The position numbers and the translations under genes were made by a program. A stretch of DNA of 64,000 bases from Escherichia coli (lineage in GTDB: Bacteria; Pseudomonadota; Gammaproteobacteria; Enterobacterales; Enterobacteriaceae). The notes under the pieces were generated by a model. It worked only from the letters and a program-made list of their open reading frames with translations, ran no database searches and had not been told where the DNA came from. The stretch is taken from the NCBI RefSeq assembly GCF_003334355.1, contig NZ_QOWP01000001.1; one strand, given 5' to 3'. Shown piece after piece: positions 1 to 64,000 of the stretch. The number at the start of each line of letters is the position of its first letter. Within the stretch, counting starts at the first letter, position 1.

Positions 1-191
1 AATCGGTGGAGCTGCATGACAAAGTCATCGGGCATTATCTGAACATAAAACACTATCAATAAGTTGGAGTCATTACCCAAAATGGGGAAGTATTACGGCG
101 ATTGCGAAAAGTCTGAAGCGATTGAATTAAGATAATATAGAAAATCGGATACAACAAAAATGGCAGGTTGATGAGGTGAAGATAAATTGAT

Positions 192-265
192 TGGAGCGGG
201 CGAAGGGAATCGAACCCTCGTATAGAGCTTGGGAAGCTCTCGTTCTACCATTGAACTACGCCCGC
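192..265 (-). tRNA. glyU: tRNA-Gly (anticodon CCC), 74 nt including encoded CCA
   Basis: Reverse complement reads GCGGGCGTAGTTCAATGGTAGAACGAGAGCTTCCCAAGCTCTATACGAGGGTTCGATTCCCTTCGCCCGCTCCA; cloverleaf arms pair, anticodon loop CTTCCCAAG, T-loop GGTTCGATTCC. The 74-aa ORF at 93..317 overlaps it and is spurious. Confidence 0.9.
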
Positions 266-343
266 TTCGAGATGCGTAAGGCATTATAAACCTTACGCTC
301 TCCTTAGCAAGTGCCACGCTGCTGACTGCTGATTAATTCGCCA

Positions 344-1099
344 TCAGCATTTTGGCTTGCTGCCCTGAGGCGGCAAGTAACGTAGCGGATCAATTGCCGT
401 TGCACGGTAACGAATCTGGAAATGCAGGCGAACAGATGCCGCATCCGTGCTCCCCATAGTGGCGATTTTTTGCCCAGCCTTCACGCTTTGCCCATTATTT
501 ACCAGCATCGTGTCATTATGGGCGTAAGCCGTAATGTAATCTTCACTGTGTTTAATCATGATGAGATTACCGTAGCCACGCAGCTGGTTGCCCACATACA
601 CCACCTTTCCTGCACCCGCGGCGTAAATAGGTGTACCCCGTGGAGCTGAGATATCAATCCCTTTATTGCCGCCATCTGCTGTCGAATACGGCATGATAAC
701 TTTCCCTGTCGTTGGCCATAACCAACAACGTTGCCCTACTGGCGGCCAGGATGATTTCGGTACCGCTGATGACGGTGTAACCGATGCGGTTTTGGTCGTT
801 GATTTGGCGGTTGATTTACGTGTAATACTGCTACTTTTCGCCCCACCCAGTTTTAGTTTCTGACCAACTTCAATGGTGTAAGGGGGGGAAATGCCGTTCA
901 GTCGCGCCAGTTCTTTTACGCTGGTTCCCGTGGTGCGCGAAATACGATATAGCGTATCCCCCCGTTTCACGGTGTAAACGGAGCCGGAATACGTTCCTGT
1001 ATCGGATGATTTGCTACCCGAACAGCCCGCCAAAAGCAGTCCAACCGATAACAACATCACGATACCCAGAGATTTTTTATTCAGGCGTCCCGCACTCAA
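344..1099 (-). CDS. ygeR: Lipoprotein with LysM domain and M23 (LytM-type) peptidase domain
   Basis: ORF 344..1123; signal peptide ending in lipobox LLAGC, LysM motif (YTVKRGDTLYRISRTTG), C-terminal M23 peptidase region. Start placed at TTG 1099 (251 aa) as I recall for E. coli YgeR; the ORF-track start at 1123 is also non-ATG. Confidence 0.85.
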   Translation of the reverse strand: MSAGRLNKKSLGIVMLLSVGLLLAGCSGSKSSDTGTYSGSVYTVKRGDTLYRISRTTGTSVKELARLNGISPPYTIEVGQKLKLGGAKSSSITRKSTAKSTTKTASVTPSSAVPKSSWPPVGQRCWLWPTTGKVIMPYSTADGGNKGIDISAPRGTPIYAAGAGKVVYVGNQLRGYGNLIMIKHSEDYITAYAHNDTMLVNNGQSVKAGQKIATMGSTDAASVRLHFQIRYRATAIDPLRYLPPQGSKPKC

Positions 1100-1442
1100 A
1101 ATCTTTCCTCGCTTAAAAAACAAGACGCCTTATCATAGCAGCCAGCCTCTTGATACCCAATCTCTTGCTTCTGGAAAAACGTGGTAATAGAGAAAGAGGT
1201 TAATTTCATTTGGCAAAGGGAAGTATCATCAGCAAAATATTCGCTGTAGAGGTATCGAACTTCCTGACTTTTTACCCTATTTCCCATCCTGATGCGTAAT
1301 AATCCCAATTTATCACATTGATTTTATCGCCACTCATATTGATACGTATCACTGCCCCTATTCAGAGTCCTGTTTCGTATCATATCTGTGTTTTTTTAAC
1401 GTCATCACACTTCCTACCTCCCCTAACGCTTATCGTCGTTTC

Positions 1443-1458
1443 TGGCGTAAATCTTGCC
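1443..1458 (+). promoter_or_regulatory. Candidate sigma54 (RpoN) -24/-12 promoter upstream of xdhA
   Basis: TGGCGTAAATCTTGCC: TGGC and TTGC at the canonical 11-nt offset of the sigma54 consensus TGGCACG-N4-TTGCW, about 95 bp upstream of the xdhA ATG at 1553; the sigma54 activator ygeV is encoded adjacent. Confidence 0.5.
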
Positions 1459-1552
1459 TGCTTAGACTAAATCTTTGCCATAAGAACCAAATGTTCAAAT
1501 CGAGGGGATTTCTATGGAAGCGCGGGAAGCAACCGCTACGGGTGAATCATGC

Positions 1553-3811
1553 ATGCGCGTCGATGCCATTGCTAAGGTCACCGGGCGGGCACGATATACT
1601 GACGATTATGTTATGGCGGGCATGTGTTATGCGAAATATGTACGTAGCCCTATCGCACATGGTTATGCCGTAAGTATTAATGATGAACAAGCCAGAAGTT
1701 TGCCGGGCGTACTGGCGATTTTTACCTGGGAAGATGTGCCTGATATTCCATTCGCTACAGCTGGGCATGCCTGGACACTTGACGAAAACAAGCGCGATAC
1801 CGCCGATCGCGCACTGCTAACTCGCCATGTTCGTCATCATGGTGACACCGTTGCCATCGTCGTGGCCCGCGATGAACTCACGGCAGAAAAAGCGGCGCAA
1901 TTGGTCAGCATTGAGTGGCAAGAATTACCCGTTATCACCACGCCAGAAGCGGCGCTGGCAGAAGACGCTGCACCAATCCATAACGGTGGCAATTTACTGA
2001 AACAAAGCACGATGTCGACGGGTAATGTCCAACAAACAATCGATGCCGCCGACTACCAGGTACAGGGGCACTATCAGACCCCCGTTATTCAACATTGTCA
2101 CATGGAAAGCGTAACATCGCTGGCGTGGATGGAGGATGACTCGCGAATTACCATCGTTTCCAGCACCCAGATCCCGCACATTGTTCGCCGCGTGGTTGGT
2201 CAGGCGCTGGATATTCCCTGGTCATGCGTACGAGTCATCAAACCATTTGTCGGTGGCGGTTTTGGTAATAAACAGGATGTACTGGAAGAGCCAATGGCGG
2301 CATTCCTGACCAGCAAGCTTGGCGGCATTCCGGTGAAAGTTTCCCTTAGCCGTGAAGAGTGTTTCCTCGCAACCCGTACCCGCCACGCTTTTACCATTGA
2401 CGGGCAAATGGGCGTGAACCGCGACGGAACATTGAAAGGTTATAGTCTGGATGTTCTGTCTAACACCGGCGCTTATGCATCTCACGGGCACTCCATCGCT
2501 TCTGCGGGGGGGAATAAAGTCGCTTACCTTTATCCTCGTTGTGCCTACGCTTACAGTTCAAAGACCTGCTATACCAACCTCCCCTCGGCTGGTGCGATGC
2601 GTGGTTATGGCGCGCCACAAGTCGTATTTGCCGTTGAGTCTATGCTTGATGACGCCGCGACAGCGTTAGGTATTGATCCTGTTGAAATTCGTTTACGCAA
2701 CGCCGCCCGCGAAGGAGATGCTAATCCGCTCACGGGCAAACGTATTTACAGCGCAGGGTTGCCGGAGTGTCTTGAAAAAGGCCGGAAAATCTTTGAATGG
2801 GAAAAACGCCGTGCAGAATGCCAGAACCAGCAAGGCAATTTGCGCCGCGGCGTTGGCGTCGCCTGTTTTAGCTACACCTCTAACACCTGGCCTGTCGGCG
2901 TAGAAATAGCAGGCGCGCGCCTTCTGATGAATCAGGATGGAACCATCAACGTGCAAAGCGGCGCGACGGAAATCGGTCAGGGTGCCGACACCGTCTTCTC
3001 GCAAATGGTGGCAGAAACCGTGGGGGTTCCGGTCAGCGACGTTCGCGTTATTTCAACTCAAGATACCGACGTTACGCCGTTCGATCCCGGCGCATTTGCC
3101 TCACGCCAGAGCTATGTTGCCGCGCCTGCGCTGCGCAGTGCGGCACTATTATTAAAAGAGAAAATCATCGCTCACGCCGCAGTCATGCTACATCAGTCAG
3201 CGATGAATCTGACCCTGATAAAAGGCCATATCGTGCTGGTTGAACGACCGGAAGAGCCGTTAATGTCGTTAAAAGATTTGGCGATGGACGCTTTCTACCA
3301 CCCTGAACGCGGCGGGCAGCTCTCTGCTGAAAGCTCCATCAAAACCACCACTAACCCACCGGCGTTTGGCTGTACCTTTGTTGATCTGACGGTCGATATT
3401 GCGCTGTGCAAAGTCACCATCAACCGCATCCTCAACGTTCATGATTCAGGGCATATTCTTAATCCACTGCTGGCAGAAGGTCAGGTACACGGCGGAATGG
3501 GAATGGGCATTGGCTGGGCGCTATTTGAAGAGATGATCATCGATGCTAAAAGCGGCGTGGTCCGTAACCCCAATCTGCTGGATTACAAAATGCCGACCAT
3601 GCCGGATCTGCCACAACTGGAAAGCGCGTTCGTCGAAATCAATGAGCCGCAATCCGCATACGGACATAAGTCACTGGGTGAGCCACCAATAATTCCTGTT
3701 GCCGCTGCTATTCGTAACGCGGTGAAGATGGCTACCGGTGTTGCAATCAATACACTGCCGCTGACGCCAAAACGGTTATATGAAGAGTTCCATCTGGCAG
3801 GATTGATTTGA
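1553..3811 (+). CDS. xdhA: Xanthine dehydrogenase, molybdopterin-binding large subunit
   Basis: ORF 1514..3811; aldehyde oxidase/xanthine dehydrogenase Mo-binding family sequence throughout. Start at 1553 (MRVDAIAKV, 752 aa) by recall; the upstream ATG at 1514 has a better SD (GAGGGG-N6-ATG) and may be the true start. Confidence 0.93.
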   Translation: MRVDAIAKVTGRARYTDDYVMAGMCYAKYVRSPIAHGYAVSINDEQARSLPGVLAIFTWEDVPDIPFATAGHAWTLDENKRDTADRALLTRHVRHHGDTVAIVVARDELTAEKAAQLVSIEWQELPVITTPEAALAEDAAPIHNGGNLLKQSTMSTGNVQQTIDAADYQVQGHYQTPVIQHCHMESVTSLAWMEDDSRITIVSSTQIPHIVRRVVGQALDIPWSCVRVIKPFVGGGFGNKQDVLEEPMAAFLTSKLGGIPVKVSLSREECFLATRTRHAFTIDGQMGVNRDGTLKGYSLDVLSNTGAYASHGHSIASAGGNKVAYLYPRCAYAYSSKTCYTNLPSAGAMRGYGAPQVVFAVESMLDDAATALGIDPVEIRLRNAAREGDANPLTGKRIYSAGLPECLEKGRKIFEWEKRRAECQNQQGNLRRGVGVACFSYTSNTWPVGVEIAGARLLMNQDGTINVQSGATEIGQGADTVFSQMVAETVGVPVSDVRVISTQDTDVTPFDPGAFASRQSYVAAPALRSAALLLKEKIIAHAAVMLHQSAMNLTLIKGHIVLVERPEEPLMSLKDLAMDAFYHPERGGQLSAESSIKTTTNPPAFGCTFVDLTVDIALCKVTINRILNVHDSGHILNPLLAEGQVHGGMGMGIGWALFEEMIIDAKSGVVRNPNLLDYKMPTMPDLPQLESAFVEINEPQSAYGHKSLGEPPIIPVAAAIRNAVKMATGVAINTLPLTPKRLYEEFHLAGLI

Positions 3812-3821
3812 GGATAACATC

Positions 3822-4700
3822 ATGTTTGATTTTGCTTCTTACCATCGCGCAGCAACCCTTGCCGATGCCATCAACCTGCTGGCTGACAACCCGCAGGCCA
3901 AACTGCTCGCCGGTGGCACTGACGTACTGATTCAGCTCCACCATCACAATGACCGTTATCGCCATATTGTTGATATTCATAATCTGGCGGAGCTGCGGGG
4001 AATTACGCTGGCGGAAGATGGCTCGCTACGTATCGGCTCTGCAACGACATTTACCCAGCTAATAGAAGATCCTATAACTCAACGTCATCTCCCGGCGTTA
4101 TGTGCTGCGGCCACGTCCATTGCTGGACCGCAGATCCGTAACGTCGCTACCTACGGTGGAAATATTTGCAACGGTGCCACCAGCGCAGATTCTGCCACGC
4201 CAACGCTAATTTATGACGCGAAACTGGAGATCCACTCCCCGCGCGGTGTTCGTTTCGTCCCGATTAATGGCTTTCACACCGGGCCGGGCAAAGTGTCTCT
4301 TGAGCATGACGAAATCCTCGTCGCCTTTCATTTTCCGCCACAGCCGAAAGAACACGCGGGCAGCGCGCATTTTAAATATGCCATGCGCGACGCAATGGAT
4401 ATTTCAACGATTGGCTGCGCCGCACATTGCCGACTGGATAACGGCAATTTCAGCGAATTACGCCTGGCATTTGGTGTTGCCGCGCCAACGCCGATTCGCT
4501 GCCAACATGCCGAACAGACTGCACAAAATGCGCCATTAAACCTGCAAACGCTGGAAGCTATCAGCGAATCTGTCCTGCAAGATGTCGCCCCGCGTTCTTC
4601 ATGGCGGGCCAGTAAAGAGTTTCGTCTGCATCTCATCCAGACGATGACCAAAAAAGTGATTAGCGAAGCCGTCGCCGCGGCGGGGGGAAAATTGCAATGA
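3822..4700 (+). CDS. xdhB: Xanthine dehydrogenase, FAD-binding subunit
   Basis: 292-aa ORF; CO dehydrogenase flavoprotein-like FAD-binding domain (LLAGGTDV motif); follows xdhA by 10 bp. Confidence 0.93.
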
Positions 4701-5176
4701 ATCACAGCGAAACAATTACCATCGAATGCACCATTAACGGGATGCCTTTTCAGCTTCACGCCGCACCAGGCACGCCGCTCTCGGAATTACTCCGCGAACA
4801 AGGACTGCTAAGTGTCAAACAAGGGTGCTGCGTGGGTGAATGTGGTGCCTGTACGGTGTTGGTCGACGGCACAGCAATAGACAGTTGCTTATACCTTGCC
4901 GCCTGGGCTGAAGGAAAAGAGATCCGCACGCTGGAAGGTGAAGCGAAAGGCGGAAAACTTTCTCATGTTCAGCAGGCTTATGCGAAATCCGGCGCAGTGC
5001 AGTGCGGGTTTTGTACGCCTGGCCTGATTATGGCTACCACGGCAATGCTGGCGAAACCACGCGAGAAGCCATTAACCATTACGGAAATTCGTCGCGGACT
5101 GGCGGGAAATCTTTGTCGCTGCACGGGGTATCAGATGATTGTAAATACAGTTCTGGATTGCGAGAAAACGAAGTAA
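4697..5176 (+). CDS. xdhC: Xanthine dehydrogenase, [2Fe-2S] iron-sulfur subunit
   Basis: 159-aa ORF; two 2Fe-2S cysteine clusters ([11 protein letters not shown] and CGFCTPG...CRCTGY); start overlaps the xdhB stop (ATGA). Confidence 0.93.
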
Positions 5177-5184
5177 AAGGATAT

Positions 5185-5204
5185 CCGGCCTGAATTCAGG
5201 CCGG
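5185..5204. terminator. Perfect 20-bp palindrome between convergent xdhC and ygeV, possible bidirectional terminator
   Basis: ccggcctgaattcaggccgg is a perfect inverted repeat immediately after the xdhC stop and before the ygeV stop; flanking T-runs are weak. Confidence 0.45.
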
Positions 5205-5215
5205 ATTCACTGAGG

Positions 5216-6994
5216 TTATGTGTTTAACAACTCATATTTCTTAATCTTGCGATAGAGCGTAGCAATGCCGATGCCCAGTTCATCAGCAACTTGCTTCTTG
5301 CTGTTATGACGTGAAAGCACCTCGCGGATCATTTGCTTTTCCATCTCCTCCAGCGCCGTGCCGCCCGCATCATCGAGTGACAGGTGCGCCTCACTGACCT
5401 CTGTTACATCACTTTGCTCCGTTGTGCCATTATTCAGCAGATTTGGCGGCAATAGCGTGCTGTCGATAACTTCACCTGAAGGAACCACGTTAACCAGATA
5501 TTCCATCAAATTGCTTAACTCGCGCAGGTTTCCGGGCCAACGATGCTTACGCAATATTTCGACGACATCGGGAGCAATGCCAGGATAAACCGATCCCAGA
5601 CGACGGGTATGCAGATGTAAAAAGTAATGCACCAATAGTTCAATATCTTCCTGACGTTCACGCAGCGGTGGCAGAGTTATCGGGATAACATTAAGTCGGT
5701 AGAAGAGATCTTCGCGGAATTTACCTTCGGCAATGAACTGGGCCAAATTCTGATTAGTTGCAGAAATGATGCGAATGTCGACTTGTATTGGGCTACTGGC
5801 ACCAATCGGCAGAATTTCACGCGCCTCAATAGCGCGCAGTAATTTAGCCTGCAACATTAATGGCATATCACCTATTTCATCGAGAAACAGCGTGCCCGTA
5901 TTCGCCGCCTGAATCAACCCTGTTTTACCGTTGGCAGAAGCGCCAGTAAATGCGCCTTTAACATAACCGAACAGTTCGCTTTCCAGAAGCTGCTCCGGAA
6001 TCGCGGCACAGTTGATAGCAATAAAGGGTTTATTCCGTCTTCCGCTCAACTTATGGATTGCTCGGGCGACGACTTCTTTACCCGTGCCGCTTTCACCAAC
6101 CACCATAACGCTGGATGGGCTGGGTGCAATACGGCTAATGAGTCGTTTTAATTGCCGCATAACACGGCACTCGCCAACCAATTGTTCAATATGTGGTTCA
6201 TCAGGTGCATTTGCTACAGAAAAACTGGTATGCGATTGGTGAAATGCCATTAAAAATAATTGTCGGCCCTGAATGTTATGCAATTGACCAATGATTAATT
6301 CACTTTTATCGTCCCACGAAACAATATGCTGCATATGTCCATGAGTAAAATTACTCTCAAATGTTAATGGTCTGAAACGGATAGGTTTCCCAATAATATT
6401 ATTTTGTACAACACCAAGTGTTTTTAAGGCAGTCTGATTAACAAACTGAACCCGACTTTCATCATCAACAACTAATACGCCCTGATCCATATTATCGATC
6501 ATGGTCGCGAATATTTTACTGATGTTATCTCCTGGCCCCTGATCCTCCAGAAGTTTCGAAACAAAAATGGTGGATATATGGCGAACATAATCAGAAAATT
6601 CGCGTAAATTATCACTGATATGCTCTTGTTGCTCGTGGGTAACGGCAATCAAACTTATCACCCCAACACAACGATCCTGTAAAATGACAGGCGTACCCAG
6701 AAATGCTTTTTCGCGGCAATTTTCTTTACTATCGCAACCTTCGCAAAGGGGATCGAAGCGAGACTGTGTCACAACTTTTTCAGTTTTCGTTTCCAGGACG
6801 TGGCGGAGCAGGCGTGAGTTGCCGCTCAACTGGCGACCAAGAAACTTCCCATACGCGCCCGTTCCGGCAACGCGACACAAGTTTTCATCAACGATCTCAA
6901 CCTCAAGCTGCAAAACGCTGGCAAGCATTCTGGCAAAACGCTGAATTGTCGGTTGAATTTGCATCAATACTGACTGCGTAGTAGCAAGCTCCAT
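5216..6994 (-). CDS. ygeV: Sigma54-dependent transcriptional activator (enhancer-binding protein) with N-terminal sensory region
   Basis: 592-aa ORF; AAA+ Walker A GESGTGKE, sigma54-contact GAFTGA motif (GYVKGAFTGA), C-terminal Fis-type HTH (ELGIGIATLYRKIKKY). Confidence 0.93.
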   Translation of the reverse strand: MELATTQSVLMQIQPTIQRFARMLASVLQLEVEIVDENLCRVAGTGAYGKFLGRQLSGNSRLLRHVLETKTEKVVTQSRFDPLCEGCDSKENCREKAFLGTPVILQDRCVGVISLIAVTHEQQEHISDNLREFSDYVRHISTIFVSKLLEDQGPGDNISKIFATMIDNMDQGVLVVDDESRVQFVNQTALKTLGVVQNNIIGKPIRFRPLTFESNFTHGHMQHIVSWDDKSELIIGQLHNIQGRQLFLMAFHQSHTSFSVANAPDEPHIEQLVGECRVMRQLKRLISRIAPSPSSVMVVGESGTGKEVVARAIHKLSGRRNKPFIAINCAAIPEQLLESELFGYVKGAFTGASANGKTGLIQAANTGTLFLDEIGDMPLMLQAKLLRAIEAREILPIGASSPIQVDIRIISATNQNLAQFIAEGKFREDLFYRLNVIPITLPPLRERQEDIELLVHYFLHLHTRRLGSVYPGIAPDVVEILRKHRWPGNLRELSNLMEYLVNVVPSGEVIDSTLLPPNLLNNGTTEQSDVTEVSEAHLSLDDAGGTALEEMEKQMIREVLSRHNSKKQVADELGIGIATLYRKIKKYELLNT

Positions 6995-7363
6995 AGCTTT
7001 ACCTTCCAGACTTACTTAAAAGTCGATCATTGAAGACGTTGATGGTTCACAGATCATGATGATATTAACTCAGGCGAAATTGGCTTTGATAAAAACATAA
7101 GATTTTTATCATTTTCTAATGAAATTATGGAAGAGATATCACATTTCTATATCAATATGAGAATTACGGCGGTGAGTTTATCAAACTGAAGAGAGATAGC
7201 CTGCCCCTTTATCTTATTTCTGATACTTAGCAGCAAATAAATAACGCGATAAAAAAAGCCAAACGTTTTCGTATTTTACAAACAACCAGAAGCTGGCATC
7301 AATTTGTGATCAACCCCACACATTATCCGTCAAATTAGTCGTTTGCAGCCGCGCGGATAATTC

Positions 7364-7378
7364 TGGCACACTTATTGT
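7364..7378 (+). promoter_or_regulatory. Candidate sigma54 promoter upstream of ygeW (imperfect -12 element)
   Basis: TGGCACACTTATTGT: perfect -24 TGGCAC, with TTGT rather than TTGC at the -12 position at the correct spacing; about 90 bp upstream of ygeW, divergent from ygeV. Confidence 0.35.
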
Positions 7379-7469
7379 TAGTCCCAGGTATAGCTGTGAA
7401 AACACCAATCACTTTGGCAAGTCACAGTGAAATAAACCACTTTGCCTGTCATTCCACTACCGGGACTTT

Positions 7470-8660
7470 ATGATGAAAACTGTTAATGAGCTGATTAAGG
7501 ATATCAATTCGCTGACCTCTCACCTTCACGAGAAAGATTTTTTGTTAACGTGGGAACAGACGCCAGATGAACTGAAACAAGTACTGGACGTTGCCGCAGC
7601 ATTAAAAGCACTGCGTGCTGAAAACATCTCAACCAAAGTCTTTAATAGTGGATTAGGTATTTCCGTATTCCGCGACAACTCCACCCGTACCCGCTTCTCT
7701 TATGCTTCCGCGCTTAACCTGCTCGGCCTTGCACAACAAGATCTCGACGAAGGCAAATCACAAATCGCTCACGGCGAAACCGTGCGTGAAACCGCCAATA
7801 TGATCTCCTTCTGCGCCGACGCTATTGGTATTCGCGACGATATGTATCTGGGCGCAGGCAACGCCTATATGCGTGAAGTTGGCGCTGCACTTGATGACGG
7901 TTACAAGCAGGGTGTACTGCCACAGCGTCCGGCTTTAGTGAACCTGCAATGCGATATTGACCACCCGACTCAGTCAATGGCTGACCTCGCGTGGTTACGT
8001 GAACACTTTGGTTCACTGGAAAACCTGAAAGGTAAAAAAATCGCCATGACCTGGGCCTACTCTCCAAGCTATGGCAAACCGCTCTCTGTACCACAAGGCA
8101 TCATCGGTCTGATGACTCGCTTCGGTATGGATGTCACCCTGGCCCATCCGGAAGGCTACGACCTGATCCCGGATGTGGTTGAAGTGGCGAAAAACAATGC
8201 TAAAGCCTCCGGTGGTAGCTTCCGTCAGGTCACCAGCATGGAAGAAGCCTTCAAAGACGCAGACATCGTTTATCCGAAGTCATGGGCACCTTACAAAGTG
8301 ATGGAAGAGCGTACTGAATTGCTGCGTGCGAACGATCACGAAGGCTTAAAAGCACTGGAAAAACAGTGTCTGGCACAGAACGCGCAACACAAAGACTGGC
8401 ATTGTACTGAAGAGATGATGGAACTGACCCGTGATGGCGAAGCCCTGTACATGCACTGCCTGCCAGCTGATATCAGCGGCGTATCCTGTAAAGAAGGTGA
8501 AGTGACTGAAGGCGTATTCGAAAAATACCGTATCGCTACCTACAAAGAAGCCAGCTGGAAGCCTTATATCATCGCCGCGATGATCCTGTCCCGTAAATAC
8601 GCCAAACCAGGTGCACTGCTCGAGCAACTGCTGAAAGAAGCGCAAGAACGCGTGAAATAA
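7470..8660 (+). CDS. ygeW: YgeW-type carbamoyltransferase (ATCase/OTCase superfamily), substrate uncertain
   Basis: 396-aa ORF; carbamoyl-phosphate-binding STRTR motif and HCLP motif of the transcarbamylase family. Confidence 0.9.
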   Translation: MMKTVNELIKDINSLTSHLHEKDFLLTWEQTPDELKQVLDVAAALKALRAENISTKVFNSGLGISVFRDNSTRTRFSYASALNLLGLAQQDLDEGKSQIAHGETVRETANMISFCADAIGIRDDMYLGAGNAYMREVGAALDDGYKQGVLPQRPALVNLQCDIDHPTQSMADLAWLREHFGSLENLKGKKIAMTWAYSPSYGKPLSVPQGIIGLMTRFGMDVTLAHPEGYDLIPDVVEVAKNNAKASGGSFRQVTSMEEAFKDADIVYPKSWAPYKVMEERTELLRANDHEGLKALEKQCLAQNAQHKDWHCTEEMMELTRDGEALYMHCLPADISGVSCKEGEVTEGVFEKYRIATYKEASWKPYIIAAMILSRKYAKPGALLEQLLKEAQERVK

Positions 8661-8717
8661 CCCCTCGGGCCGATCAGCTGGTCGGCCCTCTATTTCCAGA
8701 GGCCAAAAGGATAGGAT

Positions 8718-9914
8718 ATGTCCGTTTTCTCATTGAAGATTGATATCGCCGATAACAAATTTTTCAACGGCGAAACATCACCGCTCTTTTCGCAAAGCCA
8801 AGCCAAACTGGCGCGCCAGTTCCACCAGAAAATAGCTGGTTATCGCCCAACACCGCTTTGTGCGCTGGACGATCTCGCAAACCTTTTTGGTGTGAAGAAA
8901 ATTCTCGTCAAAGACGAATCAAAACGATTCGGTCTGAACGCCTTCAAAATGCTTGGCGGTGCGTACGCCATCGCTCAATTATTGTGTGAAAAATATCATC
9001 TTGATATCGAAACGCTGTCATTTGAGCACCTGAAAAATACCATCGGCGAAAAAATGACTTTCGCGACCACCACCGACGGCAACCACGGGCGCGGTGTGGC
9101 GTGGGCAGCACAGCAACTCGGACAGAATGCGGTGATTTACATGCCGAAAGGTTCTGCTCAGGAACGCGTTGACGCCATTCTGAACCTCGGTGCCGAGTGC
9201 ATCGTCACAGATATGAACTATGACGATACCGTTCGCCTGACCATGCAACACGCGCAGCAGCACGGCTGGGAAGTGGTACAGGACACGGCATGGGAAGGTT
9301 ACACCAAAATCCCAACCTGGATCATGCAAGGCTACGCAACCCTGGCAGATGAAGCCGTCGAGCAAATGCGTGAAATGGGCGTAACCCCGACGCACGTTCT
9401 GCTGCAAGCCGGTGTCGGAGCAATGGCCGGTGGTGTGCTGGGTTATCTGGTCGACGTCTACAGCCCGCAAAATCTGCACAGCATTATTGTTGAACCTGAC
9501 AAAGCTGACTGTATTTATCGCTCCGGCGTCAAAGGCGACATCGTCAACGTTGGCGGTGATATGGCCACCATCATGGCGGGCCTGGCCTGTGGCGAACCTA
9601 ACCCGCTGGGCTGGGAAATCCTACGTAACTGCGCCACCCAATTCATCTCCTGCCAGGACAGCGTTGCCGCATTAGGTATGCGCGTGCTGGGTAATCCGTA
9701 CGGCAACGACCCGCGCATCATCTCCGGTGAATCCGGCGCTGTCGGTTTGGGCGTTCTCGCAGCGGTTCATTATCACCCGCAACGTCAAAGCCTGATGGAA
9801 AAACTGGCGCTGAACAAAGATGCCGTAGTGCTGGTTATCAGTACTGAAGGCGACACCGACGTGAAGCACTACCGCGAAGTTGTCTGGGAAGGCAAACACG
9901 CTGTAGCACCTTAA
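8718..9914 (+). CDS. ygeX: Diaminopropionate ammonia-lyase (PLP-dependent)
   Basis: 398-aa ORF; PLP fold-type II sequence; recognised as E. coli YgeX/DpaL. Confidence 0.9.
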   Translation: MSVFSLKIDIADNKFFNGETSPLFSQSQAKLARQFHQKIAGYRPTPLCALDDLANLFGVKKILVKDESKRFGLNAFKMLGGAYAIAQLLCEKYHLDIETLSFEHLKNTIGEKMTFATTTDGNHGRGVAWAAQQLGQNAVIYMPKGSAQERVDAILNLGAECIVTDMNYDDTVRLTMQHAQQHGWEVVQDTAWEGYTKIPTWIMQGYATLADEAVEQMREMGVTPTHVLLQAGVGAMAGGVLGYLVDVYSPQNLHSIIVEPDKADCIYRSGVKGDIVNVGGDMATIMAGLACGEPNPLGWEILRNCATQFISCQDSVAALGMRVLGNPYGNDPRIISGESGAVGLGVLAAVHYHPQRQSLMEKLALNKDAVVLVISTEGDTDVKHYREVVWEGKHAVAP

Positions 9915-9971
9915 TCACCCTATTGGAACTACTCCCTGCAAAACGGGGAGTAAAAAATCTGGAGAAAAATA

Positions 9972-32139: not shown

Positions 32140-32574
32140 TTGCATCCCTTTCATTTAATGAGTTATGTCTTCTCAAATTTCGCGATGCAATAAACGGGCA
32201 TATATTAGGTAGCATGACCGTTTTAATTATAATTTTGCGACTGAGTTCAAATTATTGCCCCTCAAACTATGCCGCTTTCATTATTTCAACATTGCCGATC
32301 AAAAGAGCGCTATCCAGATAAAAACGATTAAATGCGAGAGTGCGACATGCCAGAATGATTAATGAAATATCAATATGAGAAAATTACAGATAATTCCATT
32401 GTCAGGTTCTCTTGTCATTTTCGTGGTTTAAGCACGATTATGTGATTGCCTCCGCAATTCCTGTCTCTAACTTCCCTTCCTCGCAAAAACTGGCACTCCA
32501 CGAGCATGTGTTTAGACAGTTTCATTAACGTAAACGGTTGCTTTTTACTCTGGCGGGCGAAAGGAGAAACACTG

Positions 32575-34023
32575 ATGAGCGCCATAGATTCCCAACTTCC
32601 CTCATCTTCTGGGCAAGACCGCCCAACTGATGAGGTTGACCGCATATTATCACCAGGAAAGCTGATCATACTCGGTCTGCAACACGTCCTTGTCATGTAC
32701 GCAGGTGCAGTCGCTGTTCCTCTTATGATTGGTGACCGACTGGGCCTCTCAAAAGAAGCTATTGCGATGCTCATTAGCTCGGATCTCTTTTGCTGCGGGA
32801 TCGTCACATTATTGCAATGTATCGGTATCGGCCGCTTTATGGGGATCCGCCTGCCGGTGATTATGTCGGTGACCTTTGCTGCTGTAACACCAATGATAGC
32901 CATTGGGATGAACCCGGATATCGGCCTGCTGGGGATATTTGGTGCCACTATTGCCGCGGGTTTTATCACCACATTATTAGCGCCACTTATCGGTCGCTTG
33001 ATGCCTTTATTCCCGCCACTGGTTACCGGTGTGGTTATTACTTCTATTGGGCTTAGCATCATTCAGGTGGGTATTGACTGGGCCGCCGGAGGTAAAGGGA
33101 ATCCGCAATATGGTAATCCCGTTTATTTAGGTATCTCCTTTGCCGTCTTAATTTTTATCTTGCTCATTACTCGCTATGCGAAAGGATTTATGTCCAACGT
33201 CGCCGTATTACTGGGGATTGTATTTGGCTTTTTACTTTCGTGGATGATGAATGAAGTCAATTTATCCGGGCTACATGATGCCTCGTGGTTTGCGATTGTC
33301 ACCCCGATGTCGTTTGGTATGCCGATTTTCGATCCCGTTTCCATTCTGACCATGACTGCCGTGTTAATCATCGTGTTTATCGAGTCGATGGGGATGTTCC
33401 TGGCACTGGGTGAAATAGTCGGTCGTAAACTCTCTTCACACGATATTATTCGCGGGCTGCGTGTCGATGGCGTAGGGACAATGATAGGCGGAACGTTTAA
33501 CAGCTTCCCCCACACGTCATTTTCACAAAACGTTGGCCTGGTTAGCGTGACGCGTGTTCATAGCCGCTGGGTGTGTATTTCTTCGGGAATTATATTAATC
33601 CTGTTTGGCATGGTGCCAAAAATGGCGGTGCTGGTCGCCTCCATTCCGCAATTTGTGCTGGGCGGCGCTGGGCTGGTGATGTTCGGCATGGTACTGGCGA
33701 CAGGGATTCGAATTCTGTCGCGCTGTAACTACACCACCAACCGTTACAACCTCTATATTGTGGCGATCAGTCTCGGCGTTGGCATGACTCCGACGCTCTC
33801 TCACGATTTCTTTTCTAAGTTACCGGCCGTACTGCAACCGCTGCTACATAGCGGCATTATGCTCGCAACCCTTAGCGCCGTTGTGCTGAACGTCTTCTTT
33901 AATGGCTATCAGCATCATGCTGACCTGGTGAAGGAATCCGTCTCTGATAAAGATTTAAAAGTCAGGACAGTACGTATGTGGCTTCTGATGCGCAAGCTGA
34001 AGAAAAATGAGCATGGAGAATAA
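32575..34023 (+). CDS. uacT: Uric acid transporter (NCS2/NAT family)
   Basis: ORF 32446..34023; polytopic membrane protein of the NAT family. Start at the internal ATG (MSAIDSQLP, 482 aa). Confidence 0.88.
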   Translation: MSAIDSQLPSSSGQDRPTDEVDRILSPGKLIILGLQHVLVMYAGAVAVPLMIGDRLGLSKEAIAMLISSDLFCCGIVTLLQCIGIGRFMGIRLPVIMSVTFAAVTPMIAIGMNPDIGLLGIFGATIAAGFITTLLAPLIGRLMPLFPPLVTGVVITSIGLSIIQVGIDWAAGGKGNPQYGNPVYLGISFAVLIFILLITRYAKGFMSNVAVLLGIVFGFLLSWMMNEVNLSGLHDASWFAIVTPMSFGMPIFDPVSILTMTAVLIIVFIESMGMFLALGEIVGRKLSSHDIIRGLRVDGVGTMIGGTFNSFPHTSFSQNVGLVSVTRVHSRWVCISSGIILILFGMVPKMAVLVASIPQFVLGGAGLVMFGMVLATGIRILSRCNYTTNRYNLYIVAISLGVGMTPTLSHDFFSKLPAVLQPLLHSGIMLATLSAVVLNVFFNGYQHHADLVKESVSDKDLKVRTVRMWLLMRKLKKNEHGE

Positions 34024-34272
34024 TATGAATCTTTTAATGCGCGCTATATTCAGTCTGTTGTTGCTTTTTACTCTCTCTATTCCTGTCATTTCTGACTGTG
34101 TTGCAATGGCCATTGAAAGTCGCTTCAAATATATGATGCTACTTTTTTAAATGGTTTTTACCTGTCGGCATCCGCTCAAAACGGGCGGTTGTCGATAAAC
34201 GCTCACTTGGTTAATCATTTCACTCTTCAATTATCTATAATGATGAGTGATCAGAATTACATGTGAGAAATT

Positions 34273-34821
34273 ATGCAAACGGAACACGTCATTTTATTGA
34301 ATGCACAGGGAGTTCCCACGGGTACGCTGGAAAAGTATGCCGCACACACGGCAGACACCCTCTTACATCTCGCGTTCTCCAGTTGGCTGTTTAATGCCAA
34401 AGGACAATTATTAGTTACCCGCCGCGCACTGAGCAAAAAAGCATGGCCTGGCGTGTGGACTAACTCGGTTTGTGGGCACCCACAACTGGGAGAAAGCAAC
34501 GAAGACGCAGTGATCCGCCGTTGCCGTTATGAGCTTGGCGTGGAAATTACGCCTCCTGAATCTATCTATCCTGACTTTCGCTACCGCGCCACCGATCCGA
34601 GTGGCATTGTGGAAAATGAAGTGTGTCCGGTATTTGCCGCACGCACGACCAGTGCGTTACAGATCAATGATGATGAAGTGATGGATTATCAATGGTGTGA
34701 TTTAGCAGATGTATTACACGGTATTGATGCCACGCCGTGGGCGTTCAGTCCGTGGATGGTGATGCAGGCAGCCAATAGTGAAGCAAGAAAATTGTTGTCT
34801 GCTTTCGCGCAGCACAATTAA
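34273..34821 (+). CDS. idi: Isopentenyl-diphosphate delta-isomerase (Nudix type 1)
   Basis: 182-aa ORF; recognised as the E. coli Idi sequence ([17 protein letters not shown]). Confidence 0.95.
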
Positions 34822-34863
34822 AAAACCCCGACATTTGCCGGGGTTATGAGCATAACGTAATGC

Positions 34864-36381
34864 TTATTTCACCGGACGCATCGCCGGGAACAGAATAACG
34901 TCGCGGATGGTATGGCTGTTGGTGAACAGCATTACCATACGGTCGATACCAATCCCCAGACCTGCTGTCGGCGGTAAGCCATGTTCCAGTGCGGTGACGT
35001 AATCTTCATCGTAGAACATCGCTTCGTCGTCACCTGCATCTTTCGCGGCAACCTGATCCAGGAAGCGCTGCGCCTGATCTTCCGCGTCATTCAGCTCGCT
35101 AAAGCCGTTACCGATTTCACGACCACCAATGAAGAACTCAAAGCGGTCTGTGATTTCCGGGTTAACGTCGTTACGACGCGCCAGCGGAGAAACTTCTGCC
35201 GGATATTCAGTAATGAAGGTCGGCTGAATCAGATGTGCTTCTGCCACTTCTTCGAAGATCTCGGTAACGATACGGCCCAGACCCCAGCTCTTCTCAACGT
35301 GGATGCCGATAGATTCAGCAATCGCTTTTGCAGAGTCGAAGTTGTCCAGATCCGCCATGTCGGTTTCCGGGCGATATTTCTTGATCGCTTCACGCATGGT
35401 CAGTTTTTCGAACGGTTTACCGAAGTCCAGCGTCACGTCGCCGTAGGTCACTTCCGTCTTACCGAGAATATCCTGTGCCAGAGTACGGAACAGCGATTCG
35501 GTCAGCTCGATCAGATCTTTGTAATCTGCGTAAGCCATATAGAGTTCCATCATGGTGAACTCTGGGTTATGACGTACGGAAATACCTTCGTTACGGAAGT
35601 TACGGTTGATTTCGAATACACGCTCGAAGCCACCGACCACCAGACGCTTGAGGTACAGTTCCGGCGCGATACGCAGGTACATGTCAAGATCCAGCGCGTT
35701 ATGATGGGTGATAAACGGACGCGCAGCCGCACCGCCTGGGATCACCTGCATCATCGGCGTTTCAACTTCCATAAAGCCGCGATTTACCATGAACTGGCGA
35801 ATGCCAGAGAGGATCTGCGAACGCACTTTAAAGGTGTTGCGGGATTCATCGTTAGAGATGAGATCCAGATAACGCTGACGATAGCGCGCTTCCTGATCCT
35901 GCAAGCCGTGGAATTTGTCCGGCAGCGGACGCAGTGCTTTGGTCAGCAGACGCAGCTCGGTGCAGTGGATAGACAGTTCGCCGGTTTTGGTTTTGAACAG
36001 TTTACCTTTCGCGCCGAGGATGTCGCCGAGATCCCATTTTTTGAACTGCTCGTTGTAAACGCCTTCCGGAAGATCGTCACGGGCAACGTACAGCTGAATA
36101 CGACCGCCAACGTCCTGCAGGGTAACAAAAGAGGCTTTACCCATAATACGGCGGGTCATCATGCGGCCAGCAACGGCGACTTCGATGTTCAGCGCTTCCA
36201 GTTCTTCGTTCTCTTTACCGTCGAATTCTGCGTGCAATTGGTCAGAGGTATGATCGCGACGGAAATCGTTCGGGAAGGCAATTCCCTGCTCACGCAGGTT
36301 CGCCAGCTTCTCACGACGCGTTTTCAGTTCATTGTTAAGATCGACTACCGCGTCAGCGCCCTGTGCGTGTTGTTCAGACAT
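34864..36381 (-). CDS. lysS: Lysyl-tRNA synthetase (class II), constitutive
   Basis: 505-aa ORF; class II aaRS motifs; 9 bp downstream of prfB in the prfB-lysS operon arrangement. Confidence 0.96.
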
Positions 36382-36390
36382 GTTGGTTCC

Positions 36391-37489
36391 TCATAACCCT
36401 GCTTTCAAACTTGCTTCGATAAATTGATCCAGGCTGCCGTCCAGCACGGCCTGCGTGTTGCGGGTTTCTACCCCGGTGCGCAGATCTTTAATGCGGGAGT
36501 CATCAAGGACATAAGAACGAATCTGGCTGCCCCAGCCGATGTCAGATTTGTTATCTTCCATCGCCTGTTTCTCAGCATTTTTCTTCTGCATCTCCAGTTC
36601 ATAAAGCTTCGCTTTCATCTGCTTCATGGCCTGGTCTTTGTTCTTGTGCTGGGAACGGTCGTTCTGGCACTGGGTCACGATCCCGGTCGGGATGTGGGTA
36701 ATACGCACCGCAGATTCGGTACGGTTAACGTGCTGACCGCCCGCGCCGGACGCGCGATAAACGTCAATGCGCAAATCCGCCGGGTTGATTTCGATATCAA
36801 TATCATCATCAACTTCCGGGTAAACAAACGCAGAGCTGAACGACGTATGGCGACGACCGCCGGAGTCAAACGGGCTCTTACGCACCAGGCGGTGAACGCC
36901 AGTTTCTGTACGCAGCCAGCCGTAAGCGTAATCGCCGGAGATTTTGATCGTCACGGATTTAATACCCGCCACTTCACCTTCCGACTCTTCGATGATTTCA
37001 GTTTTGAAACCACGCGATTCTGCCCAGCGCAGATACATACGCTCAAGCATGCTCGCCCAGTCCTGTGCTTCCGTACCGCCAGACCCCGCCTGAATATCGA
37101 GGTAGCAGTCGGCGCTGTCATATTCGCCAGAGAACATACGGCGGAACTCAAGCTGCGCCAGTTTTTCTTCCAGGGCGTCGAGTTCAGCAACGGCTTCGTT
37201 AAAGGTTTCTTCGTCGTCAGCTTCTACAGCCAGTTCCAGCAGACCAGAAACATCTTCCAGCCCCTGTTTCATTTGGTCGAGGGTGTCGACAACGGCTTCG
37301 AGGGAGGAACGCTCTTTACCCAGCGCCTGTGCGCGTTCGGGTTCGTTCCAGACATCCGGCTGTTCCAGCTCGGCGTTTACTTCTTCCAGACGCTCTTTCT
37401 TGGCGTCGTAGTCAAAGATACCCCCTAAGAACGTCGGAGCGTTCCGTGAGGTCCTGAATGCGATTATTTACCGGATTAATTTCAAACAT
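36391..37489 (-). CDS. prfB: Peptide chain release factor 2, expressed via programmed +1 ribosomal frameshift
   Basis: ATG at 37489 gives [25 protein letters not shown], then in-frame TGA at 37412..37414 within CTT TGA C preceded by the SD-like AGGGGG; the +1 frame continues [12 protein letters not shown] to the stop at 36391 (365 aa total). GGQ motif present (SGAGGQHVN). Confidence 0.95.
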
Positions 37490-37579
37490 GGTCTGATTTC
37501 TTTTATTGAGCTAGTCAAAATGCGGTGATAAGAGCGGGATTGTACCCAATCCACGCTCTTTTTTATAGAGAAGATGACG

Positions 37580-39313
37580 CTAAATTGGCCAGATACTGTC
37601 GATGATAATTTGCAGGCTGCGGTTGCCGCGAAACTCGTTGATATCGAGCTTATAAGTCAGTTGCACTTCGCGCACGCCGTTATCCGGCCAGAGGGCGGTA
37701 TCGACATTAAAAGCAATACCATCCAGCAGTGGACCGCCGCCGACCGGTTCGACCATCACCTTCAAATGACGTTCGCCCACCAGCCGCTGTTGCAGCAGAC
37801 GGAAATGACCGTCAAACAGCGGCTCCGGGAACATCTGCCCCCACGGGCCAGCATCGCGCAGCAGCTGCGCCACTTCCATGGTCATTTCGGCCGGGCTTAA
37901 CGGACCGTCTGATACCACTTCGCCTTGCAATAGCGAAGGGTCCAGCCACTCAGTAACCAGTTCGCCAAACCGTTGTTGAAAGAGTTTGAATTTATCCTCT
38001 TCCAGCGACAAACCCGCCGCCATCGCATGACCGCCAAACTTCAGCATCATGCCAGGGTAGAGTGTGTCTAATCGCTCCAGCGCATCACGCATATGCAGCC
38101 CCTGAATGGAGCGACCGGAACCTTTCAGCGTACCGTCACCTGCTGGCGCAAACGCGATAACCGGACGGTGAAAACGCTCTTTGATGCGCGAAGCCAGAAT
38201 ACCGACAACGCCCTGATGCCATTCGGGGTGATACATTGCCAGCCCGCCGGGTAGCGTGTCACGGCTGCGCTCCAGTTTCTCGCACAGGGTCAGGGCTTCA
38301 ATTTGCATTCCTTGTTCGATCTCTTTTCGCGTCTGGTTTAGCGCATCGAGTTCATTTGCCAGCACGCGCGCTTCGCCGATGTTGTCGCACAACAACAGCG
38401 CCACACCGACGGACATATCGTCCAGTCGTCCGGCAGCATTGAGACGTGGCCCCAGCGCAAAACCTAAATCGCTGGCGGCGAGTTTTTGTGCATCACGGTT
38501 TGCCACTTCAAGCAGCGCTTTAATCCCCGGACGGCACTTTCCGGCTCGGATGCGACTCATCCCCTGCCAGGTCAGAATGCGATTATTAGCGTCCAGCGGC
38601 ACGACGTCCGCCACTGTCCCCAGCGCGACCAGATCCAGCAGTTCTGCCAGGTTAGGAATTGCGATGTTACGCTCATCAAACCAGCCCTGATCGCGCAAAA
38701 AGGTGCGCAGCGCCAGCATCAGATAAAACGCCACACCCACGCCTGCCAGTGATTTCGACGGGAAATTACAGTCGCGCAAGTTAGGGTTAATGATCGCTTC
38801 CGCTGCGGGTAATGTGTCGCCCGGCAAATGGTGATCGGTAACAATAACCGGGATGCCCAACGAGCGAGCGTGCTCAACTCCCGCATGGGAGGAAATACCG
38901 TTATCCACCGTGACAATTAACTGCGCGCCACGGGCATGGGCCTGATCGACCACTTCCGGGCTTAAGCCGTAACCGTCTTCGAAACGGTTTGGTACCAGGT
39001 AGTCGATATTGCTGCAACCAAGCGAGCGCATCGCCAGCACGCTTAGAGCCGTGCTGGTGGCACCGTCGGCGTCGAAATCACCGACCACAATAATCCGCGT
39101 TCCTTCGCGAAAAGCGTTGTAAAGGATCTCAACGGCCTTTTCGACGCCGCTCAGTTGCTGCCAGGGCAGCATACCTTTAACACTGCGTTCCAGTTCTTGC
39201 GCACTGCGTACTCCCCGGCTGGCGTATAAACGGCGCAGCAAGGGAGGCAATTCCGCGGGCAAGTCTGCCGTTTCATCGACTTCACGGCGACGAAGTTGTA
39301 TCTGTTGTTTCAC
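37580..39313 (-). CDS. recJ: Single-stranded-DNA-specific 5'-3' exonuclease RecJ
   Basis: 577-aa ORF; DHH phosphoesterase motifs (DHH in VIVTDHHLPG). Confidence 0.95.
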   Translation of the reverse strand: MKQQIQLRRREVDETADLPAELPPLLRRLYASRGVRSAQELERSVKGMLPWQQLSGVEKAVEILYNAFREGTRIIVVGDFDADGATSTALSVLAMRSLGCSNIDYLVPNRFEDGYGLSPEVVDQAHARGAQLIVTVDNGISSHAGVEHARSLGIPVIVTDHHLPGDTLPAAEAIINPNLRDCNFPSKSLAGVGVAFYLMLALRTFLRDQGWFDERNIAIPNLAELLDLVALGTVADVVPLDANNRILTWQGMSRIRAGKCRPGIKALLEVANRDAQKLAASDLGFALGPRLNAAGRLDDMSVGVALLLCDNIGEARVLANELDALNQTRKEIEQGMQIEALTLCEKLERSRDTLPGGLAMYHPEWHQGVVGILASRIKERFHRPVIAFAPAGDGTLKGSGRSIQGLHMRDALERLDTLYPGMMLKFGGHAMAAGLSLEEDKFKLFQQRFGELVTEWLDPSLLQGEVVSDGPLSPAEMTMEVAQLLRDAGPWGQMFPEPLFDGHFRLLQQRLVGERHLKVMVEPVGGGPLLDGIAFNVDTALWPDNGVREVQLTYKLDINEFRGNRSLQIIIDSIWPI

Positions 39314-39318
39314 GCGAA

Positions 39319-40029
39319 TTATTTACCGCTGGTCATTTTTTGGTGTTCGTCGAGGAATTCTTTCATCTCTTTCGGCGGCTGGTAACCCGGAACAAGTGTG
39401 CCATTGCTCAGCACAACTGCCGGAGTACCGCTAACGCCAAGCTGGACGCCAAGTGCGTAATGGTCGGCAATATCCACGTCGCAGCTGGCTGGTGCGACGC
39501 TTTTACCTGCCATCACATCATCAAACGCTTTGTTTTTATCTTTCGCACACCAGATAGCTTTCATTTCTTTCTCTGCATCGCTGTCCAGCCCCTGGCGCGG
39601 GAAAGCAAGATAACGCACGGTGATCCCCAGTGCGTTGTAGTCTGCCATTTGCTCATGCAGTTTGTGGCAGTAACCACAGGTAATATCAGTAAACACGGTG
39701 ATGACGTGTTTTTCCTGCGGCGCTTTATAAACGATCATCTCTTTTTCAAGCGCATTCAACTGCTTTAGCAACATCTTATTGGTGACATTGACCGGAGCCG
39801 TGCCGCTAACGTCATACATTGGCCCCTGAATGATATGTTTACCATCATCGGTGATGTACAACACACCGCTGTTAGTCAGAACTGTCTTCATGCCAGCTAC
39901 GGGCGCGGGCTGAATATCGCTGCTTTTGATGCCCATTTTGGCTAACGTTTGTTGAATTGCCGCGTCATCAGCCTGAGCAAAGCCTGAAAACGCCGCTAAC
40001 AAAGTAAACAACATAAAACCTTTCTTCAT
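39319..40029 (-). CDS. dsbC: Periplasmic thiol:disulfide interchange protein (disulfide isomerase) DsbC
   Basis: 236-aa ORF with signal peptide and CGYC active site. Confidence 0.95.
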   Translation of the reverse strand: MKKGFMLFTLLAAFSGFAQADDAAIQQTLAKMGIKSSDIQPAPVAGMKTVLTNSGVLYITDDGKHIIQGPMYDVSGTAPVNVTNKMLLKQLNALEKEMIVYKAPQEKHVITVFTDITCGYCHKLHEQMADYNALGITVRYLAFPRQGLDSDAEKEMKAIWCAKDKNKAFDDVMAGKSVAPASCDVDIADHYALGVQLGVSGTPAVVLSNGTLVPGYQPPKEMKEFLDEHQKMTSGK

Positions 40030-40053
40030 AAATCTTCCCGTTCTTTTCAGACA

Positions 40054-40950
40054 TCACGCCCGCGGGTGATGCTGTTGATGAAGTTGCCGCAGACGCTCGG
40101 TAGCGACATGCGTATAAATTTGCGTGGTGGAGAGATCGCTGTGGCCCAGTAGCATCTGCACCACGCGTAAATCCGCACCATGATTTAATAAGTGAGTGGC
40201 AAAAGCGTGACGCAACACATGCGGTGACAGCTTTTCGCTGTCGATACCCGCCAGCACGGCATAATGTTTAATGCGGTGCCAGAAGGTCTGTCGCGTCATC
40301 TGCTGCGCACGCTGGCTGGGAAACAACACGTCAATTGACACACCATTCAGTAGCCACGGACGCCCATGTTCCAGATAGGTTTCCAGCCAGTAAACCGCCT
40401 CTTCACCTAACGGCACCAGGCGCTCTTTGTTGCCTTTACCAATGACCCGCACTACTCCCTGACGCAGGCTGATATCACTCATTGTCAGCCCGACCAGTTC
40501 AGAGACACGCAGCCCGGTAGCATACAACACTTCAAGCATGGCTTTATCGCGTAGCTCCAGTGGCTGATCAATTAATGGTGCCTGTAATAAACGTTCAACC
40601 TGCGCTTCGCTTAAATCTTTTGGCAAACGCTGGGGCAATTTCGGTGAAGCGAGATGCGCACTGGGATCGTCTTCACGAAACTTTTCGCGATAAAGATACT
40701 GGAACAATCGGCGCACTGCACTCAGCAAACGCGCTGAGCTGGTGGCTTTATACCCGCCCTCCAGCCGTTCTGCCAGTAATGCCTGCAAATCGTCACTTTG
40801 CGCCGTCGCCAGCGTCAACCCGCGGTGATGCAACCACTCCACCATCATTGACAGATCGCGACGGTAAGCGTTCAACGTATTTTCAGCCAGATTTTTTTCC
40901 AGCCACAGAGCATCAAGAAACTGCTCGATGCGTGCCAGATCCTGTTTCAC
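40054..40950 (-). CDS. xerD: Tyrosine site-specific recombinase XerD (chromosome dimer resolution)
   Basis: 298-aa ORF; tyrosine recombinase catalytic residues (R...HxxR...Y; LGHSDLSTTQIYTHV). Confidence 0.95.
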   Translation of the reverse strand: MKQDLARIEQFLDALWLEKNLAENTLNAYRRDLSMMVEWLHHRGLTLATAQSDDLQALLAERLEGGYKATSSARLLSAVRRLFQYLYREKFREDDPSAHLASPKLPQRLPKDLSEAQVERLLQAPLIDQPLELRDKAMLEVLYATGLRVSELVGLTMSDISLRQGVVRVIGKGNKERLVPLGEEAVYWLETYLEHGRPWLLNGVSIDVLFPSQRAQQMTRQTFWHRIKHYAVLAGIDSEKLSPHVLRHAFATHLLNHGADLRVVQMLLGHSDLSTTQIYTHVATERLRQLHQQHHPRA

Positions 40951-41061
40951 TTGCGCCCCTTATGGTCACTCATTTGATCCATTATGCCTTATTGTGCCGT
41001 GACTAAAGCGATTCTGATACACTAGCCGCAAAAGCCACAGCAGAATCGAGAAGCTTACGTT

Positions 41062-41583
41062 ATGAATATGGGTCTTTTTTACGGTTCCAGCACCTGTTAC
41101 ACCGAAATGGCGGCAGAAAAAATCCGCGATATTATCGGCCCAGAACTGGTGACCTTACATAACCTCAAGGACGACTCCCCGAAATTAATGGAGCAGTACG
41201 ATGTGCTCATTCTGGGTATCCCGACCTGGGATTTTGGCGAAATCCAGGAAGACTGGGAAGCCGTCTGGGATCAGCTCGACGACCTGAACCTCGAAGGTAA
41301 AATTGTTGCGCTGTATGGGCTTGGCGATCAACTCGGGTACGGTGAATGGTTCCTCGATGCGCTAGGGATGCTGCATGACAAACTTTCTACCAAAGGCGTG
41401 AAGTTCGTCGGCTACTGGCCAACGGAAGGATATGAATTTACCAGCCCGAAACCGGTGATTGCTGACGGGCAACTGTTCGTGGGTCTGGCGCTGGATGAAA
41501 CTAACCAGTATGACCTTAGCGACGAGCGTATTCAGAGCTGGTGCGAGCAAATCCTCAACGAAATGGCAGAGCATTACGCCTGA
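41062..41583 (+). CDS. fldB: Flavodoxin 2
   Basis: 173-aa ORF; flavodoxin FMN-binding sequence ([15 protein letters not shown]). Confidence 0.93.
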
Positions 41584-41622
41584 TCTCACTGACGGCTTAG
41601 CGCATATGCTTTGCCGTCATCT

Positions 41623-42289
<667 letters not shown>

Positions 42290-42519
42290 TCACGAAAATC
42301 CAGTACCCCGCTATTGTAACGTGTTTTTCGACTTCTTTTACGGGAATATCAGTAAACACAATCGCGATCGCGAAATTAATTCACAACAATTCAAGGGCTT
42401 CATTTTTTTGGAAGTCGCCTCGCAGAAGGCACAGATCGCGTAGTGAAAGCACTTGCATTGCCTCATAGCTCTTTTACCATTAGTCATTAATACGCCGTTA
42501 AGCAACTCAGGACTCTATT

Positions 42520-43500
42520 ATGGCTTTTACACCTTTTCCGCCCCGTCAGCCTACGGCTTCTGCCCGTTTGCCACTGACACTGATGACGCTTGATGACTGG
42601 GCGCTTGCCACCATTACTGGCGCGGACAGCGAAAAATATATGCAGGGTCAGGTGACAGCAGACGTTAGCCAAATGACAGAAGATCAGCACCTGCTGGCCG
42701 CCCATTGCGACGCCAAAGGTAAAATGTGGAGCAATTTACGTCTGTTCCGCGACGGCGATGGCTTTGCGTGGATTGAACGGCGCAGCGTGTGTGAACCGCA
42801 GCTGACTGAACTGAAAAAATATGCGGTATTCTCTAAAGTGACCATCGCGCCAGACGACGAGCGTGTGCTGCTTGGTGTTGCCGGTTTTCAGGCGCGCGCC
42901 GCGCTGGCAAACCTCTTTAGTGTATTACCTTCGAAGGAAAAGCAGGTTATCAGAGAAGATGCGACTACCCTGCTATGGTTTGAACATCCGGCAGAACGTT
43001 TCCTGATCGTAACCGATGAAGCTACTGCCAATATGCTGACCGATAAACTGCGCGGTGAAGCGGAACTGAACAATAGCCAACAGTGGCTGGCATTAAACAT
43101 TGAAGCTGGTTTCCCGGTGATTGATGCCGCCAACAGCGGGCAGTTTATCCCACAGGCGACCAACCTCCAGGCGCTGGGCGGTATCAGCTTTAAGAAAGGC
43201 TGCTATACCGGACAAGAGATGGTGGCGCGAGCAAAATTCCGTGGTGCCAACAAACGCGCGCTCTGGTTGCTGACAGGTAGTGCCAGCCGACTGCCGGAAG
43301 CTGGTGAAGACTTAGAGCTGAAAATGGGCGAGAACTGGCGTCGCACCGGTACGGTGCTGGCTGCGGTAAAACTGGAAGATGGCCAGGTCGTGGTACAAGT
43401 CGTCATGAATAACGATATGGAACCGGACAGCATCTTCCGCGTACGCGACGATGCGAATACATTGCATATCGAGCCGCTGCCGTATTCGCTCGAAGAGTAA
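42520..43500 (+). CDS. ygfZ: Folate-binding protein YgfZ (GcvT-like, Fe-S cluster repair / tRNA modification)
   Basis: 326-aa ORF; recognised as YgfZ with the C-terminal KGCYxGQE motif. Confidence 0.92.
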
Positions 43501-43519
43501 ATCTCTTTATCGCATCAGG

Positions 43520-43685
43520 CATTTATCGCCTGATGCGACGCTGACTCGTCTTATCATGCCTGGGATTTGATACCTTTATCACAACAGGGGCGAGGCCCGT
43601 AAGTCGGATAAGGCGTTCACGCCGCATCCGGCGGTTGCGCTCCGATGCCTGATGCGACGCTGACGCGTCTTATCATGCCTACAAA
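43520..43685. repeat. REP/BIME cluster (three REP units)
   Basis: gcctgatgcgacgctgactcgtcttatcatgcctgg, cggataaggcgttcacgccgcatccggcg and gatgcctgatgcgacgctgacgcgtcttatcatgcctac; the first and third are near-identical direct copies. Confidence 0.8.
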
Positions 43686-43695
43686 GGCACACCCA

Positions 43696-44358
<663 letters not shown>

Positions 44359-44518
44359 TTACTCCGGAGAAACGTACACGCACATGTATACCTCTCCAGC
44401 GTAACTGAGAATAGTTCCAGTGAACACCTATTAGCTAAAATAAATTCTGATTTGAGACTAATCTCCTAAAAATCATGAAATTAAATGCGAAATTTCAACT
44501 AACAGGCGTGAGTTAAAT

Positions 44519-44830
44519 TTAAAGACATTTAAATTCAATCACATAAAATTGTGTCTGACCGGGATAGATGTCAGCAATGACTTTTTTCAGTTCAGTCAGG
44601 GTCATATTTTCCTGCTCTGCATGTTTTTCCGTCAGCGTATCCAGCGTTACGGTTGAGGTTGCGGTGACTTCAATCGTGCAAAAATAACCGTCATCTTCAA
44701 AACGTCCGACACGAAGCACATCACCCGTTTTGAAGTGCGATTCAGACTCGTCGCGGATGGTGATGGTTTTACGCCCAGCCAGAATGTCATCCTGGAAACG
44801 TTGAAAAAAAGTGATGTCGTTTGGCTGCAT
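44519..44830 (-). CDS. yqfB: ASCH-domain protein (N4-acetylcytidine amidohydrolase)
   Basis: 103-aa ORF; recognised as YqfB. Confidence 0.88.
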
Positions 44831-44847
44831 GGTACTATTTCCTGTAA

Positions 44848-46308
<1,461 letters not shown>

Positions 46309-46320
46309 GTCGATGAAGTA

Positions 46321-46346
46321 CCGGATGCAATACTTGTTGCATCCGG
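46321..46346. terminator. Hairpin between convergent bglA and ygfF (possible bidirectional terminator)
   Basis: ccggatgcaa-tacttg-ttgcatccgg is a perfect 10-bp stem; T-tracts are weak on both sides. Confidence 0.4.
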
Positions 46347-46364
46347 TCAGACAACTTCCCTGTT

Positions 46365-64000: not shown

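Follow-up and report, generated by a model that had tools for sequence, protein, structure and literature searches.

The xdh/ygeW/ygfK gene cluster of Escherichia coli serves anaerobic urate degradation by gut bacteria and is relevant to hyperuricaemia and gout. How transcription of its xdhABC operon is switched on is the question raised by the 64,000 nucleotides of E. coli DNA analysed here ("the window"), in which glyU, actS, xdhABC, ygeV and ygeW are followed by the remaining purine/urate catabolism cluster. In 2000, Xi, Schneider and Reitzer reportedly predicted that this cluster of 23 genes has several sigma-54 promoters, and reportedly could not show these predicted promoters to be active. 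A sequence-only reading of the window had proposed that xdhABC depends on RpoN and is activated by the product of the neighbouring ygeV gene, a dependence that it did not know to have been demonstrated.

We found TGGCGTAAATCTTGCC on the + strand at 1443-1458. Its GG (1444-1445) and its GC (1456-1457) have exactly the GG-N10-GC spacing of a sigma-54 -24/-12 element, as that reading had claimed. Its description of the element as near-consensus holds for the tetramers TGGC and TTGC, which are both perfect, but not for four flanking consensus positions (GTA follows TGGC where the consensus has ACG, and C follows TTGC where it has A or T). The matrix scan that had been proposed as a check was run with a sigma-54 PSSM trained on 38 ChIP-verified intergenic E. 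coli sites, with the four sites of this cluster left out. The 17-mer CTGGCGTAAATCTTGCC scored 11.9 bits, ranking sixth among about 128,000 window positions, against a median of 16.9 and a minimum of 8.0 bits for the training sites; the PSSM of Bonocora et al. 2015 gives the xdhA site a score of 10.9, mid-range in their table (PMC4591121). The xdhA element is a good sigma-54 site, short of near-perfect. The core pattern TGGC-N7-TTGC occurs in the window at chance frequency (5 matches on both strands against 4.4 expected, with 45 of 100 shuffles reaching 5), and the argument is therefore carried by context. The copy at 1443-1458 is the sole intergenic one of the five, the rest being located inside ubiI, serA, rpiA and argP.

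The promoter points at xdhA, and the RefSeq start codon at 1514 (765 aa) is found 56 nt past the motif, a plausible leader distance. The distance of about 95 bp given by the sequence-only reading is right for the older start at 1553 (752 aa) and wrong for the RefSeq start, and the same old-start offset accounts for the distances of "-110 to -93" in Zhao et al. and "84" in Bonocora et al. Transcription from the predicted start would leave a 45-nt leader up to the ATG. An Rfam scan of 1000-1700 at E <= 1 matched no family and revealed no leader RNA element.

The dependence of xdhABC on RpoN is already on record. Zhao et al. 2010 list b2866 xdhA in their Table 2 among 22 new sigma-54 regulon genes, with the promoter sequence tttcTGGCGTAAATCTTGCCTGctta, and in their microarrays xdhA expression had risen 4.9-fold five minutes after induction of sigma-54 and was lowered 2.1-fold when rpoN was deleted (PMC2831329). 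In Table 1 of Bonocora et al. 2015, xdhA is the sigma-54 ChIP-seq site OS29, CTGGCGTAAATCTTGCC on the + strand, with a fold-above-threshold of 11 and the EcoCyc flag "C" for experimentally confirmed (PMC4591121). The motif centre of OS29, at MG1655 2,998,264, corresponds to window position 1450, and occupancy of 1442-1458 by sigma-54 RNA polymerase, as a closed complex, has been shown in the literature. The same table holds ygeW as OS30, ygfK as OS31 and ygfT as OS32, and Table 2 of that study a validated intragenic sigma-54 promoter in yqeC that drives yqeB (PMC4591121); OS29 to OS32 and the yqeC promoter all map into the window at the expected offsets. Lamoureux et al. 2023 credit the identification of the xdhABC and ygeWXY sigma-54 promoters to Reitzer & Schneider 2001 (PMC10602906). 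The in vitro SELEX of Shimada with the sigma-54 holoenzyme lists the ygeV/ygeW spacer, and the xdhA promoter is absent from it, a point on the contrary side. What was noticed in the window is the xdhABC sigma-54 promoter that EcoCyc and two genome-wide sigma-54 studies already record, and is the same object as xdhAp of E. coli K-12 (Zhao 2010, OS29, EcoCyc), to which it is identical in sequence, position and orientation. This promoter is almost certainly real, and by itself it adds nothing new. As to what had been taken as not demonstrated, the RpoN half is published for this very sequence, and the YgeV half stands: we found no paper testing YgeV dependence or YgeV binding at xdhA. The features of the locus and of its proposed co-regulated promoters are collected in Table 1.

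Table 1. Positions in the window of the xdhABC promoter region, of ygeV and of related elements in the cluster
Feature	Position	Strand	Sequence, score or geometry	Basis
actS (ygeR)	344-1099	-		annotation
Palindrome site 1, candidate YgeV enhancer site	1311-1323	.	TATCACATTGATT; 15.2 bits; centre 125 bp before 17-mer	
Palindrome site 2, upstream of xdhA	1332-1344	.	ACTCATATTGATA; 16.2 bits; centre 104 bp before 17-mer; 21 bp from site 1	
CRP-core-like 16-mer (putative CRP site)	1394-1409	+	TTTTAACGTCATCACA; its TCACA (1405-1409) at -37 from 17-mer	
Sigma-54 -24/-12 promoter element of xdhABC	1442-1458	+	CTGGCGTAAATCTTGCC	PSSM, ChIP-seq OS29, Zhao 2010, conservation
Predicted transcription start	1469	+	motif centre + 19 nt	Bonocora's rule
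Shine-Dalgarno for start codon 1514	1502-1507	+	GAGGGG	sequence, RefSeq start
xdhABC operon	1514-5176	+	xdhA 1514-3811, xdhB 3822-4700, xdhC 4697-5176	ORFs, annotation
ygeV, bEBP	5216-6994	-	PAS, sigma-54-interaction AAA+, HTH_8	annotation (sigma-54-dependent Fis-family regulator), Pfam
Second palindrome in ygeV/ygeW spacer	7052-7064		13.1 bits	
Palindrome in ygeV/ygeW spacer	7150-7162		18.3 bits	
CRP-like site at ygeW	7305-7320			
ygeW sigma-54 promoter, proposed YgeV regulon	7363-7379	+	palindromes 7150-7162, 7052-7064	ChIP OS30
Palindrome inside dpaL	8994-9006		15.7 bits	
Palindrome inside yqeC	15608		15.0 bits	
Palindrome upstream of ygfK	16998-17010		19.9 bits; weaker partner 17018-17030	
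CRP-like sites at ygfK	17131-17146, 17101-17116			
ygfK sigma-54 promoter, proposed YgeV regulon	17179-17195	+	palindromes 16998-17010, 17018-17030	ChIP OS31
ygfT sigma-54 promoter, proposed YgeV regulon	32186-32202	-	palindromes 32368-32380, 32348-32360	ChIP OS32
CRP-like site at ygfT	32236-32251			
Palindrome in ygfT/uacT spacer	32368-32380		18.3 bits; weaker partner 32348-32360	

Within E. coli the region is close to uniform. The window corresponds to the K-12 chromosome in the neighbourhood of glyU, actS, xdhABC, ygeV and ygeW. A 501-bp query across the promoter matches 5,412 of 5,426 complete E. coli genomes, with 100% identity in the K-12-derived C600, and four divergent E. coli strains are 98% identical here, and their promoter spacer shows a single A-to-T change, a variation too low to inform. 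We compared the xdhA loci of ten other genera (Citrobacter, Klebsiella, Kluyvera, "[Enterobacter] lignolyticus", Yokenella, Morganella, Hafnia, Edwardsiella, Aeromonas and Serratia), whose XdhA sequences share 89% to 68% identity with that of E. coli. In all ten, the best + strand sigma-54 PSSM match within 600 bp upstream of xdhA was found 40-79 nt before the ATG, in the form TGGCG(T/C)...TTGC(C/T/A). At Aeromonas xdhA the -24 element is AGGC, and the opposite strand has a slightly higher-scoring match. The gene upstream of xdhA varies by locus (actS, DUF554, mutS, another bEBP, a PTS operon, dapB or a permease); as this neighbour changes while the element stays, the element travels with xdhA and not with the neighbourhood. 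This conservation is strong evidence, independent of the ChIP data, that the element is functional.

The sequence-only reading had placed ygeV convergently and directly after xdhC as the only enhancer-binding protein gene of the window, and both points proved correct. The gene starts 40 bp past the xdhC stop, and the GAFTGA at YgeV residue 347 is the sole GAFTGA in the six-frame translation of the window. The Pfam domains of YgeV are PAS_8, Sigma54_activat, AAA_lid_14 and HTH_8, without a receiver domain. Between E. coli, Citrobacter, Klebsiella, E. lignolyticus, Yokenella and Morganella, YgeV identity falls to 65%, yet all six share the same GAFTGA and the same HTH segment, ELGIGIATLYRKIKKY. 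An HTH that is invariant despite 65% identity is what would be expected if the DNA target is conserved. Furthermore, ygeV adjoins xdhABC in Citrobacter, Klebsiella, E. lignolyticus and Yokenella and is found about 1.2 kb beyond xdhC in Morganella. In five of the ten other genera ygeV is not beside xdhABC, which counts against the model; among the matches listed, which were crowded with E. coli variants, full-length YgeV orthologues appear by name for two of these genera, Edwardsiella and Kluyvera, and for none of Hafnia, Serratia and Aeromonas.

Activation of xdhABC by YgeV is the leading hypothesis and has already been proposed in the literature. The "YgeV iModulon" contains xdhABC (Lamoureux et al. 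2023, PMC10602906; member list in PMC12133099), does not include ygeV itself and is activated under unusual conditions, by ethanol in baeR or cpxR knockouts (PMC10602906), and these two points count against the hypothesis. The same paper reports reduced ygfT expression in a ygeV mutant (PMC10602906). The mBio 2022 paper that renames YgeV as IsrR makes no mention of xdh. The comparative analysis supports, indirectly, a role for YgeV as the probable activator of xdhA.

When the regions upstream of xdhA were aligned on the promoter, an extensive inverted repeat emerged some 100-190 bp before it. We enumerated dyads in the ten non-E. coli upstream regions (a 5-mer and its reverse complement, separated by N0-8, with at most one mismatch) and found that TATCA-N3-TGATA ranks first among all dyads, occurring in 8 of the 10 regions and in 5 of the 6 of a divergent subset, while the maxima in shuffled sets were 4 for all regions (50 sets) and 3 for the divergent subset. 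From the non-E. coli orthologues only, we trained a PWM for the 13-bp palindrome, with the consensus TATCATAATGATA or, with its variable positions, T[A/C]TCA-N3-TGA[T/G]A. Applied to the E. coli window, seven of its eight best matches adjoin ChIP-mapped sigma-54 sites of the cluster. All six intergenic matches of at least 13 bits are located in the four sigma-54 intergenic regions, among 40 intergenic regions, while per-region dinucleotide shuffles gave a mean of 0.2 matches and none of 500 trials reached six. Site 1 upstream of xdhA is invariant in the four divergent E. coli strains.

The palindromes are paired 20-21 bp apart (1311/1332, 16998/17018 and 32348/32368), a stronger site with a weaker partner. 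Among the xdhA orthologues, site centres are found 104-105, 124-126, 145-147, 166-167 or 187 bp before the 17-mer, which is a 21-bp lattice with a circular resultant of 0.98, so that the sites keep their helical phase to the promoter when the distance shifts. The module at ygeW recurs in five genera. Its promoter 17-mer is identical in Citrobacter, Klebsiella, E. lignolyticus and Yokenella and reads TTGGCATGCTTATTGTT in Morganella; its palindrome is TATCAATATGAGA in the first four and TATCAATATGATA in Morganella, 207-211 bp upstream in all five. The module also recurs upstream of ygfM-xdhD in Kluyvera and upstream of ygfK in Aeromonas, where every palindrome match in the 21 kb is upstream of a sigma-54-like motif. 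The operons that carry the palindrome module match the published YgeV iModulon.

Two of the eight best PWM matches are located inside genes. The one in dpaL was rejected as a site: in more distant genera synonymous substitutions erode it, and for that reason it is read as a coding coincidence. The one in yqeC sits 250 bp downstream of the yqeC sigma-54 promoter, which counts against the model.

Collectively, these results suggest that YgeV acts through the palindromes, and we hold this to be fairly probable. It is unlikely, by our estimate, that the TATCA-N3-TGATA palindromes are instead bound by Fur or by some repressor or activator not yet characterised, while YgeV uses other sites. The palindrome upstream of ygfK, with its flanks, does match the Fur box at 13 of 19 positions, but the remaining palindromes do so at just 11 of 19, and a Fur box was rejected as the identity of the palindrome, these matches being unconvincing. 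The conserved positions are TCA/TGA cores with A/C and T/G variation (TCTCA...TGAGA) and not GATAAT hexamers. To lie in pairs on a single face of the helix, 100-200 bp upstream, is moreover classic for the sites of a bEBP, and the intergenic palindromes occur only beside sigma-54 promoters; both points argue against such a different regulator.

That protein could also be one other than YgeV, for example NtrC firing a real sigma-54 promoter under nitrogen limitation, which we consider somewhat less likely still. Purine catabolism yields nitrogen, the transcript of the neighbouring yqeC-internal sigma-54 promoter is induced under nitrogen limitation according to the literature, and an NtrC SELEX peak has been reported inside xdhB/xdhC. 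However, a search upstream of xdhA found no NtrC-like site (the closest sequence departs from the consensus at 5 of the 14 specified positions), the conserved upstream palindrome is unrelated to the NtrC consensus, and that palindrome is common to precisely the operons of the YgeV iModulon. The preferred activator remains YgeV. As for its signal, ygfK and ygfT are strongly induced by urate in E. coli (Liu et al. preprint), and since both bear the module, urate or a derivative is a candidate.

Between the palindromes and the promoter we found a further conserved element. TCAC[A/G] occurs at -37/-38, counted from the first base of the 17-mer, in 11 of 11 xdhA orthologues, amid otherwise diverged sequence, and at the same position in E. 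coli ygfK. Published records of the xdhA promoter describe neither this -37 TCACA element nor the upstream palindromes. The 16-mer that contains it at E. coli xdhA differs from the CRP core TGTGA-N6-TCACA by two mismatches, both at G positions of the left half. CRP-like 16-mers are present at all five sigma-54 promoters of the cluster, centred at -40/-41 (xdhA, ygfK and ygfT) or at -50/-51 (ygeW and yqeC), one helical turn apart, and ygfK has an additional perfect CRP core at -70. The window holds 37 matches to the CRP core with at most two mismatches where 28 would be expected, which is hardly an enrichment, and the assignment to CRP therefore rests on position and context and not on motif score. 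As to that context, urate degradation in E. coli has been reported to be glucose-repressed, and the Liu et al. preprint likewise suspects suppression by glucose. The ygeV-ygeW spacer is reported to contain a native Crp site. The best match to an IHF core between enhancer and promoter at xdhA has 2 mismatches in 9 positions.

We propose that the sigma-54 RNA polymerase known to sit on the -24/-12 element would start near 1469 and would need an enhancer-binding ATPase to fire. This activator is most likely YgeV, dimers of which may occupy the two imperfect palindromes, 21 bp apart on one helix face and about 130-150 bp upstream of the start, and would contact sigma-54 through DNA looping. The intervening TCACA probably serves to place a protein that bends DNA, for instance cAMP-CRP, and this would account for the glucose repression of the pathway; the inducing signal may be urate. 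The same three-part module is found before ygeW, ygfK and ygfT, which would place xdhABC in one YgeV-controlled regulon of purine/urate catabolism. Taken as a whole, this model (the sigma-54 promoter, YgeV on the palindromes, the CRP-like element and the shared regulon) seems to us probable.

The paired palindromes on their 21-bp lattice, the TCAC[A/G] at -37 and the sigma-54 core form a conserved module that we did not find in the literature. Whether this module may be read more widely, as the YgeV operator defining a regulon of anaerobic purine/urate catabolism from Enterobacterales to Aeromonas, with CRP in the architectural role usually taken by IHF, we regard as an even call. The candidate operator and the CRP-like element offer the exact bases to mutate, making testable the roles of YgeV as a urate-responsive activator and of CRP behind glucose repression, as well as the membership of the regulon. 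These elements could also guide the engineering of urate-degrading probiotics without swapping the whole intergenic region.

That the promoter, the enhancer and the TCACA element have been conserved together in two bacterial orders, at fixed geometry, also makes it very improbable that the sigma-54 holoenzyme binds a non-productive "parking" site while xdhABC is transcribed from another promoter. Many sigma-54 ChIP sites may indeed never fire (Bonocora et al. 2015, PMC4591121), but expression of xdhA responds to the level of sigma-54 (Zhao et al. 2010, PMC2831329). Moreover, a credible sigma-70 promoter is absent upstream of xdhA, where the search gave a single 9/12 match (1210-1238), no more than expected by chance. 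A chance match of the motif, for which its core frequency in the window could be quoted, can practically be dismissed, being refuted by ChIP-seq occupancy (PMC4591121) and by conservation in ten other genera at a similar distance from xdhA.

The arrangement proposed for xdhA, with YgeV as activator, has parallels among known sigma-54 systems. FhlA, like the proposed YgeV, is a cluster-encoded bEBP of the non-receiver type that serves several anaerobic sigma-54 promoters from upstream enhancers. Its sensor is a GAF domain and its effector formate, whereas the sensor of YgeV is a PAS domain with urate as a possible effector, and the enhancer sequences differ. FhlA promoters use IHF, whereas xdhA has no IHF core of fewer than two mismatches between enhancer and promoter. 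At glnAp2, which is modulated by CRP, NtrC binds, about 100-140 bp upstream, paired palindromic sites that have 3-bp spacers and share one helix face, as seen for the palindromes at xdhA. NtrC is a phosphorylated response regulator, whereas YgeV has a PAS domain and, in its Pfam matches, lacks a receiver domain, and the half-sites are unrelated (TGCACC for NtrC and T[A/C]TCA for the xdhA palindromes). PrpR at prpBCDE combines a catabolic sigma-54 promoter and a local bEBP with catabolite repression through cAMP-CRP. The PrpR system needs cAMP-CRP; at xdhA, a part for CRP is suggested by the half-site-like element and by the glucose repression of urate degradation. Promoters of the FhlA formate regulon (hyc, hyp, fdhF and hydN) and prpB, as OS01, appear in the same ChIP table of Bonocora et al. 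as the xdhA site (PMC4591121).

In other genera, the gene order of the cluster is rearranged, as seen at the Kluyvera and Aeromonas loci fetched for comparison, and the enhancer-promoter modules are retained in these rearranged clusters. In Kluyvera (L007/L017), ygfM-xdhD-xanQ-guaD-ghxQ directly follows xdhABC, and neither ygeV nor ygeW is found near xdhABC. The Aeromonas order (L016) is yqeC, mocA, ygfK, ssnA, ygfM, xdhD, permease, deaminase, permease, xdhABC. Orthologous promoters in both genera also bear on the register of the ygfK sigma-54 promoter, for which the placements of Zhao 2010 (PMC2831329) and Bonocora 2015 (PMC4591121) differ and overlap by 8 bp. Because of a TCACA at -37, together with these orthologous promoters, we favour the latter register.

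In the spacer between ygfT and uacT, a weak sigma-54-like 17-mer lies 69 nt before the uacT start (32575); it retains GG-N10-GC and carries GA in place of TT. A CRP-like 16-mer is located at -41 from this 17-mer, and the ygfT copy of the palindrome T[A/C]TCA-N3-TGA[T/G]A, the candidate YgeV enhancer site, lies 116 bp upstream of it and is common to both sides. The published co-expression set termed the YgeV iModulon includes uacT (PMC12133099); the sigma-54 ChIP table (PMC4591121) has no site for this gene. We hypothesize that the divergent ygfT and uacT promoters may be served by a single enhancer.

Features discussed, with window coordinates (bits: PSSM score for 17-mers, orthologue-trained PWM score for palindromes)
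Feature	Coordinates	Strand	Remarks
FNR-like TTGATACGTATCAC	1338-1351		9/10 positions of FNR consensus TTGAT-N4-ATCAA
Sigma-54-like CTTGCCAGCGTTTTGCA	6909-6925	-	9.9 bits; within first 30 codons of ygeV
Palindrome TATCATCTTGATA	8994-9006		inside dpaL/ygeX; two perfect half-sites; codes for YHLD
Palindrome TCTCACATTGAGA	15608-15620		inside yqeC; strong match, 15.0 bits
yqeC-internal sigma-54 promoter	15848-15864	-	validated
ygfK promoter, Zhao 2010	17170-17186	+	
ygfK promoter, Bonocora 2015	17179-17195	+	
ygfT palindrome	32368-32380		
Sigma-54-like CTGGCACTCCACGAGCA, uacT side	32490-32506	+	7.5 bits
Sigma-54-like CTGTCGCGATTTTTGCA	52058-52074	-	15.1 bits; second-best PSSM match of window

Palindromes were also found inside genes. 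The yqeC copy is located 250 bp downstream of the yqeC-internal sigma-54 promoter and therefore within the long 5′ leader of yqeB. This copy may act as an enhancer from a downstream position, may be a site serving a second promoter, or may be a coincidence. The dpaL copy is probably a coding coincidence, since synonymous changes destroy its half-sites in E. lignolyticus, Yokenella and Morganella.

Two further sigma-54-like 17-mers have no entry in the ChIP table (PMC4591121). The one in ygeV is in sense orientation, and its Klebsiella equivalent, CTGGCCAGCGTTTTGCA, scores 14.6 bits. The other, 183 bp upstream of gcvT, is probably not functional because the -24 GG is also missing.

Upstream of xdhA, the FNR-like sequence overlaps the second palindrome; it is found in the E. 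coli strains examined and absent from the other genera compared. As the purine/urate pathway is anaerobic, this candidate may be a lineage-specific FNR input at xdhA.

Finally, the xdhA start codon is annotated two ways, at 1514 in RefSeq (765 aa, with a good Shine-Dalgarno, GAGGGG) and at 1553 in the older b2866 model (752 aa), and promoter-to-gene distances therefore vary across the literature. The orthologues (761-772 aa) begin at the position equivalent to 1514.

Follow-up and report, generated by a model that had tools for sequence, protein, structure and literature searches.

We analysed a window of 64,000 nt of Escherichia coli DNA (assembly GCF_003334355.1, contig NZ_QOWP01000001.1) around xdhA, which encodes the molybdenum-binding subunit of xanthine dehydrogenase and has two in-frame candidate start codons. 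The features to which the text refers are listed below by position in the window:

1442–1458, plus strand: sigma-54 promoter CTGGCGTAAATCTTGCC, with the −24 GG at 1444–1445 and the −12 GC at 1456–1457
1468–1470, plus strand: transcription start deduced from promoter geometry, about 12 nt 3' of the −12 GC
1502–1507, plus strand: Shine-Dalgarno (SD) sequence GAGGGG for the ATG at 1514
1514–1516, plus strand: proposed true xdhA start codon ATG, invariant in the 42-nt geometry (n = 25 sequences)
1514–1552, plus strand: 13-codon N-terminal extension MEAREATATGESC, as judged by codon periodicity, NF007426, homologues and AlphaFold2
1514–3811, plus strand: xdhA coding sequence in the list of open reading frames (765 aa plus stop)
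1540–1548, plus strand: SD-like GGGTGAATC within the coding sequence, 5' of the internal ATG
1541–1543, plus strand: codon 10 (GGT), Gly10 of the motif (V/I)-G-x4-(R/K)-x-D, invariant in 18 orthologues
1553–1555, plus strand: internal ATG, encoding Met14 in the 765-aa protein; start of MG1655 b2866 (752 aa)

XdhA falls in the NCBIfam equivalog NF007426 (cut-off 916 bits), with a score of 1485.1 bits for the 765-aa form and of 1474.2 bits for the 752-aa form (the product when translation starts at 1553). Pfam domains found on the 765-aa protein are PF01315 (Ald_Xan_dh_C, residues 23–139), PF02738 (MoCoBD_1, 159–397) and PF20256 (MoCoBD_2, 423–700), a domain order that fits the molybdenum subunits of the xanthine oxidase/aldehyde oxidase family. 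The operon context is present 3' of xdhA, with ORFs for the FAD subunit XdhB (3822–4700; NF007427, 534 bits versus a cut-off of 287) and the Fe-S subunit XdhC (4697–5176; NF007387, 342 bits versus a cut-off of 212). Public collections contain the exact 765-aa sequence of the window, named XdhA, and lack the 752-aa form of this allele as an exact match. The minus-strand ORF at 5216–6994 (592 aa; ygeV in K-12), a possible enhancer-binding activator for the xdhA promoter, contains a sigma-54 activator AAA+ domain and has matches to PrdR, NtrC and NorR, all of them below the curated cut-offs.

Upstream of xdhA, TGGCGTAAATCTTGC at 1443–1457 shows the TGGC-N7-TTGC spacing of a sigma-54 promoter, and in a published sigma-54 ChIP-seq table the identical 17-mer is the site given for xdhA, upstream of the gene (PMC4591121, Table 1). 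The pattern TGGCGTA-N4-TTGC is kept 54–85 nt 5' of the long-form ATG in all 21 sequences compared (the window and 20 orthologous loci). The transcription start deduced from this promoter agrees with the 'Distance 84' given for xdhA in the same published table (1553 − 84 = 1469), and the 5' UTR before ATG 1514 would be about 45 nt long. A promoter that has ChIP-seq support and is conserved upstream of the long-form ATG would thus, through this transcription start, put the long start on the mRNA. Scanning of 1000–1800 against Rfam (E-value up to 1) found no structured RNA element in the leader; no terminator-like site was found either, and there were no more sigma-70 promoter-like sites than expected by chance. 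A role as a conserved enhancer was considered for the palindrome TGATACGTATCA and rejected (it is not kept outside K-12-like strains and is only weakly enriched in the window).

The xdhA frame is closed upstream by a TAA at 1481–1483, and between this stop and 1553 the only canonical in-frame start (ATG, GTG, TTG or CTG) is ATG 1514, which precedes ATG 1553 by 39 nt (13 codons). According to the original prediction, GAGGGG stands 6 nt before ATG 1514, and this was confirmed, with the spacer ATTTCT at 1508–1513 (aligned spacing of 5 nt). We computed duplex energies against the 9-nt core anti-SD ACCUCCUUA and the 13-nt 16S tail GAUCACCUCCUUA. Against the core, GAGGGG pairs over 6 bp at −8.0 kcal/mol, within the 5–10 nt before the start codon where a canonical SD lies, as compared to −3.8 kcal/mol at ATG 1553; the predicted unpaired probability is 0.68 for GAGGGG, and the internal site is predicted to be base-paired (unpaired probabilities 0.11–0.16), with an aligned spacing of about 10 nt as counted from the pairing. 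The GGTGA before ATG 1553 (1541–1545) had been called weak, which is correct for the core anti-SD and incorrect for the 13-nt tail, where GGGUGAAUC (1540–1548) pairs with GAUCACC at −9.5 kcal/mol versus −8.7 kcal/mol at ATG 1514, though its spacing is poor. The internal site is weak solely in core complementarity and geometry. SD strength was therefore set aside as the deciding argument for the start, as the ranking of the two sites flips with the extended anti-SD. For about 6% of all ATGs in the window, the upstream duplex equals or exceeds the one at 1514 in strength. Chance alone cannot settle the start, and the comparative evidence is decisive.

The pairing with the 16S tail bears on a reading in which Escherichia initiates at both codons, mainly at 1514 and to some extent at 1553 through GGGUGAAUC, and produces isoforms of 765 and 752 aa. 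The internal duplex with the 13-nt anti-SD is stronger than those of 97% of the ATGs in the window, GGTGAATCATGCATG is unchanged in Escherichia and several Citrobacter, and in-frame internal initiation in E. coli is known from Ribo-RET (10.1101/520783). However, low divergence together with coding constraint would give an identical internal site within Escherichia anyway, the spacing is unfavourable, and the site is predicted to be paired. The 752-aa isoform would also be without the near-invariant Gly10 described below. We consider such dual use of the two codons unlikely; if it does occur, a minor 752-aa isoform could assemble differently with XdhB and XdhC.

For comparison across orthologues we used 29 fetched loci from 12 enterobacterial genera (those named are Escherichia, Citrobacter, Kluyvera, Atlantibacter, Yokenella, Klebsiella indica, Trabulsiella, Pluralibacter, Buttiauxella, Hafnia and Enterobacillus) plus MG1655, i.e. 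30 loci, or 31 sequences with the window. An in-frame upstream ATG with a preceding SD is found in 30/30 orthologous loci (31/31 sequences when the window is counted), the SD at the equivalent place being AAGGGG, GAGGG, AGGAG, AAGGAG or GGAG, in non-coding DNA that is about 55% divergent around it. Over the 31 sequences, duplex energies with the core anti-SD average −7.9 kcal/mol before the upstream ATG and −3.6 kcal/mol before the internal one. The equivalent ATG precedes the Arg15 codon by 45 nt in Buttiauxella, 39 nt in Enterobacillus and 24 nt in Hafnia. At the codon equivalent to 1553, Trabulsiella has CTG or TTG (Leu), Buttiauxella has TTG or TTA, and both Hafnia and Enterobacillus have AAA (Lys); of these codons, TTA and AAA are incapable of initiation. 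The internal SD-like string varies synonymously among the orthologues (GGC GAG, GGC GAT, GGG GAA). Conservation of the extension in orthologues, which had been suggested as a check on the longer N-terminus, thus clearly bears it out, with the upstream ATG and SD always present and the internal Met lost in four genera. For dual initiation the same data are unfavourable, as conservation of the internal Met and of the SD-like string ends with the closest genera, beyond which synonymous or Leu/Lys changes are seen.

The extension also evolves like coding sequence, with variation mainly at third positions. Mean pairwise differences at the three codon positions are 0.154/0.122/0.500 for codons 2–13 of the extension, as compared to 0.055/0.055/0.515 for the undisputed codons 15–56 and 0.56/0.59/0.51 for the 42 nt upstream, and no frame-breaking indels were found in the extension among the orthologues compared. 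The dN/dS of the extension is about 0.045 (an indicative value, dS being saturated over 12 codons). Residues 1–5 of the long form are variable among orthologues and in Hafnia eight residues precede the conserved Arg, so the conservation supports a start 5' of Gly10 and not each residue of the extension.

These observations speak to the possibility that the MG1655 record is right, with ATG 1553 as the sole start and the upstream ATG and SD as a non-functional or regulatory feature of the leader. The 752-aa start is present in the curated NC_000913.3, and the extension is not required by any Pfam domain, the first of which (Ald_Xan_dh_C) starts only at residue 23 of the 765-aa protein. Against this, the start codon is missing in four genera, and the supposed leader shows third-position periodicity and no frame-breaking indels. 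The leader moreover includes a residue that 97% of distant homologues share, both family HMMs and the sequences of solved structures align into it, and so short an N-terminus as the 752-aa form would have is seen in just 2 of 143 homologues. We consider it very unlikely that the 752-aa start is the only one, more so than dual initiation.

The homologues were drawn from a library of 1.84 billion proteins, the N-termini of which are themselves gene-caller predictions. The alignment enters the extension in 126/143 homologue representatives, and the number of residues before the equivalent of Arg15 has a median of 13 (one or none in two of the 143). In 14 fusion proteins among the homologues the segment lies internally, so that it is certainly translated there. 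Gly10 stands opposite a Gly in 116/119 distant homologue representatives and is nearly invariant in the MAFFT alignment (A2). The long form reads T-G10-ESCM-R15-V-D17 in the (V/I)-G-x4-(R/K)-x-D segment before K-V-T-G; among the homologues, Arg or Lys occupies position 15 in 101/133, Asp position 17 in 122/141 and Pro position 14 in 72/131. The short form would lack the motif Gly.

Profile searches agree with the alignments. The long form matches positions 2–761 of the 761 in NF007426 and the short form 11–761; positions 2–10 are matched by the long form alone, for a gain of 10.9 bits. Ten of the 13 related family models score higher with the extension (by 1.1 to 10.9 bits). In the AlphaFold2 model (mean pLDDT 96.9), residues 1–5 are below 50, residues 7–10 lie between 70 and 90, and values are at least 90 from residue 11 onwards, so that residues 7–13 are confidently placed in the predicted fold. 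The C-terminal part of the extension, roughly seven residues around Gly10, belongs to the conserved N-terminal segment of the molybdenum subunits of the xanthine oxidase family, and its first five residues form a variable and probably flexible tail.

The published initiation-profiling and N-terminomics sources that we searched yielded no direct experimental evidence for where xdhA starts. xdhA entries are absent from the TRAINSPOTTER N-terminomics, TetRP and ribosome-signature supplements, the main text of the Ribo-RET preprint (10.1101/520783) does not mention xdhA, and a full-text literature search for diagnostic XdhA peptides returned no papers. Among the xdhA peaks listed for INRI-seq are downstream in vitro peaks, one in frame at +60 and two out of frame at +76 and +127, none of which has any signal in vivo. 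The INRI-seq constructs begin 30 nt 5' of the 752-aa ATG, which excludes ATG 1514 from them. We also looked for a purified E. coli XdhABC whose N-terminus is known, and the one candidate paper (10.1101/2023.12.06.570370) was discarded, as it used commercial enzyme and involved no cloning.

Putting the comparative evidence together, xdhA very probably starts at ATG 1514 and encodes 765 aa, transcribed from the sigma-54 promoter, with ATG 1553 internal; the longer N-terminus put forward in the original prediction, by 13 residues, is strongly supported. Transcription from the promoter at 1442–1458 would begin near 1469, and GAGGGG with its 6-nt spacer would direct SD-led initiation at ATG 1514 to give the 765-aa XdhA. 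ATG 1553 would then be the codon of Met14 and not a physiological start. That ribosomes use ATG 1514 in vivo is something we infer from these data.

The 765-aa XdhA is already known, as both PGAP RefSeq and NCBIfam use the long form, and it represents no new biology. All six of the PGAP-annotated RefSeq E. coli genomes that we checked start the coding sequence at the equivalent of 1514 (765 aa), and the curated record of MG1655 (NC_000913.3, b2866) keeps the 752-aa start. By the comparative evidence, it is the K-12 MG1655 record, and not the PGAP call, that is in error, with a 752-aa start carried over from an earlier annotation.

The consequence is small but real. Anyone cloning, tagging or modelling XdhA from K-12 or UniProt coordinates drops 13 N-terminal residues, including a Gly that is conserved in ~97% of the family and lies in a segment that AlphaFold2 models within the fold, and this truncation could compromise expression or assembly of XdhABC, an enzyme for which reconstitution from purified subunits has never been achieved (10.1101/2023.12.06.570370). 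Synthetic constructs designed on MG1655 coordinates, such as the INRI-seq pool, are unable to test the true start. A change to one line of the MG1655 record, a routine annotation fix, would put this right.

Similar cases are known in K-12. The start misannotations of potB (from Ribo-RET) and uidR (from INRI-seq) likewise involve two nearby in-frame ATGs and a reference that is possibly wrong. They rest on ribosome footprints, whereas the xdhA case, which has no footprints because the gene is silent under the profiling conditions used, rests on comparative evidence. With the RefSeq/PGAP XdhA (WP_000388136.1, 765 aa, coding sequence of 2298 nt) the proposed start is the same and nothing differs. 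MG1655 b2866 (NP_417342.1) is the same gene with identical DNA in the start region, and its record begins 13 codons later, at window position 1553.

We found no structure of E. coli XdhABC or XdhA in the copy of the PDB that we searched. Its solved relatives share only about 30–40% identity with XdhA and act on other substrates, and where the enzymes are fused, the segment forms an internal linker in place of the N-terminus. The 4-hydroxybenzoyl-CoA reductase alpha subunit (1rm6_A) has the domain order in common with XdhA, and its alignment begins at query residue 13. The same domain order, together with a Gly opposite Gly10, is found in the large subunits of quinoline 2-oxidoreductase (1t3q_B) and nicotinate dehydrogenase (3hrd_A), in CO dehydrogenase CutL (1ffu_B) and in the aldehyde oxidoreductase of D. 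gigas (1sij_A), and the printed alignments of these four extend N-terminal of the KVTG motif into the XdhA extension.

At this point the window contains the actS-xdhA intergenic region and the xdhABC operon, with two xdhA ATGs and upstream sequences as originally described:

1514–3811, xdhA open reading frame, 765 aa from ATG 1514

GAGGGG (1502–1507) and a 6-nt spacer precede the ATG at 1514–1516, and a second ATG (1553–1555) lies in frame 13 codons further on, with GGTGA at 1541–1545. As the reading frame from 1514 encodes 765 aa, a start at 1553 gives 752 aa. The frame is open from a TAA at 1481–1483 on, and ATG 1514 is the sole canonical in-frame start codon ahead of codon 14. From ~190 to 2708, where the comparison ends, the window is identical to K-12 MG1655 apart from one SNP at 1847 (Ala to Thr in XdhA relative to NC_000913.3). 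The window does not come from MG1655 itself: its first ~190 nt are wholly unlike NC_000913.3; a tRNA-Gly(CCC) is located at 192–265.

ATG 1514 is very probably the physiological start of xdhA, with initiation of the ordinary Shine-Dalgarno (SD)-led kind on a transcript that would be sigma-54-dependent. The orthologous ATG and SD, coding-type evolution, family homology and PGAP/NCBIfam annotation agree in supporting the original prediction that the N-terminus may be 13 residues longer. Conservation of this extension in orthologues, proposed at the time as a check, was found: with one genome scanned per species, 32 loci were recovered, 29 of which include the 5' end of xdhA, and all 29, together with the added MG1655, have an in-frame ATG equivalent to 1514. 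This ATG is 42 nt ahead of the Arg15 codon (residues numbered on the 765-aa form) in Escherichia, Citrobacter, Kluyvera, Atlantibacter, Yokenella, Klebsiella indica, Trabulsiella and Pluralibacter, 45 nt in Buttiauxella, 39 nt in Enterobacillus and 24 nt in Hafnia, and each has an SD ahead of it (AAGGGG, GAGGG, AGGAG, AAGGAG, etc.). Mean energies with the core anti-SD across orthologues are -7.9 kcal/mol at the upstream site vs -3.6 at the internal site. At the 752-aa start, the codon is CTG/TTG in Trabulsiella, TTG/TTA in Buttiauxella, and AAA in Hafnia and Enterobacillus; judged from these codons, the shorter start is nonexistent in these genera, which makes exclusive use of ATG 1553 hardly credible.

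Mean pairwise differences by codon position, calculated only for the 25 sequences with the 42-nt geometry, are 0.154/0.122/0.500 for extension codons 2–13 and 0.055/0.055/0.515 for codons 15–56, and the periodicity is absent from the 42 nt upstream of the long ATG (0.56/0.59/0.51). By this measure, the extension evolves like protein-coding sequence, under weaker constraint than the domain after it. Three loci stand out: a peptide encoded on a 459-nt contig under the name Terrisporobacter mayombei has 99% identity to E. coli XdhA residues 544–695 (probably assembly contamination), the xdhA product of "Citrobacter sp. MGH106" shares 97% identity with that of E. coli, and the allele in "C. freundii M-21" is Atlantibacter-like. 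Such cases point to genomes with wrong labels or to recent transfer.

The description of the internal SD as weak is only partly correct, since the order of the two sites depends on the length of 16S rRNA tail considered. Against the 9-nt core anti-SD, ATG 1514 has a duplex energy of -8.0 kcal/mol and ATG 1553 one of -3.8; the 13-nt 3' tail gives -8.7 vs -9.5, because GGGUGAAUC (1540–1548) pairs with GAUCACC. This better energy would favor minor initiation at ATG 1553 in addition to ATG 1514, but the aligned spacing at the internal site, counted from the pairing, is long (~10 nt, vs 5 nt upstream), and folding of the inferred leader leaves this site mostly base-paired (unpaired probability 0.11–0.16 vs 0.53–0.68), and we consider such dual initiation unlikely. 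Of all ATGs in the window, ~6% are preceded by a duplex equal to or better than that of ATG 1514. Energies, spacing and pairing are soft arguments, and SD strength cannot decide the choice of start. An out-of-frame ATG at 1549, 4 nt ahead of ATG 1553 (ATCATGCATGC), shares the SD-like GGGUGA with it. The first SD base (window 1502) is polymorphic within Escherichia: GAGGGG is found in the window, MG1655 (locus L004) and RefSeq strains at loci L001–L003, and AAGGGG in E. coli E69, E. coli SCPM-O-B-8794, Escherichia sp. E1V33, E. whittamii, E. albertii and most Citrobacter, with a predicted energy shift of merely -8.0 to -7.6 kcal/mol.

The 17-mer CTGGCGTAAATCTTGCC at 1442–1458 is the ChIP-seq sigma-54 site listed upstream of xdhA (PMC4591121 Table 1), and promoter geometry places the transcription start at ~1469. 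The tabulated "Distance 84" agrees (1553 minus 84 is 1469), so both ATGs would be on the mRNA, with a leader of ~45 nt to ATG 1514. TGGCGTA-N4-TTGC is kept 54–85 nt upstream of the long ATG in 21 of 21 sequences examined. A candidate activator gene is also present:

5216–6994, minus strand, sigma-54-type activator gene (ygeV in K-12)

The sequence TGATACGTATCA is a perfect palindrome and, with a related copy, TGTTTCGTATCA, lies ~60–105 nt upstream of the promoter (1340–1351 and 1371–1382), where a YgeV enhancer site could plausibly be; no such motif was found ahead of xdhA in most of the other species, nor in E. coli E69. No Rfam match to a structured RNA was found within 1000–1800. In E. coli DETEC-P61 (NZ_CP116152.1), an IS1 family transposase splits the match to window 1124–1800 in two; this insertion between actS and xdhA might interrupt the sigma-54 promoter region or substitute for it.

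Published profiling and N-terminomics data and the literature searched yielded no experimental XdhA N-terminus or initiating ribosomes on xdhA, and neither a structure of E. coli XdhA nor a purified recombinant enzyme whose N-terminus is defined turned up in the PDB sequences and literature searched. Under standard laboratory conditions xdhA is silent; the INRI-seq comparison table gives it a Ribo-RET signal of zero. INRI-seq in vitro peaks inside xdhA are at +60 (in-frame ATG 1613) and, out of frame, at +76 and +127, and their in vivo signal is zero; ATG 1514 was left out of the synthetic mRNAs because only 30 nt precede the MG1655 start in them.

RefSeq/PGAP and NCBIfam already have the long start. 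Six PGAP-annotated RefSeq E. coli genomes were sampled to span the identity range; all have a 2298-nt xdhA from the equivalent of 1514, and the CDS in NC_000913.3 (MG1655) is still 2259 nt (752 aa); the "alternative" start is therefore standard everywhere but in the K-12 reference lineage. The exact 765-aa protein is already public as XdhA (full-length members of its cluster have 764–765 aa), and the exact 752-aa version of this allele was not in the public collections searched. The upshot is the correction of one reference record.

Part of the extension also appears to belong to the family fold. Of the NCBIfam XdhA equivalog NF007426, the long form matches model positions 2–761 and the short form just 11–761 (10.9 bits apart), and the extension adds 1.1 to 10.9 bits in 10 of 13 related models. 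Among the 150 top matches from 1.84 billion cluster representatives, 143 have alignments reaching the N-terminal region, and 126 of these run into the extension. A median of 13 residues precede the Arg15 equivalent, with one or none in just 2 homologues and >100 in 14, which are fusions. Gly10 is Gly in 116 of 119 homologues (and nearly invariant in the MAFFT alignment A2, whose first rows show (V/I)-G-x4-(R/K)-x-D), Asp17 is Asp in 122 of 141, and column 14, Met in E. coli, is Pro in 72 of 131. AlphaFold2 on A2 gave a mean pLDDT of 96.9 (<50 for residues 1–5, 70–90 for residues 7–10, at least 90 from residue 11 onward). XdhA begun at Met14 would be without a conserved, structured piece of the fold. 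In fused enzymes, the model positions matching the extension are internal, and the sequences of enzymes with solved structures, quinoline oxidoreductase (1t3q_B), nicotinate dehydrogenase (3hrd_A), CO dehydrogenase (1ffu_B) and aldehyde oxidoreductase (1sij_A) all align into the extension, each with its own Gly opposite Gly10.

Follow-up and report, generated by a model that had tools for sequence, protein, structure and literature searches.

Which protein governs the anaerobic urate-degradation genes of Escherichia coli, and what does it sense? This question is raised by an open reading frame with an ATG start in a 64,000-nucleotide stretch of E. coli DNA, hereafter called the window.

5216..6994, minus strand: ygeV coding sequence, 592 aa (open reading frame list and 100% identity to annotated ygeV)

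The DNA of this frame is 100% identical to the annotated ygeV of E. coli PSS-12, and the frame is the already known E. coli gene ygeV, which is present in 5281 of the 5426 complete E. coli genomes. The gene lies on the minus strand, which corrects the initial annotation. It is flanked by xdhABC on one side and by ygeW-dpaL-ygeY-hyuA-arcC on the other, the purine-type neighbourhood that the annotation had assumed. Published work implicates ygeV in the anaerobic consumption of urate and shows a requirement for the gene, with ygfK and ygfT being highly urate-induced. In humans, a substantial share of urate is removed by the gut-bacterial urate pathway, which is being built into probiotics meant to combat gout; the engineers currently bypass the native control of the urate cluster. 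The E. coli copy of this cluster appears to have YgeV as its master switch.

Is YgeV a sigma-54 activator with a Fis-type HTH, as had been proposed from the sequence? The domain search places both regions clearly, as follows.

5678..6181, minus strand: sigma-54 interaction AAA+ domain (Sigma54_activat), residues 272-439 (Pfam PF00158, E 2e-70)
5411..5662, minus strand: AAA+ lid (AAA_lid_14), residues 445-528 (Pfam PF25601, E 7.5e-21)
5234..5353, minus strand: Fis-type HTH, residues 548-587 (Pfam HTH_8, E 6e-13)

The AAA+ domain contains the Walker A motif GESGTGKE (residues 300-307, nucleotides 6074-6097), the GAFTGA loop (residues 347-352, nucleotides 5939-5956), and the Walker B motif LFLDE (residues 369-373). 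These motifs, the Fis-type HTH, and the -24/-12 target promoters with upstream enhancers described below are the attributes of a sigma-54 activator, and YgeV possesses all of them. The HTH helix LGIGIATLYRK is common to YgeV and the C. botulinum regulator DioR. As cited in PMC10602906, ygfT expression is reduced in a ygeV mutant.

The sensory region ahead of the AAA+ core, previously estimated at roughly 280 residues, is close to that size (271 residues), and consists of two domains.

6539..6967, minus strand: GAF domain, residues 10-152
6239..6523, minus strand: PAS domain, residues 158-252 (Pfam PAS_8, E 2e-6; PDB profile matches; AF2 secondary structure)

The GAF domain has the typical antiparallel sheet packed on helices. 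The PAS assignment is based on both the fold and the profiles (Pfam PAS_8, E 2e-6, and PAS, E 2e-4), and the matching PDB profiles are the PAS domains of DhaR, WalK, DcuS, and CitA (E 1e-8 to 1e-7). The Pfam search detected no Response_reg match in YgeV, even at E<=10, and residues 1-268 are occupied by the GAF and PAS domains rather than by a receiver with a phospho-acceptor Asp. The expectation of a sensor-like N-terminus lacking a phospho-receiver, for which a Pfam search of this region had been suggested, is thereby borne out, and two-component control of YgeV was rejected. When the N-terminal fragment or its alignment was used as the query, the homologue search returned mostly truncated proteins, few of them named. 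One YgeV-like sequence with a Response_reg (PF00072) match, P0009, is a chimeric 865-bp contig.

This architecture bears on the published label of YgeV as an “orphan response regulator” (IsrR; PMC9426417). Since YgeV has no receiver domain, it is no response regulator; the label is not supported, and our analysis corrects the published description. The accompanying reading, in which YgeV is IsrR, senses indole, and has the virulence (LEE) genes as its main targets, draws on the ygeV mRNA being among those most raised by indole in EHEC. However, the EHEC paper shows the transcriptional induction of ygeV rather than indole binding and calls direct LEE control an open question, and in anaerobes the conservation of the family, its enhancers, and its neighbours centres on the catabolism of purines and diaminopropionate. 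We therefore consider this reading very improbable. The link of ygeV to indole and LEE expression in the EHEC study is left unexplained by our model.

Among proteins of known structure, the sensor region is closest to DhaR(N), from the activator of the E. coli dihydroxyacetone kinase operon. DhaR shares the GAF-PAS-AAA+-HTH order, also without a receiver; DhaR(N) is the best two-domain structural match of the YgeV sensor. In sequence, the PAS half matches DhaR best among PDB entries, and no other NCBIfam family reaches into the GAF half. DhaR acts at a sigma-70 promoter. The two proteins share only ~14% identity, and YgeV scores 230 against the cutoff of 551 for the DhaR equivalog (NF008485). 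As the titles of PDB entries 4lrx and 4lrz indicate, DhaK and DhaL are the proteins that switch DhaR, and thus the closest structural relative senses protein partners instead of a small molecule. By analogy, the GAF-PAS module could sense the pathway through contact with an enzyme (e.g., DpaL, YgeW, or YgeY, in its substrate-bound or free state), with no free ligand. The structural match and the DhaK/DhaL switch speak for such a mechanism, but the low identity, the equivalog score, and the cysteine triad described below, which it leaves unexplained, make it improbable. The top NCBIfam model for the whole of YgeV is PrdR (NF041552), the activator of the Clostridioides proline reductase, with 386 bits contributed by the PAS, AAA+, and HTH regions. 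Membership in this family was rejected: the score falls below the 795-bit cutoff, the sensor match covers only residues 156-206, and the GAF half with the triad is unmatched.

Which promoters does YgeV control? Each of the four sigma-54 promoters that published ChIP-seq has mapped in the cluster, those of xdhA, ygeW, ygfK, and ygfT, is preceded at a distance of 110-215 bp by a TTATCA-N3-TGATAA enhancer (UAS). The sites are as follows.

1310-1324: UAS-like site TTATCACATTGATTT upstream of xdhA; the pair with the next site spans 1310..1344
1333-1344, minus strand: exact 12-mer TATCAATATGAG upstream of xdhA
1442..1458, plus strand: xdhA sigma-54 promoter CTGGCGTAAATCTTGCC, identical to ChIP-seq site OS29
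7149..7163, plus strand: UAS ATATCAATATGAGAA in the ygeV-ygeW spacer, matching the published DioR motif
7178..7192, plus strand: second, weaker UAS-like site TTATCAAACTGAAGA, with two mismatches to TTATCANNNTGATAA
7305..7320, plus strand: CRP-like site TGTGATCAACCCCACA, read from the sequence
7363..7379, plus strand: ygeW sigma-54 promoter CTGGCACACTTATTGTT (pattern scan), identical to published ChIP-seq site OS30
16997..17011: perfect palindromic UAS TTATCATAATGATAA upstream of ygfK
17179..17195, plus strand: ygfK sigma-54 promoter GTGGTGCGATTGTTGCT, identical to ChIP-seq site OS31
32186..32202, minus strand: ygfT sigma-54 promoter TATGCCCGTTTATTGCA, ChIP-seq site OS32 located in the window
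32367..32381, plus strand: UAS ATATCAATATGAGAA in the divergent ygfT-uacT spacer

The four -24/-12 candidates coincide exactly with the sequences under the sigma-54 ChIP-seq peaks of xdhA, ygeW, ygfK, and ygfT. An RpoN gSELEX peak also falls within the ygeV/ygeW spacer, where the UAS at 7149..7163 lies 214 bp upstream of the ygeW promoter, whose -12 element is TTGT instead of TTGC. The exact 12-mer TATCAATATGAG occurs three times in the window, every time in a regulon spacer; with up to two mismatches, the window contains 12 matches versus 3.8 expected. Similarly, TATCANNNTGAKA yields six strand-hits versus 0.17 expected. The xdhA and ygfT/uacT sites deviate from the palindrome in one half (TGAGA), and the extended ygfK site TTTATCATAATGATAAGG is identical to the published C. 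botulinum ygeW site. The UAS of the ygfT-uacT spacer is assigned to ygfT, and it possibly serves both genes. A candidate sigma-54 promoter of uacT, TGGCACTCCACGAGCA (32491-32506, pattern scan), is absent from the excerpt of the published ChIP-seq table and was discarded as unsupported. Two other site geometries, TGATA-N2-TATCA (1340-1351) and the everted TGATAA...TTATCA (7087-7111), were dropped in favour of the N3 palindrome, which is conserved across phyla.

This palindrome connects YgeV with DioR, a group of sigma-54 EBPs of Clostridiales (Nie et al. 2019, PMC6615313). In that paper, which analysed Clostridiales genomes, the DioR regulon is predicted computationally and the function is listed as “Unknown”; the text consulted contains no YgeV-DioR link. 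YgeV aligns with a C. botulinum EBP over its full length with 37% identity (591 aligned positions, E 5e-138), and the UAS and promoter downstream of this EBP gene have exactly the sequences reported for DioR CBO2889. Because of this full-length identity and these flanking sites, YgeV is, judged by a one-way sequence comparison, the enterobacterial orthologue of clostridial DioR. The two proteins share the domain order, the cysteine triad, and the TTATCA-N3-TGATAA UAS upstream of sigma-54 promoters, including those of dpaL, ygeW, ygfK, ssnA, and xdh, and their regulons overlap in dpaL, ygeW, ygfK, ssnA, ygeY, yqeB/C, and xdh. The differences from DioR are that one half of the palindrome is degenerate (TGAGA) at several sites in E. 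coli and that E. coli has a CRP site in addition.

Related loci were sought with a six-sequence Firmicutes alignment, which biases the taxon sample. In these loci, the UAS motif occurs at 177 sites in 69 of the 86 loci, versus 8.1 sites expected, and the sites cluster 200-400 bp upstream of the dpaL, xdhA, ssnA, uacT, and ygeW homologues. YgeV relatives with 35-40% N-terminal identity sit within complete uricolytic clusters. The most constant neighbour is dpaL (49 of the 86 loci), often without xdh, ssnA, or ygfK nearby. At two loci, L005 and L007, the relatives stand among unrelated genes and lack a UAS, and therefore the family is not exclusively tied to the urate pathway.

What is the constant element of the sensor? 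The family search identified 862 members, and the family alignments revealed a conserved cysteine triad in the GAF domain.

6716..6745, minus strand: cysteine triad C84-x2-C87-x5-C93 (CEGCDSKENC), identified by conservation in family alignments

The triad lies between the strand at residues 73-75 and the strand at residues 97-105 of the GAF domain. It is 99% conserved with constant spacing (85 full-length representatives; 167-sequence family alignment), is kept across the YgeV family at 20-40% identity, and is retained in members that have no PAS domain or no AAA+ domain. D36 (95% conserved) and E95 (86%) are possible extra ligands. All 80 of the related loci retrieved from genomes belong to anaerobic taxa, in a sample biased by the Firmicutes sequences that seeded the search. 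The sequence pattern suggests a metal or Fe-S site. Since the family alignment contains no fourth conserved cysteine in the YgeV sensor, the triad could alternatively be a structural Zn site or have no sensing role. The literature searched contained no mention of the triad.

The N-terminal Fe-S motif of FNR is C20-x2-C23-x5-C29 plus C122, and the GAF domain of NorR, another E. coli sigma-54 EBP, holds a non-heme iron metal sensor. The C-x2-C-x5-C spacing of FNR is identical to that of the YgeV triad, which is a resemblance only; FNR and NorR differ in folds and contexts from YgeV, which has no conserved fourth cysteine. Other parallels are VnfA/AnfA of Azotobacter and CSK/Hik2, which likewise have conserved cysteines in the GAF domain of a regulator; for Fe-S centres held by cysteines in a GAF domain, VnfA and CSK/Hik2 serve as published precedents. 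VnfA is a sigma-54 EBP, as is YgeV; a [3Fe-4S] cluster has been suggested for it, and its cysteines are needed for in vivo activation. According to the VnfA paper, these cysteines are in the N-terminal part of the protein, inside the GAF regulatory domain, whereas those of YgeV lie between the two internal GAF strands and would bind a putative cofactor. We tentatively propose, with rather less than even confidence, that the triad provides the ligands of an Fe-S cluster or of a redox-active metal, which would make YgeV/DioR a class of GAF sensors with a cofactor that had not been recognised before. If so, YgeV/DioR would either make the anaerobic catabolism of purines and diaminopropionate depend on oxygen or redox state, or bind a diamine or ureido inducer via the metal. 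YgeV would thereby join the “anoxic” and “substrate present” signals in one domain.

Which metabolite might the sensor recognise? The neighbourhood first suggests a purine (urate, 2,8-dioxopurine/isoxanthine, or xanthine) bound directly in the GAF/PAS pocket, with the triad being only structural. Strong induction of ygfK and ygfT follows the addition of uric acid, purine permeases and the first pathway enzymes are encoded within the regulon, and in the Desulfosporosinus loci the EBP gene is directly followed by xdhABC-ygfK-uacT, with no dpaL nearby. However, the induction by added urate cannot distinguish urate from its products, and about 13 fully flanked loci have dpaL alone, or dpaL and an M20 peptidase gene, and no purine-acting enzyme within 10 kb. 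These loci nevertheless retain the conserved GAF residues and the UAS. The direct binding of a purine is thus conceivable, but on the doubtful side.

Because dpaL is the most constant neighbour, often without purine genes, diaminopropionate, ureido-alanine, or another downstream catabolite is at least as good an inducer candidate as a purine. The inducer might accordingly be a late intermediate (2,3-diaminopropionate, 3-ureido-alanine (albizziin), or ureidomethyl-hydantoin) acting via the Cys-GAF module. In the 49 of 86 loci with dpaL, the gene is usually immediately downstream of the EBP gene, and the variants without PAS or AAA+ still adjoin dpaL-like, PALP, or hydantoinase genes. In addition, dpaL is the sole predicted target of the C. 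tetani DioR (PMC6615313), and the late pathway steps are biochemically established in the literature. These arguments rest on linkage, and the 10-kb flanks may miss further genes of the pathway; moreover, subfamilies could differ in their ligands, and the literature searched did not report an induction by diaminopropionate in E. coli. A late intermediate as the inducer is accordingly a possibility that we hold with low confidence.

Considering these observations together, YgeV is a receiver-less GAF-PAS-AAA+-HTH EBP, orthologous to DioR, that likely controls the anaerobic urate cluster by the following mechanism; its most likely role is to turn on the gut-type genes of anaerobic uric-acid degradation. 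The DioR orthology, the defined enhancer at four mapped sigma-54 promoters, and the GAF-PAS sensor with its invariant three-cysteine site supply handles on the native control.

First, YgeV would bind through its Fis-type HTH to the TTATCA-N3-TGATAA enhancers, which in E. coli often read TATCA-ATA-TGAGA; this direct contact is predicted. The enhancers, 110-215 bp upstream of the four sigma-54 promoters, would place the anaerobic uric-acid (2,8-dioxopurine) degradation cluster under YgeV control in four units: xdhABC, ygeW-dpaL-ygeY-hyuA-yqeA, ygfK-ssnA-ygfM-xdhD, and ygfT. Second, YgeV would act as an ATP-driven hexamer, whose GAFTGA loop is expected to open the closed complexes of the sigma-54 holoenzyme.

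The N-terminal GAF-PAS module would gate this activity, with the GAF domain bearing the invariant Cys84, Cys87, and Cys93 as its constant element. The triad most likely binds a metal or an Fe-S centre, and the module probably couples activation to a metabolite from urate catabolism and possibly responds to anoxic or reducing conditions as well. In PRECISE-1K, the iModulon is most active in the baeR or cpxR knockouts with ethanol and not with purines, which our model does not explain. Finally, CRP would subject the ygeW promoter to glucose repression; PMC12507026 mentions a native Crp site in the ygeV-ygeW spacer.

The initial annotation had read 5216-6994 as ygeV, encoding a sigma-54 activator (EBP) with an AAA+ domain, recognized by GESGTGKE and GAFTGA, and a Fis-type HTH. 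This reading holds, with the sole correction that the 592-residue ORF lies on the minus strand. At the DNA level it matches the annotated ygeV of E. coli PSS-12 with 100% identity, and 5281 of the 5426 complete E. coli genomes contain a match. Literature and annotation already covered the gene, the sigma-54 class of its product, the lack of a characterised ligand, and the link to urate, and thus the finding as first written was already known.

Features of ygeV and its product
5216-6994, minus strand: ygeV ORF, 592 aa
Residues 272-439: Sigma54_activat (Pfam, E 2e-70)
Residues 300-307: GESGTGKE motif
Residues 347-352: GAFTGA motif
Residues 369-373: Walker B, LFLDE
Residues 445-528: AAA_lid_14 (Pfam)
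Residues 548-587: HTH_8 (Pfam)

In the annotated gene order, xdhABC is followed by ygeV on the opposite strand and then ygeW-dpaL(ygeX)-ygeY-hyuA-arcC(yqeA); yqeB, yqeC, mocA, ygfK-ssnA-ygfM-xdhD, xanQ, and guaD lie farther along. A few kilobases upstream of xdhA in PSS-12, just past actS and a tRNA-Gly gene, IS1 and IS5 transposase, integrase, KilA-N, and DUF4145 genes occupy 8348-14842 of the PSS-12 locus, which looks like an element integrated at the tRNA.

Where does YgeV act? A scan of the cluster spacers revealed three copies of an exact 12-mer in the window, all within regulatory spacers. The 12-mer is an imperfect inverted repeat, TATCA-N3-TGAGA, and a perfect palindrome lies upstream of ygfK. 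The degenerate pattern of this putative enhancer (UAS, of the form TTATCA-N3-TGATAA) gave 6 strand-hits in the window, as compared to 0.17 expected.

Candidate regulatory sites in the window
1310-1324: weaker partner UAS site
1333-1344, minus strand: TATCAATATGAG, upstream of xdhA
1442-1458: xdhA -24/-12 promoter, CTGGCGTAAATCTTGCC
7150-7161: TATCAATATGAG, ygeV-ygeW spacer
7178-7192: weaker partner UAS site
7305-7320: CRP-like site, TGTGATCAACCCCACA
7363-7379: ygeW -24/-12 promoter, CTGGCACACTTATTGTT
16997-17011: perfect palindrome, TTATCATAATGATAA, upstream of ygfK
17179-17195: ygfK -24/-12 promoter, GTGGTGCGATTGTTGCT
32186-32202, minus strand: ygfT -24/-12 promoter, TATGCCCGTTTATTGCA
32368-32379: TATCAATATGAG, ygfT-uacT spacer

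A UAS-type site lies 110-215 bp upstream of each of the four promoters, which is the usual enhancer distance. All four promoter candidates are identical to the published sigma-54 ChIP-seq peak sequences for xdhA, ygeW, ygfK, and ygfT, and in gSELEX the RpoN holoenzyme likewise selects the ygeV/ygeW spacer. Glucose suppresses uric acid consumption; the CRP-like site agrees with this effect and with the “native Crp site” that PMC12507026 places in the same spacer.

Several other elements were noted. A sigma-54-like sequence, TGGCACTCCACGAGCA (32491-32506, plus strand), faces uacT (ygfU) from upstream, 123 bp from the shared UAS; it is absent from the examined excerpt of the published ChIP-seq table, and uacT belongs to the YgeV iModulon as listed. 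Two UAS-type near-palindromes within coding sequence, ATATCATCTTGATAT (8993-9007, dpaL/ygeX) and TTCTCACATTGAGAA (15607-15621, yqeC), may be fortuitous or may act as internal enhancers or roadblocks. The AT-rich ygeV-ygeW spacer has an everted repeat near the ygeV start, TGATAAAAACATAAGATTTTTATCA (7087-7111), which could be connected with the promoter of ygeV itself, with autoregulation, or with IHF-type bending. Inspection by eye showed no sigma-54 promoter on the minus strand for ygeV.

The same enhancer appears to serve DioR, a clostridial EBP group. The enhancers predicted for DioR are ATTTATCAAAGTGATAAGT, ATTTATCATAATGATAAGG, and TTATCATTTTGATAA, and the C. difficile site variants end in ATGAGAA (supplement of Nie et al. 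2019, PMC6615313). Judged by sequence, the E. coli UAS and the DioR motif are one motif, and the E. coli ygfK UAS matches the C. botulinum ygeW site letter for letter. The C. botulinum EBP (locus L033) shares 37% identity with YgeV across the whole length (E 5e-138) and has three cysteines found in the YgeV sensor as well as an identical HTH helix, LGIGIATLYRK; the UAS and promoter downstream of its gene are the published CBO2889 sites. On these grounds, YgeV is the enterobacterial DioR orthologue. The uric acid degradation route concerned now goes by the name of the reductive, or 2,8-dioxopurine, pathway (PMC12507026).

Six N-terminal sequences from Firmicutes, which bias the sample, were used to seed a genome scan that gave 80 loci from Clostridia, Tissierellia, Negativicutes, Desulfovibrio, Desulfobacterales, Desulfosporosinus, Spirochaetaceae, and Fusobacterium. 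With 6 others added, the loci were searched by tblastn for homologues of the E. coli cluster proteins within 10 kb.

Loci with a homologue, among 86
DpaL: 49, typically directly after the EBP gene
M20 peptidase (YgeY-like): 38
XdhA: 36
UacT-like permease: 27
YgfK: 22
SsnA: 21
HyuA: 21

The UAS pattern occurs at 177 sites in 69 of the 86 loci, versus 8.1 sites in block-shuffled controls (maximum 14), and the sites cluster 200-400 bp upstream of these homologues' operons. At one locus (L004), three palindromes and then the consensus TTGGCACCGTAATTGCAT stand ahead of dpaL. Two proteobacterial relatives with 35-40% N-terminal identity reside in complete uricolytic clusters, with the motif in the equivalent spacers.

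The N-terminal region had been described as sensor-like rather than a phospho-receiver, and the domain search proposed for it agrees. Pfam matched the first 271 residues weakly, with E 2e-6 for PAS_8 (162-201) and E 0.03 for GAF (65-126), and Response_reg had no match in YgeV at any threshold shown. A phmmer search with residues 1-267 against a representative library of 1.84 billion proteins (E<=1e-3) found 862 relatives, mostly of 560-610 residues, alike in overall length and 20-40% identical. The AF2 model, built from an alignment of 55 of them, is of high confidence (pLDDT 88.6, pTM 0.72) and consists of two domains. Domain 1 (10-152) has a PDB profile match to the Nlh1 GAF, and domain 2 (158-252) to the PAS domains of DhaR, WalK, DcuS, and CitA (E 1e-8 to 1e-7). 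Among two-domain structures, Foldseek ranked the GAF-PAS sensor of E. coli DhaR first (E 6e-10); a DhaR-like mechanism, in which a protein partner switches the sensor, seems improbable for YgeV. With a GAF-PAS sensor and no Response_reg, the N-terminus bears no receiver that would imply two-component control, and the label “orphan response regulator”, under which YgeV was renamed IsrR (PMC9426417, mBio 2022), is wrong at the domain level. One apparent receiver-bearing relative was rejected: an 865-bp ENA contig (P0009) fuses YgeV 1-178 in frame to an unrelated response-regulator fragment and is almost certainly an assembly chimera, which explains the stray PF00072 label among the relatives.

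Within the GAF domain, conservation reaches 99% at each of C84, C87, and C93 among 85 full-length representatives, selected by phmmer with no regard to cysteines, while C40 and C109 are not conserved in the same set. In the 55-sequence alignment, only G46, C84, C87, C93, G111, and N186 are invariant. The triad remains at 99%, with constant C-x2-C-x5-C spacing, in 167 sequences including ORFs from the 80 loci, although these ORFs were chosen by a pattern demanding the triad; D36 (95%), R41, T45, P102, E95 (86%), and Q122 (87%) are also conserved there. In the model, the triad lies between strands 73-75 and 97-105, a segment that roofs the ligand pocket in canonical GAF domains. Three cysteines so conserved at such divergence typically mark a metal or Fe-S site, and we infer that the triad may hold a cofactor. 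The FNR cluster motif has the same spacing. For the GAF domain of VnfA, published work suggests a [3Fe-4S] cluster and shows that the protein needs the cysteines in vivo; CSK/Hik2 is a further published precedent, with a cysteine-ligated Fe-S centre in a GAF domain.

The GAF domain is the constant sensor module, as the triad persists in PAS-less members (~468 aa) and in ~205-aa proteins with only GAF and HTH. One of the latter, P0247 (205 aa without AAA+; L088, 6001-6618), adjoins PALP-hydantoinase-PALP genes, and the 468-aa PAS-less P0261 (GAF, AAA+, and HTH; L090, 2632-4038) is divergent from dpaL and an M20 peptidase gene; exact UAS matches are absent from both loci. Two further triad-bearing members neighbour an ATP-grasp ligase and ThiI (L005), and a serine dehydratase and NifU/Fe-S maturation genes (L007). 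These neighbours are unrelated and neither locus has a UAS match; therefore, the module is used beyond purine and diaminopropionate catabolism.

Neither explicit YgeV-DioR orthology with a shared enhancer on four ChIP-verified E. coli promoters, nor the DhaR-like GAF-PAS fold contradicting the “orphan response regulator” label, nor the invariant triad was found in the literature searched. These three points are a modest step forward that opens the ligand question to experiment, and they do not amount to a new kind of system.

Which signal does YgeV sense? ygeV is reported to be needed for the formate-dependent anaerobic breakdown of urate, and a ygeV mutant to have lowered ygfT expression (cited in PMC10602906). 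Added uric acid strongly induces ygfK and ygfT, and urate or isoxanthine could be the inducer. A late intermediate (diaminopropionate, albizziin, or ureidomethyl-hydantoin) is at least as likely, because at about 13 fully flanked loci the EBP is adjoined by dpaL only, with or without the M20 peptidase, and the PAS-less and AAA-less variants likewise adjoin dpaL-like or hydantoinase genes. Indole raises ygeV mRNA (PMC9426417); the LEE phenotype in that study falls outside what the proposed regulatory model explains, as does the way the YgeV iModulon responds to ethanol, baeR, and cpxR. Finally, the triad, together with the anaerobic hosts, suggests that YgeV receives a further input, from redox state, oxygen, or a metal.

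Follow-up and report, generated by a model that had tools for sequence, protein, structure and literature searches.

What drives transcription of ygeW in Escherichia coli, and which regulators act there? The question is of some interest, as the ygeW promoter controls entry to the anaerobic degradation of uric acid by gut E. coli, a pathway of medical interest in connection with gout and hyperuricaemia. The DNA considered here, called the window throughout, is a stretch of 64,000 nucleotides from contig NZ_QOWP01000001.1, and is 99.2% identical to MG1655 over 41 kb. An earlier note on the window, made from the sequence alone, had singled out TGGCACACTTATTGT, at 7364-7378 on the plus strand and 92 bp 5' of ygeW, as a second, weaker sigma-54-like promoter with a perfect -24 element and TTGT in place of TTGC at -12, lying in a 475-bp divergent spacer between ygeV and ygeW. 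The sequence and the annotation bear out the description of the motif and of the spacer that contains it. The spacer is also nearly that of MG1655, from which it differs at a single base, at 7341. We consider it very probable that 7363-7379 is the sigma-54 promoter of ygeW and of the downstream genes of uric acid and purine catabolism, and that it is worked by YgeV and CRP in the manner set out below. The features on which this reading draws are collected in Table 1.

The promoter itself is not a new finding, having already been published. Bonocora, Smith, Lapierre and Wade (2015, PLoS Genet, PMC4591121) found by ChIP-seq a sigma-54 site, OS30, which is the exact 17-mer CTGGCACACTTATTGTT. The DNA, the strand (+), the downstream gene and the distance of 80 bp from the predicted start to ygeW are all the same as here. 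OS30 was listed with a fold above threshold (FAT) of 3 and a PSSM score of 9.8, and had no EcoCyc entry at the time. In the genomic SELEX screen of Shimada 2021, the ygeV/ygeW spacer was bound in vitro by RpoN holoenzyme with an intensity 53% that of the top peak, or 55% when NtrC was present as well. From co-expression, Lamoureux 2023 placed xdhABC and ygeWXY in a YgeV module (iModulon) that also includes ygfK and ygfT; that paper cites Reitzer and Schneider 2001 for earlier-identified sigma-54 promoters at xdhABC and ygeWXY. What the present analysis adds to the mapped promoter, and what the 2015 study does not describe, is a set of candidate activator sites forming a candidate YgeV operator, a conserved CRP site, and a conserved base other than C at -12.

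Table 1. Coordinates of the promoter, regulator and predicted binding-site features in the window; site centres are relative to the respective predicted starts
Feature	Position	Strand	Basis and remarks
ygeV (isrR), adjacent sigma-54 activator gene	5216..6994	-	Pfam domains, intact motifs
Distal palindrome-like site GATCATGATGATA	7052..7064		Centre -332; 1 mismatch; 58-70 bp 5' of ygeV start codon
TG-N8-ATCACA element TGGAAGAGATATCACA	7128..7143		20.5 bp 5' of main palindrome
Main palindrome TATCAATATGAGA, proposed YgeV site	7150..7162		Centre -234; conservation
Second, partial palindrome TATCAAACTGAAG	7179..7191		Centre -205; 29 bp from main palindrome; 2 mismatches
CRP site TGTGATCAACCCCACA (predicted)	7305..7320		Centre -77.5 from predicted start; one mismatch to TGTGA-N6-TCACA
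Sigma-54 (RpoN) promoter of ygeW, CTGGCACACTTATTGTT	7363..7379	+	Matrix, ChIP-seq OS30, RpoN SELEX, conservation
Predicted transcription start of ygeW	7390	+	Bonocora rule; leader 80 nt
ygeW, carbamoyltransferase, first gene from promoter	7470..8660	+	Annotation
xdhA sigma-54 promoter (OS29)	1442..1458	+	ChIP, matrix; palindrome TATCACATTGATT at 1311-1323, centre -152
ygfK sigma-54 promoter (OS31)	17179..17195	+	ChIP, matrix; perfect palindrome TATCATAATGATA at 16998-17010, centre -202
ygfT sigma-54 promoter (OS32)	32186..32202	-	ChIP; palindrome TATCAATATGAGA at 32368-32380, centre -199

The promoter motif and its conservation

The ygeW promoter reads TGGCAC-N5-TTGT with exact spacing, its -24 GG lying at 7365-7366 and its -12 GT at 7377-7378, and the sole departure from the consensus TGGCAC-N5-TTGCW is the T for C at -12. 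The start in Table 1 is a prediction, following from the rule of Bonocora et al. that transcription begins 19 bp downstream of the motif centre. A search of the literature found neither a mapped ygeW start nor a report of rpoN- or ygeV-dependence of ygeW transcription. The portion of the Cappable-seq supplement (PMC4782308) that was searched has no entries covering the ygeW promoter region, and the searchable text of the Reg-Seq preprint, which has ygeW among its targets, gave no ygeW result by keyword.

How strong is the match? As a bare consensus string it has no significance alone, since the pattern TGGCAC-N5-TTGY occurs once in the window against an expectation of 0.59, and at least once in 43 of 100 shuffles. 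The weighted match, on the other hand, is significant. We scored the window with a sigma-54 weight matrix made from 38 ChIP-verified intergenic sites elsewhere in the genome, the four local sites being excluded. The 17-mer at 7363-7379 scores 16.09, where the training median is 16.7, and no other position on either strand of the 64 kb scores as high. The corresponding P of 1.8e-6 per position amounts to 0.23 expected sites in the window and to 0.0008 on the ygeW strand of the 475-bp spacer. The other sigma-54 promoters of the cluster, at xdhA, ygfK and ygfT, have poorer core motifs (11.94, 12.21 and 7.16); all three carry the consensus C at -12. By sequence, then, the promoter that had been called weaker outscores every other sigma-54 match in the window, and it is only in ChIP occupancy that it is low: FAT is 3 at ygeW versus 11 at xdhA and 26 at ygfK (PMC4591121).

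Other matrix matches may be noted briefly. The second-highest score in the window, 15.1, belongs to CTGTCGCGATTTTTGCA at 52058-52074 on the minus strand, which is without GG at -24. Within the spacer, a second TGGCAT at 7293-7309 (CTGGCATCAATTTGTGA) was rejected as a sigma-54 site, as it has the wrong spacing, a score of 2.6 and no conservation. No sigma-54 site in the spacer is directed at ygeV, the best minus-strand score there being 1.6.

Is the promoter kept in other bacteria? For comparison, 80 loci encoding YgeW homologues were fetched. The sigma-54 motif YTGGCAYNNTTATTGNT is found 74-120 bp 5' of ygeW in nearly all of the gammaproteobacterial loci, which include Enterobacterales, Aeromonas and Photobacterium, and likewise in one Rhodocyclaceae locus. 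Three loci have the motif further out, 149-237 bp from ygeW, and two of these three score weakly. In total about 38 gamma- and betaproteobacterial loci carry the motif with the exact -24/-12 spacing, while among the fetched loci none was seen in Riflebacteria, Bacteroidetes or other distant groups. When the spacers of 18 enterobacterial genera are aligned, the mean column identity is 45%, yet TGGCA (7364-7368) and TTATTG (7372-7377) are invariant, and position 7378 is T in 17 of the 18, the exception being the A of Serratia oryzae. Within E. coli, 5176 of 5426 complete genomes have the region, and 971 of 5178 genomes vary somewhere in 7355-7394. In the three variant strains that were aligned, the changes in the 17-mer are limited to the uninformative positions 7369-7371 (CACAC to CATAG or CATGT), with one more variant at 7385, just 3' of the 17-mer. 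The comparison of orthologous loci thus supports a promoter function. We note in passing that one spacer, from a record titled Citrobacter sp. MGH106 (L002), is nearly co-linear with that of E. coli; its YgeW and YgeV are 99% and 95% identical to those of the window, so that it stands nearer to the window than L004, the second Citrobacter locus, does. A mislabelled record or a transfer of the cluster may lie behind this.

One might think that the T at -12 is a defect. Across the loci, however, C never occupies this position, so that a base other than C is kept at every orthologous locus: nearly all Enterobacterales have T, most Photobacterium have G, and A is found in Aeromonas and a few others. 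The confirmed E. coli sigma-54 promoters of pspA (TTGGCACGCAAATTGTA) and pspG (TTGGCATGATTCTTGTA) also have TTGT at -12. They differ from ygeW in their activator, which is PspF, in their physiology and in their upstream sites.

The CRP site and the case for sigma-70

Between the upstream palindromes and the promoter lies a predicted CRP site that is conserved at an essentially fixed distance from the promoter. In the 18 genera its GTGA and C-CA vary little or not at all. Counted from the start of the 17-mer, its centre is at -50.5 or -51.5 in most enterics and at -49.5 in most Aeromonas loci, with three outliers at -40.5. The ygfK promoter likewise has a CRP site, a perfect one at 17101-17116, whose centre at -97.5 is 20 bp, or two helical turns, beyond that of ygeW. 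Matches to the IHF consensus WATCAANNNNTTR were sought 5' of each of the four sigma-54 promoters, and there are none.

CRP inhibits some sigma-54 promoters, such as glnAp2 and dctA. For ygeW we infer a positive action of CRP solely from the glucose repression of the pathway. Uric acid degradation is repressed by glucose in the wild type, according to a study in which the ygeV/ygeW spacer was replaced in an engineered probiotic, and the same study speaks of a 'native Crp-binding site' in that spacer (PMC12507026). The conserved arrangement of CRP site and sigma-54 promoter could explain this repression.

A conserved CRP site before a glucose-repressed pathway invites another reading, in which a sigma-70 promoter dependent on CRP serves ygeW, and the sigma-54 site is bound but unproductive, or else overlaps the sigma-70 promoter. 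For example, TATTGT at 7373-7378, which matches TATAAT at four of six positions, could serve as the -10 element, and CRP would then be centred near -72, a class I geometry. This reading can also appeal to the low ChIP occupancy of ygeW in spite of its good motif, and to the remark of Bonocora et al. (PMC4591121) that many sigma-54 binding sites may never fire. The DNA around the hexamer speaks against it. A -10 element at TATTGT leaves the invariant TGGCA, which would fall in the sigma-70 spacer region, unexplained, and it has no -35 partner; the DNA from the CRP site to TGGCA shows no conservation in the 18 genera. A scan for sigma-70 promoters gave nothing plausible for ygeW and showed no sigma-70-like site from the CRP site as far as the leader, its two matches in the region overlapping the start codon in one case and facing ygeV in the other. 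Of the hexamers at a class I or class II distance from CRP, the one usable candidate is TATTGT, which overlaps the -12 element; GATAAT at 7356-7361 is kept in close relatives only. Finally, the exact -24/-12 spacing is conserved in about 38 species, in most of which an intact activator gene adjoins. We regard transcription of ygeW from sigma-70 as improbable, and continue with the sigma-54 promoter.

YgeV and its candidate operator

A sigma-54 promoter needs an activator, and a cognate AAA+ activator with a GAFTGA loop appears, from its domains and motifs, to be available next to the ygeW promoter. YgeV matches the Pfam families PAS, Sigma54_activat (E 2e-70), AAA lid and HTH_8, with a weak GAF-like match as well, and it has no receiver domain. 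Its motifs are intact, with GAFTGA at residue 347, Walker A at 300 and Walker B at 369. The protein was renamed IsrR in a study of indole signalling that gave no binding site. The gene adjoins ygeW in most gammaproteobacterial loci, also where the gene order differs, as in Aeromonas. In three Aeromonas loci (L023, L024 and L037; 600-3000) the ygeV-like gene lies 5' of ygeW on the same strand and is not divergent, and the sigma-54 promoter, a CRP site (-49.5) and a perfect palindrome of the kind described below all lie between the two genes.

Where might YgeV bind? The earlier note had called for a search of the spacer for inverted-repeat activator sites, and that search turns up a main palindrome, a partial copy and a distal site. 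A generic inverted-repeat finder with a minimum length of 10 returned just a PurR-like palindrome; the 13-bp palindromes were missed because of this minimum length and their short arms. The main palindrome and the partial copy belong to a conserved block of 65 bp, 7124-7190, that also includes the TG-N8-ATCACA element. In the 18 genera the T, TCA and TGA-A of the main palindrome are invariant, and in most other species it is the perfect TATCA-N3-TGATA. In the partial palindrome, TATCA and the next T are invariant, and the following G is kept in at least 90%. The TG-N8-ATCACA element (TGGAAGAGATATCACA) has an invariant TG and TC-C and an intervening A kept in at least 90%, and in Photobacterium it stands at the same distance from the palindrome as in enterics. 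It could belong to the activator site, or else be a weak CRP-like site in addition to the first. At the distal site, a block ATGATAnTA is kept in about 70-90% of the 18 genera, and four other loci (L002, L012, L015 and L018) have sites of this type at the same offset, -304 to -307. The distal site is possibly a site of YgeV autoregulation or part of the ygeV promoter region.

The palindrome is not confined to ygeW. With at most one mismatch, TATCA-N3-TGATA has seven matches in the window, where 1.2 are expected, and five of the seven lie 5' of the four ChIP-verified sigma-54 promoters of the cluster, two at ygeW and one each at xdhA, ygfK and ygfT. When the four upstream regions are shuffled with dinucleotides preserved, the mean is 0.09 matches, and none of 2000 shuffles reaches five matches or has a match in all four regions. 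The ygfT palindrome is the identical 13-mer to the main palindrome of ygeW. At all four promoters the palindrome lies 150-235 bp upstream, and xdhA, ygfK and ygfT share with ygeW the same gene cluster and iModulon. One qualification concerns xdhA, where TTGATACGTATCAC at 1339-1352, 5' of the promoter, matches the FNR consensus TTGAT-N4-ATCAA at nine of ten positions (by eye). It overlaps a second palindrome-like site at xdhA, so that this copy could be FNR's and not YgeV's. A perfect palindrome, TATCATCTTGATA, one of just two perfect copies in the 64 kb, lies within the ygeX coding sequence at 8994-9006, and may be an intragenic YgeV site or a product of chance.

In other bacteria the palindrome goes with the promoter. 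It is present, usually in perfect form, in 34 of 36 loci with a sigma-54 promoter versus 2 of 42 without (Fisher 2.5e-17, though the loci are not phylogenetically independent), and the two exceptional promoter-negative loci are borderline sigma-54 matches. The two promoter-positive loci that lack it encode the most divergent YgeV-like proteins (52-54% identity) and have TCTCA-N3-TGAGA in its place. The distances from palindrome to promoter fall into 11 classes at steps of about 10 bp (R 0.74 at 10 bp, P ~0.004, again for loci that are not phylogenetically independent). Such phasing is expected if an activator bound upstream must face the polymerase. On the occurrence of the same palindrome before the xdhA, ygfK and ygfT promoters, we think that TATCA-N3-TGATA is probably the YgeV operator. 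A GATA-rich palindrome in AT-rich DNA could, however, be the site of some other factor. As a candidate operator, it is a testable lead for a regulator that is still uncharacterised.

Might a genuine sigma-54 promoter at ygeW answer to an activator other than YgeV, for instance NtrC in nitrogen limitation, with the palindrome bound by another factor? The sigma-54 activators of E. coli number about a dozen, a sigma-54 site not far away, within yqeC, responds to nitrogen status (PMC4591121), YgeV (IsrR) has also been linked to indole and to virulence-gene regulation, and YgeV as the palindrome-binding protein is our proposal from sequence comparison. Yet, in the part of Shimada 2021 used here, RpoN binding to the spacer is essentially the same with NtrC as without (each percentage given above being relative to a different top peak), and no NtrC site in the spacer is mentioned there. 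The adjacency of ygeV and ygeW in most gammaproteobacterial loci, the Aeromonas rearrangement included, the coincidence of the variant TCTCA-N3-TGAGA with the most divergent YgeV homologues, and the grouping of these operons in the YgeV iModulon (Lamoureux 2023) all favour YgeV. Control of ygeW by another activator seems to us quite improbable. A chance match without function, for which one could cite only the expected frequency of the bare consensus, is excluded by the binding seen in ChIP-seq and in SELEX, by the P value of the matrix score, and by the constancy of the motif both among genera and inside E. coli, and we give it negligible weight.

With YgeV as the favoured activator, what becomes of the suggestion that it would co-regulate both operons flanking the spacer? 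As a prediction it is accepted for xdhABC and ygeWXY, which the iModulon groups together, and the shared palindrome agrees with it. The geometry does not hold, as xdhABC is convergent with ygeV and its promoter is 5.5 kb away, and the set is larger than these two operons, as ygfK and ygfT belong to it too.

A proposed mechanism, related systems and minor features

The mechanism we propose runs as follows. Sigma-54 RNA polymerase would sit on the -24 GG and -12 GT as a closed, silent complex. Transcription would start near 7390 only when YgeV, bound to the TATCA-N3-TGATA palindromes some 205-235 bp upstream, contacts the polymerase by looping of the DNA and opens the promoter using ATP. CRP-cAMP at -77.5 would most likely aid by bending the intervening DNA, and such a role would render ygeW expression glucose-repressible. 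The palindrome shared with the xdhA, ygfK and ygfT promoters would join the whole cluster as one YgeV regulon. A fuller version of this reading, on which our own judgement is evenly balanced, would make TATCA-N3-TGATA an undescribed YgeV (IsrR) operator that defines an xdhA/ygeW/ygfK/ygfT regulon for purines and uric acid, would have CRP, at its fixed phase, replace IHF as the architectural co-activator, and would have the non-consensus -12 base (T, A or G) tune the locking of the closed complex.

Is there a precedent for such an arrangement? Lee, Newman and Keasling are said to have described one in 2005, in the prpBCDE promoter of E. coli and Salmonella, reportedly a sigma-54 catabolic promoter that is divergent from the gene for PrpR and subject to CRP-dependent catabolite repression. 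The likeness to ygeW and YgeV lies in the divergent activator gene, the ligand-sensing activator without a receiver domain, the catabolic operon and the CRP site in the spacer. The operator sequence and the effector are different, and at ygeW the action of CRP is the one proposed here.

Several minor features of the spacer and of the genes beyond it deserve mention. A PurR-box-like palindrome, AGCCAAACGTTTTCGT, with three mismatches to ACGCAAACGTTTGCGT, lies at 7257-7272, between the upstream palindromes and the CRP site. It is kept in E. coli, Citrobacter, Atlantibacter and Klebsiella indica only, and the sole other match of this quality in the window (at most three mismatches) is at 32528-32543, in the ygfT/uacT spacer. 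A computational study of 2015 placed ygeW in a putative PurR regulon. A search of 6900-7600 against Rfam found no RNA family at E up to 1, and the predicted fold of the 80-nt ygeW leader is no more stable than that of shuffled sequence (z -1.2). Many of the 18 genera keep one leader segment, GCCTGTCATTCCAC at 7444-7457, about 10 bp 5' of the ribosome binding site; one of its columns is invariant and two others are kept in at least 90%.

Downstream, GC-rich terminator-like hairpins are found at 8667-8688, just after ygeW, at 11201-11220, after ygeY and followed by TTTTT, and at 13788-13813, in the gap where yqeA and yqeB converge. In the literature ygeWXY is treated as an operon (Lamoureux 2023). 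In view of the hairpins, the run ygeW-ygeX-ygeY-hyuA-yqeA may be divided among two or more transcription units, or may be subject to attenuation.

Follow-up and report, generated by a model that had tools for sequence, protein, structure and literature searches.

A predicted canonical +1 programmed frameshift site in prfB of an Escherichia coli contig, compared with known prfB loci

The programmed frameshift of prfB, the gene for release factor 2 (RF2), has been known for decades, and its principle is common to several other recoding systems. In eukaryotic antizyme, in yeast Ty1 and Ty3 and in dnaX, as in prfB, a slow codon in the A site is combined with a P-site tRNA that can re-pair with the message. 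In dnaX an internal Shine-Dalgarno (SD) sequence also serves as stimulator, like in prfB, although the stimulated shift there is -1. Otherwise, the systems differ from prfB in direction, SD spacing, sensor and gene. The sensor in prfB is its own product, RF2, acting at the stop codon in the A site. For the E. coli protein, residues 1-25 were reportedly found by Craigen et al. in 1985 to be fused to Asp26.

The mechanism, as summarised in PMC12421855, comprises an RF2-dependent pause, pairing of the message with the anti-SD, displacement of the E-site tRNA and a +1 slip on CUUU. That paper, a recent survey of prfB in more than 12,000 genomes, gives the frameshift in 64% of 12,753 genomes. It cites figures of ~70% and ~87% from earlier, smaller surveys, and names Persson and Atkins (1998), Baranov (2002) and Bekaert (2006) for earlier surveys of the motif. 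A site identical to the one described here has been studied in its native E. coli locus by ribosome profiling, which gave ~28% frameshifting in K-12 and ~21% with the Ala246 (B-type) allele; with the latter, frameshifting was thus slightly lower, and RF2 levels were lower also (PMC5373646).

Here we consider prfB in a 64,000-nt stretch of E. coli DNA (contig NZ_QOWP01000001.1, assembly GCF_003334355.1), referred to below as the window. The initial annotation of this DNA had proposed the classic RF2 +1 frameshift site, and the proposal is backed by the anatomy of the site, by the identity of the product as RF2 and by a RefSeq annotation of "programmed frameshift". Judged from these, the site is almost certainly E. 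coli prfB with its canonical autoregulatory +1 programmed ribosomal frameshift. It has the same CTT AGG GGG TAT CTT TGA C as E. coli prfB b2891, with the stop at codon 26 and 25 + 340 codons, and lies in the same neighbourhood, recJ-prfB-lysS; the allele alone differs from the K-12 reference. Compared with the motif across Bacteria (PMC12421855), the window shows no notable difference, and each of its elements has the form most frequent in the sample of RF2 genes described below. It should be noted that the sequences analysed here show how the site is built, what the joined product is, how the gene is annotated and how the site is conserved, both within E. coli and across bacteria; that ribosomes shift there, that they do so depending on the concentration of RF2 and that the SD and the E site play a part is taken from the literature.

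Two reading frames and one product

The gene lies on the minus strand and is divided between two frames. The first (ORF1, 37412-37489) begins with an ATG read directly at 37489-37487 and has 25 sense codons followed by an in-frame UGA as codon 26; its translation corresponds to RF2 residues 1-25. The second (ORF2, 36391-37413) is in the +1 frame. It opens with GAC at 37413 (Asp26), comprises RF2 codons 26-365, that is, 340 sense codons, and ends with TGA at 36393-36391. The coordinates that had been proposed for the start, for the 25 codons and for CTT TGA C with UGA at 37412-37414 were all verified on the minus strand, as was, by translation from GAC 37413, a +1 frame of 340 codons ending at 36391.

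An uninterrupted single-frame RF2 ORF, which would speak against a frameshift, was sought and none was found. In the frame of the body of the protein, a TAA lies 19 codons 5′ of the junction and no start codon follows it before the junction is reached, and the 0 frame ends with the stop at codon 26; hence no RF2 ORF can be read in a single frame. The program-made list of ORFs contains a 25-aa ORF (37412-37489) and a 293-aa ORF (36391-37272), the latter starting from internal Met73. The earlier remark that the ORF track shows the downstream frame only is correct in that the listed downstream ORF is truncated and begins at Met73.

When the two frames are joined, the predicted product of 365 aa scores 525.9 bits against the NCBIfam model for prfB, TIGR00020 (cut-off 370). 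Models for RF1 give 304-306 bits with the same protein, below their cut-offs of 400-423. The solved E. coli RF2 (PDB 1GQE) aligns with the joined protein from end to end (1-365) with 364 of 365 residues identical, the 25 residues of ORF1 included; the upstream frame, the fit of which to the RF2 N-terminus had been in question, matches it at 25 of 25 positions. The functional motifs are in place in the translation: the SPF motif for stop-codon recognition (S205-P206-F207) at 36868-36876 and the stretch from Ala246 (codon 36751-36753) through the catalytic GGQ (G250-G251-Q252; YRASGAGGQ) at 36733-36753, both on the minus strand. Going by its sequence, the predicted 365-aa product is the class-I release factor RF2 of E. 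coli and not RF1, PrfH or ArfB.

The two ORFs might instead be translated separately, with AGGGGG as the ribosome-binding site for a truncated RF2 and ORF1 as an independent leader peptide. The hexamer is a plausible SD, and the body frame does have an ATG, that of Met73 (37272). That codon, however, is 150 nt downstream, and close enough to AGGGGG for initiation the body frame has no ATG, GTG or TTG; the TTG at 37415-37413 belongs to the third frame. In solved structures, moreover, the RF2 chains have 365 residues, of which residues 1-25 match ORF1, and other Enterobacterales conserve the ORF1 sequence as part of RF2. The probability of separate initiation is, in our estimate, negligible, and joining of the frames by a programmed shift is the preferred reading.

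Anatomy and proposed operation of the shift site

The elements of the site follow one another closely on the minus strand. An internal SD-like AGGGGG (37421-37426) is followed by the spacer TAT (37420-37418), and then by the slippery CUU-U (CTTT, 37414-37417), in which the CTT codon occupies 37417-37415; the re-pairing of the P-site tRNA-Leu from CUU to UUU is known from the literature. The stop is the RF2-specific TGA (37414-37412), and with C at 37411 it gives the weak termination context UGAC (37411-37414). The SD-like element and the C after UGA had been singled out for confirmation, and both are present (AGGGGG at 37426-37421, C at 37411). The element had been placed 3 nt upstream, which holds when the distance is counted from the CUU codon but not when counted from UGA (6 nt).

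With up to 1 mismatch allowed, the motif AGGGGGNNNCTTTGAC matches the window once, where 0.06 matches would be expected; of 100 shuffles used as chance control, 6 had at least one match. Chance is excluded by the location of the motif, which is placed exactly where the two frames must join for full-length RF2. The hexanucleotide CTTTGA as such is not rare, with 34 occurrences in the window, 8 of which read CTTTGAC. A purine-rich element at the same spacing is found only at the prfB site.

RNA structure does not stand out at the shift site. The fold energy around the site is the same as that of shuffled sequences (z = -1.17), and so is that of the 82 nt 3′ of the site (z = -0.36), where no downstream stimulator is proposed. 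The absence of a significant fold fits an SD-driven +1 shift that operates without a downstream stimulator. A scan of 2 kb around the site with Rfam, which has no family for the prfB frameshift element, gave no match at a permissive E-value. Genes for the 16S rRNA and tRNA-Leu(GAG) are absent from the window, its only tRNA gene being that for tRNA-Gly(CCC) (192-265, minus strand). Pairing of AGGGGG with the anti-SD tail of the host 16S rRNA and the reading of CUU by tRNA-Leu would follow from the organism being E. coli.

With these elements, the site would be expected to operate as follows. The ribosome would start at ATG 37489, read 25 codons and pause, the P site being occupied by tRNA-Leu on CUU and the A site by UGA in its weak UGA-C context. 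With ample RF2, termination at UGA would release a peptide of 25 residues; with little RF2, the pause at UGA would be longer. Pairing of AGGGGG with the anti-SD tail of 16S rRNA would then help to displace the tRNA in the E site, and tRNA-Leu in the P site would slip one base 3′, re-pairing from CUU to UUU. This would bring GAC (Asp26) into the A site, and translation of 340 more codons would yield the full-length 365-aa RF2. RF2 would thereby set the rate of its own synthesis.

In place of a +1 slip of tRNA-Leu, the codon UGA26 might be passed by readthrough or by some different shift, such as -2 or hopping. Readthrough is excluded by the continuation of the 0 frame, which has 31 unrelated codons before it stops. 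A -2 shift is a different matter: it yields the same downstream frame, and the sequence alone cannot separate it from +1. The CTT-T that permits CUU to UUU re-pairing is, however, near-invariant, and the 3-nt SD spacing is fixed, across phyla, as a +1 slip predicts. Published mutagenesis also favours +1, according to the summary in PMC12421855. We regard the other routes as highly improbable and retain the +1 slip of tRNA-Leu on CUUU.

Alleles of prfB and conservation of the site

The closest comparison is with E. coli PSS-12, to which positions 192-64000 of the window are collinear and 99.98% identical. The identity is 100% at the nucleotide level for prfB and also across a 1.4-kb region that includes it. 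RefSeq records the PSS-12 gene as a CDS in two pieces, named "peptide chain release factor 2", and adds the note "programmed frameshift"; recJ is upstream of it and lysS downstream. The gene of K-12 MG1655 (b2891) is likewise annotated as a two-piece CDS. It differs from that of the window at 10 nt, only one of the changes being non-synonymous: Thr246 (YRTSGAGGQ) in K-12 vs. Ala246 (YRASGAGGQ) in the window. Ala246 is the canonical and more active form of RF2, Thr246 being the allele of K-12; the presence of Ala246 thus means that the window is not K-12.

In a comparison of five E. coli alleles with the window, every nucleotide difference falls outside the shift site. The nearest are at nt 42 and nt 82 (TAC to TAT) of the gene, and both are synonymous. 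The differences in this small sample are clustered at nt 469-1030, and only two are in the first 460 nt.

Among complete E. coli genomes, the 1.4-kb region matches in 5426 of 5426, with one copy in each. The 60 nt around the site are at least 95% identical in all 5426 genomes and 100% identical in 4410. For the 30 nt that end at UGA-C, an exact match of at least 28 nt is found in 5417 of the 5426. The remaining nine lack the 28-nt exact word in the 30-nt site; the surrounding 60 nt are still at least 95% identical there. One of the prfB copies is in a record labelled as a plasmid.

Conservation beyond the species was examined in a sample of RF2 genes drawn independently of the site. Species-representative genomes were searched with a degenerate DNA pattern for PFDxxxRRHTSF, the RF2-specific SPF loop, which is 540 nt 3′ of the shift site. 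The pattern gave at least 120 loci; 108 of the loci listed extended far enough upstream for evaluation. A junction was accepted under a strict rule: CTT had to stand directly before a stop of the 0 frame, the body frame of RF2 had to open at the second base of that stop, and the distance to Pro206 had to be 165-190 codons. A relaxed rule that took any 0-frame stop let in 13 probable chance junctions and was dropped for the strict one. A classifier that kept the last candidate per locus was dropped as well, as it returned spurious non-CTT junctions at wrong distances.

Under the strict rule, a CTT-stop +1 junction is present in 79 of 108 RF2 genes (73%) among the matches listed, which span many phyla. 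This agrees with the published survey figures. The distance from the junction to Pro206 is 171-184 codons in the 79 genes and exactly 180, as in the window, in 56 of them (again among the matches listed). The stop at the junction, among the same listed matches, is TGA in 78 of 79 and TAA in one, and the base that follows it is C in 70. A hexamer NGGRGG with a 3-nt spacer is found in 57 of the 79, AGGGGG being the commonest version (18 genes); the commonest spacer is TAT and the commonest length of ORF1 is 25 codons, all among the matches listed. By comparison with these 79 listed junction genes, each element of the site in the window has its most frequent form. The shift site is the same in Citrobacter, Enterobacter and Photorhabdus, and the ORF1 peptide is nearly identical there.

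It is against this background that an artefactual origin of the frame break has to be weighed. A sequencing or assembly indel, or an inactivating mutation that has left prfB a pseudogene, could produce an in-frame stop with a one-base change of frame, and to a naive ORF caller it would look the same as a programmed site. The same break, however, is present in essentially all complete E. coli genomes, and it falls at the homologous codon in 73% of the RF2 genes among the matches listed, from many phyla. Furthermore, RF2 is essential, and E. coli has a single copy of prfB per genome. The conservation of the break refutes an indel or a pseudogene, to which we give next to no probability, and a functional prfB with a programmed +1 shift is retained.

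A few members of the sample stand apart in one way or another. Two RF2 genes that require a +1 shift show GTT-TGA in place of CTT-TGA, together with GGAGG at the 3-nt spacing: those of Candidatus Pantoea edessiphila (L127, AGGAGGTATGTTTGAT) and of an uncultured gammaproteobacterial MAG (L095, CGGAGGTTGGTTTGAC). Both loci are very A+T rich (G+C of 26 and 29%, respectively) and both genomes are reduced. The variant with a Val codon (GTT) is not among the exceptions given in the accessible part of PMC12421855. Two MAGs labelled Actinomycetota (L043, GGTGATTACCTTTGAA; L090, AGGGGCTATCTTTGAG) have a CTT-TGA +1 junction 180 codons before Pro206. The motif is described as absent from Actinomycetota in PMC12421855, and the two may be mislabelled bins or deep-branching lineages. 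Finally, two contigs of one MAG, Gammaproteobacteria REEB272, have an RF2 gene each, with a near-identical site (CGGGGGTTTCTTTGAG), either from duplication of prfB or from the mixing of two strains in one bin.

The prfB frameshift site is already known and is annotated in public genomes, and it offers no new biology. Its value here is that of a quality check: a textbook recoding event, which naive ORF callers split in two, can be recognised from raw sequence. One could still ask whether the 25-residue peptide of ORF1 has a function of its own, or whether Ala246 shifts the autoregulatory set-point enough to matter for the physiology of the strain. On published rates of frameshifting, most passes over the site would end with release of the peptide. 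Nothing specific in the window suggests an own role for the peptide or a physiological effect of Ala246, and we consider either to be very unlikely.

The surroundings of prfB and other features of the window

Downstream of prfB on the same strand is lysS, the gene for lysine-tRNA ligase (34864-36381, minus strand), the ATG of which (36381) comes 9 nt after the prfB stop. A GAGGA ahead of this ATG overlaps the prfB stop (TGAGGAACCAACATG, 36381-36393, minus strand). The close spacing suggests that the genes are co-transcribed as a prfB-lysS operon, possibly with translational coupling; if so, the frameshift could also affect the expression of lysS. After lysS, a consensus scan picks up a hairpin with a T-run that resembles an intrinsic terminator (34824-34845, minus strand) and is likely to be the end of the prfB-lysS transcription unit.

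On the upstream side, the 90-nt spacer between recJ and prfB has a hairpin of 31 nt and 13 pairs (AAGAGCGUGGAUUGGGUACAAUCCCGCUCUU, 37530-37560, minus strand), which is more stable than shuffled sequences (z = -3.44) and has no clear T-run. A simple scan of the spacer for a sigma-70 consensus found no promoter. The hairpin could be a terminator or processing element of recJ, or a part of the 5′ leader of prfB.

Elsewhere in the window, three RNA features on the plus strand match Rfam families at the gathering score: 6S RNA (ssrS, 57190-57373); a Sib antitoxin RNA (58022-58172), at the PSS-12 counterpart of which an Ibs toxin gene is annotated; and naRNA4, an element of the REP type, in the trhA-ygfZ spacer (43602-43679). 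At the other end of the window, the identity to PSS-12 stops at the 3′ end of the tRNA-Gly(CCC) gene: positions 1-191 differ, and PSS-12 has a gene for a site-specific integrase there. The region 1-265 thus looks like the insertion point of a tRNA-linked island with a content different from that of PSS-12.
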